This document shows positions 1 to 64,000 of a stretch of 64,000 nucleotides of DNA, in pieces. The position numbers and the translations under genes were made by a program. Source of the stretch: an uncultured Methanoregulaceae archaeon (GTDB taxonomy: Archaea; Halobacteriota; Methanomicrobia; Methanomicrobiales; Methanospirillaceae). Each line of letters opens with the position of its first letter. Position 1 is the stretch's first letter. The notes under the pieces were generated by a model. The model was not told where the DNA came from. It saw nothing but the letters and a program-made list of their open reading frames with translations, and made no database searches. The stretch lies in contig CAVTTL010000001.1 of NCBI GenBank assembly GCA_963737635.1, positions 1,088,001 through 1,152,000 on the forward strand, in the 5' to 3' direction.

Positions 1-665
1 CCGTGCACGACCATCGCCCGGGAGACCCCCAGAATACGCAAAACCTCAGCGACCGTCCCGGTGAGGTCTTTTGTATAGACGCCCAGCACCTGCGCGTTTG
101 CTCCTGCAGGGTTTGCAAGTGGACCAAGGAGGTTAAAAACAGTCCGGCAGCCAATATCCTGCCGGGCTTTCATCACGTGTTTCATGGCCGGGTGGTGGTT
201 GGGGGCAAAGAGAAAACAGATCCCGATATCCTGTACTATGTCCGCCTGCCGGCCCGGATTTACTCCAATAGTGACGCCAAGAGCGGAGAGTACATCTGCC
301 GATCCGCACCGGCTGCTTACGCCCCGGTTGCCGTGTTTGACGACCGGAACGCCGGCCCCTGCGGCAACAAAAGCGGCGGCAGTACTGATATTGAAGGTCT
401 GTGCCCCGTCACCTCCTGTGCCACAGGTATCGACCAGCGTCCCGGGAACCCGCGGCTTTATGCTGATCGCATGGTTCCGCATGACGCGGGCAAATGCTGC
501 GATTTCTTCCGGTGTCTCGCCTTTCACGCGGAGTGCTGTCAGGAACCCTCCGATCTGGGCCGGCGTTGCCTTCCCTTCCATGATCTCATTCATGACTTTG
601 GCCGCTTCGCCGGGTACAAGGTCCCGCCCTTCCACGACCGCTGCGATGGCATCCTTCATGATCAT
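1..665 (-). CDS. trpD: Anthranilate phosphoribosyltransferase (partial, runs off window start)
   Basis: Manual translation [16 protein letters not shown]...[49 protein letters not shown]; ATGA overlap with trpG stop. Confidence 0.97.
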
Positions 666-1255
666 GCAGTCTCCTTCCGTTGTCCGAAGAGGAAATTTCT
701 CATAAGCGCATCGCCATTGTGTGACAGGATGCTCTCCGGGTGGAACTGCACGCCTTCGATGGGAAATTTCGTATGCCGCACTCCCATGACAAAACCGTCA
801 TCAAGGCTTTCTGCGACGACTTCCAGTTCAGGAGGAAGCGTCTCCTTTTGCGCGACAAGGGAATGGTAGCGGGTGGCGGTAAACGGTGTCGGCAGGCCAG
901 CATATACCCCCTTGCTGTCGTTTTTTATCTCAGAGGTCATCCCGTGCATCAGGTGCCCCGACCGGACGACCCGGCCGCCAAAAGCGGTGCAGATGGCTTG
1001 GTGCCCGAGGCAAACACCGAGAGTCGGGACGGTTTTACTCATCGTATTGAGGACTTCAAGGCAGACACCGGAGTCTTCCGGTGTGCCGGGCCCGGGCGAG
1101 AGAATGATCCGGTCGCAGCAGGTCTTTTCAAGCTTCGAAAGAGGTGTGTCGCAGGTAAACACTACGGGCCGGGCGCCGAGCTTTCCCACCTGCTGGTACA
1201 GGTTGAACGTGAAACTATCGTAACAGTCAACGATGAGTACGGTTGGGATATTCAT
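662..1255 (-). CDS. trpG: Anthranilate synthase component II (glutamine amidotransferase)
   Basis: [32 protein letters not shown] motifs; ATGA overlap with trpE. Confidence 0.96.
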
Positions 1256-2778
1256 GGTACTACCCCGGACTGTTCGATTGCCCTCATCATCGCGGCAGCC
1301 TTGTTCTCGGTCTCGGTCCACTCGTTCTCCGGCACCGAGTCAGCGACGATCCCGGCACCAGCCTGGATGTACGCCCGTGCGTTTTTGACACTCACAGTAC
1401 GGATCGCGATGGCAAACTCGAGGTTCCGGTCAAAGCCAATATAGCCAACGGCACCGGCGTAGATCCCCCGTGCGTCCGGTTCGGTCTCGCTGATGATCTG
1501 CAGGGCCCGGATCTTCGGTGCACCCGAGACCGTTCCTGCCGGGAAGCAGGATTTGAGCGCATCGTAGCAGTCGAGGTGATCCATGAGCATACCGTGCACG
1601 GTCGAGACCATGTGCTGGACATGAGAGAACTTTTCTATACCCATGAATTCGGTGACATCGACCGACCCGAACTTGCAGACCCTGCCGATATCATTTCGTG
1701 CGAGATCGACAAGCATCGTGTGCTCGGCCCGCTCTTTTTTGTCGACCAGCAGTTCCTGTGCAAGCCGTTTGTCTTCGCTGCTGTCGAGGCCTCGGGGCCG
1801 GGTGCCGGCAATAGGGACGGTCGTCACTCGTCGTTTCTCCACCCGCACGAGCATCTCCGGGCTCGCTCCAATTACCTGCTCGTCCCCGAAATCAAGGTAG
1901 TACATGTATGGGCTCGGGTTAATCTTCCGCAAGGCAGCATAAATCGGGAACGGGTCTGAAGCCACCGCACACTCCATTCTTCGCGAAAGCACAGCCTGGA
2001 AGATGTCACCGGCCACGATATGGTCTTTTATCCCATTGACCGCTTGCATGAACGCTTCGCGGCCGGTGTTGTCCGTAACCCCGGGAGGTTTTCTGGCATT
2101 TTTATTTGTTTTTTGCGACGGTGTTTCCGGCGCTGCCGATGCGCCAGCAATAGATGCAATCCGGCCGGCAAGTTCAGCGATATGAGCGGTACAGCGCTGG
2201 TATTCAGCCGTCGGATCGGTATCGTAGGTCAGAAACGGGCTGGAGAAGACAAAAAGCCTGCGATCCCGGTGATCGAAGACAATACAGTCTTTGGTTAGCA
2301 TGAAACGGGCATCGGGAGTCACCTGCGGGGAATGATTCCGGTGATCCGGTACCCGGTCGAAGAGCGCATGAACGATATCGTAGGAGAAGTACCCGACCAT
2401 TCCTCCGAAGAACCGCGGGGCCCTGAGATTGACATAATGGAACCGTGAAAGGATAGACCGGATCCGGTCGACCGGGTTTGATCCTTCAGGTTCGCGGGCA
2501 ATAGCGACAAACGCATCGCTTCCTGTGACAGATATGTCTTGGCCGAGGGTAATTACGCATGCAGGATCGAGCCCGACGTAAGAGTAACGGGCGATCTTTT
2601 CGCTTCCCTCCATGGATTCAAGAAGGAATCCGGTGCCTGTCCGGGTTTTCAAAAATACCTCAAGAGGCGAGCACTGCGGAAACGGGAGTTCGGCGCAGAG
2701 AGGGATCACCAGCGGCTTCGGCTGGTCGGTTACTGCAGTAAGGTATTCCTCTAGTCCGAGGTTAAGTTTAGTTTGCAT
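1252..2778 (-). CDS. trpE: Anthranilate synthase component I
   Basis: LLES, NPSPYM, PIAGTRPRG, EHTMLVDLARND, GTVSGAPKIRA motifs. Confidence 0.97.
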   Translation of the reverse strand: MQTKLNLGLEEYLTAVTDQPKPLVIPLCAELPFPQCSPLEVFLKTRTGTGFLLESMEGSEKIARYSYVGLDPACVITLGQDISVTGSDAFVAIAREPEGSNPVDRIRSILSRFHYVNLRAPRFFGGMVGYFSYDIVHALFDRVPDHRNHSPQVTPDARFMLTKDCIVFDHRDRRLFVFSSPFLTYDTDPTAEYQRCTAHIAELAGRIASIAGASAAPETPSQKTNKNARKPPGVTDNTGREAFMQAVNGIKDHIVAGDIFQAVLSRRMECAVASDPFPIYAALRKINPSPYMYYLDFGDEQVIGASPEMLVRVEKRRVTTVPIAGTRPRGLDSSEDKRLAQELLVDKKERAEHTMLVDLARNDIGRVCKFGSVDVTEFMGIEKFSHVQHMVSTVHGMLMDHLDCYDALKSCFPAGTVSGAPKIRALQIISETEPDARGIYAGAVGYIGFDRNLEFAIAIRTVSVKNARAYIQAGAGIVADSVPENEWTETENKAAAMMRAIEQSGVVP

Positions 2779-2802
2779 AGTATCAGTTTCTTCTCTGTTA
2801 CA

Positions 2803-2895
2803 TCACCAGCAGCCGGATTTCGCGAAGACGGCTAAGGGAGGAACGTGTAGTGTTTTCTTCCCTGTAACCGCTAAATCCGATTTCTGAAGATTCAT
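2803..2895 (-). CDS. Putative trp leader peptide, 30 aa (MNLQKSDLAVTGKKTLHVPPLAVFAKSGCW*)
   Basis: ATG at 2895, single Trp codon immediately before TGA; in frame with and 24 nt upstream of trpE; below the ORF-track size cut-off. Confidence 0.45.
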   Translation of the reverse strand: MNLQKSDLAVTGKKTLHVPPLAVFAKSGCW

Positions 2896-2939
2896 AAGGA
2901 TTCTCAATTACAGATTTGATGCTTAGTTTTGGTTGTTAT

Positions 2940-2955
2940 TGTACATATTTATACA
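2940..2955. promoter_or_regulatory. TrpY-type TRP box pair (TGTACA-N4-TATACA) overlapping a minus-strand TATA box (TATAAATA, 2946-2953)
   Basis: Matches the TGTACA TRP-box consensus known for TrpY in Methanothermobacter; lies upstream of trpE. Confidence 0.7.
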
Positions 2956-3073
2956 TTGTTGTTATATTATGGCAAAAGTCACAAAAACAGCTACCCACTT
3001 TGCGTCTCGACGTATGAAAGAAGGATATTGCCGGAACCCTGACAATCGAGTAAAGAGAAGAAAAAAGGAAGAG

Positions 3074-3445
3074 TTACTCTATTTTTATGCCACGGTTACG
3101 GAGTGCTTCTGCCTTCTTCTTCGAGCATTCCTCACATCGGAACTCAGGGGCTGCATCGTTGCTTTTATCGTAATCCCCGGATCGAACCAGCCGGTACCCC
3201 CGTGCAACCCTACCACAGTCCACACAAGTAATATTCTCTTTTACCTCCCACTGCGTCGCAAACGACTGGGATGTGAAGATGAACTGGTCCACCCAGAAGA
3301 AGATCAGGCCGCCAATAATGTTTGCAATAATAGCAGCGACGAGGTACCCCATCCCTGCAAGGAGGATGCCGACACCGGCAAGGATCGGCGTACTTGCCTG
3401 CCACCGGAGCAGGTAAAGTGCATACCGCTTGAAATTGATCCGCAT
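3074..3445 (-). CDS. Small membrane protein with C-terminal zinc finger (CxxC...CxxC)
   Basis: Two hydrophobic segments, then CVDC and CEEC. Confidence 0.8.
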   Translation of the reverse strand: MRINFKRYALYLLRWQASTPILAGVGILLAGMGYLVAAIIANIIGGLIFFWVDQFIFTSQSFATQWEVKENITCVDCGRVARGYRLVRSGDYDKSNDAAPEFRCEECSKKKAEALRNRGIKIE

Positions 3446-3558
3446 ACAGGAATCATTGGATCCGAGTATTAAAGGAATTGTGCAATTCCTTCGTGCAGTG
3501 GATGAGGACTATATACTCCGCCGACAAAATACTAATAATACACTTGATGTGAGTATCC

Positions 3559-4152
3559 ATGTGGCCGAATAAGCAGCACTCGCTCGGGTGGGTTTTTGTT
3601 TCGCGGATGATTGGAATCATCTGTTTCCTGATCATCGTCGTGCTGGCAAATATCCTGACATTTTATGTGACAAATCCACTTTACCATGCGGGGGTTGATT
3701 TTCTTAACCTGAATTTCTGGCTGCTGATGCTCATCGGTATCATTATTTTTGTCGGCGACATTTTCGGGGCGTTTCCCTTCCCGCTGAACCTGCCAGCCCC
3801 GATCATAAAGGCAATTGGTAGCGTCTTTATCATCGCGTTCGTGCTCCGGGTTTTCGAATGGGTAGACACGGCAACCGGGAACAACATCTACCATTTCTTC
3901 TGGCTGCTTTCCTTTGTGATCGTCCCGATTGTCTTCATAATAGTACTTCTGGCGGGGTACTATGAAATAATCTGCGAACTTTGGGCAAAAGCCAGAATCC
4001 GTGACGAATCTGAAACAGTGGTCCACGCTGCTGACTCCACTCCCTTTATCCAGTCTTCAGCACCGAAATCGTGGGATGACGTGAGTGCAGAATTACGGAT
4101 GATGCTGTACGAGATCATCCACCGGTTCAGGGAAGAGATCAGGAAACATTGA
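3559..4152 (+). CDS. Hypothetical multi-pass membrane protein
   Basis: About 4 TM segments plus a helical C-terminal tail. Confidence 0.8.
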   Translation: MWPNKQHSLGWVFVSRMIGIICFLIIVVLANILTFYVTNPLYHAGVDFLNLNFWLLMLIGIIIFVGDIFGAFPFPLNLPAPIIKAIGSVFIIAFVLRVFEWVDTATGNNIYHFFWLLSFVIVPIVFIIVLLAGYYEIICELWAKARIRDESETVVHAADSTPFIQSSAPKSWDDVSAELRMMLYEIIHRFREEIRKH

Positions 4153-4200
4153 ATCCGGTTGTAGAGTCTGGAGAATCTTGGGAATGGTATAATTATCTCT

Positions 4201-4434
4201 CTACCAATCCGGATTTTCCTCTCTGAATTTCTTTTCTTTTTCTGTGAGTTCTTCAGCGGAAAGGTGTGCAGGCATACAGATGCAGCGATGTTCGATAAAA
4301 ATGCCTTTCCTGAAGCTTCCCTGTGATTCTCCGGTGCGACAGGCGCCATATATGTCAATGTCACAGTCGTGGTAGACCTGCGGGAGATTTTTTTCACGGG
4401 CACATGCCAGCGCTTCATGCCACGATGCAGCCAT
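4201..4434 (-). CDS. Hypothetical 77-aa Cys/His-containing protein
   Basis: Fills an otherwise empty gap, natural composition, 5 Cys. Confidence 0.7.
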   Translation of the reverse strand: MAASWHEALACAREKNLPQVYHDCDIDIYGACRTGESQGSFRKGIFIEHRCICMPAHLSAEELTEKEKKFREENPDW

Positions 4435-4524
4435 GATTGCACTATTGCAGGATCAGGTAATATAACCGAGTAATGAAGCACACGGTATAACCAGAATACT
4501 AAAAAAAGAACAAATTTAATGTAA

Positions 4525-4704
4525 TTAGAACCGGGGTTTCCGGTGCTTTGGCAGGCAGTCCCTGCAGTAAACCGGCCTTCCCTCTGTTGGCTTGAAAGGA
4601 ACTTCGCACTCTTTTCCACAGTCAGAACAGACTGTTTTTGTCATTTCTCTGGGACCGAAATTTCTCGGGCCACCAAATCCTTTTCTTTCCATTGTATTAC
4701 TCAT
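4525..4704 (-). CDS. CxxC-x17-CxxC zinc-ribbon protein (alternative start 4692)
   Basis: Manual translation MERKGFGGPRNFGPREMTKTVCSDCGKECEVPFKPTEGRPVYCRDCLPKHRKPRF*; TTTATA box at 4742-4747 (minus); absent from ORF track. Confidence 0.93.
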   Translation of the reverse strand: MSNTMERKGFGGPRNFGPREMTKTVCSDCGKECEVPFKPTEGRPVYCRDCLPKHRKPRF

Positions 4705-4791
4705 GCAGTTTATATCTGCACATATTCATCACACTATTCAGTATAAATACATCTGCATCGGATCACGATTTCCAGCCGATCCTACGTAATT

Positions 4792-5919
4792 TCAGGGAAT
4801 AATCTCGCAACCATTGAATTTCTCATGGGCAAAATCCGAAAGGTGGATACGATTTGATGCTATAAGGGCCCGTACGCGGGGGAGAGCATCGGTGAGCGCT
4901 TCGTGCAGGTTTTTCACGGTTCCGCATACCAGCCGACGACCAGTCTGGTTCCATGGCTGCATTATGGCAGAGTAGAGGCAGCGCCCGCCGCAGAATGTGC
5001 TGATGGAACAGGTTGTACATTCGCCACTTACCGTAATCCGGGGCAGGTGCTGCGGATCTGCATTCCTGATATGGCCGACATAATAGGTTCTCATCCCGAT
5101 CATTATCGGACACGGTGCGATGTTGCCATCAGTCATGATCGCATAATTTGCATGGCCTGCCCCACACCGAAGGAGGCTATCCCTCCCGTGCAGAAGATCT
5201 TCCATTGGATCGATGAAAGGGTACCAGCGCCTGACCCGGCTGCACTGCTCCATGTCATCGACCCAGGCATTGACAAGAGCACGGATGCCCGGATTATAAT
5301 TTTTGTCTGCCCACTCTGCAAACTGGCGGCGGGAAAGATCCCGGGAGAAGTTTGCATCCATCTGCCAGTGAATTGAAGTAAAGGAGTATTCCGGATTTTC
5401 TGCAAGGTACCGGACCGCGTCGAAAATATCGGTGTGCTCGGTTACCGTCATCCGCGCGATCAGTTCGCCGCGATAGTCGTTTGACCGGATTTTTTTTACG
5501 TTCTCCATCACCCGGGAAAAAACGCCAGCTCCCCGGTTCTCATCGGTGAGGGTTTCGCGCCCGTCAAGCGAGACAAGGATCGTCGAGAACCGGTTAACGG
5601 TCTCCGGGGCAAGCCGGTCGAGAAGGATGCCGTTTGTCTGGATCATAAACTGTTGCACCGGCGCTTCACGGACAATCCGTTCGACCAGTGCTGCCCGAAG
5701 GAGTGGTTCGCCACCATAAAAAGTGAGAGTAGGTGCGGGGTCCCGTGCAAGGAACCGGTAGAGCAGCTCGGGATCGTAACTGAGGTCAGGTGAGAGATCT
5801 GCGTCAATCTCTATCTTCCCTGTTTCGGGAGCTGCCGCGTCTTCCACCTCAAATGCCTTTGCCCGGCAGTACCGGCAGCAAAGGTTGCAGTCATCAGTAA
5901 GGATGAGATGGAAGTACAT
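4792..5919 (-). CDS. Radical SAM/SPASM protein, probably AF0577 (TIGR04084-like) family
   Basis: CNLCCRYC (CxxxCxxC), FYGGEPLL, SPASM Cys CGAG..PCP..CTTC..CGGRC, C-terminal GCEIIP. Confidence 0.88.
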   Translation of the reverse strand: MYFHLILTDDCNLCCRYCRAKAFEVEDAAAPETGKIEIDADLSPDLSYDPELLYRFLARDPAPTLTFYGGEPLLRAALVERIVREAPVQQFMIQTNGILLDRLAPETVNRFSTILVSLDGRETLTDENRGAGVFSRVMENVKKIRSNDYRGELIARMTVTEHTDIFDAVRYLAENPEYSFTSIHWQMDANFSRDLSRRQFAEWADKNYNPGIRALVNAWVDDMEQCSRVRRWYPFIDPMEDLLHGRDSLLRCGAGHANYAIMTDGNIAPCPIMIGMRTYYVGHIRNADPQHLPRITVSGECTTCSISTFCGGRCLYSAIMQPWNQTGRRLVCGTVKNLHEALTDALPRVRALIASNRIHLSDFAHEKFNGCEIIP

Positions 5920-6049
5920 GCAAAGATTCCTGTTATTGTGGGAAGCGAAAAACCATAAATTTGCATGCCTCCCGTGAAGAATTCGTTCTCATAAAGGGAA
6001 TCTGTATTAAACCGGTGCCTTAACCAATAGATCAGGGAGGGTGATACCA

Positions 6050-6892
6050 ATGCCAAAGCGTGAAACGGTTCCAGGATTCCGGTGGGATGCTGCTGATTAT
6101 GCACAGAGTTCCCCGGCGCAGAAACAGTGGGCGCGAGAGCTGATCCAAAAAATTAACCTGTCCGGCAGCGAGAGGGTCCTTGATATCGGTTGCGGCGATG
6201 GTACGGTGACTGCCGCGATCGCAGAATGTGTTCCCGACGGCTCTGTTCTTGGCATCGATCATTCACCTGATATGATCAGGTTTGCGTCTGGACAATTCCC
6301 CAGTGATGCGTATCCCAACCTGTCGTTTGTGGAAGGGGACGCCCAGACCCTCGGGTTTCTTGAGGAATTTGACATCATCTTTTCAAACGCCGCACTCCAC
6401 TGGGTATACGATCACGGCCCTGTCCTTTCCGGGATCGCCCGGGCGCTCAGGCACGGAGGACGCATGGTGGTTCAGATGGGGGGAAAAGGCAACGCAGCAC
6501 AGATTTTCGAGGCTCTTGATATGCTCCTTACCGATAGCACGTGGGGTCGGTATTTTGAGGGATTTTCATTCCGTTACGGTTTCTTTGCCCCTCCGGAGTA
6601 TCGGCTGTGGCTTGAAATGGCAGGTCTTGAGCCGATCTGTGTTGAGTTGATCCCGAAAGATATGATATACCCCGCCCGCGAAGGGTTTTGCCGGTGGCTC
6701 CGGACTACCTGGCTTCCGTACCTGGAGCAGGTACCTGAGGATCTTCGCCCGGAATTTGTCACGTCACTTGCTGATCAGGTTCTTGCATTGTACCCGCCGG
6801 ATCCGGATGGCGCTGTTCACGTGAAGATGATGCGGCTTGAAGTTGAGGCAAGAAAATCCTCTTCGTCGGCGGAATGCTTTCGTAACGTATAA
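6050..6892 (+). CDS. Class I SAM-dependent methyltransferase (trans-aconitate methyltransferase-like)
   Basis: VLDIGCGDG, FSNAALHWV. Confidence 0.9.
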   Translation: MPKRETVPGFRWDAADYAQSSPAQKQWARELIQKINLSGSERVLDIGCGDGTVTAAIAECVPDGSVLGIDHSPDMIRFASGQFPSDAYPNLSFVEGDAQTLGFLEEFDIIFSNAALHWVYDHGPVLSGIARALRHGGRMVVQMGGKGNAAQIFEALDMLLTDSTWGRYFEGFSFRYGFFAPPEYRLWLEMAGLEPICVELIPKDMIYPAREGFCRWLRTTWLPYLEQVPEDLRPEFVTSLADQVLALYPPDPDGAVHVKMMRLEVEARKSSSSAECFRNV

Positions 6893-6976
6893 ACGATCTC
6901 ACCGGCAACTCACTCTTTAATTGCCGATGAGAACTTTGGAAGCGGCGTATACCGGGGATTTAATTCAGTGGGGAAA

Positions 6977-7591
6977 ATGAGTAACTCAGAAAACGCATTG
7001 ACCGGGCTCGGTATTATCGTGCTCCTCCTTGTGATCATCGTAATCGGTTATATCGTGTTGTCTCTCTCCGCCCCGAGCACCGTCTTGGGAAGAGGAGTGC
7101 TTCATACCTATGTGAGTGAAACCGGCAATCTGCTGCGCAGCGTCGGACCGGTGACTGTTTTTTCCGCGGAGAATGGGACACTTTCGGGTGTTGATGTCCG
7201 GTACCCGAATCCTGACCCGCATCGTATGGGATCGGCTGAACTGAACGTTGCTCTCTTTATCGGGAGTGTGGGGGGCATGGATTTCAGTAAGGTTCGTGTC
7301 GTCTGGATAAGTAACGGAATTGTTGAAACGATCCCACGAAATGATATGCATCCTCTTCTCTGCCCGGGCTGGACGATCGTCCACAAATATAATGAAATCC
7401 AGTTGAAGAGTGCGAAGGGGAATGATATCCTTGATCCAGGCGAACAGTTCGAAATCTTTGCATGCCCGTCAAACACTACTGCACCGTACCAGCAGTTTTC
7501 GCTGTTGATCTCCCCGCCGGGCACTATTGTCCTACCTGTGGTAAGTACCTCCGCTCCGTTCATGGTGCAGCCGATTGTGAGACTCATGTGA
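6977..7591 (+). CDS. Archaellin/pilin-like protein with class III signal peptide
   Basis: MSNSENA|LTGLGIIVLLLVIIVIG N-terminus; DILDPGEQFEI and PYQQFSLLISPPG archaellin-like C-terminus. Confidence 0.75.
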   Translation: MSNSENALTGLGIIVLLLVIIVIGYIVLSLSAPSTVLGRGVLHTYVSETGNLLRSVGPVTVFSAENGTLSGVDVRYPNPDPHRMGSAELNVALFIGSVGGMDFSKVRVVWISNGIVETIPRNDMHPLLCPGWTIVHKYNEIQLKSAKGNDILDPGEQFEIFACPSNTTAPYQQFSLLISPPGTIVLPVVSTSAPFMVQPIVRLM

Positions 7592-7960
7592 CCTCCAAGA
7601 CCCGGCTTCCCCTGCTGACCAAGCTTACCTGTTTCTGTAATACGGTGGTCTGATACCTCAGGAACGTCTTTGATTTTCAGGTGCCGCAGGTGAGTGCAGG
7701 GTACCGCGCTCTGGGGTCTTTTTTGCGCGACAGCATAATCGATGTGATAATGCATATTACACTTTAATACGGGGTTATTTCGGCAAACCGAGCAGAATAA
7801 TGACTCTTTTAATCGGGGTTATTAGTGCGCCACAATGCCGAAAATACCAGTGATAATATGGCCGAATTTGATATTTCGACGTGCTTTCGACGGAAACCTT
7901 TTATATTATCAGGCGGCAACTCTCATTATCAAAACCCAAATGTGGTTTTGAGGTGTTTAA

Positions 7961-8176
7961 ATGGGACAGAAAATTGGAAAAGAAAAGATCCAGCGTGAAA
8001 AGGGATTCCTGTACTTCATTGGCAAGGACGGATACGTCTGGGCAGCCCCGATGAAGCACAACAAGACCGGCAAAAAGAAGAAAGTCGGTACTGAAAAGAT
8101 TGCCAAAGAAAAAGGCTTCATGTACTACATTGGCAAAGACGGATTCGTCGCAAAAGCCAAGATGAAAAACGCATAA
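7961..8176 (+). CDS. Small basic CC1-like chromatin/nucleic-acid-binding protein
   Basis: Two repeats of KI.(R/K)EKGF.Y(F/Y)IGKDG; Lys-rich; TATA 7899-7906; SD GAGGTG 7950-7955. Confidence 0.8.
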   Translation: MGQKIGKEKIQREKGFLYFIGKDGYVWAAPMKHNKTGKKKKVGTEKIAKEKGFMYYIGKDGFVAKAKMKNA

Positions 8177-8199
8177 TCAATCATCTTTTATTCATTTGC

Positions 8200-8238
8200 A
8201 GCCAGGCACAATGCCGGAAAATCCGGTACTGTCTGGCT
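8200..8238. terminator. Imperfect GC-rich stem-loop after the CC1-like gene
   Basis: AGCCAGGCA..GCCGGA-AAA-TCCGGT..TGTCTGGCT. Confidence 0.35.
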
Positions 8239-9010
8239 CCACATGGTATTTCCCGGACGGTAACGTCTCTCTTGGTTATCGGAACTATCCCATCGTCAGA
8301 AAGAGATCCTCTTTTAGATCTGGAAGCCGGCCAATGATTATAGAATGTTGTATAAACTATTGAGAAATCATTGGTTGCTATTTATACCCCTTTGTTTCCA
8401 CTGGAAAACTCAAAAATTTAGTTCGAATTCTCAAAATTCTCTTTGTAAATGAAGATTACTAAAATCAAAAAAGAATGGATCTCCAACGGCAACAGCTACT
8501 TTTCCATTAGAAAATTCCTTCGATTATTTAACGAATACCTGTACTCTTCCGAGAAGCATGCCGTTTTATCCTGATTAATGAAGGCCCGGTTCAACCGATT
8601 CTGGACCGCATAATGGGCATAACTGGCCCGGGTACTCCCCCGAAGTACGCCGCCGGAGTGATTCAGGACGTGTTCGATGCCGGACTGGTCTAATCTCACG
8701 GCATTCACCCCCGTTCCTTGAGCTGTTCAGCAACGACCCTGAGAGCGAGGGGGTGTGTAGTTGAAGGATAGGGATCGGGTGAGTTCAAGGCGGGTTTGAG
8801 AAGAACAAGTTTTCCTTCCTGTAACCAAGAGCAGTTGTCCGTTGCGGTGAGAACGTGTTGCGGATGCAGGAGGAGAGAGGATCGTGAACGCCATCCGTTA
8901 TGATGCCATTTACAAAGACCGGTTTCATGGACGGAATGTTTGGGACCGGTTATTAAAAAGAATACGCCAAGTCTGCCAACGATCTTCCAGGCAGGAATCG
9001 CAAAAACCTA

Positions 9011-9084
9011 TGGGCCCGTCGTGATTCGAACACGAGATCTTCGCCGTGTGAAGGCGACGTCATAGCCAACTAGACCACGAGCCC
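9011..9084 (-). tRNA. tRNA-Val(CAC)
   Basis: GGGCTCG/CGGGCCC acceptor stem, TCGCC-TTCACAC-GGCGA anticodon arm, GTTCGAAT T-loop; CCA not encoded. Confidence 0.97.
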
Positions 9085-9087
9085 TCA

Positions 9088-9158
9088 TGCATCGACCGGG
9101 AATCGAACCCGGGCTATAGGCTTGGAAGGCCTAAGTCATACCTCTAGACCATCGATGC
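9088..9158 (-). tRNA. tRNA-Gly(TCC)
   Basis: GCATCGA/TCGATGC acceptor stem, TAGGC-CTTCCAA-GCCTA anticodon arm, GTTCGATT T-loop. Confidence 0.97.
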
Positions 9159-9295
9159 ACTGCGCTCTACAATTTTGGTGGGGGGGTGTATTAAGGCTTG
9201 CTTCTCCCGCTTAAAAATCCAATCTCCGTTCTGCACAAGTTGCAGAAGGGAACGAGGGGAAAACGAGTGACATCCGTTACGAAAAAAATCGGGGA

Positions 9296-10187
9296 TTAGT
9301 ATATACGAAGCTCGACTGCGATCCTCTCCAGAGCAGCAACACGTTTCTCTAAGGGCGGGTGGGTGGAGAAGAGTTCCATAAGAGTGTTGCCCGAAAGGGC
9401 CGGGATGATAAAAAACGCATTTGCACCTTCCACTTTTGCTTTTGACTGAGGTGGGATAACTTCCATCCTGCCGCTGATTTTGTTGAGGGCTGAAATAAGA
9501 GCCTGAGGGTTTCTTGTAATAAGTGCGCTTCCCCGATCTGCAGCAAATTCCCGGTACCGGGAGAGTGCAAGCATCAAAAGCGTGCTGATAGCATAGACAA
9601 TAATCGAGGCGATCCAGACAAGGATCCACCCGGCGCCATTATCACGGTTATTACCTCCGAAAAGTGCCGAGAAGAAGAAACTCTGCATAATCATCGAAGC
9701 GATCATCGCAACGAAGTCTTGCCATAGTCATTGTGAGAATGTCCCGGTTCTTCACATGTGAGAGTTCGTGGGCGAGCACAGCCTCCAGTTCATCTTTGGA
9801 GAGAAGGCGCATGATCGAATCGGTACAGCAGACTACTGCGTGTTTCGGGCTCCGCCCCGTTGCAAACGCGTTTGGTACGGGACTCTGCATGATAGCGATT
9901 TTTGGCATGGGCAGATCGGCCTCATGGCACAATTTCTCGACCGTATGGTGGAGTTCCGGATATTCGTCCTCGGCAATGATACGCGCATGTGTGCTCCACA
10001 GTACCAGTTTGTCCGAGAAAAAATACTGGATACTTGCCATTACAACCGCTAAACCGATAATAAACCAGATACTGACCCCGGGCAGGAATACCACAAGAAT
10101 CGTCATGAACACGAGGTAGAGGATGAACAGTAAAAATCCTGTCAGGAGCACTCTAGTCGTTAAACCCCAGTCCCTTTTCCATTCCAT
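9296..10187 (-). CDS. htpX: Zinc metalloprotease HtpX (frameshift at ~9717, probably sequencing error)
   Basis: PNAFATGR, HELSH, SRYREFAAD and FSTHPP split over two frames; removing 9717 restores MASFVAMIAS. Confidence 0.92.
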
Positions 10188-10357
10188 AGATGAGTACATT
10201 TCCGCTGCCGCCACTCATAAATGAATCGAAAATGGCACCACTGGAAGATATTTGATCAGACCTCGCGGTTGGGTACTGGATCAAATGGGAATTATCCGGA
10301 CAATCCTGCGCGCACAAGCAGAAACTATTTTTCGGCATAACGCCCGATGGGTACAAC

Positions 10358-11008
10358 ATGGACGAAGTCGATTCCGCAGCTCTGGCTGATGTGGCATACG
10401 GTATCTTCGATCACCTTCTCACCCGGAGACTCCAGACACAGGGAAAGTACCTCTATGCGCTTGTAGAGAGTGGTATCGACTTTACAAGAGACCTTACCGA
10501 AACGGTTGTACAGTTCACCGACGAATATCCGCAGCTGGCTGAGGCGCTCCTTGCACGGTTTGGTCCGGTTGATACGATTTACCGGATGCTCTGCGAAGGA
10601 GAAGGCGTCCTTCCGTCAAAAACGACGCAGATGTACTGGATTGTGCAGGATGCACCTGGTAGCGCACCTGAGGCAATCGAAGACGAGCACGCCGGCAAAT
10701 GGCTGATCTTTCAGGATCCTGAGGCAGCGGATGTCTCATGGAAAAAAGTCCGTGATGCAACGGTAGCACATGAGCTGGGTATATCGGCGAAGGTAAGCAC
10801 AGCAAAACCCAACCCGGACTCCCGGGACAGCCGCAGGGTCATTTATGTGTACACCAAGGATTGGGCGGACGAGCAGGATGTGATGCGGGTGCGGGAGAAT
10901 CTTCGCAGGCTCGGCTTTGTCGACCGGATCGGGTACAAGCGCAATCTTGAGACGTTCGCCGGAGAGTATGCCCAGAAAGGCAAACGGGTCACGTATTACT
11001 CGGCATAA
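10358..11008 (+). CDS. DUF1917-like (eIF4E-like fold) protein
   Basis: GKWLIF, SAKVST, VIYVYTKD..D..DVMRV, IGYK motifs. Confidence 0.75.
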   Translation: MDEVDSAALADVAYGIFDHLLTRRLQTQGKYLYALVESGIDFTRDLTETVVQFTDEYPQLAEALLARFGPVDTIYRMLCEGEGVLPSKTTQMYWIVQDAPGSAPEAIEDEHAGKWLIFQDPEAADVSWKKVRDATVAHELGISAKVSTAKPNPDSRDSRRVIYVYTKDWADEQDVMRVRENLRRLGFVDRIGYKRNLETFAGEYAQKGKRVTYYSA

Positions 11009-11060
11009 ATTTTAGCAAATAACATAAAAAAACGATAGTATTGCAAGAAAAAAATTCAGT

Positions 11061-11207
11061 TTACGCTTTTCTCTCCTTGTTTTTCGGGCGCAGGTTTTTG
11101 TACCCGCACTTACGGCATGTCGTTGCGCGAATTGCATTGCGTGCATTGCAATGCATGCATATTTTCACATTGAGTAAACGAGCTTCGGCTTCTGGGAATT
11201 TTGCCAT
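11061..11207 (-). CDS. rpl40e: 50S ribosomal protein L40e
   Basis: Manual translation [48 protein letters not shown]. Confidence 0.97.
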
Positions 11208-11252
11208 GGATAGATACTCCTGTCTGCCCTTATAACAATGTTCTTTGATCTT

Positions 11253-11834
11253 TTAACGGTTTGTATCTAATCTGGTGTCGGGACTCTGCCGAGCCATGAA
11301 CCATTCACGGAATGCTAAAAGTGCGCGTGCACGGTGAGAGATGGCACTTTTCTCTTCAAGCGGGATTTCGGCAAGGGTCTTTCCGTCCACTTCGAAAATA
11401 GGGTCGTACCCGAACCCTTCGTTGCCCCGGGGTTTATCGATGATCCTGCCGCTTATCTCACCCGAAAAAACGACGATGCCTGTCTCATCTGCAAAAGCAA
11501 TGGCTGTCGTGAAACAGGCATCGCGATCCGGAAGACTTTCCATGAGCCTGAGAATCCCCTTGTTACCGACAGTCTTGAGTACATAGGCTGCATATGGCCC
11601 CGGAAACCCATTAAGCGCGTCGATGGAGAGAGCCGTATCGTCTACGATGAGCGGAAGATGGAGTTGGTCATATGCGTACCTGGCCTTCTCACGGGCGATC
11701 TCTGTTACATCATCAGAGCGGAGCTCCGGGATATCGAGAGCAACATGGCTTACTTCAACAGTACTGCCAAAAAATGCCTCAACCTCATGTGCCTTGTTGA
11801 CGTTGCTTGTAACCATAGTTAGGGTCCGGTTCAT
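11253..11834 (-). CDS. rdgB: Non-canonical purine NTP pyrophosphatase (RdgB/HAM1)
   Basis: TSNVNK, FPGPY, GFGYDPIF, SHRARA. Confidence 0.95.
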   Translation of the reverse strand: MNRTLTMVTSNVNKAHEVEAFFGSTVEVSHVALDIPELRSDDVTEIAREKARYAYDQLHLPLIVDDTALSIDALNGFPGPYAAYVLKTVGNKGILRLMESLPDRDACFTTAIAFADETGIVVFSGEISGRIIDKPRGNEGFGYDPIFEVDGKTLAEIPLEEKSAISHRARALLAFREWFMARQSPDTRLDTNR

Positions 11835-13414
11835 AGGTACCTCCCCCTGAGTTCAATTTCCCGTTCCCGGTCAAGAACCTCAGCCGCACCGGCGAAGGTC
11901 TCATTGTATCCCCGGACAAATGCATCCCTGAAAACTCCTGCCTCTTTTGGATGCGTGCTTTTGAGCGTCTGGAACATGACGTGAATGTCAACCCCTCTCT
12001 GCTCAACCTCCGAGGTTACCTGGGCGAGGCCGAAATCGATAAGCACACATCTGTCATCTGTATCGCGCAGTATCATGTTGCTGGTGGTAAGATCCCCATG
12101 CATGATGCCGGCCGTGTGGAGCCTGCCTACCATCTGTCCAGCCTCTTCGCAATGAGCTTCCGTAAGAGCATTGGTGAGAATTGGACCGGGTACCTCTTCC
12201 ATTACGATGGAGTCGTGGGTAATATCGCTCATGACCGGAGTGGGAACGCCTCCCTTGCGGGCAGTATGGATAAGGCGGGCCTCAGCCCGGGTCCGTTCCG
12301 TGATCAGCTTCCTGTCAAGGGAAGAGATCCGGTACTGCTTGGGCAAGCGTTGCTTTATGGCGCACCCCTCCCTGAAAGTGACGACGGCCTCGGCGCCGCG
12401 TTTCTGCGCCGAAACACATTGTTGCCCACAATCCAGAACACACGTTATTTCATGTTTCCAAGTCACCTCAACTTCATCCGAGCGAAAAGATGGATTGACC
12501 TGCGAATCTTCGATGGCAAGCTGCTGGCCGCTTTCAAGCATCAGCTTACCTGTATAGGCAATCATGGCACCATTGTCCCCGAGATATTTCCGTTCCGGGA
12601 CATAAAATCGTGCACCCCGCTCCTTGCACATGATCCGGAGCATCTCTTGCAGGCGCGCGTTTGCTCCCACGCCGCCGACAAGGAGAACCTCGCTTTTCCC
12701 GGTGAGTGAGAGAGCCCGCTCAGTAACTTCAACACACATGGCAAACGCAGTCTCCTGAAGGCTGCAACATACATCAGGGAGCGGTTTTTGCGCATCCTTT
12801 GCAGCCGAGACCAGTCCGGAGAAGGCAAGATCCATACCCTTGACGGTGTAAGGAAGTTCGAAATAATTTCCCTCTTTGGCCTGTGCTTCAATCAGCGGTC
12901 CTCCCGGATGAGGGAGATCTTTTGCCCGGGCGAACTTATCGAGAGCGTTTCCTATGCCTATATCGAGAGTTTCACCAAAGATACGGTATCGCCCATTGAG
13001 ATACCCGATGACTTGGGTGTTAGCCCCACTCGCATACAGCACAATGGGGTCCCGGCAACCGGTTGCCCAGTTCCCGATCTCTACATGAGCAACGCAATGA
13101 TTGACGCCGATAAGCGGGACGTTGAGCGCAAGTGCAAGCGACCGTGCGGCTGTCGCAACCGTTCTCAGGCAGGGACCAAGCCCTGGACCTTGCGAAAACG
13201 CAACTCCCGTTACCTTACTTGGCTCTTTAAGGACAGAACCGATCACTTCCCGCATTGCCGATGCATGGTGCTGTGCGGCCTCCCGTGGGTGAATCCCTCC
13301 GTGCCCGGGTGAGTAAGGGTGGGAACACAGCGCAAGAAGATCGCGATCAAAAAGAGCAGCACTGAGGTTCCACGCTGTCCCCTCAATGCCGAGTATCTGC
13401 CCAAATTCAGGCAT
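11831..13414 (-). CDS. kae1: Fused Kae1 (t6A synthase)/Bud32 kinase, KEOPS
   Basis: LGIEGTA, NHCVAHVE, DNGAMIA, then GAEA and HGDLTTSN..IDFGL kinase motifs. Confidence 0.96.
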   Translation of the reverse strand: MPEFGQILGIEGTAWNLSAALFDRDLLALCSHPYSPGHGGIHPREAAQHHASAMREVIGSVLKEPSKVTGVAFSQGPGLGPCLRTVATAARSLALALNVPLIGVNHCVAHVEIGNWATGCRDPIVLYASGANTQVIGYLNGRYRIFGETLDIGIGNALDKFARAKDLPHPGGPLIEAQAKEGNYFELPYTVKGMDLAFSGLVSAAKDAQKPLPDVCCSLQETAFAMCVEVTERALSLTGKSEVLLVGGVGANARLQEMLRIMCKERGARFYVPERKYLGDNGAMIAYTGKLMLESGQQLAIEDSQVNPSFRSDEVEVTWKHEITCVLDCGQQCVSAQKRGAEAVVTFREGCAIKQRLPKQYRISSLDRKLITERTRAEARLIHTARKGGVPTPVMSDITHDSIVMEEVPGPILTNALTEAHCEEAGQMVGRLHTAGIMHGDLTTSNMILRDTDDRCVLIDFGLAQVTSEVEQRGVDIHVMFQTLKSTHPKEAGVFRDAFVRGYNETFAGAAEVLDREREIELRGRYL

Positions 13415-13420
13415 CTGTGC

Positions 13421-13603
13421 TTATTTTTTGAATTCGGTATATCCGCACTTTCCGCAGGCAACCCGGTCCTTGTGGTCTGCCATCATGACTCCGGGACCAC
13501 AGCGGGGACAGTATTTTTTGGCGGTAGTGACCTTGTCACCTTCGATCTTGAAAAACGCACTGCGCGCCGGCCCCTTTGCCGCTGCCTTCTTCGCTGCAGC
13601 CAT
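13421..13603 (-). CDS. rps27ae: 30S ribosomal protein S27ae
   Basis: CPRCGPGVMMADHKDRVACGKCGYTE. Confidence 0.96.
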   Translation of the reverse strand: MAAAKKAAAKGPARSAFFKIEGDKVTTAKKYCPRCGPGVMMADHKDRVACGKCGYTEFKK

Positions 13604-13605
13604 GG

Positions 13606-13907
13606 TTATGCCGCTCCTTCTTCCTTAGGTTTGGGCATACCACGTGCCGAGAGGTACGGGCGTTCGGTCTTCTTCTTTGCATCCTCAGGTATCGGTACAC
13701 ACGCGCCTTACCGGTGATCACCGTCTTGCCAAAATTGCTCTTCAGGCTGTCAAGAACGACAAGCGGTTCTTTTGCATTGAGCAGGGCGCACAGTTTGCCG
13801 ATAATCTGCATACGGGAGGGCGTAGCACCATCATATGTGAGAGTAAACTGGATCTCTCGCCGGGATAAAAGTTCATTCCTTTTATCGCTCTCGATTTTAA
13901 CGTCCAT
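13606..13907 (-). CDS. rps24e: 30S ribosomal protein S24e (frameshift ~13689-13695)
   Basis: NELLSRREI, GATPSR; C-terminus EDAKKKTERPYL..EEGAA* lies in another frame. Confidence 0.92.
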
Positions 13908-14017
13908 CGATATCCTGTAATTATTGGAAACCGTGTTATTTAAAACCTGACCTTGCTATGGAAAACAGAAGAAAAACCCTTGAAATCAAAAAAGAATTTT
14001 TTCCTTGATTTTTTGGA

Positions 14018-14510
14018 TCAGGATCCGATCTTAGTGAACTGACCAAGGAGATCTTTTGCTGCGATTTTTGCGTCATCATCGATCATGCGAAGCACGACCC
14101 CCTCATGCGGCTGTCCATAAAGTACAACAGATGCTAACGGTGCGGCAATGACTAGTGGGATAACTGCGAGATCTTCTTCACCGTCCACCATGATCGTAAC
14201 CGGGGGATTATCAACTGCGTAGGTCAGTGCTTCGACCAGCTCGTCGGTGATAGTGCCCGGGGGATTTTTCACGTGGATACATTTTCCGGAAGATCTCCGG
14301 CATCGTGCTGCACGGTGAACGCATGGTATGGCCGTCCACTACCGCGATCGCTGGGGCAATCCCGTTTTTTTGCAGGGAATGGGTAACAACGTCACCCACC
14401 GAATAGACCGTACGCCCGGCAAGTTCCGGGAGTGCCGTACCAATATCCCGGTGAAGAATTCCGAAGGGATTCTTAAAGAGTTTGCGCGACTCTTTGGGAA
14501 GCACAAACAT
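14018..14510 (-). CDS. GTP-dependent dephospho-CoA kinase (DUF359), frameshift ~14285-14292
   Basis: SVGDVVT, VKNPPGTIT, VDGEEDLA, YGQPHEG in two frames. Confidence 0.88.
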
Positions 14511-14717
14511 TCAGCGGACCTTCAGCGCATAGCGGCCCGGGAGCTTGATGTTCATCCGTTTTGCCACATCGGAATTTTCCGGGTCAATGATAACAAGATA
14601 TCCGGACCAGTCGTCGCTTAAATTTGTTGTCCCGCAGATCACGCAGTTCTCGCCTTCTACGACTCGGTGGCAGTCACGACAGACTTTCCCTTGTTTTTTC
14701 TTATTCATCGGCGGCAT
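14511..14717 (-). CDS. spt4: Transcription elongation factor Spt4 (RpoE'')
   Basis: CRDCH..CVICG..WSGYLVIIDP..PGRYALKVR. Confidence 0.96.
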   Translation of the reverse strand: MPPMNKKKQGKVCRDCHRVVEGENCVICGTTNLSDDWSGYLVIIDPENSDVAKRMNIKLPGRYALKVR

Positions 14718-15342
14718 GCTCTTTCCTCTTGCTCTTGGATTTTTCCGGTTTCTCTTTGGGGGTGCTCGTAGTACCAGCTGCCGCTTTCTCTTTCTCCTTT
14801 TCGATTTCTTCTTCGAGCCAGACTGCGGTGCCAAGGCCTGCCTGCCGCATGGTGAGACCTATTTTGCTGTCCCGGGGTTCGCGCTCATTCAATGAGAGGG
14901 TCACTACCCGCACCCTGACCGTGTCACCGACTCCGATAAAGCGCTTGGAATCCTGGCAAATGAGTCGGGCATTCTTTTCGTCGAAGTTAATATATTCGTC
15001 AGAGATCTGGCTCACGTGCAACATCGCATCGATTGGCCCGAGGCTCACAAATGCCCCGAAGCTGGTTGTTTCTACGACGAGACCTTCGATGACTTCCTGC
15101 AGGGCGAGCCTCAGCACGAGCCCCTCAAATTTTACATCGTAGTATACGCCGCCATCGCCGGGTACGATCTCACCATCACCGACGTGTTCAACCTTGGTCA
15201 CGGCAATAAAAACCCCAAGTTCCTTGTCGATGCTTCCTTCAAGCTGTTCCTGAAGGACCTCTAGTATGACCTTGTCCAGTTTTTCACCCAGCCGGTTGGG
15301 TGGCACCCGGACCTTGTCTTCCAGTGTCATCTTGTAATACAT
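14701..15342 (-). CDS. rpo7: RNA polymerase subunit Rpo7 (E')
   Basis: VRVPP, GDGGVYY, FGAFVSLGPIDAMLHVSQI, KIGLTMRQ. Confidence 0.96.
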   Translation of the reverse strand: MYYKMTLEDKVRVPPNRLGEKLDKVILEVLQEQLEGSIDKELGVFIAVTKVEHVGDGEIVPGDGGVYYDVKFEGLVLRLALQEVIEGLVVETTSFGAFVSLGPIDAMLHVSQISDEYINFDEKNARLICQDSKRFIGVGDTVRVRVVTLSLNEREPRDSKIGLTMRQAGLGTAVWLEEEIEKEKEKAAAGTTSTPKEKPEKSKSKRKEHAADE

Positions 15343-15349
15343 AACCCAC

Positions 15350-15763
15350 CTACCTTCGCAATATCTCGAGTTTTTTCTGTTTTCTCATGGATATAACTCC
15401 GATACCCTGTGCTAGCAGTGCATCCCTGACCCGTCGGTCATTGGTCGCTACCAGACCTCGGTTCTCCGTTGCCCACGCGATGACCTGTTCGTCAACAGGC
15501 ATGGGGATGCTGCTGCCATCTGCAACTGTACACTGCTCTGCAAGCGCAAGGCCAAGTCGTGCGGCTGCGCCTTCACTACCCTTTGCCTGCGACAACCCGG
15601 TCAATTCCTGTATCACTCCCGGCAGCACCATTGGTTCAAAACCCCCTAGTAATTCGCGGATTTCACTGAACAGATCGATCCTGAACTGCGCCGGCATCAT
15701 AAGTGCATTGGCGTCCAGCAGGACTTTTACTCGCTGAGGATACCCATCCCGATTAATCGCCAG
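15350..15763 (-). CDS. PIN-domain protein (Fcf1/Utp24-like); start uncertain
   Basis: [23 protein letters not shown]; conserved position after eIF2g. Confidence 0.85.
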
Positions 15764-16962
15764 CGTGCTCCCACCTGCCGGCTGATGGCGATCCGGGCTC
15801 CCTGCTCTGCACAGACCGGACGCTTCAGCTGTACTTCGACTGCTTCTTTTTTGGTACTCGTAACTACCCCAACGGTGACCGCTGTACCGACGGAAAGCAT
15901 AAGCGGTTCGTTGTATTTTAGGGGTTCTATGACCAGTTCGCTCGTTGCTCCTACGACCCGTTCCATCAGGGTTACATGGCACTTGATTTTGTCCCATACC
16001 GGTGGGAGTTTGCCGACATGACCGACGACCTGACCGGCAAGGGCATCACTTTTTGTGAGCGCCGGGTCAAGTTTGGTTCCGATGCCAAGCAGACCGCCGG
16101 GTGCCGCTTCTTTTACCGTTTTTGTACCAGCGTTTATCGACGTAACCTCTGTGATGATCGGGATCCACTTGATCCTGTTCTCGATCTGTGTCTGGCGACC
16201 CGGCCGGATCTCAATGGGATCGCCGTCGCGGAGGATGCCCCGGATAAGAGACCCCCCGACGACGCCTCCCTTAACCTCCTTCCAGTTGCAACCAGGTTTA
16301 TTGATGTCAAAGGATCGCGCAACCAGCATTACCGGTTCTGCCTTCGGATCGCGGACCGGTTCAGGAATTGTCATATCCAGTGCCTGTACCAGAGCGCCCA
16401 TATTGATCCCTTTCTGGGCTGAAACCGGGATGATAGGGGCGTTTTCGGCAACGGTTCCCTTTACGAATGCTTTTATTTGCTGGTAATTTTCGACGGCTTC
16501 TTTCTGGGAGACCACATCAATTTTGTTCTGGACAATGACGATTTTTTTGATGCCGACAAGCCCCAAAGCCATGAGGTGCTCTTTTGTCTGGGGCTGCGGG
16601 CATTTTTCCGTAGTAGAAATGACAAGCATAGCTCCGTCCATCAGCGCGGAGCCCGACAGCATAGTCGCCATCAGGGTTTCGTGCCCGGGTGCATCCACAA
16701 AGGAGATAGACCGGAACGGTGTCCCCGCTTCTCCGCAGACCGGGCAGACCAGCGTTGTCGAGTAGGCATCCGGGCCTTCGCAATGCCCGCACTTGTAGAA
16801 CGTTGCATCCGCATAACCCAACCGGATAGAAATACCCCGCCGTACTTCCTCGCTGTGCCGGTCTGTCCAGGTACCGGTAAGCGCATTAACGAGCGTGGTT
16901 TTCCCGTGGTCCACGTGGCCCACCACCCCGATGTTTACACTGGGGATTGTCACATCATGCAA
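15727..16962 (-). CDS. eif2g: Translation initiation factor 2 gamma subunit (TTG start)
   Basis: [35 protein letters not shown]. Confidence 0.97.
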
Positions 16963-17119
16963 ATGAAATCGAACCTCCTTATCCTATATCTAATAGGCAT
17001 ACTTATACATAACCCGAAAATCTGGATTTTCCGGATCCCTATCCTCTTTATTAGGCCGGTAAAGAAAAATAGTAGGTTGTAATATTCCGTTTTTCGGGAA
17101 GATTGGATGTCGCCGGGGA

Positions 17120-17431
17120 TTAACCCCCACCTTCGCAGCTCTGGTCAATGTTTTTCAGGGCTTCTTGGTACTCAAGTCCTGCAGCAAATTCCCGCTCACG
17201 CTGGATAATATCCTTTGCATCTTCCTTAATTGTAGGTGCAGATTGTTTTGCCTGTTCTGCGGGGATTAACTGGTCGGCACGATAGAGAAGATGCGTACTA
17301 TCCAGTTCGACAAACTGGTTTCCCGACACCTGCTCGATCCGGACCACCGCCCCTGTGGTCCCGGTACGGGGGTACCTTACCCTCATGCCAAGAGTGATCT
17401 CTTCTGCAAGCATACAAGTGAATGAGTCCAT
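17120..17431 (-). CDS. DUF2098-like methanogen protein
   Basis: VRYPRTGTTG motif, C-terminal CEGGG. Confidence 0.75.
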   Translation of the reverse strand: MDSFTCMLAEEITLGMRVRYPRTGTTGAVVRIEQVSGNQFVELDSTHLLYRADQLIPAEQAKQSAPTIKEDAKDIIQREREFAAGLEYQEALKNIDQSCEGGG

Positions 17432-17572
17432 TTCAATATAGAAAGATTACGTTCATCCCGAAGGAAAATGGTGTCCTGATTCCCTACACGTTATCCCGAA
17501 CTGACCCCCCCCAAAACTGCGGATCTGGCGCTGCTGTAGGTGTCCTTTCAGAGAAGTCAAACCGGAAAAAGA

Positions 17573-20161
17573 TTAATTGATAGTCAAACCCTGCATGACA
17601 GCCGATTCGGGCACGTCAAAAGTCGTGCTCGCTCCTTCGATCTGGTATTTCCCGGTCGCTTTTACATCATAGAGATTACCGGTTGTAGAGTAGGGGACGA
17701 TAAATTCACCGTTGACGCTCTGCTGGCGGTAGGTGAAGTTCCTTCCGGTGTTTGTAACCAGCGGAATGTTGATGATACCGGTGCCCTTTATATGGGCCCC
17801 TTTGACGTATTCGAAAATCTTCACGTACTTAATATCGCTCGTGTTAGTGGTTAGTTCACTGGTTGGCGACTCATGGACGAGACGGTAATGTTGCAGGGCA
17901 GGAATAGCTACGGTCGGGTGGTCGATGGATGAACTGAGTACGGTGGCATGATAACCGGCTTGAGGATTCAGGTTGTATTGTGCGGCCCGGGCTGTCGCGG
18001 CAGATACGTTCATTACGGCAGCATTGGTCATAACAGGATACGGGTATTGCGTGACGCTCTCATCTGCATACTCCACATAGTATGCATCAGTTGGCGTAGC
18101 CATGGATCCATCAAAGTTATGGAGTCGTGAGATCATTGTCTCGTAGTACGCGTCTTCGTTGAGAAGAACAGGTTGGTAACCGCTGGACGCAGTCTGTCCG
18201 GGTACGAGCATGGTCATTTGGTATGGTGCGGCCGCAGCCGTTGCATTGAACCAGGTTGCCATAGCCCAGAATTTCCCGGTATCCATTTCGATATCGGTAA
18301 TTACGAATCTGGTTCCGTCATGATCAAGGATAGTGTCGGCCGTGGGTTCGTCAGTTGCCATAAAATAAGCGGCAGCTCCATTAGATCCGCTGACTCCTGC
18401 CTGGAACGGGTTGGCGTTTGGAATGCGTTTTGCAATATACGTGATCATATGGCCGTAGTCCCACCAGGACATGACCCCGTAAGAGGTATTGGGATAGGTA
18501 AACGTGTTCCTGTTGTAGATGGTATAATAATCGACCCCAGGATCAGGTGTATTGTTTTCCATCCAGATCAGGGAATCCTTCCAGTCCTGGTTCATAAGGA
18601 GGGGGCTACCGGAGGCATTGAAGTAACTGTACGTTACAGAGGTATAGGCAAAAAGAATGCCAAGACCTGCTACGATGAAGACCAGTGCAATAATAGAGAA
18701 TCGGGGATGAGCCGATCCCAGGTCTTTTTTCTGCTGTATTTTTTGTTTTTTCTTCTTTGCCGGTGACTCGTCAGGATGATCGGGTTCGTTTCTAGTACTA
18801 TTGGTGCCGATCCCTAGAAGGCGGGTAATATCTCCCTTGCCCCATTCATAGACAAAACTCACGCAGATAGCCGAGAGCAATACGACATTAACGGCCAAGT
18901 AGTATTCGTACCTGATGTGTTGGCAGGTCGAGTAGAAAATGACAGCCGACCATACCAGCGTGAAGATTTCATGGGGGCGGTCCTCCTGAAAGACACTATA
19001 GAGGATAACCAGTATCCCGCCTACCATAAGAATAAGCCCATAGTTGAACGTTGCCCAGGCGGCTGCTATGGACCAGCCTCGGGCTTCCTCGACAGTATTG
19101 GTCACCGGTGCCTGTCCGAAAAACTCGACGGCAGCGCTGATAAGCTGATTGAAGAATTGTGGTGCTGCTACGTACAGAACTGCGGCACCGATAAGTGCGA
19201 GACCGATGAGCGATAAGGGATAATAATATTTTGGTTTTCCTTTGAGATACCGGGCCAACGAGTACAGCACTGCGGTTCCCGCTATAATCGCAAGATAAGC
19301 ATAGACATGCCCCACAGAATAGGTTGCAAGATCAAGACTGGAGTTTTTAAATCCGAAGAGAAGAAGTCCGATGATTGCTACAGCAAAAATGATGGTATTT
19401 GCTACGAGAAGGTATTCACTTGGCTTGTTACGATAAACACAGACGATAAACTGGATAACCGTAAATATGACAACCATGAGGGCAAATACGATCATCGTCG
19501 GCATCAAAAGAAGGCCCAGCATGTATGCAACACCGGCGAAAATTGACAAGAGTGCTAGTCCCTTCCATGTTGCAAAGCTTTTCAGATCAATCTTAGTGTC
19601 TTTCTGCGAGATGAGGATGTACAAATATAAAAGACAGAACAAGGTCGAAAAGAGCACTTCCCCGATATGGTGATCGAAGTATCCGTACAGGGACCGGTAG
19701 AAAAACTGTCCTGAAACAATCGAGGTAAATCCTGCAGCAAGGAGTCCGGTTTTCCAGTCACCGCAGATCTTCCCGACGAAGTACATAAGGACAACGACCA
19801 CTCCTGCCATGGCGACGGGTACAAGCAGGCAGACGCTGATAATTTCTGGGCGTGTTACGGCACCGGCAATCCAGCAGGCAAATCCGGAGATATAGATAAA
19901 GAGGGGGCCCCAGTAGACCGTGCTTCCGACAGGATACTGGGTCATCGGGTCAAACCAGGTATACGTAAAGTGGTTTGCGAGCAGTTGTTCAACCTGACGC
20001 AGGTTATAGAGTGGGTCGTCACTGCCCACCATTGAGAGAATATCTGTATGGCCCATGGATAGCATGGGCAGCAGGCGGATCCAGACTGCAAAGACTACAA
20101 AAAAAGCCACAAGCCCCGCAATTATCCAGTTCCGGCGGTTTTTCAAATCGAGCTGTACCAT
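17573..20161 (-). CDS. aglB: Oligosaccharyltransferase AglB (STT3)
   Basis: Many TM helices, DDPLY, DHH, TVEE, WWDYGH, NPFQ. Confidence 0.96.
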   Translation of the reverse strand: MVQLDLKNRRNWIIAGLVAFFVVFAVWIRLLPMLSMGHTDILSMVGSDDPLYNLRQVEQLLANHFTYTWFDPMTQYPVGSTVYWGPLFIYISGFACWIAGAVTRPEIISVCLLVPVAMAGVVVVLMYFVGKICGDWKTGLLAAGFTSIVSGQFFYRSLYGYFDHHIGEVLFSTLFCLLYLYILISQKDTKIDLKSFATWKGLALLSIFAGVAYMLGLLLMPTMIVFALMVVIFTVIQFIVCVYRNKPSEYLLVANTIIFAVAIIGLLLFGFKNSSLDLATYSVGHVYAYLAIIAGTAVLYSLARYLKGKPKYYYPLSLIGLALIGAAVLYVAAPQFFNQLISAAVEFFGQAPVTNTVEEARGWSIAAAWATFNYGLILMVGGILVILYSVFQEDRPHEIFTLVWSAVIFYSTCQHIRYEYYLAVNVVLLSAICVSFVYEWGKGDITRLLGIGTNSTRNEPDHPDESPAKKKKQKIQQKKDLGSAHPRFSIIALVFIVAGLGILFAYTSVTYSYFNASGSPLLMNQDWKDSLIWMENNTPDPGVDYYTIYNRNTFTYPNTSYGVMSWWDYGHMITYIAKRIPNANPFQAGVSGSNGAAAYFMATDEPTADTILDHDGTRFVITDIEMDTGKFWAMATWFNATAAAAPYQMTMLVPGQTASSGYQPVLLNEDAYYETMISRLHNFDGSMATPTDAYYVEYADESVTQYPYPVMTNAAVMNVSAATARAAQYNLNPQAGYHATVLSSSIDHPTVAIPALQHYRLVHESPTSELTTNTSDIKYVKIFEYVKGAHIKGTGIINIPLVTNTGRNFTYRQQSVNGEFIVPYSTTGNLYDVKATGKYQIEGASTTFDVPESAVMQGLTIN

Positions 20162-20225
20162 TAATATCTCCTTTCAGGGTACAAGGTCGTTTTTTGGGGC
20201 ATTAATAATTTGGATGCCCCTTCAA

Positions 20226-21356
20226 TCAAAGGCTTGAGAATACGGATTCAAACTGGCGGGCCTTCTCTTTCCAGCTGTAATTTCCAAGGTCAATATGAAC
20301 GGTTACCGGTTTTTCCATCAGCGTTTTGACCTGGCTCACAAATTCATCCTGTGTCCTGTAAACGAAAAGGTTCGGGCCCCCGATGCGGGCAACATCCGGG
20401 ATCGGACGCATTACGATTGGTTTCCCGCAGGCTGAGTATTCAAAGAACTTGTTGGGGAGGGCAATATCCACCCACTGCGGAGGTGAAAGGGGGATCGTAC
20501 AGACATCCATGCAGGCAATGTACCTTGGTAATTCCGCGTAAGGTTTTGTACCGGTGAAGATAACCTGCCGGGAAACGCCGAGTGATTCGGCAAGCTGCCG
20601 GAGTTCTTTTTCGTAATCCGTAAAAAGCGATCCTCCGACAACAAGGAGGCGTGTTTTTTCCCGGTGTCGGATCAATGCGGGAAGGGCCCGGATCATTTCG
20701 TCTATCGCATACCAGCGTTCGATGCTTCCCGAAAAACCGATAACAAAATCATCATCCCCGATGCCCAGTTCCCGCCGTGTCTGTGTGCCGTCCTGCGGTA
20801 CGAAAAGTTCTGTATCGACACCGTTTGTGATGAGCCCTGCAGAAAATCCAAGCCCTTTGAGTTTATCCACAAGCGAAGGGGATACGGTGGTGATCCTGTC
20901 GCTCCGGGCAAGATTTCTCCGGGTTATCTCCCAGACACTTCTCCTGACGCATCGGGCGATAACCTGGTTTTTGAGGTAGGCTGCGGCGGAATCCGGGAAC
21001 CAATCCTTGAGATCAAAAACAACCGGTACTCCCTGACTCTTTGCCGCAGAAATGACCGCAGACCCGGCAAGGACTTGGGCCGCGACAACGACATCGATTT
21101 GTTTCTCCTTCAGGATCCTGTTGAAAATATAGTAATGGTACGGGGCGTTAAGCGTATAATGCAGGAGAGGATTTTTAATCGCAAACTGAGTCGCTTCCTC
21201 TACAATGAGCCGGGTGGGCCGGGTCTCGCCCCTGCTGACATGAAAATGTGCCACATGCACTTCATGACGCTTGGCAAGTTCCTCGAAGATATAGTGGTGC
21301 CGTGAAGGGACAGGATGGTGGATATAGTCCTGAGTAGAAACAAGGAGAATCTTCAT
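20226..21356 (-). CDS. Glycosyltransferase family 4
   Basis: NGVDTELF, PNKFFEYSACGKPIV. Confidence 0.9.
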   Translation of the reverse strand: MKILLVSTQDYIHHPVPSRHHYIFEELAKRHEVHVAHFHVSRGETRPTRLIVEEATQFAIKNPLLHYTLNAPYHYYIFNRILKEKQIDVVVAAQVLAGSAVISAAKSQGVPVVFDLKDWFPDSAAAYLKNQVIARCVRRSVWEITRRNLARSDRITTVSPSLVDKLKGLGFSAGLITNGVDTELFVPQDGTQTRRELGIGDDDFVIGFSGSIERWYAIDEMIRALPALIRHREKTRLLVVGGSLFTDYEKELRQLAESLGVSRQVIFTGTKPYAELPRYIACMDVCTIPLSPPQWVDIALPNKFFEYSACGKPIVMRPIPDVARIGGPNLFVYRTQDEFVSQVKTLMEKPVTVHIDLGNYSWKEKARQFESVFSSL

Positions 21357-21408
21357 GAGTACCTCTCGTATTCCGGACTTCCCGGTAGATGATAATTTTC
21401 TCCGCCGT

Positions 21409-22017
21409 TTATTTTCCTGCATCTTTTTTTGCAAGAGCCTGAGGTAGGTCGCGTATCTTTGCCGGTGCACCTACTGCAAGTTTGTGTGCCGGCACATCCC
21501 GGGTCACGATCGCTCCTGCCGCTATAAGGGCCCCTTCTCCGATATGGATGCCGGGGAGAATGGTCGCATTTGCCCCTATTGCTGCATGACTTTCTATTAC
21601 CGGCCCTACAAGCCCGCCAATTCCTGAGGGAGGGTACCGGTCGTTGGTCAGGACAGCATTGGGCCCGATGAATATATGGTCTCCTATTGTAGTATTGGTA
21701 GGGATATAGACCATGCTCTGAAGATTCACGTTATTTCCAAGACAGGAGTTCCCTTCAATAATAACCCCGGTCCCAGCGGAAACATGGCTCCCCATCCGTG
21801 TTTTTTCCCGGATTATGACATTGTGCCCGGTCTGGAACCGATCCCCGATAATAACGTCGCAATAGATAATAGTACCCGACCTGAGCATAGCATCTTTTCC
21901 GAGGGTTACCCCGGCAAATCCGGTTTTTCCAATATACTCCCGCGAGGGAAATCCAAGAGTAACCGGTTCAAATACCTGCAGGCCGGCTCCTGTTTTATTG
22001 ATCCCATATTCGATCAT
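21409..22017 (-). CDS. Hexapeptide-repeat sugar N-acetyltransferase
   Basis: [35 protein letters not shown]. Confidence 0.9.
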
Positions 22018-23756
22018 TCAACGGTCACACTCTTTGCAAGGTTTCTTGGTTTATCAATATCGCGACCCAGGACCACCGCGGTCCGGTACGCAAGGATCTG
22101 GAGGACTACGAGGCTGGTGAGTACCCAGGTGAAGGGGTGGGTCTTTGGCAGGGGGATAAACAAATCGACAATATCGCGCAGTTCCGGGTCACCTTCACTG
22201 CCGACTGCGATAACTGGTGCCCCACGGGCTTTGATCTCCTTGATATTGGAGACCATTACGCCGTACGTCTCTCCGGGCATACAAATGGCGATAACCGGTG
22301 TTTCCGGTGAAAGGAGGGCAAAAGGTCCGTGTTTTAACTCCCCTGCTGCGTACCCTTCGGCGTGTATATAGGAGATTTCCTTCATTTTGAGGGCGCCCTC
22401 CAGCGCAACAGGATAGAATGGGCCTCTTCCGATATAGAAAATACTCCTGGCATTCCTGCACAGCTCCACCGCACCCGACAGATCCATCAGGAGTACTTCT
22501 TCGATTGCCTGGTGGGCACGCTGGAGTACAGCTTCGTACCTGCCTTCACAGCGTGCATCAACAATCTGCATGAGAACGGCCATCTGGGCTATGAACGATT
22601 TTGTGGCTGCGACACTGATCTCGGGCCCGGCACGCATAAAGAGTGTAGCATCAGCGATCCTGCTCGCCGAACTTCCCAATACATTTGTTATTGCAAGGAT
22701 CTTGCAATTGTGGACCCGTGCCAGCTTAAGTGCAGTCAGCGTGTCCGCAGTCTCTCCCGACTGAGTGATCCCAATCACAAGACCGTTGAGGGGCGGGTGG
22801 AAATACCTGAATTCCGAGGCGACATCCACACGTGCAGGTACCCCACATGACTCTTCAAGCAGATATTTGAAAATAAGACCGGCGTGGTATGATGAGCCGC
22901 AGGCAACAAGGGTCACTGAGGGGAAACGGTAGACGATTGACGGGAGGGTGCTTTTGTCTACTGCCCTCAGCGTGTTGAAGAATGCCTGAGGTTGCTCGTA
23001 GATCTCCTTGACCATGTAATGGGCAAACCCCCCTTTCCGGACTTCTTCGGGTGACCAGTCGATCAGTTCCACCGGCCTGTTCACAATCTGGTTATCATTA
23101 TAAATTTCGACGCTGACTCTTGTCAGGAAAGCGATATCACCATCTTCGAGAAAAACGGCACGCTCCGTGTGGTCCAGCACCGGGGTCATATCTGATGCGG
23201 CGAAATATTCATTGTCACCGACACCCAAAACCAGCGGACTGCCGTTCCGGGCAGCGATCAGACAGTCAGCCCCTGTCGCAATGATGAGCAGTGCGTACGA
23301 ACCCTTGATAAGCGGGAGTATATCCCGGACTGCGGCCAGCAGGTTTGCTGTTTTTGCATACTGCTCCTCGATAAGGTGGGCGACGACTTCTGTATCGGTC
23401 TCCGACCGGAAGACATGACCTCGTGCGGTGAGGGCTTTTTTTAACTCGGCGAAATTTTCGATGATCCCATTGTGAACAACAGCAAGGTGGTTAGTGCAGT
23501 CCGTGTGGGGATGAGCATTGACGTCATTTGGTACACCATGCGTTGCCCAGCGTGTGTGACCAATACCGAGGGTTCCCTGTAACCGGAGAGCACCGGAATA
23601 TTCAGAAATCCGGCCCTTGTGCTTTTCGATCTCAAGATTGCATCCAACGGTGGCAATCCCAAACGAGTCATAACCGCGGTATTCGAGTTTTTTCAGGCCT
23701 TCGAGAATCAGGGGGGCTGCGTGCCTTCTCCCGATGTACCCGACAATCCCGCACAC
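22014..23756 (-). CDS. glmS: Glutamine--fructose-6-phosphate aminotransferase
   Basis: [34 protein letters not shown]. Confidence 0.98.
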
Positions 23757-23757
23757 G

Positions 23758-24912
23758 TTATATCACCAGGGTCCCGTCGGGGATGATACGGGAATTCACG
23801 TCACGGTTCCCTTCGAGGGTGACATTATTGCCGATAATACCGTTCCGGAACCGGCCAAACGGACCGCAGGTGACATTATCGCCGAGAATAGCACCAAACT
23901 GTGACCGGATGGGAGTTCCCTCGATCTCGAGAAAGCCAGCTGCCGTTTCCGTCGATGTATGGTCGGCAAGTATGCAGCGTTCGCCAATAACAGAATCTAC
24001 GATCCGGGAATGTGAGGCTATTGACGTATCATCCATCACGATTGTGTTCCCGATCAGGCTCAGCGGTTCTATTGTAACCCGGGATCCGATACTTGTGTTA
24101 GGAAGAATACAGCAGTTCGGCCCGATTGTGCAATCATTCCCAATGATAACCGGGCCTGAGATAACCGTATTCGGCCCAATAGTTGTTCCTTTCCCGATAT
24201 GGACCGGCCCATGGATTGTGGCGTGTCGGCTGGATATCCCTTCCCGTGTAGCAGGGAGATGCCTGAGAAGGCGCTGGTTGAGCCGTATCAGGTCCCATGG
24301 ATAAATTGCGTCCTGCCAGTCGTCCGCAGTGACGGCATAAAGGCCGGGGCCGCTATCTATCATGCACGCGACGGCTTCGGTTACATCATTTCCCCGGATG
24401 CAGCGGAAAAAGTCCGCAGATAATGAATATATGCCGGTACTTACGAGAAAACTCGGGGCATGATCTGGCTTCTCTACAATACAATTTACCTGACCGTCCC
24501 GTAGGGTGACCACGCCGAAATTGGAGGGGCTCGGATGTTCCTTTACCAGAACTGCGTTTTTGATATCCTTGATCTTTGCCACCGATTGTGTGTCGATATA
24601 ATTGTCCCCAGGAAGGAGAAGGAAATCCCCTTTGATCCGGGACTCTGCCTGCTGGAGTGCGTGGGCCGTTCCGAGCTGTTTTTCCTGAACGACTACTTCA
24701 ATGGGCAGATCGAGCTGGTTGAGGAACCGGGTCACCTGATCCTTACGGTATCCTACGACGACAATGATGTCACGAATACCATTTGTTATAAGTGCATCGA
24801 TAGTATACGCGATAATCGGACGATTCGCCACCGGAATCATCGCTTTTGGCCGGCTCCACGTGAGAGGGCGGACCCGCCTTCCTTCTCCAGCCGCAAGAAT
24901 AACTGCCTGCAT
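23758..24912 (-). CDS. GlmU-like sugar-phosphate nucleotidyltransferase (paralog 2)
   Basis: ILAAGEGRRVRPLT..PK plus left-handed beta-helix repeats. Confidence 0.9.
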   Translation of the reverse strand: MQAVILAAGEGRRVRPLTWSRPKAMIPVANRPIIAYTIDALITNGIRDIIVVVGYRKDQVTRFLNQLDLPIEVVVQEKQLGTAHALQQAESRIKGDFLLLPGDNYIDTQSVAKIKDIKNAVLVKEHPSPSNFGVVTLRDGQVNCIVEKPDHAPSFLVSTGIYSLSADFFRCIRGNDVTEAVACMIDSGPGLYAVTADDWQDAIYPWDLIRLNQRLLRHLPATREGISSRHATIHGPVHIGKGTTIGPNTVISGPVIIGNDCTIGPNCCILPNTSIGSRVTIEPLSLIGNTIVMDDTSIASHSRIVDSVIGERCILADHTSTETAAGFLEIEGTPIRSQFGAILGDNVTCGPFGRFRNGIIGNNVTLEGNRDVNSRIIPDGTLVI

Positions 24913-24920
24913 ACAATAAC

Positions 24921-26121
24921 CTACCGAATAGTTGAGTTCTCGCCAAAATTTCCTTCAATATAAGAGTTGGGTGCAAATTGTGCGTTGCTGCCGATCACCG
25001 ATCCGACGTTGATCGAGCAGTTGATCCCAAAGTTCTGCGTTGTCCCCGATTACGGCACCAAACTTGGTGTGCCGGGTATCCTTTCCTCCGGCCCTGACCG
25101 GGGCATGATCGTGCCTGAGGTTTGCAATCTTCGTTCCCGCGCCGAAGTTACACTCGCTCCCGATGACAGAATCACCGATGTAATTGAAGTGCGGGATCTT
25201 TGTCTTTGGCATCACGATGGAATTTTTAATTTCCGTACAGTGTCCAATGTGACATTCATCTCCTATACTTGTCGCGCCCCGGATATACGTGTGGGGGCCG
25301 ATACGGCAATTATCGCCGATAATGCAGGGACCTTCGATGTATGTTCCAGATTTCACTAGGGTATCCTTTCCAATGATTACCGGACCTGACAGATGTACAC
25401 CCTCCTCAACGGTTCCTGAGTTCATCGAAGAGATCTCTGCAAGAAAAGCTACATTCGCATCGAGCAGATCCCAAGGATACCCCATATCCATCCATGTCGA
25501 AAGGGAAACGGCCATGAGACGTTGATCGTTGATCAGGACGCTGAGGGCATCGGTGAGTTCGAGTTCGCCGCGTGAAGAGGGCCTGACCTGTGAAAGGAGG
25601 TCAAAAATATCCGGGGTAAAAAGGTATGCACCGGCGTTTATAATATTGGATTTGGGATGTTTTGATTTTTCTTCAAGAGCGGTGACCCGTTCGCATTCCA
25701 CGAGGACGGCGCCGAAATCCCCGGGATGATCGGTTGTACTCGTGCCCATACAGGGAGCCGGCATCCGTATCATCCGGACGATATCGGCGCTTGTGAGGAT
25801 CATGTCCCCGTTCATTGCAAGGAACGGGCCGGTGATGAGATCCCGTGCGGAGCGAAGAGCGTCTGCAGTTCCTGCCTGCTGCCGCTGCGGGGCATAAGTG
25901 ATATGAATGCCAAGACGTGCCCCATCCCCAAAATGATTGCGGACTTCACGCTCACCGTATCCGACAACAAATATAAACTCGGTAATGCCGGCATCCCGAG
26001 CCGCGAGTACAAGATGTTCCATCATCGGGCGGTTAGCCACCGGGAGCATCACTTTCGGGCGCCGGGCGGTAAGGGGACGCATGCGTTTTCCTTCACCTGC
26101 TGCCAGCACAACGCACTGCAT
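24921..26121 (-). CDS. glmU: Bifunctional GlmU (frameshift ~25030-25040)
   Basis: LAAGEGKRMRPLT..PK, RGELELTD, PHFNYIGDS, GAGTKIANLRHD; tail FGINCSINVGS lies in another frame. Confidence 0.92.
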
Positions 26122-26143
26122 GAGTACACCTCATCCTGAATAT

Positions 26144-27394
26144 TTAAGCAGTTTTCCCCTGCCGGACACGAGCTCTCGCCTGTTCCAGCAGTGCCTTTGC
26201 GGCCGGGAGAGTAGTCCCTTCGGTAGTGATCCTGATCTTAGGCTCAGTGCCACTGGCCCTTATGAGATACCACCCGTCTTCTCTTGCTACCCGGATCCCG
26301 TCCGTTGGATTAGATGCCCCAAGGCTGGTAACGATTTCTCGTGCCTTCTCGTGCGGGATTGATTCCCTGAGAACGGGATAAGCAGGCATGGCATCCAAAC
26401 GCTCCGCGATGTTGCAGCCCGATGCAATCTCGCAGAAGAGGGCAGCAGCAAATGGACCATCCGGGCAGAGCGAATGGTGAGGGAAGATCCAGGCGCCGCT
26501 TGGCTCGCCCCCGAAATCTCCCCATGAGAGCAACTCCTCGGAGACGAAGGCATCCCCGACCGGCGTGCGATGTACTTCTGCAACCTCTTCGATGATCATA
26601 GAGGCGTCGCTGGTGGTGACCACTTTTTTCGCTCCAAGATGTTCGGCAAAGAGCAGGAGCAGATGATCACCATCGATATACCTGCCCTTGTTGTCAAATG
26701 CCATCATCCGGTCTGCATCGCCATCGTGGACAACTGCGCACGCTGCCCCGGTTTTCTTCACCATTTCGCCCACGTATCCAAGGTTTTCCCTGAGGGGTTC
26801 CGAGGGTCGTGCGAAGTGCCCGGCGGGGTTACAGTTCAGGCAAACGGTTTTTACGCCGATCTCGCCCAAGAGGTCCGGGGTAAGGACAGAGCCGGCACCG
26901 TTCCCGCAATCAATGACAACCGAAAGGCCAGGATCTATGGATACTGCATCGAGGATCGCTTTTTTATGGGGTACAAGAACATCAAAACGAGAGTCTGTAC
27001 CCTGGTGCTGCCAGTCCGCCCAGTGAATCCCTTTGAGACATTCCTCTATCTCTTTCTGCTGGGACCGGGTGAATGAAGAGCCATCCGGGTTAAACAGTTT
27101 GATTCCATTGTACTCCTCGGGATTGTGGGAAGCGGTGATCACACACCCGGCCTTTGCGGTGCGGGCACTATATGCGACTGAGGGTGTGGGGGCAATCCCA
27201 GCGAAACGGGCGTGTCCACTTGCACCTTTTATACCGGCAATTATGGTCATCGCAAGAAGGGGGCTTGTGATCCGGGTATCGGTTCCTATTACGCAGTCGG
27301 GAAATCGTTCTCCCATGATGGCCCCGATGGCGAGTGCGGTTTCCACTAGCGACAGGTCAAACCGCTGACGGATCCCTGAAGATCCAAAAAGCAT
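26144..27394 (-). CDS. glmM: Phosphoglucosamine mutase / phosphohexomutase
   Basis: FGSSGIR, ITASHNP, HDGDADR, RASGTEP. Confidence 0.9.
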   Translation of the reverse strand: MLFGSSGIRQRFDLSLVETALAIGAIMGERFPDCVIGTDTRITSPLLAMTIIAGIKGASGHARFAGIAPTPSVAYSARTAKAGCVITASHNPEEYNGIKLFNPDGSSFTRSQQKEIEECLKGIHWADWQHQGTDSRFDVLVPHKKAILDAVSIDPGLSVVIDCGNGAGSVLTPDLLGEIGVKTVCLNCNPAGHFARPSEPLRENLGYVGEMVKKTGAACAVVHDGDADRMMAFDNKGRYIDGDHLLLLFAEHLGAKKVVTTSDASMIIEEVAEVHRTPVGDAFVSEELLSWGDFGGEPSGAWIFPHHSLCPDGPFAAALFCEIASGCNIAERLDAMPAYPVLRESIPHEKAREIVTSLGASNPTDGIRVAREDGWYLIRASGTEPKIRITTEGTTLPAAKALLEQARARVRQGKTA

Positions 27395-27434
27395 GCATGA
27401 GGATGGGCCTTTTGTATAAAAAGAGTTTTAGCCT

Positions 27435-28073
27435 CTATCGTGAGGGATCCGGGACAAAATCTGGTATCGGAAGGCCGTACGGGCACCAGTGCTCGCTCTG
27501 CTGGAGCCGGCAGACACCCGCTGTCGACGGCCCGAGAAATAAGAACCGTTTACGTTCTTTCCACGTATTCATGAGATCGCCCATCTCCGGGGAAATGATG
27601 CCCTCGTTATTGACAAGGATGGTATCCGCATCGCCAATGTTCGTGGTTAGGGAAATTTCATGCGACCATTCCAGTGCCGGCATGTTCCCGATACAAAATA
27701 CCCGCTTCCCGGTGAGATTTTCCGTCAATTCCTGCAGACAGGCTTTGTGCGATGGCACCGGGCAGGCCCGCCGCACCCGTGAGATAGAGAAAAAAGCGGT
27801 GGCAACATTGATGATAGCGCACGCCGCACCGCGAACATTTGGTTTGTTGAGGGGTGTTCCGAACATGAACGAGATCTTTGTCATTGCACGGATCGGATCA
27901 TCGGTCACAAATTCCGCAGTTCTTCCTCCGAATGATGCAATCATGCAGGCGCCCCGTTCAAACTGGCAGGTCTTCGCGTCGGGATCGACATCGAGACGGA
28001 CGCCGGTTTCTTCACAACCGCTTCTCTCGAGAATCTCCTCGAGCCGGTTGACTGAGTCCGTAATAATATCCAT
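27435..28073 (-). CDS. Hypothetical protein (possibly DUF364-like)
   Basis: Gap-filling ORF coupled to cyclase gene; AIINVAT, FLGPSTAG. Confidence 0.7.
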   Translation of the reverse strand: MDIITDSVNRLEEILERSGCEETGVRLDVDPDAKTCQFERGACMIASFGGRTAEFVTDDPIRAMTKISFMFGTPLNKPNVRGAACAIINVATAFFSISRVRRACPVPSHKACLQELTENLTGKRVFCIGNMPALEWSHEISLTTNIGDADTILVNNEGIISPEMGDLMNTWKERKRFLFLGPSTAGVCRLQQSEHWCPYGLPIPDFVPDPSR

Positions 28074-28687
28074 TATCCCTCGTCTTCTTTTTGTATAAGT
28101 ACGACACGAGCCGGCGCTCCGTCGAGGCCGGCGAGCCGCAATGGTAGGGCGGCCATATCACAGTCCCCTTCGCCAACTTCGGAAAGGTCAAGGAGTTCAA
28201 TGATGATGCAGCCGCACCCGAGGAGTTCCCGGTGAACTGACCCATCGCAGACAAAGGCCTCGATGGAAAAGGAGTCTATACCAAGGCAGAGGGTGCCATG
28301 CGCTCTGAGCAGTTTCGCTGCATTCAGCGTGAGGTGAGGAAAATCCTCCCTGAAATGGGTTTCTTTCGAAAACATCGTTTTTAAGAGGATCCTTTTCGCT
28401 GTTCCAAGCCTGCCCTGTAGGTCTGCTGCCGTAATGGTACTGCCTGTGCCGGTCATGTCCAGCACCCGGCACCGGCCAATGAGATGATCGAGCGGGATGG
28501 TATCGATAGTATCACCGGTTTTTAGGTAATGGACCGGAGCGTCGATATGGGTGCCTGAATGACTGTTCATGCGCAAATCGCTGATCAGGTAGATCCCTGC
28601 ATCCCTCTGGGAAAACTGCGGGGCCGGGTCCCCGGGAAAAGAGACCGTAGAGTCTGAAAGCGGACGCGTAATATCGAGAATTTTCAT
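28073..28687 (-). CDS. Cyclase family metal-dependent hydrolase (kynurenine formamidase-like)
   Basis: HSGTHIDAPVH, GIDSFS, DGAPARV. Confidence 0.92.
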   Translation of the reverse strand: MKILDITRPLSDSTVSFPGDPAPQFSQRDAGIYLISDLRMNSHSGTHIDAPVHYLKTGDTIDTIPLDHLIGRCRVLDMTGTGSTITAADLQGRLGTAKRILLKTMFSKETHFREDFPHLTLNAAKLLRAHGTLCLGIDSFSIEAFVCDGSVHRELLGCGCIIIELLDLSEVGEGDCDMAALPLRLAGLDGAPARVVLIQKEDEG

Positions 28688-28690
28688 CGA

Positions 28691-29347
28691 CTATTCCTCC
28701 TCCCACCCGTACTCTCCTATGAGCGGCACAAAACGGACACCGCCGTACTGAGCTTCCCTGAATTGGTCGCCGTGACGTTCGATCACTATGAGATCCTGAA
28801 CAGATCGGCCTCCCACCGGCGCAACCAGCCTTCCCCCATCTGCGAGCTGGGTTTTGAGCGGGCCCGGTATTGCCGGGGTCGCAGCCGTAACGAGGATCCC
28901 GTTGTACGGGGCTGACGGAGGATAGCCAAGTGTTCCGTCGCCCAAAACGATCTCAACATTTTTTGCACTGACTGCCGCGAGGTTAGCACGTGCGTGTTCT
29001 GCTACTGTCTCGATGCGTTCAATTGTAATTACCTTTCGAACGATCATTGAGAGGATCGCCGCCTGATACCCGCTCCCCGCCCCAATCTCAAGTACAATAT
29101 CTCCGGATGTCGGCCGGAGTAGTTCGGTCATAAGTGCTACGATATATGGCTGCGAAATAGTCTGCCCGCTTCCGATTGGCAGGGGTGCATCCGCATACGC
29201 TTCCCGGTCCCAGGGTGGCGGAATAAAAAGGTGGCGAGGAACCTCCCGCATCGCGGTGAGAACTCCCGGGTCGTGGATGCCCCGTGCCTCGATCTGCTGA
29301 TCCACCATCTTGCGGCGTTCTTCCGATCGAGGGTATTGGAGCGTCAT
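28691..29347 (-). CDS. pcm: Protein-L-isoaspartate O-methyltransferase
   Basis: VPRHLF, GQTISQP, LEIGAGSGY, VRFVPLIG. Confidence 0.96.
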   Translation of the reverse strand: MTLQYPRSEERRKMVDQQIEARGIHDPGVLTAMREVPRHLFIPPPWDREAYADAPLPIGSGQTISQPYIVALMTELLRPTSGDIVLEIGAGSGYQAAILSMIVRKVITIERIETVAEHARANLAAVSAKNVEIVLGDGTLGYPPSAPYNGILVTAATPAIPGPLKTQLADGGRLVAPVGGRSVQDLIVIERHGDQFREAQYGGVRFVPLIGEYGWEEE

Positions 29348-29363
29348 AGACGTGTGGAAAAAC

Positions 29364-30480
29364 CTAGAACCCTGCCTTCTCTGCCACATCGATAGTGGCA
29401 TCGATCTGTTTCTGGAGTGCGTCGGGAAGGCCGGCGATCTTAACATCGAGGAATCCCCGGATAATCGTTGCGGTCAGCTTCGTTTTCAGAGAGTCCCCGG
29501 GACATCAGGTACTCAATCTCTTCCTGTGCCAGCTTGCCGACTGCAGCTTCGTGGGAAAGCTCGGTTCCGACAACTCTCCCGTCAATTTCCGGAATGGCAT
29601 AAATAGTACCGTCTTTGAGAATCAGGCCTTTGCATTCGAGATGTCCCCGGGTACCTGCGGTCATCCCCAGAATATGGCCACGTGATATTATGGTGCCGCC
29701 TTTTGTTATTGCACGGGTAACCAGTTCCGCGCTTGCACCTTTTCCCTGGAGGATCGCTCGCGAACCAATATCGAGATATGAGGTAGGGGATGCAATGGAA
29801 ATTGTTGAGAACCTGGCAACTGAGTTCTCTCCCTTTAACGTTGCCGTCGGGTACATCTGGACTTTCTTGACCGGTTGCATACAGACGTAGTTTGACAGGA
29901 AAATCCCATTGTCTTCCACAATGGATGCACTTCGCGGGAAGACCTCGATATTTTCAGTCCAGGTGTGGATCATGGTGAAGCTGACTTTTGCGTTCTTTTT
30001 GACATAGAACTCCGATACGCCGTAGTGTGCTGCTCCCGGGCCAACATGCCCGCCACTTGTGCATCCTGAAATAATATGGAGCTCTGCTCCCTCTTCGGCT
30101 ATTATGATATTGTGGACATGCTGGATCGTCTCGCGGCCGAGATAAAGGCAGGCCTGAATCGGGAGGATATTGCTGGTCCCCTTATGGGCAATGATCACGT
30201 AACCTTTCGGATCGTTCTGCGCTGCCACATACTTCGTTATCTCATCTTTATCCTTTGAGACTGCCTTCCAGACATACTCCTGCAGCCAGTCGTACTTTTC
30301 CATCGCTCTTTTAAAGGAGAGGACTTCAATTCCTTCCTCACGGCATTCAGCATGAACGACATCCTGGTTCATCTGGAGATAGCTGCCACAACGGTTTTCC
30401 ATGGACAGCTCGATCCCTGACTCGACGAGCCGCTGCTTATCCTCGTTTGATAAACCTGGTGCATTCAGCTGTGACGACAT
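29364..30480 (-). CDS. smsB: SufB/D-like Fe-S assembly protein SmsB (frameshift ~29475)
   Basis: GHLECKGL, SHEAAVGK, YLMSRGL; tail ATIIRGFLDV lies in another frame. Confidence 0.9.
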
Positions 30481-31196
30481 TCCAGACACTCCTTATAGCC
30501 GCGTTGCTTGATGTCCTTGAGGATCTCCCGGGGGTTTCCGTGGCACTTGATCATACCGTCGCACATCACGTGCCCCTTGTCAGCATCAAGATAATCGAGA
30601 ATGAATCCTGTGTGGGTGATCACAAGGCCGCTTTTTGCCCGTGTTCCCATCCTCTTCTCTTTTTCGAGCAGCGACCCGATAGCAGTTCCAATGAGTGAGA
30701 TGTTTTCGAGATCGACGCCGCTTTCCGGTTCATCGAGCATTACAAAGGCCGGATTCTGGATCATCAACTGTAGCACCTCGCTTCTCTTGATCTCTCCTCC
30801 TGAGAACCCTTTGTTGATGTCCCGGTCAAGAAAGGCGCTCATGTGTACCGATTTGGCAAGGTCTTGGATATCGGTAGTACTGTTGTGGGAGATTGCCGTC
30901 AGGAGCTTACCCAGCTTAAGTCCGGAGATGGTGGGCGGCCGCTGGAAGAGCATCCCCATGCCACGTTTGGCACGTTCGTCGGAATGCATCGCAGTCACAT
31001 CTTCTCCATTGAAGGTGATCTTCCCTTTGGTGATGGTATAGTTTGAAAAACCCATGAGCGTCATAAGAAGAGTGGTCTTCCCGGAGCCGTTTGGGCCCAT
31101 GAGCACGTGAGTCTCCCCGGCCTCGATATGGAGGTCGATGCCGTGCAGTACCTCTTTATCACCGATGTCCACATGCAGATCGTCGATGTCCAGCAT
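30465..31196 (-). CDS. smsC: SufC-like ATPase SmsC
   Basis: GPNGSGKT, FSGGEIKRSE, DEPESGVD, C-terminal CLEC. Confidence 0.92.
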   Translation of the reverse strand: MLDIDDLHVDIGDKEVLHGIDLHIEAGETHVLMGPNGSGKTTLLMTLMGFSNYTITKGKITFNGEDVTAMHSDERAKRGMGMLFQRPPTISGLKLGKLLTAISHNSTTDIQDLAKSVHMSAFLDRDINKGFSGGEIKRSEVLQLMIQNPAFVMLDEPESGVDLENISLIGTAIGSLLEKEKRMGTRAKSGLVITHTGFILDYLDADKGHVMCDGMIKCHGNPREILKDIKQRGYKECLECRHS

Positions 31197-31376
31197 ACGA
31201 TTAACCGCATGAGTGTATGTCGATGTCTGCATTAAACGCTTTTCACAGTACCATGATGTCGTCATGGGTCAGCAGTAATAGGTGGTGTAAATATTACGAC
31301 CTGAGTGCTAATGGAAAACCGGATATATGAATTCTTTAACTTCTCCGGTACACTGTACCCTAAGGCTGTGTGATCC

Positions 31377-32264
31377 GTGCGTCAGGAAAAAGTAAAGGAT
31401 AAAGCCGGAAAGGCGAGGGTACGGAAGGGGTCGAAAGATGCAAAAGAAACCTTGCATTCCTGCGAAATCCCGGAGATAAAACCGTTTATCAATCGGATCA
31501 TCTGTGGCGATGCTCTCACTGTTCTCTCCGGGCTGCCTTCAGAGAGCGTCGACCTTGTCATCACATCCCCTCCCTATAACTTCGGTCATACCTATGCACA
31601 GGATCCCCACGATGACACGCGTGAATGGAACGAATACTTTGGCACCCTCAACGCCATCTGGAAAGAGTGTGTCCGGGTGCTCGTACCCGGCGGGAGAATG
31701 GCCGTTAATGTCCAGCCGCTATTCTCGGATTATGTTCCAACCCACCATATCATATCGAACCAACTGTCCGGTCTCGGGCTGCTTTGGAAGGCGGAGTTTC
31801 TCTGGGAAAAAAACAACTACAACGCCAAGTATACCGCATGGGGGAGCTGGAAGTCGCCGTCAATGCCCTACATCAAATATACATGGGAGTTTGTCGAGAT
31901 CTTTGACAAGGGAACCCACAAAAAAACGGGCCGCCGTGAAGATATCGATATCACCGCTGAGGAATTTAAGGAAGGGGTAATCGGCCGCTGGAAGATCACC
32001 CCTGAGCACCGGATGAAAGAATTTGATCATCCCGCGGTTTTTCCTGAGGAACTTCCCCGGAGGATCATGAAACTCTTCTCCTACAGAAACGATATCGTGC
32101 TCGATCCTTTCAATGGTGTGGGAACGACCACGCTTGCCGCAGCAAAATCCGGGCGAAGGTTTATCGGGATCGACATTTCCAAGCAGTACTGCGATATGGC
32201 GATACGGCGTCTGCAAGCGGTAACGGACAATCGCCAGCCGGAAGTTCACGAATCTGAAGAGTGA
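31377..32264 (+). CDS. Orphan beta-class amino DNA methyltransferase (likely m4C)
   Basis: TSPPY (motif IV) precedes HPAVFP and DPFNGVGTT (motif I); no adjacent restriction nuclease. Confidence 0.92.
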   Translation: MRQEKVKDKAGKARVRKGSKDAKETLHSCEIPEIKPFINRIICGDALTVLSGLPSESVDLVITSPPYNFGHTYAQDPHDDTREWNEYFGTLNAIWKECVRVLVPGGRMAVNVQPLFSDYVPTHHIISNQLSGLGLLWKAEFLWEKNNYNAKYTAWGSWKSPSMPYIKYTWEFVEIFDKGTHKKTGRREDIDITAEEFKEGVIGRWKITPEHRMKEFDHPAVFPEELPRRIMKLFSYRNDIVLDPFNGVGTTTLAAAKSGRRFIGIDISKQYCDMAIRRLQAVTDNRQPEVHESEE

Positions 32265-32302
32265 AATCCCGTTTTTCAGATGCTGGTAAGTCGAAAAAAA
32301 AT

Positions 32303-33409
32303 TCATCCCGGCATGTTAGCTTTCACCCAGACATAGGTACCTTTCCGATCATATGCATGCGAAATGATGTAATTGTAGACCTCTGCATAGGAGTCGTATT
32401 GTGCCACCCGGTACTGATACGTTCCAAGCTCCGTGTCATAATCAGATACAAGGGAGTTGTGGGATGAAACCAGCGCATTGTATGCCCCAATATCTCCAGA
32501 GCTTCGTAAAGCGAGCATGCGTGCTTCGAGTTGACTGATCTGGCTCTGTTTTGCAGTCAGATCGGAGGCCAGCGGTTGTATCTGCGCGTTCATATCCTGC
32601 ACTTTTTGTTCTGAAAGATTGGACATTTCATGGATGTACGCGGTTTCTGCACCGCTTGCGTACAGGGCAGTCCCGTTCCCGACCGGAATAACCAGTGGTT
32701 CAGAGATGAGAACAACACCCCCTTCAAGTTCATCGGGCGGTATGCCAACATAGGAGAGATTTGTCGTCTCGAGGTAGGTATACCCGGTATTTTTGTACAG
32801 TGAATCCGGGGACCCAACACCGACAGCCATGTGAGACTCAGGGGAAAATAAGAGGAGGGAAACCTTATACCCCTCGCGGGAGAGGAGACCGGCAAGGAGC
32901 ACGCTTCTGTCTTCGCAGTTTCCGGCACCTTCAACAACTGTCTCAACTGGGTACTTGGTCGGATTGCCGGGCGTGGTCACATAGGTAAGGGACTGGGTAT
33001 AGGCGGCAATCAGTTCGAGGTATTCGTCGCTTGAAAGTCCCTCATCGTCCCGGATCTTCCGGAACTGGCTGATGAGATCAGCGTACATCTGGTCCTGTGC
33101 CGGGTCGTTGACCATCTCAAGGTAACTATCAGTAACCCAGACATTCTCGGTTACATTTCCATAGATGGAGACAGATTTGTCCGTGGATTTTGCCCCGTTA
33201 TAAACGGCCGCATCGACTGGGACTGAGATGGTGATCTGATTCTTCTCAAAGGAAAATGTATGGGTGGCTATAATAGGTGACGATTCCTCTGCTCCCACGA
33301 CAATATGCGGGACATCCACTGCTTGTCTGGTATATAGGTAACCAGATGTTATGGCTACAGCGAGGAGGACGATTATGAAGACGATGAGGTATCTTTCTGT
33401 CCGGTGCAT
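32303..33409 (-). CDS. Membrane-anchored transglutaminase-like (Cys-His-Glu) protein with coiled-coil tail
   Basis: N-terminal TM; GNCEDRS, HMAVGV, YLETT. Confidence 0.8.
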   Translation of the reverse strand: MHRTERYLIVFIIVLLAVAITSGYLYTRQAVDVPHIVVGAEESSPIIATHTFSFEKNQITISVPVDAAVYNGAKSTDKSVSIYGNVTENVWVTDSYLEMVNDPAQDQMYADLISQFRKIRDDEGLSSDEYLELIAAYTQSLTYVTTPGNPTKYPVETVVEGAGNCEDRSVLLAGLLSREGYKVSLLLFSPESHMAVGVGSPDSLYKNTGYTYLETTNLSYVGIPPDELEGGVVLISEPLVIPVGNGTALYASGAETAYIHEMSNLSEQKVQDMNAQIQPLASDLTAKQSQISQLEARMLALRSSGDIGAYNALVSSHNSLVSDYDTELGTYQYRVAQYDSYAEVYNYIISHAYDRKGTYVWVKANMPG

Positions 33410-33422
33410 GACTGTTGTTCCA

Positions 33423-34199
33423 TTAAACGAGATTTCCGATATCTCCGATGGCGCTTATTACGGCCTCAGGTATTACTTTACTTTTATCGAGCGCATCCTT
33501 ACTGAACTTGCCGGTTCTGACAAGGATGCCCCGCATCCCTGCTGCCTTGGCACCACCGATATCGGTAAGGATGTCGTCACCTATCATCACGACATCCTTG
33601 GGCGCAAGTCTCATGTCGCGTAGTGCGAGATCAAAAAACTTCTTTGCAGGTTTGCCCACCACCGTTGCGGTCTTCCCGGTTGCAAACTCGAGAGCCATAA
33701 CAAATGGCCCCGCTGAGAGGGAGAGCCCGTCAGGTGCCATCCAGTAGCGATCCCTTTCAAGTGCGATAATGTCAGCTCCTTCTATCAGGCAACGAAAGGC
33801 CAGGTTCATGTTCATATACGTGATCCCTTCTCCTGCATCACCGATTATTACATAGTCAACTGCCCTCGAACCGGCTTCGATACAAACGTCTGCAAAATCC
33901 TGTGAAGCGTCCTTGGTCGTAAGGAGATATGCCCGGTGTTTTCCGGTTTCTTCCATGTATTTTATCGCTGCAAGCGTCGGTGTGAAGAGTGAGTTTTCGG
34001 GAATACCAAACCCGAGCCTGTCCAGCCGGGCCGCGAGGGAAGCCCGGCACTTACGGGTCGAGTTGGAAACGCACCGGAACGGATAGCCCTGTGCTTTGAG
34101 CAGCTCTATTGCTTCAAGGGCCCCGGGAATTGCCATGTCTCCAGTGGTGAGTACGCCGTCAATGTCGATCAAAAAACCTTTCACATTTTCAAGGGTCAT
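33423..34199 (-). CDS. HAD-IIA hydrolase (LHPP/NagD-like)
   Basis: DIDGVL, GKP, MIGDDILTDIGGA. Confidence 0.93.
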   Translation of the reverse strand: MTLENVKGFLIDIDGVLTTGDMAIPGALEAIELLKAQGYPFRCVSNSTRKCRASLAARLDRLGFGIPENSLFTPTLAAIKYMEETGKHRAYLLTTKDASQDFADVCIEAGSRAVDYVIIGDAGEGITYMNMNLAFRCLIEGADIIALERDRYWMAPDGLSLSAGPFVMALEFATGKTATVVGKPAKKFFDLALRDMRLAPKDVVMIGDDILTDIGGAKAAGMRGILVRTGKFSKDALDKSKVIPEAVISAIGDIGNLV

Positions 34200-34874
34200 A
34201 CCAGATCCCCGGCTATTTCCTTATGCCAGTTGGTACAGAAGGCTTCTGTGATAGCACAGGCGAGTCTGCCGGTTTCCCTCAATCCTTCTTCCGGTCTCTT
34301 CAAGCACTTTCAATCGGTCCGTCTTTGGGAGGTCCTCTGACCACTTTGCGATTACCGGTTCCGTCACTTCCGGATGGAACTGGATACCAAGTGCACGGCG
34401 GATTAAAAAGGCTTGGTTTGTGATGACGTCGCCATTGACGAGAAGTTGTGCCCCTTCGGGAAGGTCAAAAGTCTCCTTATGCCAATGGAAGACCTCAAAT
34501 GACTTTGGAAAAATCTTTTGCCACGCCGGTGAGCACCCACAGATGGTCCGCCATCCCATCTCTTTTTCGTGTGCAAAAACCCTCTTCCCGCACGTTGCAG
34601 CGATCATCTGGGCGCCAAGGCATATCCCAAGTACCGTGCAATCGCGCCCGATCGCCTTTCTTACCAGTTTTTTTTCGGTGGAAAGAAAGGAAAACTCGCG
34701 TTCGTCATTGACGCTCATCTGGCCCCCCAAGATAATAAGCTTTTCCGGCGGATCGTCCGGGAGTTTGTCATCCCTATAAAGCCGGAGGATTTTGAAAGGT
34801 TCGTTGCGAGCATCTAAGTATTCAGTGATGCTGCCGGCAGGTTCGTTCTCTCCGTGCTGGAGGATCGTGATCAT
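34196..34874 (-). CDS. Type 1 glutamine amidotransferase (probable frameshift at ~34265; uncorrected stop 34221)
   Basis: GICLGAQ, QFHPE; removing 34265 gives an ATGA overlap with the HAD gene. Confidence 0.88.
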
Positions 34875-34981
34875 TAGAAAATGGTGTGCATAGCGTGATG
34901 ATGAGCATTCGCATTACTTTCACCCCTCGCGGCCGGCCTTTAATTGTCTAAACTCCGGACTTCACTGTACAGGTTGCCGGT

Positions 34982-36058
34982 ATGCAAGCAGAAAGCAGGA
35001 TGGGGTCTCTCTGGCGGCAGCGGATGGACTCCATAAGGGAATATGAGGTCGTCCGCGATGGGAATATCTTTGGTGCCGGCCTTTCCGGCAGCTGTGTCTT
35101 TTCATCGGACTATGATAAAGCTCAAAATCTTATGAACGGGCTGATGACACGGTACGAAGGCGTTTCCTTTGATTCGCTCTTTCCCGGCCAAGAGATTATA
35201 AATGAGAATGGCAGTTTTATGGTCCTTGAAAGCCGCCATGACCTGCCGATAGTATCATTAGATACTGACCGCTTGGAACGGGAAATGCTTGGTGATCTCA
35301 CGCTTGTCCGCGGTGTCGGGGCAGTGACGGAACAGCGCCTGAAGGCACGAGGCTACCGGACAATTTCTGATCTCTGCCAGCATCCGAAGTTCCGGCCCGT
35401 GGCCCGGCAGGTAATGGACCGGTTGGATCGGGCTGATCCGGCCGATATGATGGATTTTGTAAGCGGCCGGCATGAGAAATCACACCGTTTCGTTCTTGGC
35501 GCAGCCAGTTCATTTTCACCCGATAATTACGTGTTTCTGGATATCGAGACGCTCGGGCTCTTTTCCCGGCCGATTATCCTTTTTGGTATCGGTACCGTTG
35601 AGCAGAAGAGCCTCGTTGTCCGTCAGTTCCTGTTACGGGATATCGGTGAAGAGGCACCGGCACTGGCCGAGACCGCCGCCCAGTGCGTTGCAGGAAAGCG
35701 GGCGCTTGTCACCTTCAATGGAAAAGCGTTTGATCTGCCCTATGTGCAGGATCGTCTTGCCTATTACGGTCTTGGTGCAATCCCTCGTATCCCGCATTTT
35801 GATATGTTGCACTTCTCCCGGCGCCGGTGGAGAGATCAGCTTTCGTCCTGCCGTCTTTCCACACTTGAGTCTGCAATTCTTGGGATCAATCGGGCTGAAG
35901 ATCTTCCCGGACAGATGGTGCCCGAATTTTATGAGACTTATTTAAGGACGCAGAATTGCGGCCCCCTTCTTCCTATCGTTGACCATAACTGCCAAGACGT
36001 AGTCTCGCTTGCACTTCTCTTCTTTTACCTGCTGGGGGAGAATTATGGCTGTCACTGA
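34982..36058 (+). CDS. RNase H-like DEDDh exonuclease (YprB/MrfB-like) with helix-hairpin-helix segment
   Basis: FLDIETLGL, TFNGKAFDLP, HFDML, DHNCQDV; LVRGVG HhH. Confidence 0.88.
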   Translation: MQAESRMGSLWRQRMDSIREYEVVRDGNIFGAGLSGSCVFSSDYDKAQNLMNGLMTRYEGVSFDSLFPGQEIINENGSFMVLESRHDLPIVSLDTDRLEREMLGDLTLVRGVGAVTEQRLKARGYRTISDLCQHPKFRPVARQVMDRLDRADPADMMDFVSGRHEKSHRFVLGAASSFSPDNYVFLDIETLGLFSRPIILFGIGTVEQKSLVVRQFLLRDIGEEAPALAETAAQCVAGKRALVTFNGKAFDLPYVQDRLAYYGLGAIPRIPHFDMLHFSRRRWRDQLSSCRLSTLESAILGINRAEDLPGQMVPEFYETYLRTQNCGPLLPIVDHNCQDVVSLALLFFYLLGENYGCH

Positions 36059-38354
36059 CGTTATCCGGCTTCTTGGGACCAACCCGGTATACCGCAGCCG
36101 GGTCACCTGCAGGCAGGTTTTGGACCCGGTGTCGGCCCGGTACGGTACGTTAGACCGGCCGCTTCCACATGAACTTGCTGACTATCTTGCACACAATAAC
36201 ATCCAGCTGTACGCTCACCAGTGTGAAGCGATCAATGCGCTACGCGCCGGGAAAAACGTGATTATTACCACGCCAACAGCAAGCGGAAAAACCCTCGCGT
36301 TTAACATTCCGGTATTGGCAGGTCTTGTCGCAGATCCGGAAGCACGTGCGTTGTATCTGTATCCTACAAAAGCGCTCTCAAACGACCAGTACGCCACACT
36401 TGCGGCAATGGAAAAGTATACCGGTATCCCGGCAAGACCGGCAATCTACGATGGTGACACGCCGCAATCGAAACGCGCAGCAATCCGGGAACATGCCCGG
36501 ATTGTCATCTCCAACCCTCACGAGCTCCATCAGGTACTGTCTTGGCATGCAAAATGGAGTCCCTTTTTCTCTCATCTGAAATTTGTCATTATAGATGAAG
36601 CTCACCGGTACAGAGGAATATTTGGCTCCCAGATCGCGTTTTTGATCCGGCGTCTCCTCCGGGTGGCCCGTTTTTACGGCTCTGACCCGCAGTTTGTCCT
36701 CTCGACAGCTACCCTTGCAAATCCTGAAGAGTTTGCCAGACGGCTCGTGGGTCAATCATTTGCGCTTGTAGATACGGACGCCTCCCCCCATGGAACACGT
36801 CATTTTGTACTCTACAACCCGTTCTATGATGGGATAGGGGAACGTTCCGCTCATCAGGAAACAAAGGATCTTCTCCTTTCCTGCGTGAAAGGGGATCTTC
36901 AGACGCTTTGCTTTACTGGTTCCAGGAAGATGGCGGAACTTGTTACGATTTGGGCCCAGGAGGATGCCCGCTGCACATCTGCACGTTTGGCCCAGTCGAT
37001 CTCTGCATACCGCGCCGGCTATCTTCCCGAAGAGCGGCGCGTGATCGAGCGGCAGCTCAAAAACGGGGAGATTCGGGGCGTGGTGTCGACCAATGCGCTC
37101 GAACTCGGCATCGATATCGGCTCGCTTGATGCTGTGGTCATTGACGGTTACCCCGGCACAATGATGTCGGTCAGGCAACAGGCAGGGCGTGCCGGCCGTA
37201 AAGGTGGGGAATCACTTGCTGTGCTCGTAGCGCAGGCAAACCCCCTCGACCAGTACTTCATGCACCATCCGGACGCATTCTTCTCACGTTCTCACGAGCA
37301 TGCTATCATTGATACGCAGAACCCTTACATCGTTTCAGGACACCTTCTTTGCGCTGCGGCAGAACTGCCGTTACGCGAAGAGACCGATGCCAGGGTGTTC
37401 GGGGAATCGTTTGCGCCCATTCTTGACGGGCTTGCGGAGAGCGGACTGCTCAAGAAGACACCCCGGGGATGGGTGTATGCCGGCCGTGGCCGGGCTGCCG
37501 ATGCAGTAAGGCTCGATGGCATGGCAGCCGAGAGTTTCCGGATCCTGTCCAACGGCAAGGTGCTCGAGACCATGGATCGGGCGCAGGTATACCGTGAGGC
37601 ACACAAAGGCGCGATCATGCTCCACCAAGGTGAGACCTACGTAGTAAATGAGATGGACCTTGAAACGCATACAGTCAGGGTGAGTGAGACCGAAGTGGAT
37701 TATTATACCCAGCCGTTAAAAGAGGTCGATCTCCGCGTCATCGAAACCCTGGAAACCCGGGAAGTAAACGGCGTAAAATGCGCGTTTGGTGATGTGGAGG
37801 TTACTGAACAGTACACCGCCTACAAGATCAAGAGAGGCGATACGATTCTGGGTGTTGAACCTCTTTCCCTGCCACCGCTTACGTTCAGTACCAAAGCGTT
37901 CTGGCTTATCCTGCCCGATCCGATTGCGGCATCGGTGGGAATATCAGAACTTGATCTTGCTGGTGGCCTTCATGGTGCGGAACATGCACTCATTGCGCTC
38001 ATGCCCCTTCATGTCATGTGCGATCGCTGGGATATCGGAGGCCTTTCCTGCCCCTCGTTTGGCGAGAATGGTGATCCGATGATCTTCGTGTATGACGGGT
38101 ATGAAGGAGGGATCGGTCTTGCAGAAAAAGCGTTCACCCTTCTTCCCGCACTTTTTTCGAGTGCCTACGAGCTCGTCCGCGATTGTTCATGCCGGAAAGG
38201 CTGTCCCTCCTGCATCTACTCGCCTAAGTGCGGGAATGACAATGTCCCCCTCGACAAAGATGCGACAGTAACTATCCTTGCCGGTATCAGTAACAGTCCA
38301 GCAACAAGTGAGACAGCTGGGCACACAACTGTGCAGGAACCTGTTCCCCTCTGA
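36045..38354 (+). CDS. DEAD/DEAH helicase with DUF1998 zinc domain (YprA/MrfA/Hrq1 family)
   Basis: TASGKT, DEAH, TNALELGID, GRAGR, YDGYEGGIG, CSC..GCPSC. Confidence 0.94.
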   Translation: MAVTDVIRLLGTNPVYRSRVTCRQVLDPVSARYGTLDRPLPHELADYLAHNNIQLYAHQCEAINALRAGKNVIITTPTASGKTLAFNIPVLAGLVADPEARALYLYPTKALSNDQYATLAAMEKYTGIPARPAIYDGDTPQSKRAAIREHARIVISNPHELHQVLSWHAKWSPFFSHLKFVIIDEAHRYRGIFGSQIAFLIRRLLRVARFYGSDPQFVLSTATLANPEEFARRLVGQSFALVDTDASPHGTRHFVLYNPFYDGIGERSAHQETKDLLLSCVKGDLQTLCFTGSRKMAELVTIWAQEDARCTSARLAQSISAYRAGYLPEERRVIERQLKNGEIRGVVSTNALELGIDIGSLDAVVIDGYPGTMMSVRQQAGRAGRKGGESLAVLVAQANPLDQYFMHHPDAFFSRSHEHAIIDTQNPYIVSGHLLCAAAELPLREETDARVFGESFAPILDGLAESGLLKKTPRGWVYAGRGRAADAVRLDGMAAESFRILSNGKVLETMDRAQVYREAHKGAIMLHQGETYVVNEMDLETHTVRVSETEVDYYTQPLKEVDLRVIETLETREVNGVKCAFGDVEVTEQYTAYKIKRGDTILGVEPLSLPPLTFSTKAFWLILPDPIAASVGISELDLAGGLHGAEHALIALMPLHVMCDRWDIGGLSCPSFGENGDPMIFVYDGYEGGIGLAEKAFTLLPALFSSAYELVRDCSCRKGCPSCIYSPKCGNDNVPLDKDATVTILAGISNSPATSETAGHTTVQEPVPL

Positions 38355-38362
38355 TGGCGTTC

Positions 38363-38596
38363 TCAATCCACAAGTACGACTCGTCTTTCGGGCTCCGGCA
38401 CATCATCTTCGAAGATAAACAGATCATCGATTTTTGCATTCAGCGTCTTTGCGATATCGTGGGCGAGCCGGAGCGAGGGATTGTACTTCCCCTGTTCAAG
38501 AAATACGATCGTTTCACGCCGCACGCCTACCTTTTTTGCGAGGTCTTCCTGGGTAAGGGCGTACCGGGCCCGGTATTCCCTGATTCGGGTGATCAT
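38363..38596 (-). CDS. Cro/C1-type HTH transcriptional regulator
   Basis: [24 protein letters not shown]. Confidence 0.93.
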
Positions 38597-38614
38597 CCTA
38601 TAACTCCGGGACTT

Positions 38615-39068
38615 CTAGTCTTTATTGATGTCACCCTGTCTATTGTAATACCAATACAGTAGTGTGGAACTCAGTATCATAGTAAAGAACATTACCATAA
38701 TTGCTGAACCGGCATCCATAACAAGCACTTTCGAATAGATAAGGACCGAGAGAACAATGGCAAACGTGATGGAAAATGAAAACGCCTTCATATATGTATG
38801 ACCCCGGATTTTCAGGGTCCGTTCATCTTCTATAACATCGGCTTTTTTCTCGTACCATGTTGTTATGAGCGAAAGTACAATTAACATAAGGCCCATTGGA
38901 ATAAGAACACCAGAGAGCAGTACAATTTTCCGGAATTGGGGTATCCAGTCACAGATCAGGAGAAGGAGCACCCCCACGATTGTCATACATCCTCCGAATA
39001 ACAGACTTCCTGCGAATCCAAGTTATCATCGCACGATATCCTACAATAATGTGGTATCTCTGTCTCAT
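38615..39068 (-). CDS. DUF2178-like membrane protein (probable frameshift ~39023)
   Basis: DERT motif between TM helices; upstream ATG 39068 joins the frame GFAGSLLFGG after a 1-nt correction. Confidence 0.7.
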
Positions 39069-39086
39069 GAGAATTACCTCACATTT

Positions 39087-39138
39087 TGTTATATAATTCT
39101 AACAACTTTGAAAGTATTAAAGTTATTTATTTCTAACA
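39087..39138. promoter_or_regulatory. Two GTTA-N8-TAAC operator-like palindromes
   Basis: GTTATATAATTCTAAC 39088-39103 and GTTATTTATTTCTAAC 39122-39137. Confidence 0.6.
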
Positions 39139-39226
39139 TTATGAGATTCACCCCATAAATATCGAGAACAAAGATTATGCCATTCCTGTACGCTTAAGTG
39201 GGATGGCGTTTCAGGTATGGTAACGT

Positions 39227-40192
39227 ATGGCCCGGACCCCGCCGTTCAAGGAGATTATCGCCAGGTCACCGCAGGTTTTTATCATCGGTGTGTCTGGGGA
39301 TAGCGGGTCGGGAAAAACGACCTTCACCAACGCAATCCGCCAAATCTTCGGGCCGGAGATGGTAGCCACTATCACCCTAGATGACTACCATAAATACAAT
39401 CGGGAAGAGCGGCATCGCCTTAAGATAACCCCGCTGCACCCGGATGCAAATAATCTCGAGCAGCTTGAAGTGGATGTGGCTCGTCTTAAGGAAGGTAAGG
39501 CGATCGAAAAGCCGGTCTATAATCATGCGACCGGGACTTTTGATCCTCCGGGACTTTTTGCTTCAAAAAAAATTGTCATCCTCGAAGGGCTCCATACGCT
39601 TTTTACCCCAACACTTCGGGACCTCGTGGATTTCTCTGTTTTTGTCGATCCGGATCAAGAGGTCAAGTATGCATGGAAGGAGCAGCGCGATGTTGGGCAG
39701 CGGGGCTATTCATCTGTTGAGGTTGACGATGAGATCGGACAAAGAGAAGTAGATTATGCAGCGTATATCGAACCACAGCGTTGTTTTGCTGATGTGATCA
39801 TCCGAATCGGATATTCGAAATACGGGCAAGAGATGGGGCCGGCAAAGAATGTCTATTCAATCTCACTTATGCAGAATCCGACGAACCAGACAATCGGCGA
39901 CATCGAATTGTCCATCGATCTTACATCTCTTCTTGCGCTTCAGGAGAACAATTTTTGTATCGAGTTTTCGACCCGGAGAATCGAGTGCACCTTCCTGCGG
40001 GCCCTTACCTTTGACGGCGAGATGAATTATGATGCGGTGCGGAAGCTTGAGATCCTGATCGAACAACAGACCGGCGTTCACCCGATCGCTATGTTCGAGA
40101 ACCGGAAGACCGTGAACGCGACTGATATCGTCCAACTTATTCTCTCATGGCGGATTATTAATCGTCGGATCTTCCTGCAGGATTCAGTCTGA
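39227..40192 (+). CDS. prk: Archaeal phosphoribulokinase
   Basis: GVSGDSGSGKTT, LDDYHKYNREER..ITPL, KPVYNH, EGLH, RD..RGY. Confidence 0.88.
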   Translation: MARTPPFKEIIARSPQVFIIGVSGDSGSGKTTFTNAIRQIFGPEMVATITLDDYHKYNREERHRLKITPLHPDANNLEQLEVDVARLKEGKAIEKPVYNHATGTFDPPGLFASKKIVILEGLHTLFTPTLRDLVDFSVFVDPDQEVKYAWKEQRDVGQRGYSSVEVDDEIGQREVDYAAYIEPQRCFADVIIRIGYSKYGQEMGPAKNVYSISLMQNPTNQTIGDIELSIDLTSLLALQENNFCIEFSTRRIECTFLRALTFDGEMNYDAVRKLEILIEQQTGVHPIAMFENRKTVNATDIVQLILSWRIINRRIFLQDSV

Positions 40193-40210
40193 TCTGATAA
40201 AAAAGAACGA

Positions 40211-41792
40211 TTATACCATTTCTGATCTGACCGTGAGGAAAACCGGTCCCCGGACATCTACTTTCTTCTTGGTATCCGTAATCGCCCGCATTGCGTACTC
40301 TTCTATTCTGAGATTGATGTCGCTGGGGTGCTTCGCCATCTTGACCTGCACGAGGGTTCCTTTACCGCACCGGGCCGCCTGCTCGACGCCAGCCGCGGCA
40401 AACGCTGAGGCGGCACCGAGATACGAGATACCGGTTGGGGCACCCTTTATGCGCACATCCTTCCATTTATCGATATCAGGCACCCCAAGAATATTTCCCT
40501 CATGGACGAAGATTTCGTTTCCACATGCCGGACCGCAGAGCTTTGCGTTCGCCTCAGTTTCCTCGACCGTTACTTTCACATGCGTGCCGTTCAGGGTACC
40601 CTCCCAGACGTCAAAAGAACAAGGGCCCTGTTCCGTGGCATGGGCTGATGCAACTTTGGCAATGGCTATCGCAATGGCCTTTCCCTCGACTGTAACAGGC
40701 TCTTCCTTAAGGTGCACGGCATGTGCGATCTCCCGATCTTCAGGCAGGCGGGGGAAAAACTGGGGATACGAGAGCTGCCGGACATCATTTGCATTATACG
40801 CGATCATCGCAAGTCGTTCGACACCAAGGCCGAGATTCATGACCGGAACTCCGATACCATACTCGCCAAGGGCAGAAGGAGAGTACATGCCAAATGTCGC
40901 CACCTCGACCCAGCCATGCACCGGGTGTTTTGCATAGACCTCGGTCTGCGAGTCCGGCATATAGTACTTGGAACGCTTATCATCGGGCTGGAACCGGAAG
41001 TCCTCGTACCCGAATGCGGAGAGGAGCGCTTCGCTCACAGCCTTTCCGTCTTCGTTAGTAACATCGTCTCCCGCCACAACGCAGGAAGCGGAGTGATATG
41101 TCATAAGCCGGGTTGGCCCCTCAGCCTGTTCGCGCCGGAAACAGCGATCGACCGAGAAGAACCGAATGGGAAGAGGTGCGCGTTCCCAGAGAGAGTCTAA
41201 GCGTCATGAACCAGCCACTGGTCATGTGGCTGCGGAGTGTGGTGCGCGATGACTCCGGCGCAAGAGCCTTGAATTCCGGAAAGACCGAATCTAGGATATG
41301 GACTACATTTCCGTCGTCAGTCTCGAGCACTCTTGCCAGTTCGTGAGTCAGCTCGTCGCCATCGATCTCCGATTTCTTATATGCATGGAGCGTCTCCCGG
41401 AGTTTCTCTTCAGTTGAGACCGGCATGATTTTTTTGAGGATCATATTTATCTGGTCGAGCTGGGTTCGTGCAATCCCTACGTTCGGGCGCGGGAGGCCGC
41501 CGAGATAAAAAACCCGGTCGAGCACGGCCATCGCCTCTGGACCGAACTGCCGGTAGATGTCACTTTCCTCCACGATAACCGGGTTCTCGCATTCATCGAA
41601 ACCGAGAGAAAGGTAGATTTCGCGCAGCCGGTTGATGGTCGCAAAGATCGGGTGTTCCTGCGCTCGTGCGTACCGGAGGCGGGGGTAATTTCGGTCTCCC
41701 CCGGGTGGCGTAATTACGGAAGGGCCTTCATGCCATGCATCTTCGAAGTTCGTATGGGATTTTTCTTTCCAATCCTGTGGGTTGAATCTCAT
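40211..41792 (-). CDS. sepS: O-phosphoseryl-tRNA(Cys) synthetase (frameshift at 41196)
   Basis: [32 protein letters not shown] (restored), [23 protein letters not shown]. Confidence 0.95.
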
Positions 41793-42698
41793 TTACACAC
41801 GCTCCATGCAGATGACCCTGCTTAAGGGGTTTTCATCCCGGATTTTATAATCGCACGATGCAGCAATTCTTTCTGCAAAGGATCGTACCTGCACATGTTC
41901 CGGCATGTTATTGCGTTGCAAACGGTTTCTACTGTATCCCAGATACATGTATCCCTTTACTTCGACAAAAGTGGCCCCCGCGTCCTGGAGGAGCCGGGCG
42001 TACCCCTCCGGGTCAGTATCATTCAGGCCTGCAACAAGGGTGATCCGGACGGCCGACCTCTTCGTTGAGAGCTGCCCAAGGCTTTCTTTGATGTGGCCCC
42101 AGAACTCTTCTGCATCGCCCATAGGCCGGCAGGTTTTTTCGTAAATATTTCGATCCGGCGCATCGAGTGAAACGTACTGCTGGAAGGGCCGGCACCGGGC
42201 GAGCACACCGGGGTTGGTGCCATTGCTGACTACAAACGTGGTGTAATCGTTCTCATTGAACAGATCCACCAACTCCGGGAGCCGGCTGTACAATGTCGGT
42301 TCTCCCGAAAGGGAGATCGCTACATGCCGGGGGGCAAGCGCCTCCTGCCAGCGCTCTCCGGTTACGGTGTTGTCCAGTACCGCATTATACCCCGCCAGCG
42401 CTTTTTTCTGGAGCTTTTTTATTCCTTCAAGGATCGTCTTTGGTGGGCAGTCCTCTTCTTCTCTTATTTCGTGTTCAAACGAGCGCCAGCAAAAGAGGCA
42501 GCGCTGGTTGCAACGAAGTGTGGGGCTCATCTGGACGCAACGGTGGCTGTCGATCCCGTAGAACTGGTGCTTATAGCACATCTCCCCACCGGCGAGTGCC
42601 CGCTTGCACCAGAGGCAGGGCTTGAGGGCTGCAGATGAGGCAGGTGAAAAAAAGAGGTAGCCCTGTTTTTTCAGGGAGTCACATGGTGCGGATGGCAT
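41793..42698 (-). CDS. taw1: 4-demethylwyosine synthase Taw1/TYW1 (radical SAM)
   Basis: CYKHQFYGIDSHRC, CNQRCLFCWR, ISLSGEPT, EVKGYMYLG. Confidence 0.95.
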   Translation of the reverse strand: MPSAPCDSLKKQGYLFFSPASSAALKPCLWCKRALAGGEMCYKHQFYGIDSHRCVQMSPTLRCNQRCLFCWRSFEHEIREEEDCPPKTILEGIKKLQKKALAGYNAVLDNTVTGERWQEALAPRHVAISLSGEPTLYSRLPELVDLFNENDYTTFVVSNGTNPGVLARCRPFQQYVSLDAPDRNIYEKTCRPMGDAEEFWGHIKESLGQLSTKRSAVRITLVAGLNDTDPEGYARLLQDAGATFVEVKGYMYLGYSRNRLQRNNMPEHVQVRSFAERIAASCDYKIRDENPLSRVICMERV

Positions 42699-44358
42699 CG
42701 ATCCCAAGTGTCTCAAGAGACTCTTGTAAGGTGTTCTGTACAGCTTTTACAAGCGTGAGCCGGCGATCCCTAATCTTTCCCTCGCTTTTCAGGACTGGCT
42801 CGTAGTGGTAGAACGTGTTGAACGTGTCGGCCAGTTCGTGAGCGTACGTAGCAAGCAGATGTGGACGGAGCTCAGCTACCACTTTCTCGATGACACCCGG
42901 GAATTTTGCGATCTTCTTTGCAAGCACGATCTCCTGCATGGTCTCAAGATCGTAGCACTCGGCAAAGGTGCCGGCCTTTTCGAGGATACTGCACGCCCGT
43001 GCGTGGGCGTACTGGATATAGGGGCCGCTCTGGCGCTCGAAGTCGAGAGCTTCCTTCCAGTCAAAGACTGTGCTTTTTTCAGGCGAGATCTTCACGATAT
43101 CATAGCGGATACCAGCCCGGGCGACGGATGCCGCAATGTTTCTGCGGGTGATTTCATCGAGTTCTGGCCGCCGTATGGTTACTTCATCGAAAGCGCGCTT
43201 CGTTACCTCGGTGATCAGGTCGTCTGCAGATACAAACTTGCCCGCCCGGGTGCTCATCGATCCCTCAGGAAGCGAAACGAACTCGAAATGGACAATCTCC
43301 GGGACTTTTTCGCCGAGCAGTTTCATGGTGCACTGGAGCTGTGCCCCAATCAGTTTGTGATCAGAGCCGAGAACATCGATGACCCGGTCGAAGTTCGCGC
43401 TCTTCCAGGTATGGAAAGCGAGGTCACGGGCTGCATAGACCGATGTTCCGTCGCTCCTCCTGATCACGTACTTATTGGTGAACCCGAACTCTGCGAGGTC
43501 GAGTGCTAGGAGGGCTTCCTCATGCCGGGCCTGCGGGAATTTTGCGATCTTTTCGATGACCCGCTTGGTGTCCCCGTTCCTGACAAAGTCGCTCTCCCAG
43601 ACGAACCTATCGTGCTTGACGTTGAGGTTCATCATCGTGACTGCAAAACCGTCAAGGCATCGGGAAACTTCCCTCCGGAACTTCCTTACGGTCTCCGGGT
43701 CCCCGGTTTCCACCAGTTGCATGAGGTTGTCGACCTGCTTTGTGATGTCGGGATCTTTTTCTATTTCCCGGTTGGCTGCGATGTAGATCCGGGCGATATG
43801 GGCATCCTCTTTTTCCCCCTCGTGTTGCGCATGTTCGAGGTGGTCGAAGCCCCAAACGACGATGGCGATCTGCCGGCCCATATCATTGACGTAGTACTGG
43901 ACTTCAAGCCTGAATCCGGCCTTCCTGAATGCCCGGGCAAGCGTGTCGCCGATAATAGAGTTCCGGATATGGCCCACATGAAGAGGGCCGTTGGGGTTCG
44001 CACTGGTATGCTCAAGCACGACCCGGGTCTCCTTTTTCGGGAGCGAGCCGTAGCCGGGTTGTGTTGCTGCTTTAAGTGCGTCACTGACATAGGCGCTGCC
44101 AAGAATGAAGTTGATGTACGGCCCTTTCGCCTCAACCGTGATGCCTCGGGCGACGAGATCTTTGTTGTCCGCAAGCGCTGCCGCGATATCCTGCGCAATT
44201 TTTACCGGCGCTTGCTTTCTTGTTTTCGCCAGGGAAAAGGCTACAGTCGATGCAAGGTCTGCGTGCTCCCCGCCATCCGTGAGCTGGATATCTGTCAAAC
44301 CTGTGCAATTGGCAAGTGCCTTTGCAATTACTGTCGTTGTGTCAAAAACCATCAGCAT
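42679..44358 (-). CDS. argS: Arginine--tRNA ligase
   Basis: EHTSANPNGPLHVGH, MSTRAG, PYIQYAHARA. Confidence 0.97.
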   Translation of the reverse strand: MLMVFDTTTVIAKALANCTGLTDIQLTDGGEHADLASTVAFSLAKTRKQAPVKIAQDIAAALADNKDLVARGITVEAKGPYINFILGSAYVSDALKAATQPGYGSLPKKETRVVLEHTSANPNGPLHVGHIRNSIIGDTLARAFRKAGFRLEVQYYVNDMGRQIAIVVWGFDHLEHAQHEGEKEDAHIARIYIAANREIEKDPDITKQVDNLMQLVETGDPETVRKFRREVSRCLDGFAVTMMNLNVKHDRFVWESDFVRNGDTKRVIEKIAKFPQARHEEALLALDLAEFGFTNKYVIRRSDGTSVYAARDLAFHTWKSANFDRVIDVLGSDHKLIGAQLQCTMKLLGEKVPEIVHFEFVSLPEGSMSTRAGKFVSADDLITEVTKRAFDEVTIRRPELDEITRRNIAASVARAGIRYDIVKISPEKSTVFDWKEALDFERQSGPYIQYAHARACSILEKAGTFAECYDLETMQEIVLAKKIAKFPGVIEKVVAELRPHLLATYAHELADTFNTFYHYEPVLKSEGKIRDRRLTLVKAVQNTLQESLETLGIDAIRTM

Positions 44359-45623
44359 CCCGTCCTGTACCTGAGGATGGCAGCGATACCGCCAAATGCG
44401 GAATAGAGGATAGACCCCTCCTCAAAATCGTCTGAGATCAGCTCAACTTTTGCGCTGGAAAGATCGGCAAGTTTCGCGAGCTCGTCGATAATATCTATCT
44501 CTTCCTCAAGTACGAGGGGCGCGGTGCACTTCGGGCACGTGCCAAGTTCGATATCCCGGACAGTTGTTCCCACCGGCATACTCACCGTCCGCTCATCGGT
44601 ATAGTCACAGCTCTGGCACTTTATTTTGAGCCGTGACTTCCGGAGGTTCGAGGAGAGAAGGAGTATATCGACCGCGCCGACTTCAAGATTTTTCCGGATG
44701 CTCTCCTCCCCGTAGGCGGCGAGGCCGTTATCTTTCACCAGTTCTTTTAAGAACCGGTCCATGAAGGCTTTCTCTTTTACAACCTCCATGCCAGAGAGTG
44801 CGTCCTTTGCGGCATCGACGAGTTCAGGGAGTCCATCCTCATTGGTATACGCGACATCGAAGAGGCCGATGATCTTTTTCTGGACTTCATGGTGGAGGTA
44901 GTTCCCCGCCTCGAACTCCTCTTTTGTCGGGCTCGGCCCACCGATCAAAAGACCCTTGAACCGCTCGAAGAAGTTCTTCTCGGCCAGAAAGATCGCGCTG
45001 GAACGCTCACCGACTTTCGTGTAGAATTCATTGATCGCTATCTCACGGAGCCTGCCAAACCGGGCCGCCGATTGGCCACCTTTGCGCTGCTTACCGGGTA
45101 CCGTTGAGGTTGCACCACCGATTGCTTCGATCCGGTTGCCGCGCAGAAATCCCCAGTATGCCTCACGCCGGTCAATAACCAGAAGGCCGTAGACGTACTT
45201 CTCCTCGAGCATCTGCTTGAGGGGTTCGAGCTCGAACTTCGAGCTGCACCGATACATGTAAAGGTTGAGGGGCTCCGGGGGCTCGATAACGGTGCACTGG
45301 AGATCAGTGCGGTCACCGTAGAGCCTTACCGTACCGCAGAAGACTGCCATACCTTTCTCGGGCGGGCGCTTGTAGTACTTGAGTCGTGAGAGGATCGACG
45401 AGATGGCACTCTGGACGTTTGTTCTGGTCTGTTTGCTCTTGATGTTTGCGCACTGGCCAAACTCGTCCTTGAGCTGGCCTGTCACATCGTAGATCTGCTT
45501 GTCAGGGGGGATATAGAGCGTGATGAGCTCCGTTCCGTCCCCTTCCAGGGCCTCAAGTTTCTCGAGTGTTTTTTTGAACTCGTAGCGCTTGCGCGCTTCG
45601 TCCATCTCCACGGGTTCTGTCAT
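44352..45623 (-). CDS. prf1: Peptide chain release factor aRF1
   Basis: NIKS, YRCSSKF, KGGQS, GGIAAILRY. Confidence 0.97.
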   Translation of the reverse strand: MTEPVEMDEARKRYEFKKTLEKLEALEGDGTELITLYIPPDKQIYDVTGQLKDEFGQCANIKSKQTRTNVQSAISSILSRLKYYKRPPEKGMAVFCGTVRLYGDRTDLQCTVIEPPEPLNLYMYRCSSKFELEPLKQMLEEKYVYGLLVIDRREAYWGFLRGNRIEAIGGATSTVPGKQRKGGQSAARFGRLREIAINEFYTKVGERSSAIFLAEKNFFERFKGLLIGGPSPTKEEFEAGNYLHHEVQKKIIGLFDVAYTNEDGLPELVDAAKDALSGMEVVKEKAFMDRFLKELVKDNGLAAYGEESIRKNLEVGAVDILLLSSNLRKSRLKIKCQSCDYTDERTVSMPVGTTVRDIELGTCPKCTAPLVLEEEIDIIDELAKLADLSSAKVELISDDFEEGSILYSAFGGIAAILRYRTGC

Positions 45624-45661
45624 GAGCGAAATTCAGCCTCTGTAATAAAGCTAGTACCTAT

Positions 45662-46550
45662 TCACGTTTGTGTACCATAAATTTGCGCTAAGAGGGCCAT
45701 AAGCCGGTTGTCGACATCCGGGTTGATTCCATGGTCTCCGTCAAATTCGATGAACGTTTTTGGCTGGTTTGCCGTTACAAAGAGAGCCTGCCCTTCCGCA
45801 AACGGGATAATCGGATCGGTCGCGTTGTGGAACATCCAGACCGGGCGCGGGGAGATCGTCGGCAGGTAGGTACTTGGCTCAAGTGATGCGGCAAACCGGA
45901 GTACGTCCCCGGATCCTCCCTGTGCAAGCACTGCCTCTTTAATTCCCCAGTCCGCGGTGGAGATCCCGATATATCCGGCAAAGTTTTTGTCAACACCGGC
46001 TGCAACCGCCGCGTACCGGCCGCCGTTACTGCCCCCGACAGCGTAGACCGGGACGCCAAACCGTGAGGCAAGCATGGCGCGAGCCGAAGAAATATCGCAG
46101 ATAGTCAGGTAATATTCAGGCCATTCTTTGTTTTCGAACATTGCATAATCCGTATTCGGGTTGAACGGGTACCCTGCGGTTTCCCCGCCCCGGCCGCGGT
46201 AATCAAGGAACATAAAGGCATACCCGGCCGCGGCGTACTGGACCATCCGCTCCGTATGTCCCGTGATCTTCTCTCCGGCGCCGGGAGATACAGCAGCACG
46301 GCTTTTGGATCTTTCGGATAACTCAGGTACGTTACCACATCGCCCGTCTGAGTATTGAGGATAATTTTCGATTCGGTATAGGTTTCATTTGAAAAAATTA
46401 CAGTTTCATTAGGGATAACCGGTGCGCACGTGACCGAAAGTATGCCATTACTATTTACTGAGTACGAAGGTGTTGTGGAATTTGTGCATCCTGCACAAAA
46501 TGCGAGCACAATTAGACAAGCAAGGCCAGCAGCGATAAAAAAGCTCTCAT
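45662..46550 (-). CDS. Secreted/lipoprotein alpha/beta hydrolase (frameshifts ~46285 and ~46540)
   Basis: AGC lipobox, DYRGRG, GGSNGG nucleophile motif, DPII, GDHG. Confidence 0.78.
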
Positions 46551-46552
46551 GC

Positions 46553-47050
46553 TTATTTCTCCCTGCATCGCTGGATCAGGCAGATCGTCTTTGCATCACA
46601 GATAGTACCGTCTGCAACCATCGCGTCCATCTCTTCTCTGGTAACATTAATCACTTCGATCACTTCGTCAGCGTCTTTTTCAAATTCATGAGAGGGTGAG
46701 AGGTCTCTGGCCTCAAAGAGCCAAATCTTTTCATCGGTATAGCCAGGCGTTGTAAAGATAAAGCCCCGTGGGATGATGGTCCCTGCCGCAACGCCGGCTT
46801 CCTCGATGAGCTCCCGGTGAGCGGTCGCAAGTGGATTCTCCCCGTCTTCCATTGTCCCGGCTGGGGCCTCATATATGTACTGGCCGATTGCGTACCGGTA
46901 CTGGCGCAGAAGCTTGTACCCGTCCGGTGTGACCGGCAGGATCGCGACTGCGCTGCCAGGGTGCACAGTTACCTTCTCGGCCTCAACACCATTTGGGAAC
47001 CGCACATTCGACTTTTCGATCCACAGGCGCCTGCCGCGGAAGATCTCCAT
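46553..47050 (-). CDS. NUDIX hydrolase (ADP-ribose pyrophosphatase-like)
   Basis: PAGTMEDGE..AHRELIEEAG Nudix box; DAKT. Confidence 0.93.
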   Translation of the reverse strand: MEIFRGRRLWIEKSNVRFPNGVEAEKVTVHPGSAVAILPVTPDGYKLLRQYRYAIGQYIYEAPAGTMEDGENPLATAHRELIEEAGVAAGTIIPRGFIFTTPGYTDEKIWLFEARDLSPSHEFEKDADEVIEVINVTREEMDAMVADGTICDAKTICLIQRCREK

Positions 47051-47721
47051 CAATCGGCCTCGTAATGGATTGGATCGGTCATGCCGAGCGCTGAGAATGC
47101 CGCGCGCCGGAAATGGCAGGAGCCGCAGGTCCCGCAAGCTCTCTCCTCATTCTGGTAGCACGACCACGTGTATTCGTACGGGATGTAAAGTTCTTTTCCC
47201 AACTTGAGGATGTCTGTCTTGGTCATGTGGATGAACGGGGTGAAAAGTTCAATGCGCGTTGTCTCCCTTGTCCCGAGCTCGATTACCCGCCGGAAAGCGT
47301 CGATAAATGCTGGCCGGCAGTCAGGGTACCCGGAATAATCGAGAGCCTGCACACCGATGAAAATCGCGTCCGCTTCGCGAGCCTCAGCAAAACTGGTGGC
47401 AATGGCAAGGAGGTTTGCGTTCCGGAACGGGACATAGGTGTTGGGTACATTTGTCCGGGCCGAGTCGAACCGATCGACCGGGATCGTCGCTTCGGTAAGG
47501 CTGCTTGCGCCGAACTGCCCGAAATATCGGAGATCGATCTCGACATAGTCCTTTCTACCAAGCAGCGCTGCGATCTTTTGTGCGCAGGCCCGTTCTTTTC
47601 TCTCGGTGCGCTGGCCGTAGTTAGCATGAAGAGCGAGAATATCGTAGCCTTTGCTCTTTGCATAATACGCAAGGGTCGTTGAATCCATGCCTCCCGAGAG
47701 AAGACAGACCGCTTTCATCAT
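47050..47721 (-). CDS. queC: 7-cyano-7-deazaguanine synthase
   Basis: SGGMDS, YVPFRN, GYPDCR, WSCY..CGTCGSC. Confidence 0.97.
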
Positions 47722-48326
47722 TTTACACCTATAATCTTATGGAGCTGGAGTTGAAACCGGACCTGCAGGCCATTTTCGAGTATATACCTGATAATTGGCT
47801 GGTAATCTGCACCCTCGACCGGGGAAAAGAAGATCTCCCCGGCAATCGGATAGCGCTCCATTACGTCCTTTGCATACCGGCAGTCCTCCTCATCCATGAC
47901 CACGAACTTCACGCTGTCTTTTGGCCGGATGGCTGCAAGGAGCGCGAGATCGCTTATCTCACCTGACGAGGGACATTTGACATCCATGCAGATGGAGGCG
48001 TACGGCTGCAGATCCGTAAAGGCGATCGTACCATTGGTCTCGATTTCGATCGCTGTCCCGCGCTTGTGCATTGAGGAAAGAATACCTAAAAGGGCCACTT
48101 TCTGGAGCAATGGTTCGCCGCCGGTGATACAGACTAGGTGCGGATTCTTTCGCCAGCACTGTTCGAGCACTTCTTTACAGTCCATATCAGTTCCACCCTG
48201 CTGCGCGTATACTGTGTCGCACCAGCGGCATGAAAGATTGCATCCCGCAAGCCGGATAAAAAGACAGCGCCTGCCCTGATTGTGTCCCTCACCCTGGAGG
48301 CTTTCAAAAATTTCTGCGATCTTCAT
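47718..48326 (-). CDS. queE: 7-carboxy-7-deazaguanine synthase (radical SAM)
   Basis: [25 protein letters not shown]. Confidence 0.96.
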
Positions 48327-48727
48327 TCTGCGATCTCTGCATAACAATTCGGCGATTCCCAGACCCGGATTTTTATTACATGCGCTTCGATGTCTTGGGC
48401 GTGACAGATGCCATCAAGATCTTCCTTGAAAATCCTCGCGAGCAATTCGCTTGTTGGGTCACCCGGAGTTGTGAGTACGTGCTGGAACTTTTCGATACAG
48501 GCTGCCATGGGGTCGTCGCGATTAAGAATAATCTGGTGGTCGTACTTCCCGATAGCCTGCTTGATGATATTATAATCGAGCAGGATACCGGTCGTCGCGT
48601 CAGGTTCGCCTTCTATCCAGACTTCGACCTTCCAGCGGTGGCCATGGAGGTTTGCACATTTCCCTTTGTAATGGAGGAGCCGGTGGCTGGCATCGATCTG
48701 GACTTCCTTGTAAATCGCGACGGTCAT
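48323..48727 (-). CDS. queD: 6-carboxytetrahydropterin synthase
   Basis: GKCANLHGH, PTSE, VWES. Confidence 0.95.
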   Translation of the reverse strand: MTVAIYKEVQIDASHRLLHYKGKCANLHGHRWKVEVWIEGEPDATTGILLDYNIIKQAIGKYDHQIILNRDDPMAACIEKFQHVLTTPGDPTSELLARIFKEDLDGICHAQDIEAHVIKIRVWESPNCYAEIAE

Positions 48728-48893
48728 TGCCCATAAGTTTGGCGTCGGGAGGATATAATATTATTATGAGTGAGGGATAATAGTGTAAGACAGGCAGGTG
48801 GATGCCACAATTTATAAATCGGTTCCCCGCTTTAGTATATATCTCAGTGTGGGGTATCGATAACCACAAAAACAACTGAAATGAGGCTCTTTA

Positions 48894-49322
48894 ATGGGAC
48901 AGGGTAAATTCGCAGCCAGAAAACTGGTTCGGGACTCAAAAAAATTCCGGTGGAGTGATAAGAACTACGCACGCCGCGAACTCAACCTCGATGTAAAGTC
49001 GGATCCGCTGGAAGGCGCTCCGCAGGCGAGGGGTATCGTGCTGGAGAAAGTCGGTGTTGAGGCAAAGCAGCCCAACTCGGCGATCCGGAAATGTGTGCGC
49101 GTCCAGCTCATCAAGAATGGTCGACAGGTCACCGCGTTTGCAGTCGGCGATGGTGCTATTAACTTCATCGATGAACACGATGAAGTTGAGATCGAGGGTA
49201 TCGGTGGCCGGCTGGGTCGATCTATGGGAGATATCCCTGGCGTCCGGTACGTCGTAACGAGCGTGAACAATGTCTGCCTCCATGAAATGGTCATTGGCAG
49301 GAAAGAGAAACCGCGCAGGTGA
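48894..49322 (+). CDS. rps12: 30S ribosomal protein S12
   Basis: [17 protein letters not shown]. Confidence 0.98.
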
Positions 49323-49324
49323 TT

Positions 49325-49930
49325 ATGATGGCAGAAGCAGAAGTAAAAACCGAAGCGAAGCCCGAAGCAAAGAAGCTGCTCTTCAATAAGTGGGATGTGT
49401 CCGAAGTCAAGGTGACTGACCCGAGCCTCGTCAGGTACGTGAACCTCACCCCTCAGATCATCCCCCACTCCTGTGGTAAATTCTCGCGCCAGGAGTTCAA
49501 TAAGGCCAATATGATGATTGTCGAGAGACTGATCAACAGCCTGATGCAGACCGAGAATAATACCGGCAAGAAGCAGCTGGCAATAAGGATCGTGCGGGAT
49601 GCATTCGAGATCATCAACAAGAAGACGAAAAGAAACCCTGTTGAAGTCCTTGTCGAAGCGATTGGCAACACCGGTCCCCGGGAAGAGACCGTCCGGTTGA
49701 AGTACGGTGGTATCAACGTACCCAAATCTGTAGACACTGCCCCTCTGCGCCGGGTGGATTCCGCTATCGGTTTCATCGCGGAGGCAGTCTGGAAGTCCTC
49801 GCGCAAGAACAAGAAGCCCGCGAGTGCAATCCTTGCCGACGAACTGATTGCTGCCTCAAAAGGAGACGCGAAATGTTACTCGGTTGGGAAAAAAGAAGAA
49901 AAGGAACGGATTGCAAAATCCGCCAGGTAA
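49325..49930 (+). CDS. rps7: 30S ribosomal protein S7
   Basis: IVERLIN, GPREET, ERIAKSAR. Confidence 0.97.
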   Translation: MMAEAEVKTEAKPEAKKLLFNKWDVSEVKVTDPSLVRYVNLTPQIIPHSCGKFSRQEFNKANMMIVERLINSLMQTENNTGKKQLAIRIVRDAFEIINKKTKRNPVEVLVEAIGNTGPREETVRLKYGGINVPKSVDTAPLRRVDSAIGFIAEAVWKSSRKNKKPASAILADELIAASKGDAKCYSVGKKEEKERIAKSAR

Positions 49931-49954
49931 AACATCTTTTTTGAGGTCATTTTC

Positions 49955-52151
49955 ATGTCACGTGGCAAAAAAACGGTAGAGCGCGTAGTCGAGCTCATGA
50001 AGGATCCCAAGCACATCAGAAATATCGGTATCGTGGCGCACATCGACCATGGCAAGACCACCCTTTCCGATAACCTGCTTGCGGGTGCCGGTATAATTTC
50101 TGAGGAGCTTGCAGGCAAGCAGCTCTTTATGGATTCCGATGCAGAAGAGCAGGCCCGGGGTATTACCATTGATGCCTCTAACGTCTCGATGGTGCACGAG
50201 TATGAAGGTCAGGATTATCTGATCAATATGATCGATACGCCAGGCCACGTAGACTTCGGCGGTGATGTCACCCGTGCGATGCGTGCAGTCGATGGCGCTG
50301 TTGTGCTCGTTGATGCAGTCGAGGGCACGATGCCCCAGACTGAGACCGTGCTCCGGCAGGCATTAAAAGAGCAGGTCCGCCCGGTCCTCTTCATCAACAA
50401 GGTGGACCGGCTGAGTCAACGAGCTCAAGGTTGATGAGACCGAGATGCAGATCCGGCTGGGCAAAGTCATCGACAAGGTCAACAAGCTTATCAAGGGCAT
50501 GAACGAGGAGTCCTACAACAACGGCTGGAAACTCGACGCCGCGCAGGGCACAGTTGCCTTCGGATCAGCGCTCTACAACTGGGCCATCTCGGTGCCGTAC
50601 ATGAAAAAGAGCGGCGTCTCCTTCAAGGATGTCTACGAGAAGTGCCGCTCGGGCGACATGAAGTACCTCGCGAAGCACAGCCCGCTCTACGAAGTCGTGC
50701 TCGACATGGTCGTGCACCACCTGCCAAACCCGCTCGAGGCCCAACCCCGGCGTGTCAACGTGATTTGGCACGGCGACAAAACTACGAAGGAAGGCAAAGC
50801 GATGCTTGCCTGCGACCCGACAGGCCCCGTAGCGATGATGGTCACCGATATCTCGTTCGACCCCCACGCGGGCGAAGTCGCCACCGGCCGTCTCTTTTCG
50901 GGCAGCCTCAAGCGCGGCGACGGGCTCTATGTGATGGGTTCCGCGAAAAAAGAGAACCGGCTCCAGCAGGTCGGTATTTTCATGGGCCCGAAGCGTGTCG
51001 AGGTCGAGGAGATTGTCGCAGGAAACATTGCGGCAGTCACTGGTCTTCGGGATGCGATGGTCGGCTCCACGGTTACTTCACTTCAGGACATGTTCCCGTT
51101 CGAGTCGCTCAAGCACTACTCGGAACCGGTCATGACCGTTGCGGTCGAGGCAAAGAACATGAAGGATCTGCCCAAACTCGTTGAAGTGCTGCGGCAGGTG
51201 GCAAAGGAAGACCCGACGCTCGGTATCGCGATCAATGAGGAGACGGGCGAGCACCTGATCTCTGGTATGGGCGAACTGCATCTCGAGATTGTCACGGGCC
51301 GTATTAAGCGTGACAAGGGTGTAGAAATCGTCACTTCCGAGCCGATCGTCGTGTACCGTGAGACGGTCACGGGAAAGGTGGAGTCGGTCGAAGGCAAGTC
51401 CCCGAACCGGCACAACCGGTTCTACTTCGACCTTGAACCCCTTCCGGATGAGATCGTCAACCTGATTAAAGCCGGTGAAATCTCGATGAACCAGCAGGCC
51501 ATCGAACGCCGCGACGTGCTCCTGAAGGCCGGCATGGGCAAGGACGAGGCAAAGAACGTCAAGCATATCAAAGGCACGAACATGCTCATCGATATGACCA
51601 AAGGCGTCCAGTACCTCAACGAGACGATGGAACTGATCATCGAGGGTATCAGCGAGGCCCTTGCCGGTGGCCCGCTTGCCGATGAGCCGGTCCAGAACCT
51701 CAAGATGACACTGGTTGATGTCAAGCTGCACGAGGATGCGATTCACCGCGGTCCTGCCCAGGTCATCCCGGCGGTGCGTGGCGCGATTAAGGGCGGCATG
51801 CTCATAGCAGGCGACTCGTTATTGGAGCCTGTCCAGAAGATCCAGATCACCGTCCCGATGGATCAGATGGGTGCCGCGACCTCCCAGATCCAGGGCCGGC
51901 GCGGGCAGGTCTTTGACATGCAGAGCGAAGGAGACTCAATCACGGTCGTGGGCAAGGCTCCCGTTGCCGAACTCTTCGGGTTTGCCGGTGACATCCGGTC
52001 CGCGACTGAAGGTCGCGCGATGTGGAACACTGAGTTCTCGGGATTCGAACTGGTCCCCAACAACATGGTCAAGGAAGTTGTCATTGCAATTCGCAAGCGC
52101 AAGGGCTTAAAGGATCAGATGCCGACCCCGTCAGATTACCTCTCCGTGTAA
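49955..52151 (+). CDS. fusA: Elongation factor EF-2 (frameshift at ~50415)
   Basis: [28 protein letters not shown]|[13 protein letters not shown] diphthamide loop. Confidence 0.96.
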
Positions 52152-52159
52152 TTTTTTTT
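52152..52159 (+). terminator. Archaeal oligo-T terminator after fusA
   Basis: T8 run directly after the stop codon. Confidence 0.6.
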
Positions 52160-52449
52160 AAATCCAACCGTTTGGTGAATAGGGCGGGATATTTTTCGAT
52201 CTCAATCAGATCATCAGGTTAAAAACCAGACCTAGTCCATCGCCCGGCTTTTAAAATTAATTTTTTTATGTCCTGATAGCAATTGCCGGATAGATAATTC
52301 TTTGATTTTATTACATCTGGTTGATTTGAAAAATCCAGTGGTAAAAAATTATGAATTCCCATTGAAGAATACTACAGTATCGGATATTTTTTCTTTATTT
52401 GCGAATAGATAATTATACAAGACCAAATTATATATCCAAAAGGGTTGTT

Positions 52450-52809
52450 ATGAAAAAAAAGGTCCTCATTGTCGAAGATGATCAAGTAATCCAGCGGGTA
52501 CTCGAATGGCGCCTCATTTCATTTGGATATATGGTCTGCGGGAAGGCAACGACCGCTGAAGATGCTTTCTCAGAGGTGAAGACTACCGAGCCTGACGTTA
52601 TCCTTATGGATATCCATCTGAAGGGTCGTATCGACGGGATCGATGCAGCTCTTGCGATCAAAAAAATGTATCATCTCCCGGTTATCTTCCTTACTGCCCA
52701 TTCAACAGAATCTGAGCTTACACGGGCAAAGACGGTTCCACCGGATGGCTACATTCTTAAGCCTTTCAATGACACGGATTTGTGGGTTGCTTTGGAGCTC
52801 GGTACTTGA
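52450..52809 (+). CDS. Stand-alone response regulator receiver domain
   Basis: LIVEDD, LMDI, DGID, LTA, KPF. Confidence 0.92.
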   Translation: MKKKVLIVEDDQVIQRVLEWRLISFGYMVCGKATTAEDAFSEVKTTEPDVILMDIHLKGRIDGIDAALAIKKMYHLPVIFLTAHSTESELTRAKTVPPDGYILKPFNDTDLWVALELGT

Positions 52810-52990
52810 AAATCGCGTTCAGAAATCATCAGATTTGATCGGATAACCTGAGCATTCTTTGAACCTCGGCTTGACGAATATCCCTGAAGTCTTTTCCGTA
52901 TCTTAAAAATCCTTTTTTGTGCCTTAAAAAATTGGTAGCCCAAAAAAAATTATGGGCTTGCTTCTGGACTTCAACCAGAATTCACAATCC

Positions 52991-54196
52991 TCATCCTTGA
53001 GATATGGAGCTCCCCTTTGCCACGTGTGTTGTCCAGATGAGAAGAATAGTCCCTGCTGCTGCAATCACAGCTGCAACGATAAATCCGGCGCTGTACCCGA
53101 CAAATGTCCAGATAAAGCCAATCATTACGCTCGACACAAGATCCCCGACACCGTTTACGGCTGCTAGTGCCCCATATCCAAGCCCACGTGACCCCTCTCC
53201 CACCATTTCCCCGGCAAGCGCCCCTTCCAGAGCGTCTTCTGCTGCGATAAACAATCCACACAGCCCAAACAGGATACCATAGGCAATAATGTTTGGTGGT
53301 GCAAGAACAAAGCCTATGAAACTCACCACTGCAATTGCATATCCTGCAATCAGGACTGACCTTCGGCCCACACGATCGCCCATCCAGCCAAGTGGGTAAG
53401 ACGCCGCTGCATAAACGATATTGCGGATCAGGTAAAGGCCCGCGCCAGCTGCAGTTGCCATTACAAAACCAAGCGAAGGAGTAAGGGCGACAATCACGAA
53501 GGCAATGAGCAGCGTCTGGGAAAAATCAGCAATCCCGAAGACCAATACCGCGCAAAGAAATGCCTTGAACCGCGACGGCAGGCCACGGAGTGAAGGAATT
53601 AGCTCGCGAGGACGATTCTGCGGAGTGTTTCCCCTCTCCTTTAAAAACAGCCATATTGCAATAAATGCCAGAAATCCCGGGATCACGGCAAACCAGAATA
53701 GTGTCCGGATCGCAACTGTTGAGACGAGCACGAGCGCGATCGCCGGTCCGGCAATCGCCCCCAGCGTATCGCCGGCACGATGAAATCCGAATGCCTTACC
53801 GAGGTCTTTTTTTTCGACAGAATTAGCGAGAATTGCGTCCCGGGATGGTGCCCGGATCCCTTTACCGATCCAACCGATAACCCTCCCTGCAAGTACCATA
53901 AACCAAGAAGCGGCGACGGCAATAAATGCAGGAAATATGGCGGTTGCCACAGAACCGGCGAGAGCAAACTCGCGACGCTTGTCAAATTTGTCGGCAAAGT
54001 ACCCCGAAAACAGTTTTACAAAACTAGATGCTCCGTCGCTTAATCCCTCGATAACACCGAGGGCATACACTGGAGCACCGAGGATAATCAAAAATGAGGG
54101 GAGCAGCACAGTGACGGTCTCGTAGCCGAGATCGCCAAAAAAACTCGCTAGGCCGGCACCGAGGACTGTGGAGTTCAACCATTGGGGCCATTTCAT
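52991..54196 (-). CDS. MFS transporter
   Basis: About 12 TMs, GYFADKFDKR, GKGIRAPSRDA, GWMGDRVGRR. Confidence 0.92.
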   Translation of the reverse strand: MKWPQWLNSTVLGAGLASFFGDLGYETVTVLLPSFLIILGAPVYALGVIEGLSDGASSFVKLFSGYFADKFDKRREFALAGSVATAIFPAFIAVAASWFMVLAGRVIGWIGKGIRAPSRDAILANSVEKKDLGKAFGFHRAGDTLGAIAGPAIALVLVSTVAIRTLFWFAVIPGFLAFIAIWLFLKERGNTPQNRPRELIPSLRGLPSRFKAFLCAVLVFGIADFSQTLLIAFVIVALTPSLGFVMATAAGAGLYLIRNIVYAAASYPLGWMGDRVGRRSVLIAGYAIAVVSFIGFVLAPPNIIAYGILFGLCGLFIAAEDALEGALAGEMVGEGSRGLGYGALAAVNGVGDLVSSVMIGFIWTFVGYSAGFIVAAVIAAAGTILLIWTTHVAKGSSISQG

Positions 54197-54439
54197 AGCA
54201 GATGTTATCGTCGGAATACAAAATAAAGGGATACACTGTAGAGATACATCGGCAATCCAGATCCGGTTTAGCCTGTACGAATGTTAATGCAGGAATTTTA
54301 ATATCCAGATTTCAGCTAACTATCCGGTTCGATATCCGAACTCACGCCATTCTGGTAATATATATCGCGAACTGGTTTACTCTGTTATCAGCCTTGGACG
54401 CGTTTAAAAACACCAACCAGGCAGGAGATTCTCAATAGT

Positions 54440-54586
54440 ATGACAAATCTTAGTGATGTTGTACGGCAGGTTGAAACCGCCCTGTGCGACCCCCTCTATC
54501 CTCCCACTACTCAAGAACGTGAAGCGTATGTCCGCATTCTTCTTCAGGTTTGTATTGGCGTAGTGGAGGCCAAAGGGAGCCGGTGA
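54440..54586 (+). CDS. Putative 48-aa small protein
   Basis: MTNLSDVVRQVETALCDPLYPPTTQEREAYVRILLQVCIGVVEAKGSR*; AGGAGA at 54423-54428, AT-rich TATA-like box ~54356-54365. Confidence 0.45.
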   Translation: MTNLSDVVRQVETALCDPLYPPTTQEREAYVRILLQVCIGVVEAKGSR

Positions 54587-54758
54587 CCGGTTGGTTTCAT
54601 TGTTCCGACAGGCACCGTTTACCTGTTTCAACAAGGTACGTACAAGCACAGGTAATTATTCCTGCAATCCGGATTATTCCTCTATTGAACATTTCTTACC
54701 GCAGTTGCGTAAACCCTATAATATATCAGAATAAGAGAGAGGAACCGGCGTTATATCT

Positions 54759-56129
54759 ATGACTATCCAGAGGAGTACCAGTTGCGATGAGATTACATCC
54801 GAAGAGGTTGCTTCGGGGGTCCGGGCACTTATGCCTGATATTATCGAGGATCTCAAATGTCTTATCCGTCACCCATCCGTAGCCTTTCCTGATTATTCCG
54901 AAGAACCGGTCATCACGATGGCAGATGCGACGGTTGCGGTGCTGAGGAAGTACGGGCTTCCTGATGCCCACCTTATAGATATCCCGGGGGGATATCCGGC
55001 GGTTTTCGCTGAAATCCCAGCTCCGCCCGGAATGCCGACCGTTCTGATGTACGCTCATTACGACGTCCAGCCAGCACGAAAAGAGGATGGCTGGGAGACC
55101 GATCCCTGGGAACCGGTGGAAAATGAAGGCCGTCTTTATGGACGCGGCGCGGCTGATGATAAATCGGGAATTATGCTCATCGCATCATCCATCGGAATTT
55201 TCCAGGGAAAACCTCCTGTGGGGGTGAAGATCCTTATAGAAGGTGAAGAAGAAACAACAAGTCACCTTGAGGATTTCGTTGCCGCATGCCCAGATCTTTT
55301 CTCATGTGATGCGTTTATCATTGCCGATAATGGCAACCTCTCTGTGGGAAAACCGGCGCTTACAACAACCCTCCGGGGGGAGGTTTCATGTATCGTTGAG
55401 ATCAGAACACTCGACCATGCAGTACATTCCGGCATGTTTGGGGGAGCTGCACCTGACGCACTGGTTGTCATGATAAAGATCCTTGCCACGCTCCATGATG
55501 CCAAGGGCGATGTGGCTGTAAAGGGTCTCCGTTCGGATGCCTCCGGGTCGGAAGGATTTTCTGTTGAAAGCTACCGGGATAGTGCCGGGGTGCTTGACGG
55601 CGTAGACCTTATCGGTACTGGTCCGCTTGGTGATCGATTGTGGTCCCGGCCCTCGGTGACGGTGATCGGCATCGATGCGCCTTCAATAAAGGCAGCCGCA
55701 AATATCCTGATTCCTCAGGCAGCGGCGAAGATCAGCATGCGTATCGCCCCGGATGCGGACGCGGGGCACGAGCTGCAGGTTTTAATGGATCACCTTCGTG
55801 CAGCAGCACCGTGGAATGTCCATGTTGAGATTCGGGAAATTGGCTATTCGGCAGGTTTTACCTGCCCGACCGGTGGCCCCGGTTATATGGCGGCAAGAAG
55901 CGCACTGGAAACTGCCTTTAAACAACCCGTCTTCGAAAAGGGGACCGGCGGTTCGATCCCCTTGCTTCGGGTGCTGCACAATGCTGTGCCCCATGCTGAG
56001 TTCATCCTCTGGGGTGCCGAAGACGCTGCGGGTTCGCGCATCCATGGAACAAACGAAAGCGTGGATATCGGTGACCTCGAGAAAATTATTGTAGCCCAAA
56101 GCCTGTTCCTTTCGCTGCTTAAAAAGTGA
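54759..56129 (+). CDS. M20 family dipeptidase/deacylase
   Basis: YAHYDVQP, GRGAADDK, EGEEE, HSG, HGTNES. Confidence 0.93.
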   Translation: MTIQRSTSCDEITSEEVASGVRALMPDIIEDLKCLIRHPSVAFPDYSEEPVITMADATVAVLRKYGLPDAHLIDIPGGYPAVFAEIPAPPGMPTVLMYAHYDVQPARKEDGWETDPWEPVENEGRLYGRGAADDKSGIMLIASSIGIFQGKPPVGVKILIEGEEETTSHLEDFVAACPDLFSCDAFIIADNGNLSVGKPALTTTLRGEVSCIVEIRTLDHAVHSGMFGGAAPDALVVMIKILATLHDAKGDVAVKGLRSDASGSEGFSVESYRDSAGVLDGVDLIGTGPLGDRLWSRPSVTVIGIDAPSIKAAANILIPQAAAKISMRIAPDADAGHELQVLMDHLRAAAPWNVHVEIREIGYSAGFTCPTGGPGYMAARSALETAFKQPVFEKGTGGSIPLLRVLHNAVPHAEFILWGAEDAAGSRIHGTNESVDIGDLEKIIVAQSLFLSLLKK

Positions 56130-56207
56130 CGATAATCCTTCGTCTCAGGAAACTCGAGCGGGAAGCGCCTCTCAGTTTCAGGTAATCGGAGGTTCCGGTG
56201 CTTTATT

Positions 56208-56933
56208 CTAGGTGTACCGGAGCAGGAACAGGCCGTACACCACAAAGACAATGCCGATTATTACGGATGTGATCAGGGAATGGAATGACTGTGCCGGCAC
56301 TGCGAATCCCCCGAGCGTAACGAGCGAAGTAAAATCAAAAAGGGCGTGAATACCGACAAGGGGCCAAATACTCCCCGTCCTGAGACGGAGTGCCGATAAG
56401 GTAATGCCTATGCCGAATGCAGCAATGCTATCAACGATCGCAAAAGTGGGATCCCATGTGCCACCAAGAGTATTGAGCAGATGAGGCGCTGCAAAGAAAA
56501 AGGAGCTGATCCCTACAGCACTGAGCACACCCGTAGGGAGGAGCGTGGTGAGGATCAGGCCGCGGAAATACGTTTCCTCTGCTAATCCTACTACGAGCGT
56601 AAGGACCGCAAACTCAAGGATACTCACAGGTGCAGTTACCCGGATCTCCCCGAAAAGAGACAAAAGAGCGATCGCACCAGGCAGAACGAAAAGGGGGACA
56701 TCTGCCCAGCGGACTCCTGTGGTGTAGCCGGCTTTCTCCCGCCAGCCAAGATGCCAGACAAGAAAAATTCCGGTGAAGGCTAAAACTGAATCGCCGACTG
56801 CCACCTGGGTGAGTGTTCCCATCAAGAATATTTCGTTGATTGCTCCGATCCCAAGGACCACGCCAATGACGATCCCAAGGAAACCGGTGGCACTGATATA
56901 TGGGTGTCCGGCCGTGAATCGTTGGAGTGTCAT
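56208..56933 (-). CDS. CPBP (Abi/Rce1) intramembrane glutamic endopeptidase
   Basis: EETYFRG, FAAPH, SIWPLVGIHALFD. Confidence 0.92.
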   Translation of the reverse strand: MTLQRFTAGHPYISATGFLGIVIGVVLGIGAINEIFLMGTLTQVAVGDSVLAFTGIFLVWHLGWREKAGYTTGVRWADVPLFVLPGAIALLSLFGEIRVTAPVSILEFAVLTLVVGLAEETYFRGLILTTLLPTGVLSAVGISSFFFAAPHLLNTLGGTWDPTFAIVDSIAAFGIGITLSALRLRTGSIWPLVGIHALFDFTSLVTLGGFAVPAQSFHSLITSVIIGIVFVVYGLFLLRYT

Positions 56934-57296
56934 GAATAGCCGGTTCCTAATAATCTTTCAACTATAAAGGAGTTATTCGATATGCTCTCGTGAAAAGGTT
57001 GCGGGATGTGCTTGGGGTCGTACGGATTCGCGGCTCTTTTTGTCTCACTATACATCAGATTTTTCGCGCGCCCGGCCGATCCGGCCCTGTTCGAAAGCAG
57101 AATCTGTCAATAAAACAGCCGGATTATTCCTGCACTAAAACAGCTCCGATTGGCAGATGGGACAGTCCGGAACGATTACACCGTATGGCACAACCGCACG
57201 GACGACCGGAATTTACCGGGACGGTAACGACCCTTAAATGAATCGGGCGGGAATATTCGATCAGACGGCTCATGCCGGAACAGGGAGGAAAATGAG

Positions 57297-58311
57297 ATGA
57301 ACCCCAAAATTGGCGTGCTCCTCGCGCTGGTGGCGCTGGGACTGCTTTGCGCGATCGGGCCCGCCGCAGCGGACAGCACCACCAACACGCAGGGAATGCA
57401 GTACGATATTCAGCCGTACAACGGGCCCATTGGCCCGGACAGACTCGCTCTACGGTCTCAAAATCGCCTTTGAAAATCTCGGTGATGCATTCATTTTTAA
57501 TCGAAGCGAACAGCTTCAACAAGAGATCAACCATTCTGATACCCGCCTTGGCGAGCTGGAAAGTGCGCTGGCCGCAAACAGGACCGATGCCGCTGACCGG
57601 GCACTGAACCAGTACTGGCAGGATATGAACCAGACTGAACAGACATTGTCTTGGTTCAATAATACCAGCTCAATGCCGGAATTTAATGGTACGTTTAATG
57701 GCACTGGCACAATGCCGGAGTTTAACGGGAACTATAACGGTACAGGGTACTCTGATAGGCTCAACTGGACCGGGTACACTCCGGCGCCCATTGACCCGGA
57801 CCTTGTCCACGCACAACAGATGATCCTCCTGCACCAAGAAGTCCTTGAAAACCTCCTGAACTCGCATCCCGATAACCAGGGCCTCACGCAGGCGTATAAT
57901 AAAAACCGGGATTTGGAGCAGAGGTTTGAGCAGAAGACCCAGCTGCAATTCGATCTCCTTCGTGATGCAGAGAACAGACCCATATTCCGTCCAGTACTCT
58001 TGAGTGCCATCGCCCAGAACCGGACTCTCCCGGTATATTCATGGAACAAGCCCGGCCCTGCCGCGAACAGGGTGGCTCCGATGGCAAGAAACCAGACTTG
58101 GGACACCTCCACGCATCCGGGAAACGGGCAGTATCACGGGCAGGTAAACCAGTCAGGGCAGGACCAGCAGCGGCAGGATCTCCAGGTAAACCCCGGCCAT
58201 GACCAGAACCCCGCCAACAGGCAGAGGAACAGCAACGGGAATGAGAGCGACAATGCATATATCAACCGGAGCACTTATGGGAACCGGGATTTCCGGTTCT
58301 ACAACCCGTAA
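57297..58311 (+). CDS. Secreted DUF5667-like protein (frameshift at 57443)
   Basis: Signal peptide MNPKIGVLLALVALGLLCAIGPAAA; GPDSSLYGLKIAFE after a 1-nt correction; Asn/Gln-rich tail. Confidence 0.75.
57671..57748 (+). repeat. 39-bp degenerate tandem repeat (13-aa MPEFNG..NGTG)
   Basis: CAATGCCGGA at 57671 and 57710. Confidence 0.8.
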
Positions 58312-58400
58312 CACTGTTATTGGATTCGTAGCTGGCACTCCACTGCCGGTTGCGTATTTTTTAATACAGTGTGGAATAACGATCAACAAAAGGGTACATC

Positions 58401-59351
58401 ATGGATACGCTGAAACGGTACGTGGCCACCATTATCATTCTGCTCCTGCTCTGTACCCTGCAGCTTGCAGAGGCTGCATCCACCCCGGAGTACGCAACAA
58501 CCTATACGATCACCCTGCAACCAGATGGTTCAGCGCTCTGGTCCGTGGAGTACCGCACCCCTCTTGCAACCGGTGACGATCTCGATAATTTCCAAAACTA
58601 CTCAACCGACTTAAACTCCATCTACCTTCCTCAGCTTGAAGACCTGATGCAGCATTCCGCCGCAGAGGCAGCTGCCGGTACTTCTCGGCCAATGGAAGCG
58701 GTCAATTTTTCCGGGAACACCGTCATCCAGTCATCCCCGACCGGAAAATTCGGGGTGGTGACGTACACGTTTACGTGGACGAACTTCTCCGTTCCCGGAG
58801 GGAGCCTCACTACTGGCGACGCATTTGCCGGCGGGCTGTACCTGGACAAAGATTCGACGCTGGTCATCCGGTACCCGAACGGCTATACGGTCACGTCCGC
58901 AGACCCTGCCCCTGACCAGCAGTCAGACAACAGCCTCGTATGGTACGGCGAGCGGGAGTTCGGTGCCGGGGAACCACAAGTTGTGCTCGCGGCACCGGCA
59001 TTCCCGATGCTACCTCTCCTTATCTCCATTATAGTCGTTATCATCGGAGTAGTTGGGTTCATAGCATACCGGAAGTGGAGACCGGTATCTGGGCCGGAGG
59101 AAGCAGCTGGCGCGTCTGAAGATCCGCCACTCTCGCTGTCTGAATCAGATCTGGCGAGCCTCGAAGACCGGATCCTCCGGCTGCTAAGGGCGAACAATGG
59201 CGAACAGTTCCAGTCTGAGATTGTAAAAGAACTAGGTCTGCCAAAATCGACCGTGAGCTCCACACTCAACGATCTCCACCAACAGGGGATCATTCAGAAG
59301 ATAAAAAAAGGCCGGGAAAACCTCATCCGGATCATTGGTGAGAGCAAGTAA
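58401..59351 (+). CDS. Membrane-anchored protein with extracellular domain and cytoplasmic winged-HTH
   Basis: Signal peptide, beta-rich domain, TM helix (LLISIIVVIIGVVGFIAY), QSEIVKELGLPKSTVSSTL..GRENLI HTH. Confidence 0.85.
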   Translation: MDTLKRYVATIIILLLLCTLQLAEAASTPEYATTYTITLQPDGSALWSVEYRTPLATGDDLDNFQNYSTDLNSIYLPQLEDLMQHSAAEAAAGTSRPMEAVNFSGNTVIQSSPTGKFGVVTYTFTWTNFSVPGGSLTTGDAFAGGLYLDKDSTLVIRYPNGYTVTSADPAPDQQSDNSLVWYGEREFGAGEPQVVLAAPAFPMLPLLISIIVVIIGVVGFIAYRKWRPVSGPEEAAGASEDPPLSLSESDLASLEDRILRLLRANNGEQFQSEIVKELGLPKSTVSSTLNDLHQQGIIQKIKKGRENLIRIIGESK

Positions 59352-59401
59352 TTCCTGGTTGAGCGGCCGCGGTAGGTTTTGCAAGATACGGTACAGTCTC
59401 A

Positions 59402-60544
59402 TTATTTCCCGAAATATTCCGTCACTTTTTTCAGATTATAGCGGATCGGCAGGTTCTGAGGACATTTCCCCTCGCATTCTCCGCATTCCTGGCAGCACGA
59501 AGCGTAATGGGGGATGCCATCGAAGAAACCCCCGAGGAACATTGAATAATGCTGCCGTGCATCCTCATCGTCCTCATAAATGTGCCCACGGTTGTACATC
59601 TCGAAGCACTCCGGGATGCTTACGCCGTGTGGGCAGGGTACACAGTACCTGCAGCCGGTGCAGGGGATGATGATCCGCTTTTGCAGCTCTTTTTTCACTT
59701 TCCCAAACAGGGAGAGCTCTTTTTTTGTAAGCGAATGAGGCAATCCGGTTTCTGCGAGAGTGACATTCTGCCTGACCTGCTCCGGGCGTGACATGCCGGA
59801 GAGAACGACCGTTACTTCCGGGTGGTTCCAGACCCAGCGGAGCGCCCATTCAGCGGGGTCGTGATGGGTTTCTGCCTTTTGCCAGATCTCCGAGATCCCT
59901 TTGAGATCTCTTGCGAGCAAACCGCCACGGATAGGTTCCATGACTACGATGCCCAATCCTTTCTTTGCCGCATATTCCAGCCCCTTTGTGCCAGCCTGGT
60001 ACTGTTCATCCATGAAGTTGTACTGGATCTGGGTAAATGTCCAGTTGTAACTGTCCACGATCTCCTTGAAGAGCGCTGTATTGTCATGGAACGAAAAGCC
60101 GGCATACCGTATCCGACCGTCAGCGATGGCATCATCAAGAAACTCAGTGACATTGAGCCCAGAGAGATTCTCCCAAAACGGGCCGTTGAGCCCATGCACA
60201 AGATAGAAATCAATATGGTCTGTCCTGAGACGGCTGAGTTGTTCGTTGAGGTACTTATCCATATCCTGCCGTGAGCTGACAAGCCAGCTCGGAAGCTTTG
60301 TGGCAAGGCTCACCCTTTCGCGGTACCCTCCGGCAAGGACCCGGCCGACAAACGGTTCGCTTTCACCATTATGGTAGGGATAGGCAGTATCAACGTAATT
60401 TACACCGTGGTCGATTGCGTACCTGAGCATCCCGGTTGCCTGTTCTTCGTCAATCTGCCCGGCAGTGGTCACCGGGAACCGCATACATCCGAACCCGAGA
60501 ATGGAAAGTTCCGGATCGGCCTTGTTCATTTTCCTGTAGAGCAT
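59402..60544 (-). CDS. Aldo/keto reductase with C-terminal 4Fe-4S domain
   Basis: LGFGCMRFP, DTAYPYH, CTGCRYCVPCP, CQECGECEGKCP. Confidence 0.93.
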   Translation of the reverse strand: MLYRKMNKADPELSILGFGCMRFPVTTAGQIDEEQATGMLRYAIDHGVNYVDTAYPYHNGESEPFVGRVLAGGYRERVSLATKLPSWLVSSRQDMDKYLNEQLSRLRTDHIDFYLVHGLNGPFWENLSGLNVTEFLDDAIADGRIRYAGFSFHDNTALFKEIVDSYNWTFTQIQYNFMDEQYQAGTKGLEYAAKKGLGIVVMEPIRGGLLARDLKGISEIWQKAETHHDPAEWALRWVWNHPEVTVVLSGMSRPEQVRQNVTLAETGLPHSLTKKELSLFGKVKKELQKRIIIPCTGCRYCVPCPHGVSIPECFEMYNRGHIYEDDEDARQHYSMFLGGFFDGIPHYASCCQECGECEGKCPQNLPIRYNLKKVTEYFGK

Positions 60545-60882
60545 TGTCTGTCACCAATATCAATAATCCAGAATGCAGGTGGGATATAGCATAAATTCTT
60601 GCATCGGCATCCGGCCCTGATTCGTAGCTGATTGTATTATTCGTAAATTTTATAGAGATCCACCCGGCAATGCACAAGTACGATTCAAAAATCTATGAAA
60701 ATGGTGAGTAGTAATGGACAATCTGTTAAAGATTATTGAGGAGCGGTACCCGGTCAGAGGGGTTTTCCTACATAGATCGGTGTAGATACTAATTACACTT
60801 AAAAAAGAAGAGATCTATTAACATCGGCAGTAGATCTGATATTTTTAAGATATGAAATATTATTTATCAACTATTGAAAACA

Positions 60883-61308
60883 TTAGTCTGGATCTTTTTT
60901 GAATGTCAAGTCAATCCAATTGATAATCTGATCCCTCAACTGACGGAATTCTCCGCGGATTTCTTCTTGGGATCCGGTAAATCCCGATGGATCTGGGAAA
61001 TTCTGGTTAATCACTTCGTCCGCACCAGGGAAAAACGGGCAGACTTTGTTTGCCGCATCGCATACCGTTACTACTATCTGTATACCTTTTCCGAAGAATT
61101 CGTCGACAAGTTTTGACCTGTATCCGGAGATATCTATCCCGATCTCTTTCATCACTTCGATAGCCATTGGGTTGACCCGGGAAGCTTCAATCCCTCCGCT
61201 GAACACTTCATAGCGATCCCCGTATTTAGATCTCATGTATCCTTCTGCTATCTGAGATCGGGTGGCATTATGCATGCAAATAAAAAGGATTTTTTTCTTT
61301 TCTGGCAT
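60883..61308 (-). CDS. arsC: Thioredoxin-type arsenate reductase (LMW-PTPase fold)
   Basis: CMHNATRS P-loop, TVC..CP, DP. Confidence 0.85.
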   Translation of the reverse strand: MPEKKKILFICMHNATRSQIAEGYMRSKYGDRYEVFSGGIEASRVNPMAIEVMKEIGIDISGYRSKLVDEFFGKGIQIVVTVCDAANKVCPFFPGADEVINQNFPDPSGFTGSQEEIRGEFRQLRDQIINWIDLTFKKDPD

Positions 61309-61466
61309 TGGTCATCACATCATATCACTGATGATTCTTTTCATAACGTGGGAGCCACATATTCTTAACGTGCCCCATCATAAATGCAAATCATTCTTGG
61401 CCATCATTATTTGGTAAATGTTTTTTCCCTGCGCAACCTTGGCCCATTGGATTCTTAAGGGATAGT

Positions 61467-61880
61467 TTATCTTTTCCAGACCTCCAAGCTCGACATGTTC
61501 CGGCCATGGTAAGTGATCTCGGATGCTGTGAATACCAGAACCACGAAATCTGGATTGTCCGCCGATTTGAAATACTGTTCAAACATCGGGTTCCAATATT
61601 TTTTCTTGGTAGGAATGTCCTCGTGGACCTTTCCCTTTGCCTTGATCTCTACATATGGGTCGGAGAACTCTTTTCCCGACCAGATTGAAATAGCAGCATC
61701 GGGGTTTTTTACAAGTTGTTCAACTTTCTTGGAACTCTTCATGGTTCCCCCGACGAGGGTCATGTCAGGAAAACCGGCCAGCACCATGAATCGCACTGCA
61801 GGCATTTTCCCATCAAGAGTGGCAACGGCTGCCGGGTGTTGTTCGCCTATTACTTCGAGGATATTCTCCTTGAGTGACAT
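61467..61880 (-). CDS. Pyridoxamine 5'-phosphate oxidase-like FMN-binding protein
   Basis: ATL..PAVRFM, SKKVEQL..NP, YF..DNPDF. Confidence 0.85.
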   Translation of the reverse strand: MSLKENILEVIGEQHPAAVATLDGKMPAVRFMVLAGFPDMTLVGGTMKSSKKVEQLVKNPDAAISIWSGKEFSDPYVEIKAKGKVHEDIPTKKKYWNPMFEQYFKSADNPDFVVLVFTASEITYHGRNMSSLEVWKR

Positions 61881-62138
61881 AGTGCCCTTATAAATATTTC
61901 ATCTATGATAAAAGTTATGATAGAGGAAACATTTCTGTCTCTTTTTGTCATCATTCAGCCTACCCAGTGTTTCAAAATATGTTTCAAATTCTGATTTTCG
62001 GGAAAGGGTCTTTAAAAATTTCCTTTAATACGGGTCTGGTGAAGATTTCCTGTCATGAAGGATTTCCTCATGCTCTTTTGGGAGCGTTGAGGAGTACTCC
62101 CTGCATGGCAACAGAATTGACATCCGAGGATTGAGAGT

Positions 62139-62732
62139 ATGGATCTTGTTACCTGTGAAAAAAATCCTGGTTATCCCGGAGATTTTCCACTCAGGGAAGA
62201 AAATGCACCGCTAGTAGAAACTCTGCAGTTGCTCGTTTTCGCTATTGAAAGGAAGTATTTTGCCATCGATCTCACGGAAGTAAGAGATATTGTCAGAGAA
62301 GCACGCATGAAACATCCGGATAGCGTCAAACCGTCAATAGTTAGAGGAATTATCCGGAGAAACCGGAGAAATACGATCGTTATTAATTTGAACCGCTGCC
62401 TCAGAATCCAGTGGGGATTTGACATCGATGAGAGGAACACTGGGATCCTCGTGCTCGATGAAAAAGTAGGGGATTCAACTCTGGGAATACTAGTAACCGG
62501 AATTTCGTCGATCGTGACCGTAAAATATTCCCGATTAAAGTCGGATCCAGTTCACGCAGGAAAAGACATTCTACCGATCCATGGTGTCATCAGAAAAACC
62601 GGATCCGGCATTTTCTCAGGAAATGGGAGCCCCATAATCTGGATAGATCTCCGGAGCCTGGTAAACAATTGCAGTTCTGGCGATCTCTTTGCCGACGGAG
62701 AGTCGGAGCTCGTGAGAATTGCAGATTTATAG
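62139..62732 (+). CDS. CheW-like protein
   Basis: LLVF..FAIDL..VRDIV, VRGII, GILV, IIWIDL. Confidence 0.75.
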   Translation: MDLVTCEKNPGYPGDFPLREENAPLVETLQLLVFAIERKYFAIDLTEVRDIVREARMKHPDSVKPSIVRGIIRRNRRNTIVINLNRCLRIQWGFDIDERNTGILVLDEKVGDSTLGILVTGISSIVTVKYSRLKSDPVHAGKDILPIHGVIRKTGSGIFSGNGSPIIWIDLRSLVNNCSSGDLFADGESELVRIADL

Positions 62733-62911
62733 AATCAAGATAAAATGGCGCTCTTTGCGTCACACCGGAAAAGGATCAGAGGAAACAATTGATGAACATG
62801 AGTCAGGAAATTGTAGAAGATAATCGATGTTAAAGAGACAAAAACAGGAAGTTTCAATGGCATAACAGGAATTGCTCTCAAAAATTATCCCGGAAATGTC
62901 AGGGTAGGATC

Positions 62912-63622
62912 ATGATCGCAGTATCTTATATTGTAGCATTTATCGCAGGAATCGTCTCGTTTCTTGCGCCATGTGTTTTACCTTTAGTTCCCGGATTCCT
63001 CATCTATCTCGCAGGAACTTCCGCAAAGGAGGGATCCGGGAAGCGTTGGGACATTGTCCTCGCAAGTATCCTCTTTGTCGCCGGTTTCTCGCTTGTCTTC
63101 TCCCTCCTTGGAGTGCTCCTGAACACGATACTGACTTCAGTCTCAAATGGAGTGCAGCTCTGGTTGTCAAGAGCCGGGGGACTAATCATCATATTTTTTG
63201 GTCTTTATCTGGTCGGGTTGATCCGGATCAGCTGGCTTGAGCAGGAACATAAGTTCAGTGTTACCGGGATAAAATCGAAGTATCTTACATCTTTTGTTTT
63301 CGGGGTCGCATTTGCCGCCGGGTGGACCCCCTGCGTAGGTGCGGCACTTGGAGCGATCCTTGGTCTGGCAGCAACTCAGCCGACGCTTGCGTTCACACTT
63401 CTTCTCGTGTACTCGGCAGGTCTGGGTGTGCCATTCATCATCACCGGCCTGTTCGCTTCCCAAGCCGTAGGCTGGATCAAAAAATACTCACGTGTGCTTC
63501 AGTACGTCAATATCGTTTTCGGTATTCTGCTCATCATCATCGGCATTTTGATCTTTACCCAGACACTCTCACTCATTGCAAACCTGCCGGCACTCAACGG
63601 ATACCTCCTCGGGAGTGGATAG
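62912..63622 (+). CDS. ccdA: CcdA/DsbD-type thiol-disulfide transporter
   Basis: FLAPCVLPLVP, GWTPCVG. Confidence 0.92.
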   Translation: MIAVSYIVAFIAGIVSFLAPCVLPLVPGFLIYLAGTSAKEGSGKRWDIVLASILFVAGFSLVFSLLGVLLNTILTSVSNGVQLWLSRAGGLIIIFFGLYLVGLIRISWLEQEHKFSVTGIKSKYLTSFVFGVAFAAGWTPCVGAALGAILGLAATQPTLAFTLLLVYSAGLGVPFIITGLFASQAVGWIKKYSRVLQYVNIVFGILLIIIGILIFTQTLSLIANLPALNGYLLGSG

Positions 63623-63624
63623 AT

Positions 63625-64000
63625 ATGGAAAAAAGAACCCTTGCACTCATTGTGGCCCTTATTCTTATCGCCGCAGCAATTGTTGCTCTTTCCTCGCTTA
63701 GTCCGAACCGGACCTATACTGGTACGGCAGTTACGCCGGGAAACCGGACGGTAATTAACGAAGAAAAAGCAAAGATTTACCCTTACGCAAAAGAGATTGC
63801 CGAGCCATCAGGATTCGTGAACGTCGATAATATCACAATAGGAAGCCTGATAGGAAAGGATGTCATCCTTGTGGACTTCTGGACATATAGTTGCATTAAT
63901 TGCCAGCGGACGATCCCGTACCTGGACCTCTGGTACGAAAAATACCATGATCAGGGTCTCGAGATCATCGGTGTCCATACACCGGAGTTCCAGTTCGAGC
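63625..64000 (+). CDS. Membrane-anchored DipZ-like redoxin (partial)
   Basis: Manual translation MEKRTLALIV..VDFWTYSCINC..IIGVHTPEF. Confidence 0.92.
   Translation, partial: MEKRTLALIVALILIAAAIVALSSLSPNRTYTGTAVTPGNRTVINEEKAKIYPYAKEIAEPSGFVNVDNITIGSLIGKDVILVDFWTYSCINCQRTIPYLDLWYEKYHDQGLEIIGVHTPEFQFE

Follow-up and report, generated by a model that had tools for sequence, protein, structure and literature searches.

A covarying leader hairpin and a worn-down start element before trpE of a Methanoregula species, with possible relevance to tryptophan control in Methanomicrobiales

Does a short open reading frame that ends on a tryptophan codon just ahead of trpE report the tryptophan supply to this archaeon, and what is the structured leader that carries it for? 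Control of tryptophan synthesis in archaea is little known beyond TrpY in one methanogen, judging from the available text of a 2019 paper (PMC6737238), and no description of an archaeal trp leader ORF was found in the titles and abstract openings of the papers listed in literature searches. The window, that is, the whole stretch of 64,000 nucleotides analysed here, belongs to the genome of a Methanoregula species. Its minus strand carries trpE, encoding anthranilate synthase component I (1252..2778; ATG at 2778, 508 aa; TIGR00564, 526.1 bits against a cut-off of 517.7), followed on the 3' side in the same operon by trpG (662-1321) and by the start of trpD (3-665), which is cut by the window end. 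The gene on the 5' side of the leader (3074-3445) has the same direction as trpE and gave no family match in Pfam or NCBIfam, and no divergent trpY adjoins trpE at the locus. Positions 2650-2926 were reproduced by contigs from another study's run with zero differing letters, and the sequence is therefore not an assembly slip; a search for RNA runs listed none that contains the stretch.

The promoter/operator TGTATAAATATGTACA (2940..2955, minus strand) was read from the sequence as a TATA box (2953-2946) lying within the inverted repeat TGTA-N8-TACA. Because of the usual archaeal spacing from TATA box to start, the transcription start of trpE probably lies near 2923, about 23 nt downstream of the operator and TATA box. 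The interval 2779..2895 covers the middle and the 3' portion of the resulting 5' leader of about 145 nt on the trpE-trpG-trpD mRNA. The exact palindrome TGTATAAATATGTACA is a single copy genome-wide; a near copy, TGTATATATTTGTACA, is found in the window's genome at G000:C1:933077, 30 nt before the ATG of trpB2, a gene that is a target of TrpY. Boxes of the TGTACA type, which we take to be the TRP-box consensus and on which the likening of TGTATAAATATGTACA to TrpY boxes depends, overlap the trpE promoter and recur before trpB2, and the operator before trpE was kept in nearly all Methanoregula loci as well as in the promoter-type loci of other families.

Within the leader, the original prediction of a 30-codon uORF (2803..2895, minus strand) agreed with the sequence in each of its details. 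The uORF extends from an ATG at 2895 to a TGG at 2808-2806, the only Trp codon in the frame, and a TGA at 2805-2803, and encodes the 30-aa peptide MNLQKSDLAVTGKKTLHVPPLAVFAKSGCW; eight in-frame sense codons (TGT AAC AGA GAA GAA ACT GAT ACT) connect its UGA to the ATG of trpE. The UGA overlaps GGTGATG (2807-2801), and the predicted minimal ATG-TAA frame is present at 2803-2798. No clear Shine-Dalgarno motif was seen in the sequence before the uORF, and none at a working distance within the 24-nt spacer between its stop and the trpE ATG (2779..2802, minus strand), which corresponds by homology to the opening codons of trpE in relatives (EETDT here, METDI there). Closed ATG-started ORFs of at least 30 codons arose by chance in 5.5% of leader shuffles (n=20,000), and such ORFs also ending on TGG in 0.085% of 20,000 leader shuffles, the latter being a post hoc figure.

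The uORF crosses a long hairpin (2814..2879, minus strand) identified by fold prediction and covariation, the proposed pairings of which were all complementary at their coordinates. Its inner part (2871-2828) is homologous to a conserved leader hairpin, P2, and its outer stem is CGGAUUU/AAAUCCG. When the 165-nt leader was folded, the hairpin was present in the minimum-energy structure, with pair probabilities of 0.84-0.99 and one of 0.20. In isolation it folded at -23.4 kcal/mol (z = -3.2; 0.5% of 1000 mononucleotide shuffles equally stable), the whole-leader fold being less remarkable (z = -1.69; 13 of 200 shuffles folding equally well). Conservation by covariation was found in the nearest Methanoregula leaders: across 14 of them 84.4% of cells were paired, compared with 29-56% when the partner was slid, both sides were altered in 7 of the 12 hairpin pairs, and the covariation score of 0.303 (shuffle mean 0.212) was reached by none of 500 shuffles. 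Scored with a covariance model, R1, the copy in the window reached 26.2 bits (E 1.6e-5), a value that is not independent as the window is in the training set; the copy has a stem of 10-12 bp in the homologous place with compensatory changes. Searched against 91 loci, R1 matched the 14 training leaders, L098 and, partially, L042, and no further copies; the hairpin is restricted to one Methanoregula clade. The loop CACACACCUC was kept in 12 of the 14 leaders while the stems covary, and is retained only in part in the window, where it reads ACACUACACG.

A second fold, proposed to exclude the long hairpin next to the trpE initiation region, fared differently. Its pairings are indeed complementary, but the most stable structure that includes it was 10.5 kcal/mol worse (-25.9 against -36.4 kcal/mol), its pair probabilities were at most 0.01, and the UGUAAC arm of its helix is exclusive to a decayed stretch of this genome. 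The 3' partners of this helix would in addition fall within a ribosome that stalls at 2808-2806. We rejected the competing fold for its unfavourable energy and its lack of conservation. Rfam returned no matches at E values up to 10 for positions 2500-3300 of the window, and in the loci of six relatives only a tRNA gene (L112) and an overlapping sub-threshold tRNA-like match, with no cis-regulatory family above threshold. Transcription termination in archaea requires oligo-U, and the sequence of the whole trpE leader is without a run of U; with no terminator in the leader, any control would therefore be translational.

Comparison with relatives revealed an element lying on the trpE start itself, GGUGAUGCC-NN-UGG-NM-UGG, which is single copy and near-invariant in about half of Methanomicrobiales genomes. 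It can be read as a mini-ORF, Met-Pro-(Val/Met/Leu)-x-Trp, the UGG of which overlaps the AUG or CUG start of trpE. The strict pattern GATGCCRGTGGAMTGG was present in 80 of 155 genomes of at least 95% completeness, in one copy each (reversed control, one match), the looser pattern GTGATGCCNNTGGNNTGG in 76 genomes out of 110 (no match for the control), and a loose regular expression detected the element in 44 of 91 unique trpE loci. Eighteen of 20 sampled matches opened an Anth_synt_I_N frame (17 above Pfam's cut-off and one weak), the remaining two being non-consensus chance matches. We saw no comparable mini-ORF at the 5' end of trpE in 20 sequences taken from further orders of this phylum, in which frames and starts are uncertain owing to several in-frame stops inside the expected N-terminus.

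Several features of the element hint that its mini-ORF frame matters, others would fit a constraint on the RNA. The Pro codon varies synonymously (CCG, CCA or CCC), and conservation ends exactly after UGG, codon 2 of trpE being GNN and specifying four or more different amino acids; in the alignments both speak for a role of the mini-ORF frame. The fourth residue of the mini-ORF is variable (Glu, Asp, Gly, Arg or Val) and its third codon is NUG, where N can be any of the four bases, variability that would equally fit a pure RNA-level constraint. The trpE start triplet was AUG in 46 and CUG in 34 of the 80 genomes and never GUG or UUG; G or T at this position occurred in 3 matches in 218 genomes, which were read as second loci because the same genomes have the consensus element elsewhere. 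Nine of the 44 loci with the element lack any in-frame ATG, GTG or TTG, and each of these nine belongs to the CUG type. Upstream frames are joined to the element by a UGAUG overlap, through the trpB2 stop in Methanoculleus-type operons and through uORFs in Methanoregula, L036 and L099 having an in-frame fusion instead. Downstream of UGG the coding frame is that of trpE, its periodicity beginning right after (A/C)UG (entropy 0.73/1.39/1.70 by position, against 1.65/1.66/1.43 upstream). The 16S 3' tail CUGGAUCACC can form a duplex of 10 bp with one bulge (-14.2 kcal/mol) with GGUGAU(G)CCGG. This extended pairing is disrupted by CCC and CCCC variants that retain Pro, which weakens it as the sole cause of conservation. 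Codon 3 (NUG) was considered as a true, well-spaced start and was dropped; CUG is found there in 7 of 78 matches. The element as a whole shows invariance at every codon position and contains UGG-NM-UGG, in many cases with a third UGG ahead of it; duplex energies gave no preferential pairing of the element with any of 50 tRNAs predicted by ARAGORN, tRNA-Trp not being among them.

Alignment with L031, L002 and other leaders identified GGUGAUG followed by UAA (2798..2807, minus strand) as a remnant of this element in the window. The mini-ORF has here shrunk to AUG-UAA in the context GGUGAUG-UAA-CAG, and none of the three patterns had a match in the window's genome. Going by these alignments, the leader in the window is a worn-down copy of the relatives' leader, and trpE here begins at a new ATG situated five codons downstream. 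Only the outer half of the device seems to survive, namely the hairpin, the uORF and the terminal UGG-UGA, and Trp sensing at this locus is therefore probably weakened or lost. The uORF stop overlaps only the AUG of AUG-UAA, the AUG of trpE lying 24 nt on.

Set against its relatives, the uORF was conserved in position and in little else. Positionally homologous uORFs cross the same hairpin in seven leaders (L034, L096, L002, L005, L006, L007 and L039), and these vary in sequence, in frame linkage and in last residue. The peptide is not conserved, whereas the stem is: LAVTGKKTLHVPPLAV here and QAGTFTHLVPARGT in L034 are different throughout, and no conserved arrest peptide of the kind represented by TnaC and PepNL was found among the homologous uORFs. 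The terminal Trp codon on which the original prediction relied is likewise variable, near-identical uORFs ending on Trp in L008 (MQLPGNRQLMVW) and on Arg in L045 (MQLPGNRQLMVR). Endings of Trp-UGA or Trp-UAG do recur, in L031, L034, L096, L002, L006, L008, L058 and L059. The UGG-UGA itself sits at and just 5' of the conserved UGGUGAUG, and TGG precedes TGA in 22 of the 29 promoter-type loci carrying UGGUGAUG; an ORF that reads the TGG, however, is present in only 7 of these loci when an ATG start is required and in 13 when any start is allowed. Nor is the frame link to trpE shared, since the homologous uORF enters the UGG-UGA, mini-ORF or trpE frame depending on the species, and the in-frame arrangement of the window is the one-in-three case. 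The closest leader that has the element, L031, encodes MKSGWW with a stop on the same UGA, and, of the leaders listed, L031 and L013 alone have WW; an ATG-started, Trp-containing uORF is absent from 41 of the 76 leaders listed, mainly those of Methanoregula. What did recur in relatives were Trp codons within leader ORFs, placed at the trpE ribosome-binding site or adjacent to it.

We tentatively favour, among the explanations considered, a translational, leader-ORF-based gauge of tryptophan placed on top of a TrpY-like operator and weakened in this copy. The leader would act at the level of translation and not by way of termination; ribosomes on the leader ORFs would open the hairpin and arrive at Trp codons that coincide with the trpE ribosome-binding site or flank it, trpE initiation would then vary with the amount of charged tRNA-Trp, and a TrpY-like protein would add repression at the operator. 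In the window the hairpin, the uORF and the terminal UGG-UGA persist, the sensing of Trp being the part probably impaired. A narrower form of this gauge, which we regard as rather improbable, takes the five-codon mini-ORF Met-Pro-x-x-Trp over the trpE start as the Trp sensor of Methanomicrobiales, with TrpE made under Trp shortage. When charged tRNA-Trp is scarce, a ribosome would wait at UGG with a four-residue peptide and could pass from there into the overlapping frame of trpE, either through a -1 shift or because the peptidyl-tRNA drops off and translation starts again. On simple geometry, a ribosome held at this UGG is predicted to mask the trpE start and to lower TrpE under Trp scarcity, so the right regulatory sign needs the hypothetical extra step of a frame change, or of drop-off with re-start. 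If true, the mini-ORF gauge would account for CUG in 34 of 80 genomes, some of which have no canonical start, for conservation that ends at UGG and for the UGAUG feed-in of upstream frames; the window would then show the device in decay, with hairpin and Trp-UGA uORF left, the core gone and a new AUG in use.

The alternative that survives best, although we consider it somewhat unlikely, is that all control is exerted on transcription. Trp would be sensed by a repressor of the TrpY kind at TGTA-N8-TACA, the hairpin would serve mRNA stability or folding, the element would be no more than an unusually strong ribosome-binding site from which translation starts at AUG or CUG, and the leader ORFs and their Trp codons would be by-products. 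The operator shared by trpE and trpB2 is consistent with this, TrpY with its TRP boxes being the sole documented archaeal trp control in the available text of the TrpY paper (PMC6737238), and so are the variable frame, length and last residue of the uORF. The potential of GGUGAU(G)CCGG to pair with CUGGAUCACC and the onset of trpE-frame periodicity directly after (A/C)UG also speak for it, and a start codon followed by a G-initial second codon already yields UGG. Against it, the covariation of the hairpin argues for selection on the leader RNA itself, the 9-nt spacer is invariant across six families the TrpE of which is about 50% identical, which is abnormal for a ribosome-binding site, the start triplet is restricted to AUG and CUG (46 and 34 of 80), and the CCC and CCCC variants lose the extended 16S pairing and keep Pro.

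Quite improbable in our estimate is a binding site, in which the hairpin with its conserved loop (relatives have CACACACCUC) or the UGG-rich element would bind a Trp-activated protein, as TRAP does, or a ligand or tRNA in the manner of a riboswitch or T-box, the ORFs being irrelevant. The loop, conserved in 12 of 14 leaders over covarying stems, the invariance of the element at all codon positions with UGG-NM-UGG and often a third UGG before it, and the occurrence of A or C alone at one position, suggestive of a rule at the nucleic-acid level, all point in this direction; they have to be set against the lack of any Rfam family matching the window leader and of any cis-regulatory match in the six relatives' loci, the lack of preferential pairing with any of the 50 ARAGORN tRNAs (tRNA-Trp not among them) and the limitation of the hairpin to one Methanoregula clade. 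We know of no candidate for the binding protein. Least probable of all is the original prediction that stalling at the last UGG of the uORF, or read-through of its UGA by Trp-tRNA, switches between hairpin and competing fold and so controls trpE translation or factor-dependent termination: every sequence feature that it named exists, the uORF is in frame with trpE, the Trp-UGA or Trp-UAG ending recurs in eight relatives' leaders and Trp-tRNA reads a leader UGA in the bacterial PepNL (PMC11890864, as far as its available text goes), but the last codon swaps between Trp and Arg in near-identical uORFs, frame linkage is unlike among relatives, the peptide is not conserved as an arrest peptide would require, the competing fold is 10.5 kcal/mol worse (probability at most 0.01) with an arm specific to this genome and both 3' partners presumably within the footprint of the stalled ribosome, and the gap from stop to ATG is 24 nt where gaps of about 20 nt nearly abolish reinitiation (PMC10666635, for the pairs in the available text).

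The window itself is a decayed case, yet it led to a near-invariant element on the trpE start and to a covarying hairpin in one Methanoregula clade. Both bear on whether archaea use ribosome-read amino-acid gauges, and the element also on whether CUG 'starts' represent initiation or a change of frame.

Among known systems, repression by TrpY at TRP boxes in Methanothermobacter thermautotrophicus (PMC6737238, available part) invites comparison at the level of the promoter. An operator-like inverted repeat with TGTACA overlaps the trpE promoter here and the same motif precedes trpB2 in this genome; no divergent trpY is next to trpE here, however, and TrpY leaves the 145-nt structured leader unexplained. 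Termination-reinitiation at UGAUG or AUGA, as outlined in the text available from PMC6728339, resembles the arrangement in relatives, where the trpB2 or uORF stop overlaps the AUG of the mini-ORF, and the window retains UGAUG; here, however, the re-start codon is followed directly by UAA and the trpE AUG comes 24 nt past the stop, and, in the pairs tested in Haloferax and E. coli, coupling was nearly lost once stop and start lay about 20 nt apart, according to the accessible text of PMC10666635. PepNL of E. coli, in which arrest at UGA is relieved by Trp-tRNA read-through (PMC11890864, available text), shares a short leader ORF ending on UGA with Trp-tRNA as a possible reader; on the same text PepNL requires a specific nascent peptide, whereas the uORF peptide here is unconserved and its Trp-UGA ending is not fixed. 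In mgtQ of Salmonella, a tiny ORF with early Asp, Glu or Pro, ribosome destabilisation promotes downstream translation, according to the part of PMC8092293 available; the mini-ORF Met-Pro-Val-Asp/Glu-Trp has a similar composition and adjoins a downstream start. From that same part, mgtQ frees a sequestered ribosome-binding site, whereas the mini-ORF overlaps the start itself, its role in responding to Trp is only inferred, and the window is without a mini-ORF. Compared with attenuation of the E. coli trpL type (RF00513), the archaeal leader is without an intrinsic terminator or U-tract, has a single terminal Trp codon in place of tandem internal ones, gives no support for an alternative fold and no Rfam match, and any effect would fall on the initiation of translation. 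As in trpL, a short ORF with a Trp codon lies in a structured leader directly before trpE, and the ribosome is the presumed reader of the Trp supply, as we propose here.

The gene encoding anthranilate synthase component I, trpE (TIGR00564, 526 bits), occupies positions 1252–2778 of the minus strand, with its ATG at 2778, and is followed downstream on the same strand by trpG and then a truncated trpD. A 30-codon uORF on the minus strand, MNLQKSDLAVTGKKTLHVPPLAVFAKSGCW, was read from the sequence with its ATG at 2895 and its UGA at 2805–2803; as originally predicted, its sole Trp codon (2808–2806) directly precedes the stop and eight sense codons then lead in frame to the ATG at 2778. Closed ATG ORFs of at least 30 codons arose in 5.5% of 20,000 leader shuffles. 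The region 2650–2926 showed zero differences in contigs from another study's sequencing run. Further upstream on the minus strand is a promoter, TGTATAAATATGTACA (2955–2940), with the TATA box inside an inverted repeat, TGTA-N8-TACA, hereafter the operator. Archaeal TATA-to-start spacing is characteristic, and would place the transcription start near 2923, giving a leader of about 145 nt. The exact TGTATAAATATGTACA palindrome has one copy genome-wide, that of the window; its only near copy, TGTATATATTTGTACA, lies outside the window at G000:C1:933077, where a TrpB-like gene (trpB2) with almost no leader has its ATG 30 nt further on, and the common operator-like motif suggests that trpE and trpB2 form one regulon. 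The operator motif is also found upstream of trpE in almost every Methanoregula locus and, outside that genus, in the promoter-type loci of other families. The ORF upstream of this region, co-directional with trpE (3074–3445), had no NCBIfam or Pfam match; with two other ORFs lacking family matches (3960–4619 and 3532–4026) it follows a radical SAM/SPASM gene (4792–5919; TIGR04084, 268 bits), and this stretch of the minus strand (3074–5919) may be a peptide-modification cluster.

In relatives, the GGUGAUG motif extends to GGUGAUGCC-NN-UGG-NM-UGG, a near-invariant element positioned on the trpE start (loci L002–L130; for example, L005:1480–1500, L118 and L121). A strict form of this element, GATGCCRGTGGAMTGG, occurred in 80 of 155 Methanomicrobiales genomes (at least 95% complete), in exactly one copy each, against one match for the reversed control, and was present in all six sampled families (30/79, 1/3, 3/15, 25/31, 7/10 and 14/16). 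Looser forms were found in 76 of 110 genomes (GTGATGCCNNTGGNNTGG; control 0) and, looser still, in 201 of 401. Among 20 sampled matches, 18 had the consensus form and opened an Anth_synt_I_N frame (17 above the Pfam cut-off, one at 18 bits); the remaining two, both non-consensus, were in an MCM gene and an unassigned frame. The element has two settings: in one it follows the operator after a short leader, and in the other it comes immediately after a TrpB-like gene (NF009057, 731 bits), the stop codon of which doubles as the UGA in GGUGAUG. Brief inspection of the 5' regions of 20 trpE genes belonging to other orders in the phylum, where the frames were uncertain, revealed no comparable mini-ORF. 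Among the papers listed in literature searches, no title or abstract opening described an archaeal trp leader ORF. Away from trpE, GATGCCGATGGGCTGG occurs once per genome in many members of one Methanomicrobiales family (f5; for example, G148:C1:2437301), where it probably belongs to the conserved coding sequence of a different gene.

Translated, the element gives a mini-ORF that overlaps the trpE start, Met-Pro-(Val/Met/Leu)-x-Trp, followed by 0–14 further codons that vary. Its Pro codon varies synonymously (CCG/CCA/CCC), conservation stops exactly after UGG, and trpE codon 2 is always GNN yet specifies four or more different amino acids; these features point to the mini-ORF frame. Beyond UGG, coding is in the trpE frame (entropy by codon position 0.73/1.39/1.70, versus 1.65/1.66/1.43 upstream). 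Of the 80 genomes, 46 open that frame with AUG and the other 34 with CUG, none with GUG or UUG; G or T as its first base gave three matches in 218 genomes, read as second loci because the same genomes carry the consensus element elsewhere. Nine of 44 element-bearing loci, all of CUG type (L007, L027, L028, L029, L058, L059, L082, L090 and L109), lacked any ATG, GTG or TTG in frame upstream of the conserved TrpE core. The trpE of a close relative without the element, L032 (85% identity), also apparently has no canonical in-frame start when read by eye; there, some 75 nt upstream of the TrpE core, the codons at Shine-Dalgarno distance from AAGGAG are ATC and ATT.

At the element position the window reads GGUGAUG-UAA-CAGAGAAGAAACUGAUACU-AUG, the mini-ORF being cut to AUG-UAA, and its genome had zero matches to every element pattern. 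Where L031 and L002 keep the old start as AUG-GAG the window has GAA, the new trpE AUG corresponds to AUU in L031, and a 1-nt length difference places UGG-UGA in the trpE frame. No Shine-Dalgarno motif was found at working distance from the new AUG, which lies 24 nt beyond the uORF stop; a gap of about 20 nt almost abolished termination-reinitiation in the Haloferax and E. coli pairs tested in one study (PMC10666635). What the window carries is a decayed copy from a family of leaders; the conserved core of that family, recovered here from relatives, deserves experiments.

The uORF peptide, its terminal Trp and its frame relation to trpE are not conserved, because the uORFs of relatives differ in all three. 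ORFs crossing the leader hairpin occur in most of 14 aligned leaders, yet form no single conserved gene: L034 encodes MMPVPVLIVQAGTFTHLVPARGTFIQTVGW, and others end in YVSW (L096), LKIW (L002, stop UAG), FSGW (L006, GUG start), YKIR (L005), VVNT (L007) or FPNN (L039). The proposed terminal Trp sensor fails on this comparison, the uORFs of L008 (MQLPGNRQLMVW) and L045 (MQLPGNRQLMVR) differing solely in their last residue, and the in-frame link gives way to a varying relation: the frame is shifted by a 2-nt deletion in the hairpin loop in L033 and L038, continues into the mini-ORF in L036 and L099, and enters trpE without a stop in L106. If translated, the L106 uORF would yield an N-terminally extended TrpE, as would the mini-ORF of L039, whose AUG is put in frame with trpE by a 1-nt insertion (MPIGMD...). 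UGG precedes UGA in 22 of 29 promoter-type loci with GGUGAUG; an ORF able to read UGG-UGA is present in just 7 of them if it must begin with ATG, and in 13 if any start is allowed. Recurrent Trp-stop endings are thus largely due to the conserved nucleotides UGGUGAUG. MKSGWW in L031, among the most similar leaders (TrpE about 86% identity), ends on the same UGA as the window uORF, and is one of several Trp-richer leader uORFs, with MNRNPESRWWTAMKKPCVSR (L013) and MRCWTTLWTVMPVDWTLH (L056 and L077).

Every pairing originally listed is complementary, and the long hairpin appears when the 165-nt leader is folded to its minimum energy, with pair probabilities of 0.84–0.99 (one pair 0.20). The isolated hairpin has a folding energy of −23.4 kcal/mol (z = −3.2 relative to 1000 mononucleotide shuffles); for the entire leader the gain in stability over shuffled sequences is only mild (z = −1.69; 13 of 200 fold as well). 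The competing fold lies 10.5 kcal/mol above the optimum with pair probabilities of at most 0.01, and the predicted switching was rejected. Loci from 40 relatives and 80 public records gave 91 distinct 5' regions, and the 13 nearest relatives have a hairpin at the matching position. Across these and the window leader (14 sequences), 84.4% of cells were paired in the fixed structure, versus 29–56% with the partner slid by 1–3 columns; 7 of 12 pairs were changed on both sides, and the covariation score was 0.303 versus 0.212 in shuffles (0 of 500 reached 0.303). The stem arms (GCGGUUACAGGGA/UCCCUUAGCCGU in the window, GGGCAGGAAC/GUUCCUGCCC in most aligned leaders) differ, as do the encoded peptides, which argues for selection on RNA shape. 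A covariance model built from the 14 leaders matched, among the 91 loci, only its training sequences, L098 and part of L042; the hairpin is therefore a clade-specific leader element.

Archaeal transcription termination needs oligo-U, and since the leader has none, transcription attenuation is unlikely. We tentatively prefer translational control layered on operator repression, in which ribosomes would arrive from leader ORFs, via the UGAUG overlap or in-frame fusion, at Trp codons that lie on the ribosome-binding site of trpE. Stalling at the mini-ORF UGG would leave the ribosome sitting over the trpE start, so that a positive response to Trp shortage would need a frame change or drop-off and re-start; the sign of the effect is the weak point of this translational reading. 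Transcription-only control combined with an unusually strong ribosome-binding site is a somewhat unlikely alternative. GGUGAU(G)CCGG can pair with the 16S tail CUGGAUCACC at a computed −14.2 kcal/mol; the CCC variants break this pairing. An RNA- or protein-binding element is improbable. The exact model of the original prediction is the least probable; a structured trpE leader whose leader-ORF Trp codons may matter survives from it, without the Trp-UGA sensor, the in-frame relation or the switching hairpins.

A frame change or drop-off of this kind at trpE would have partial precedents in hungry-codon frameshifting in E. coli (PMC5009743) and in mgtQ, a translation-aborting ORF that carries Asp and Glu codons near its beginning (PMC8092293). 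For UGA read-through there is a bacterial precedent in PepNL (PMC11890864); PepNL-type arrest needs a conserved peptide, which the window uORF lacks. The window operator resembles the TRP boxes under TrpY control in Methanothermobacter, TrpY at TRP boxes being, according to one paper, the only known archaeal case (PMC6737238).
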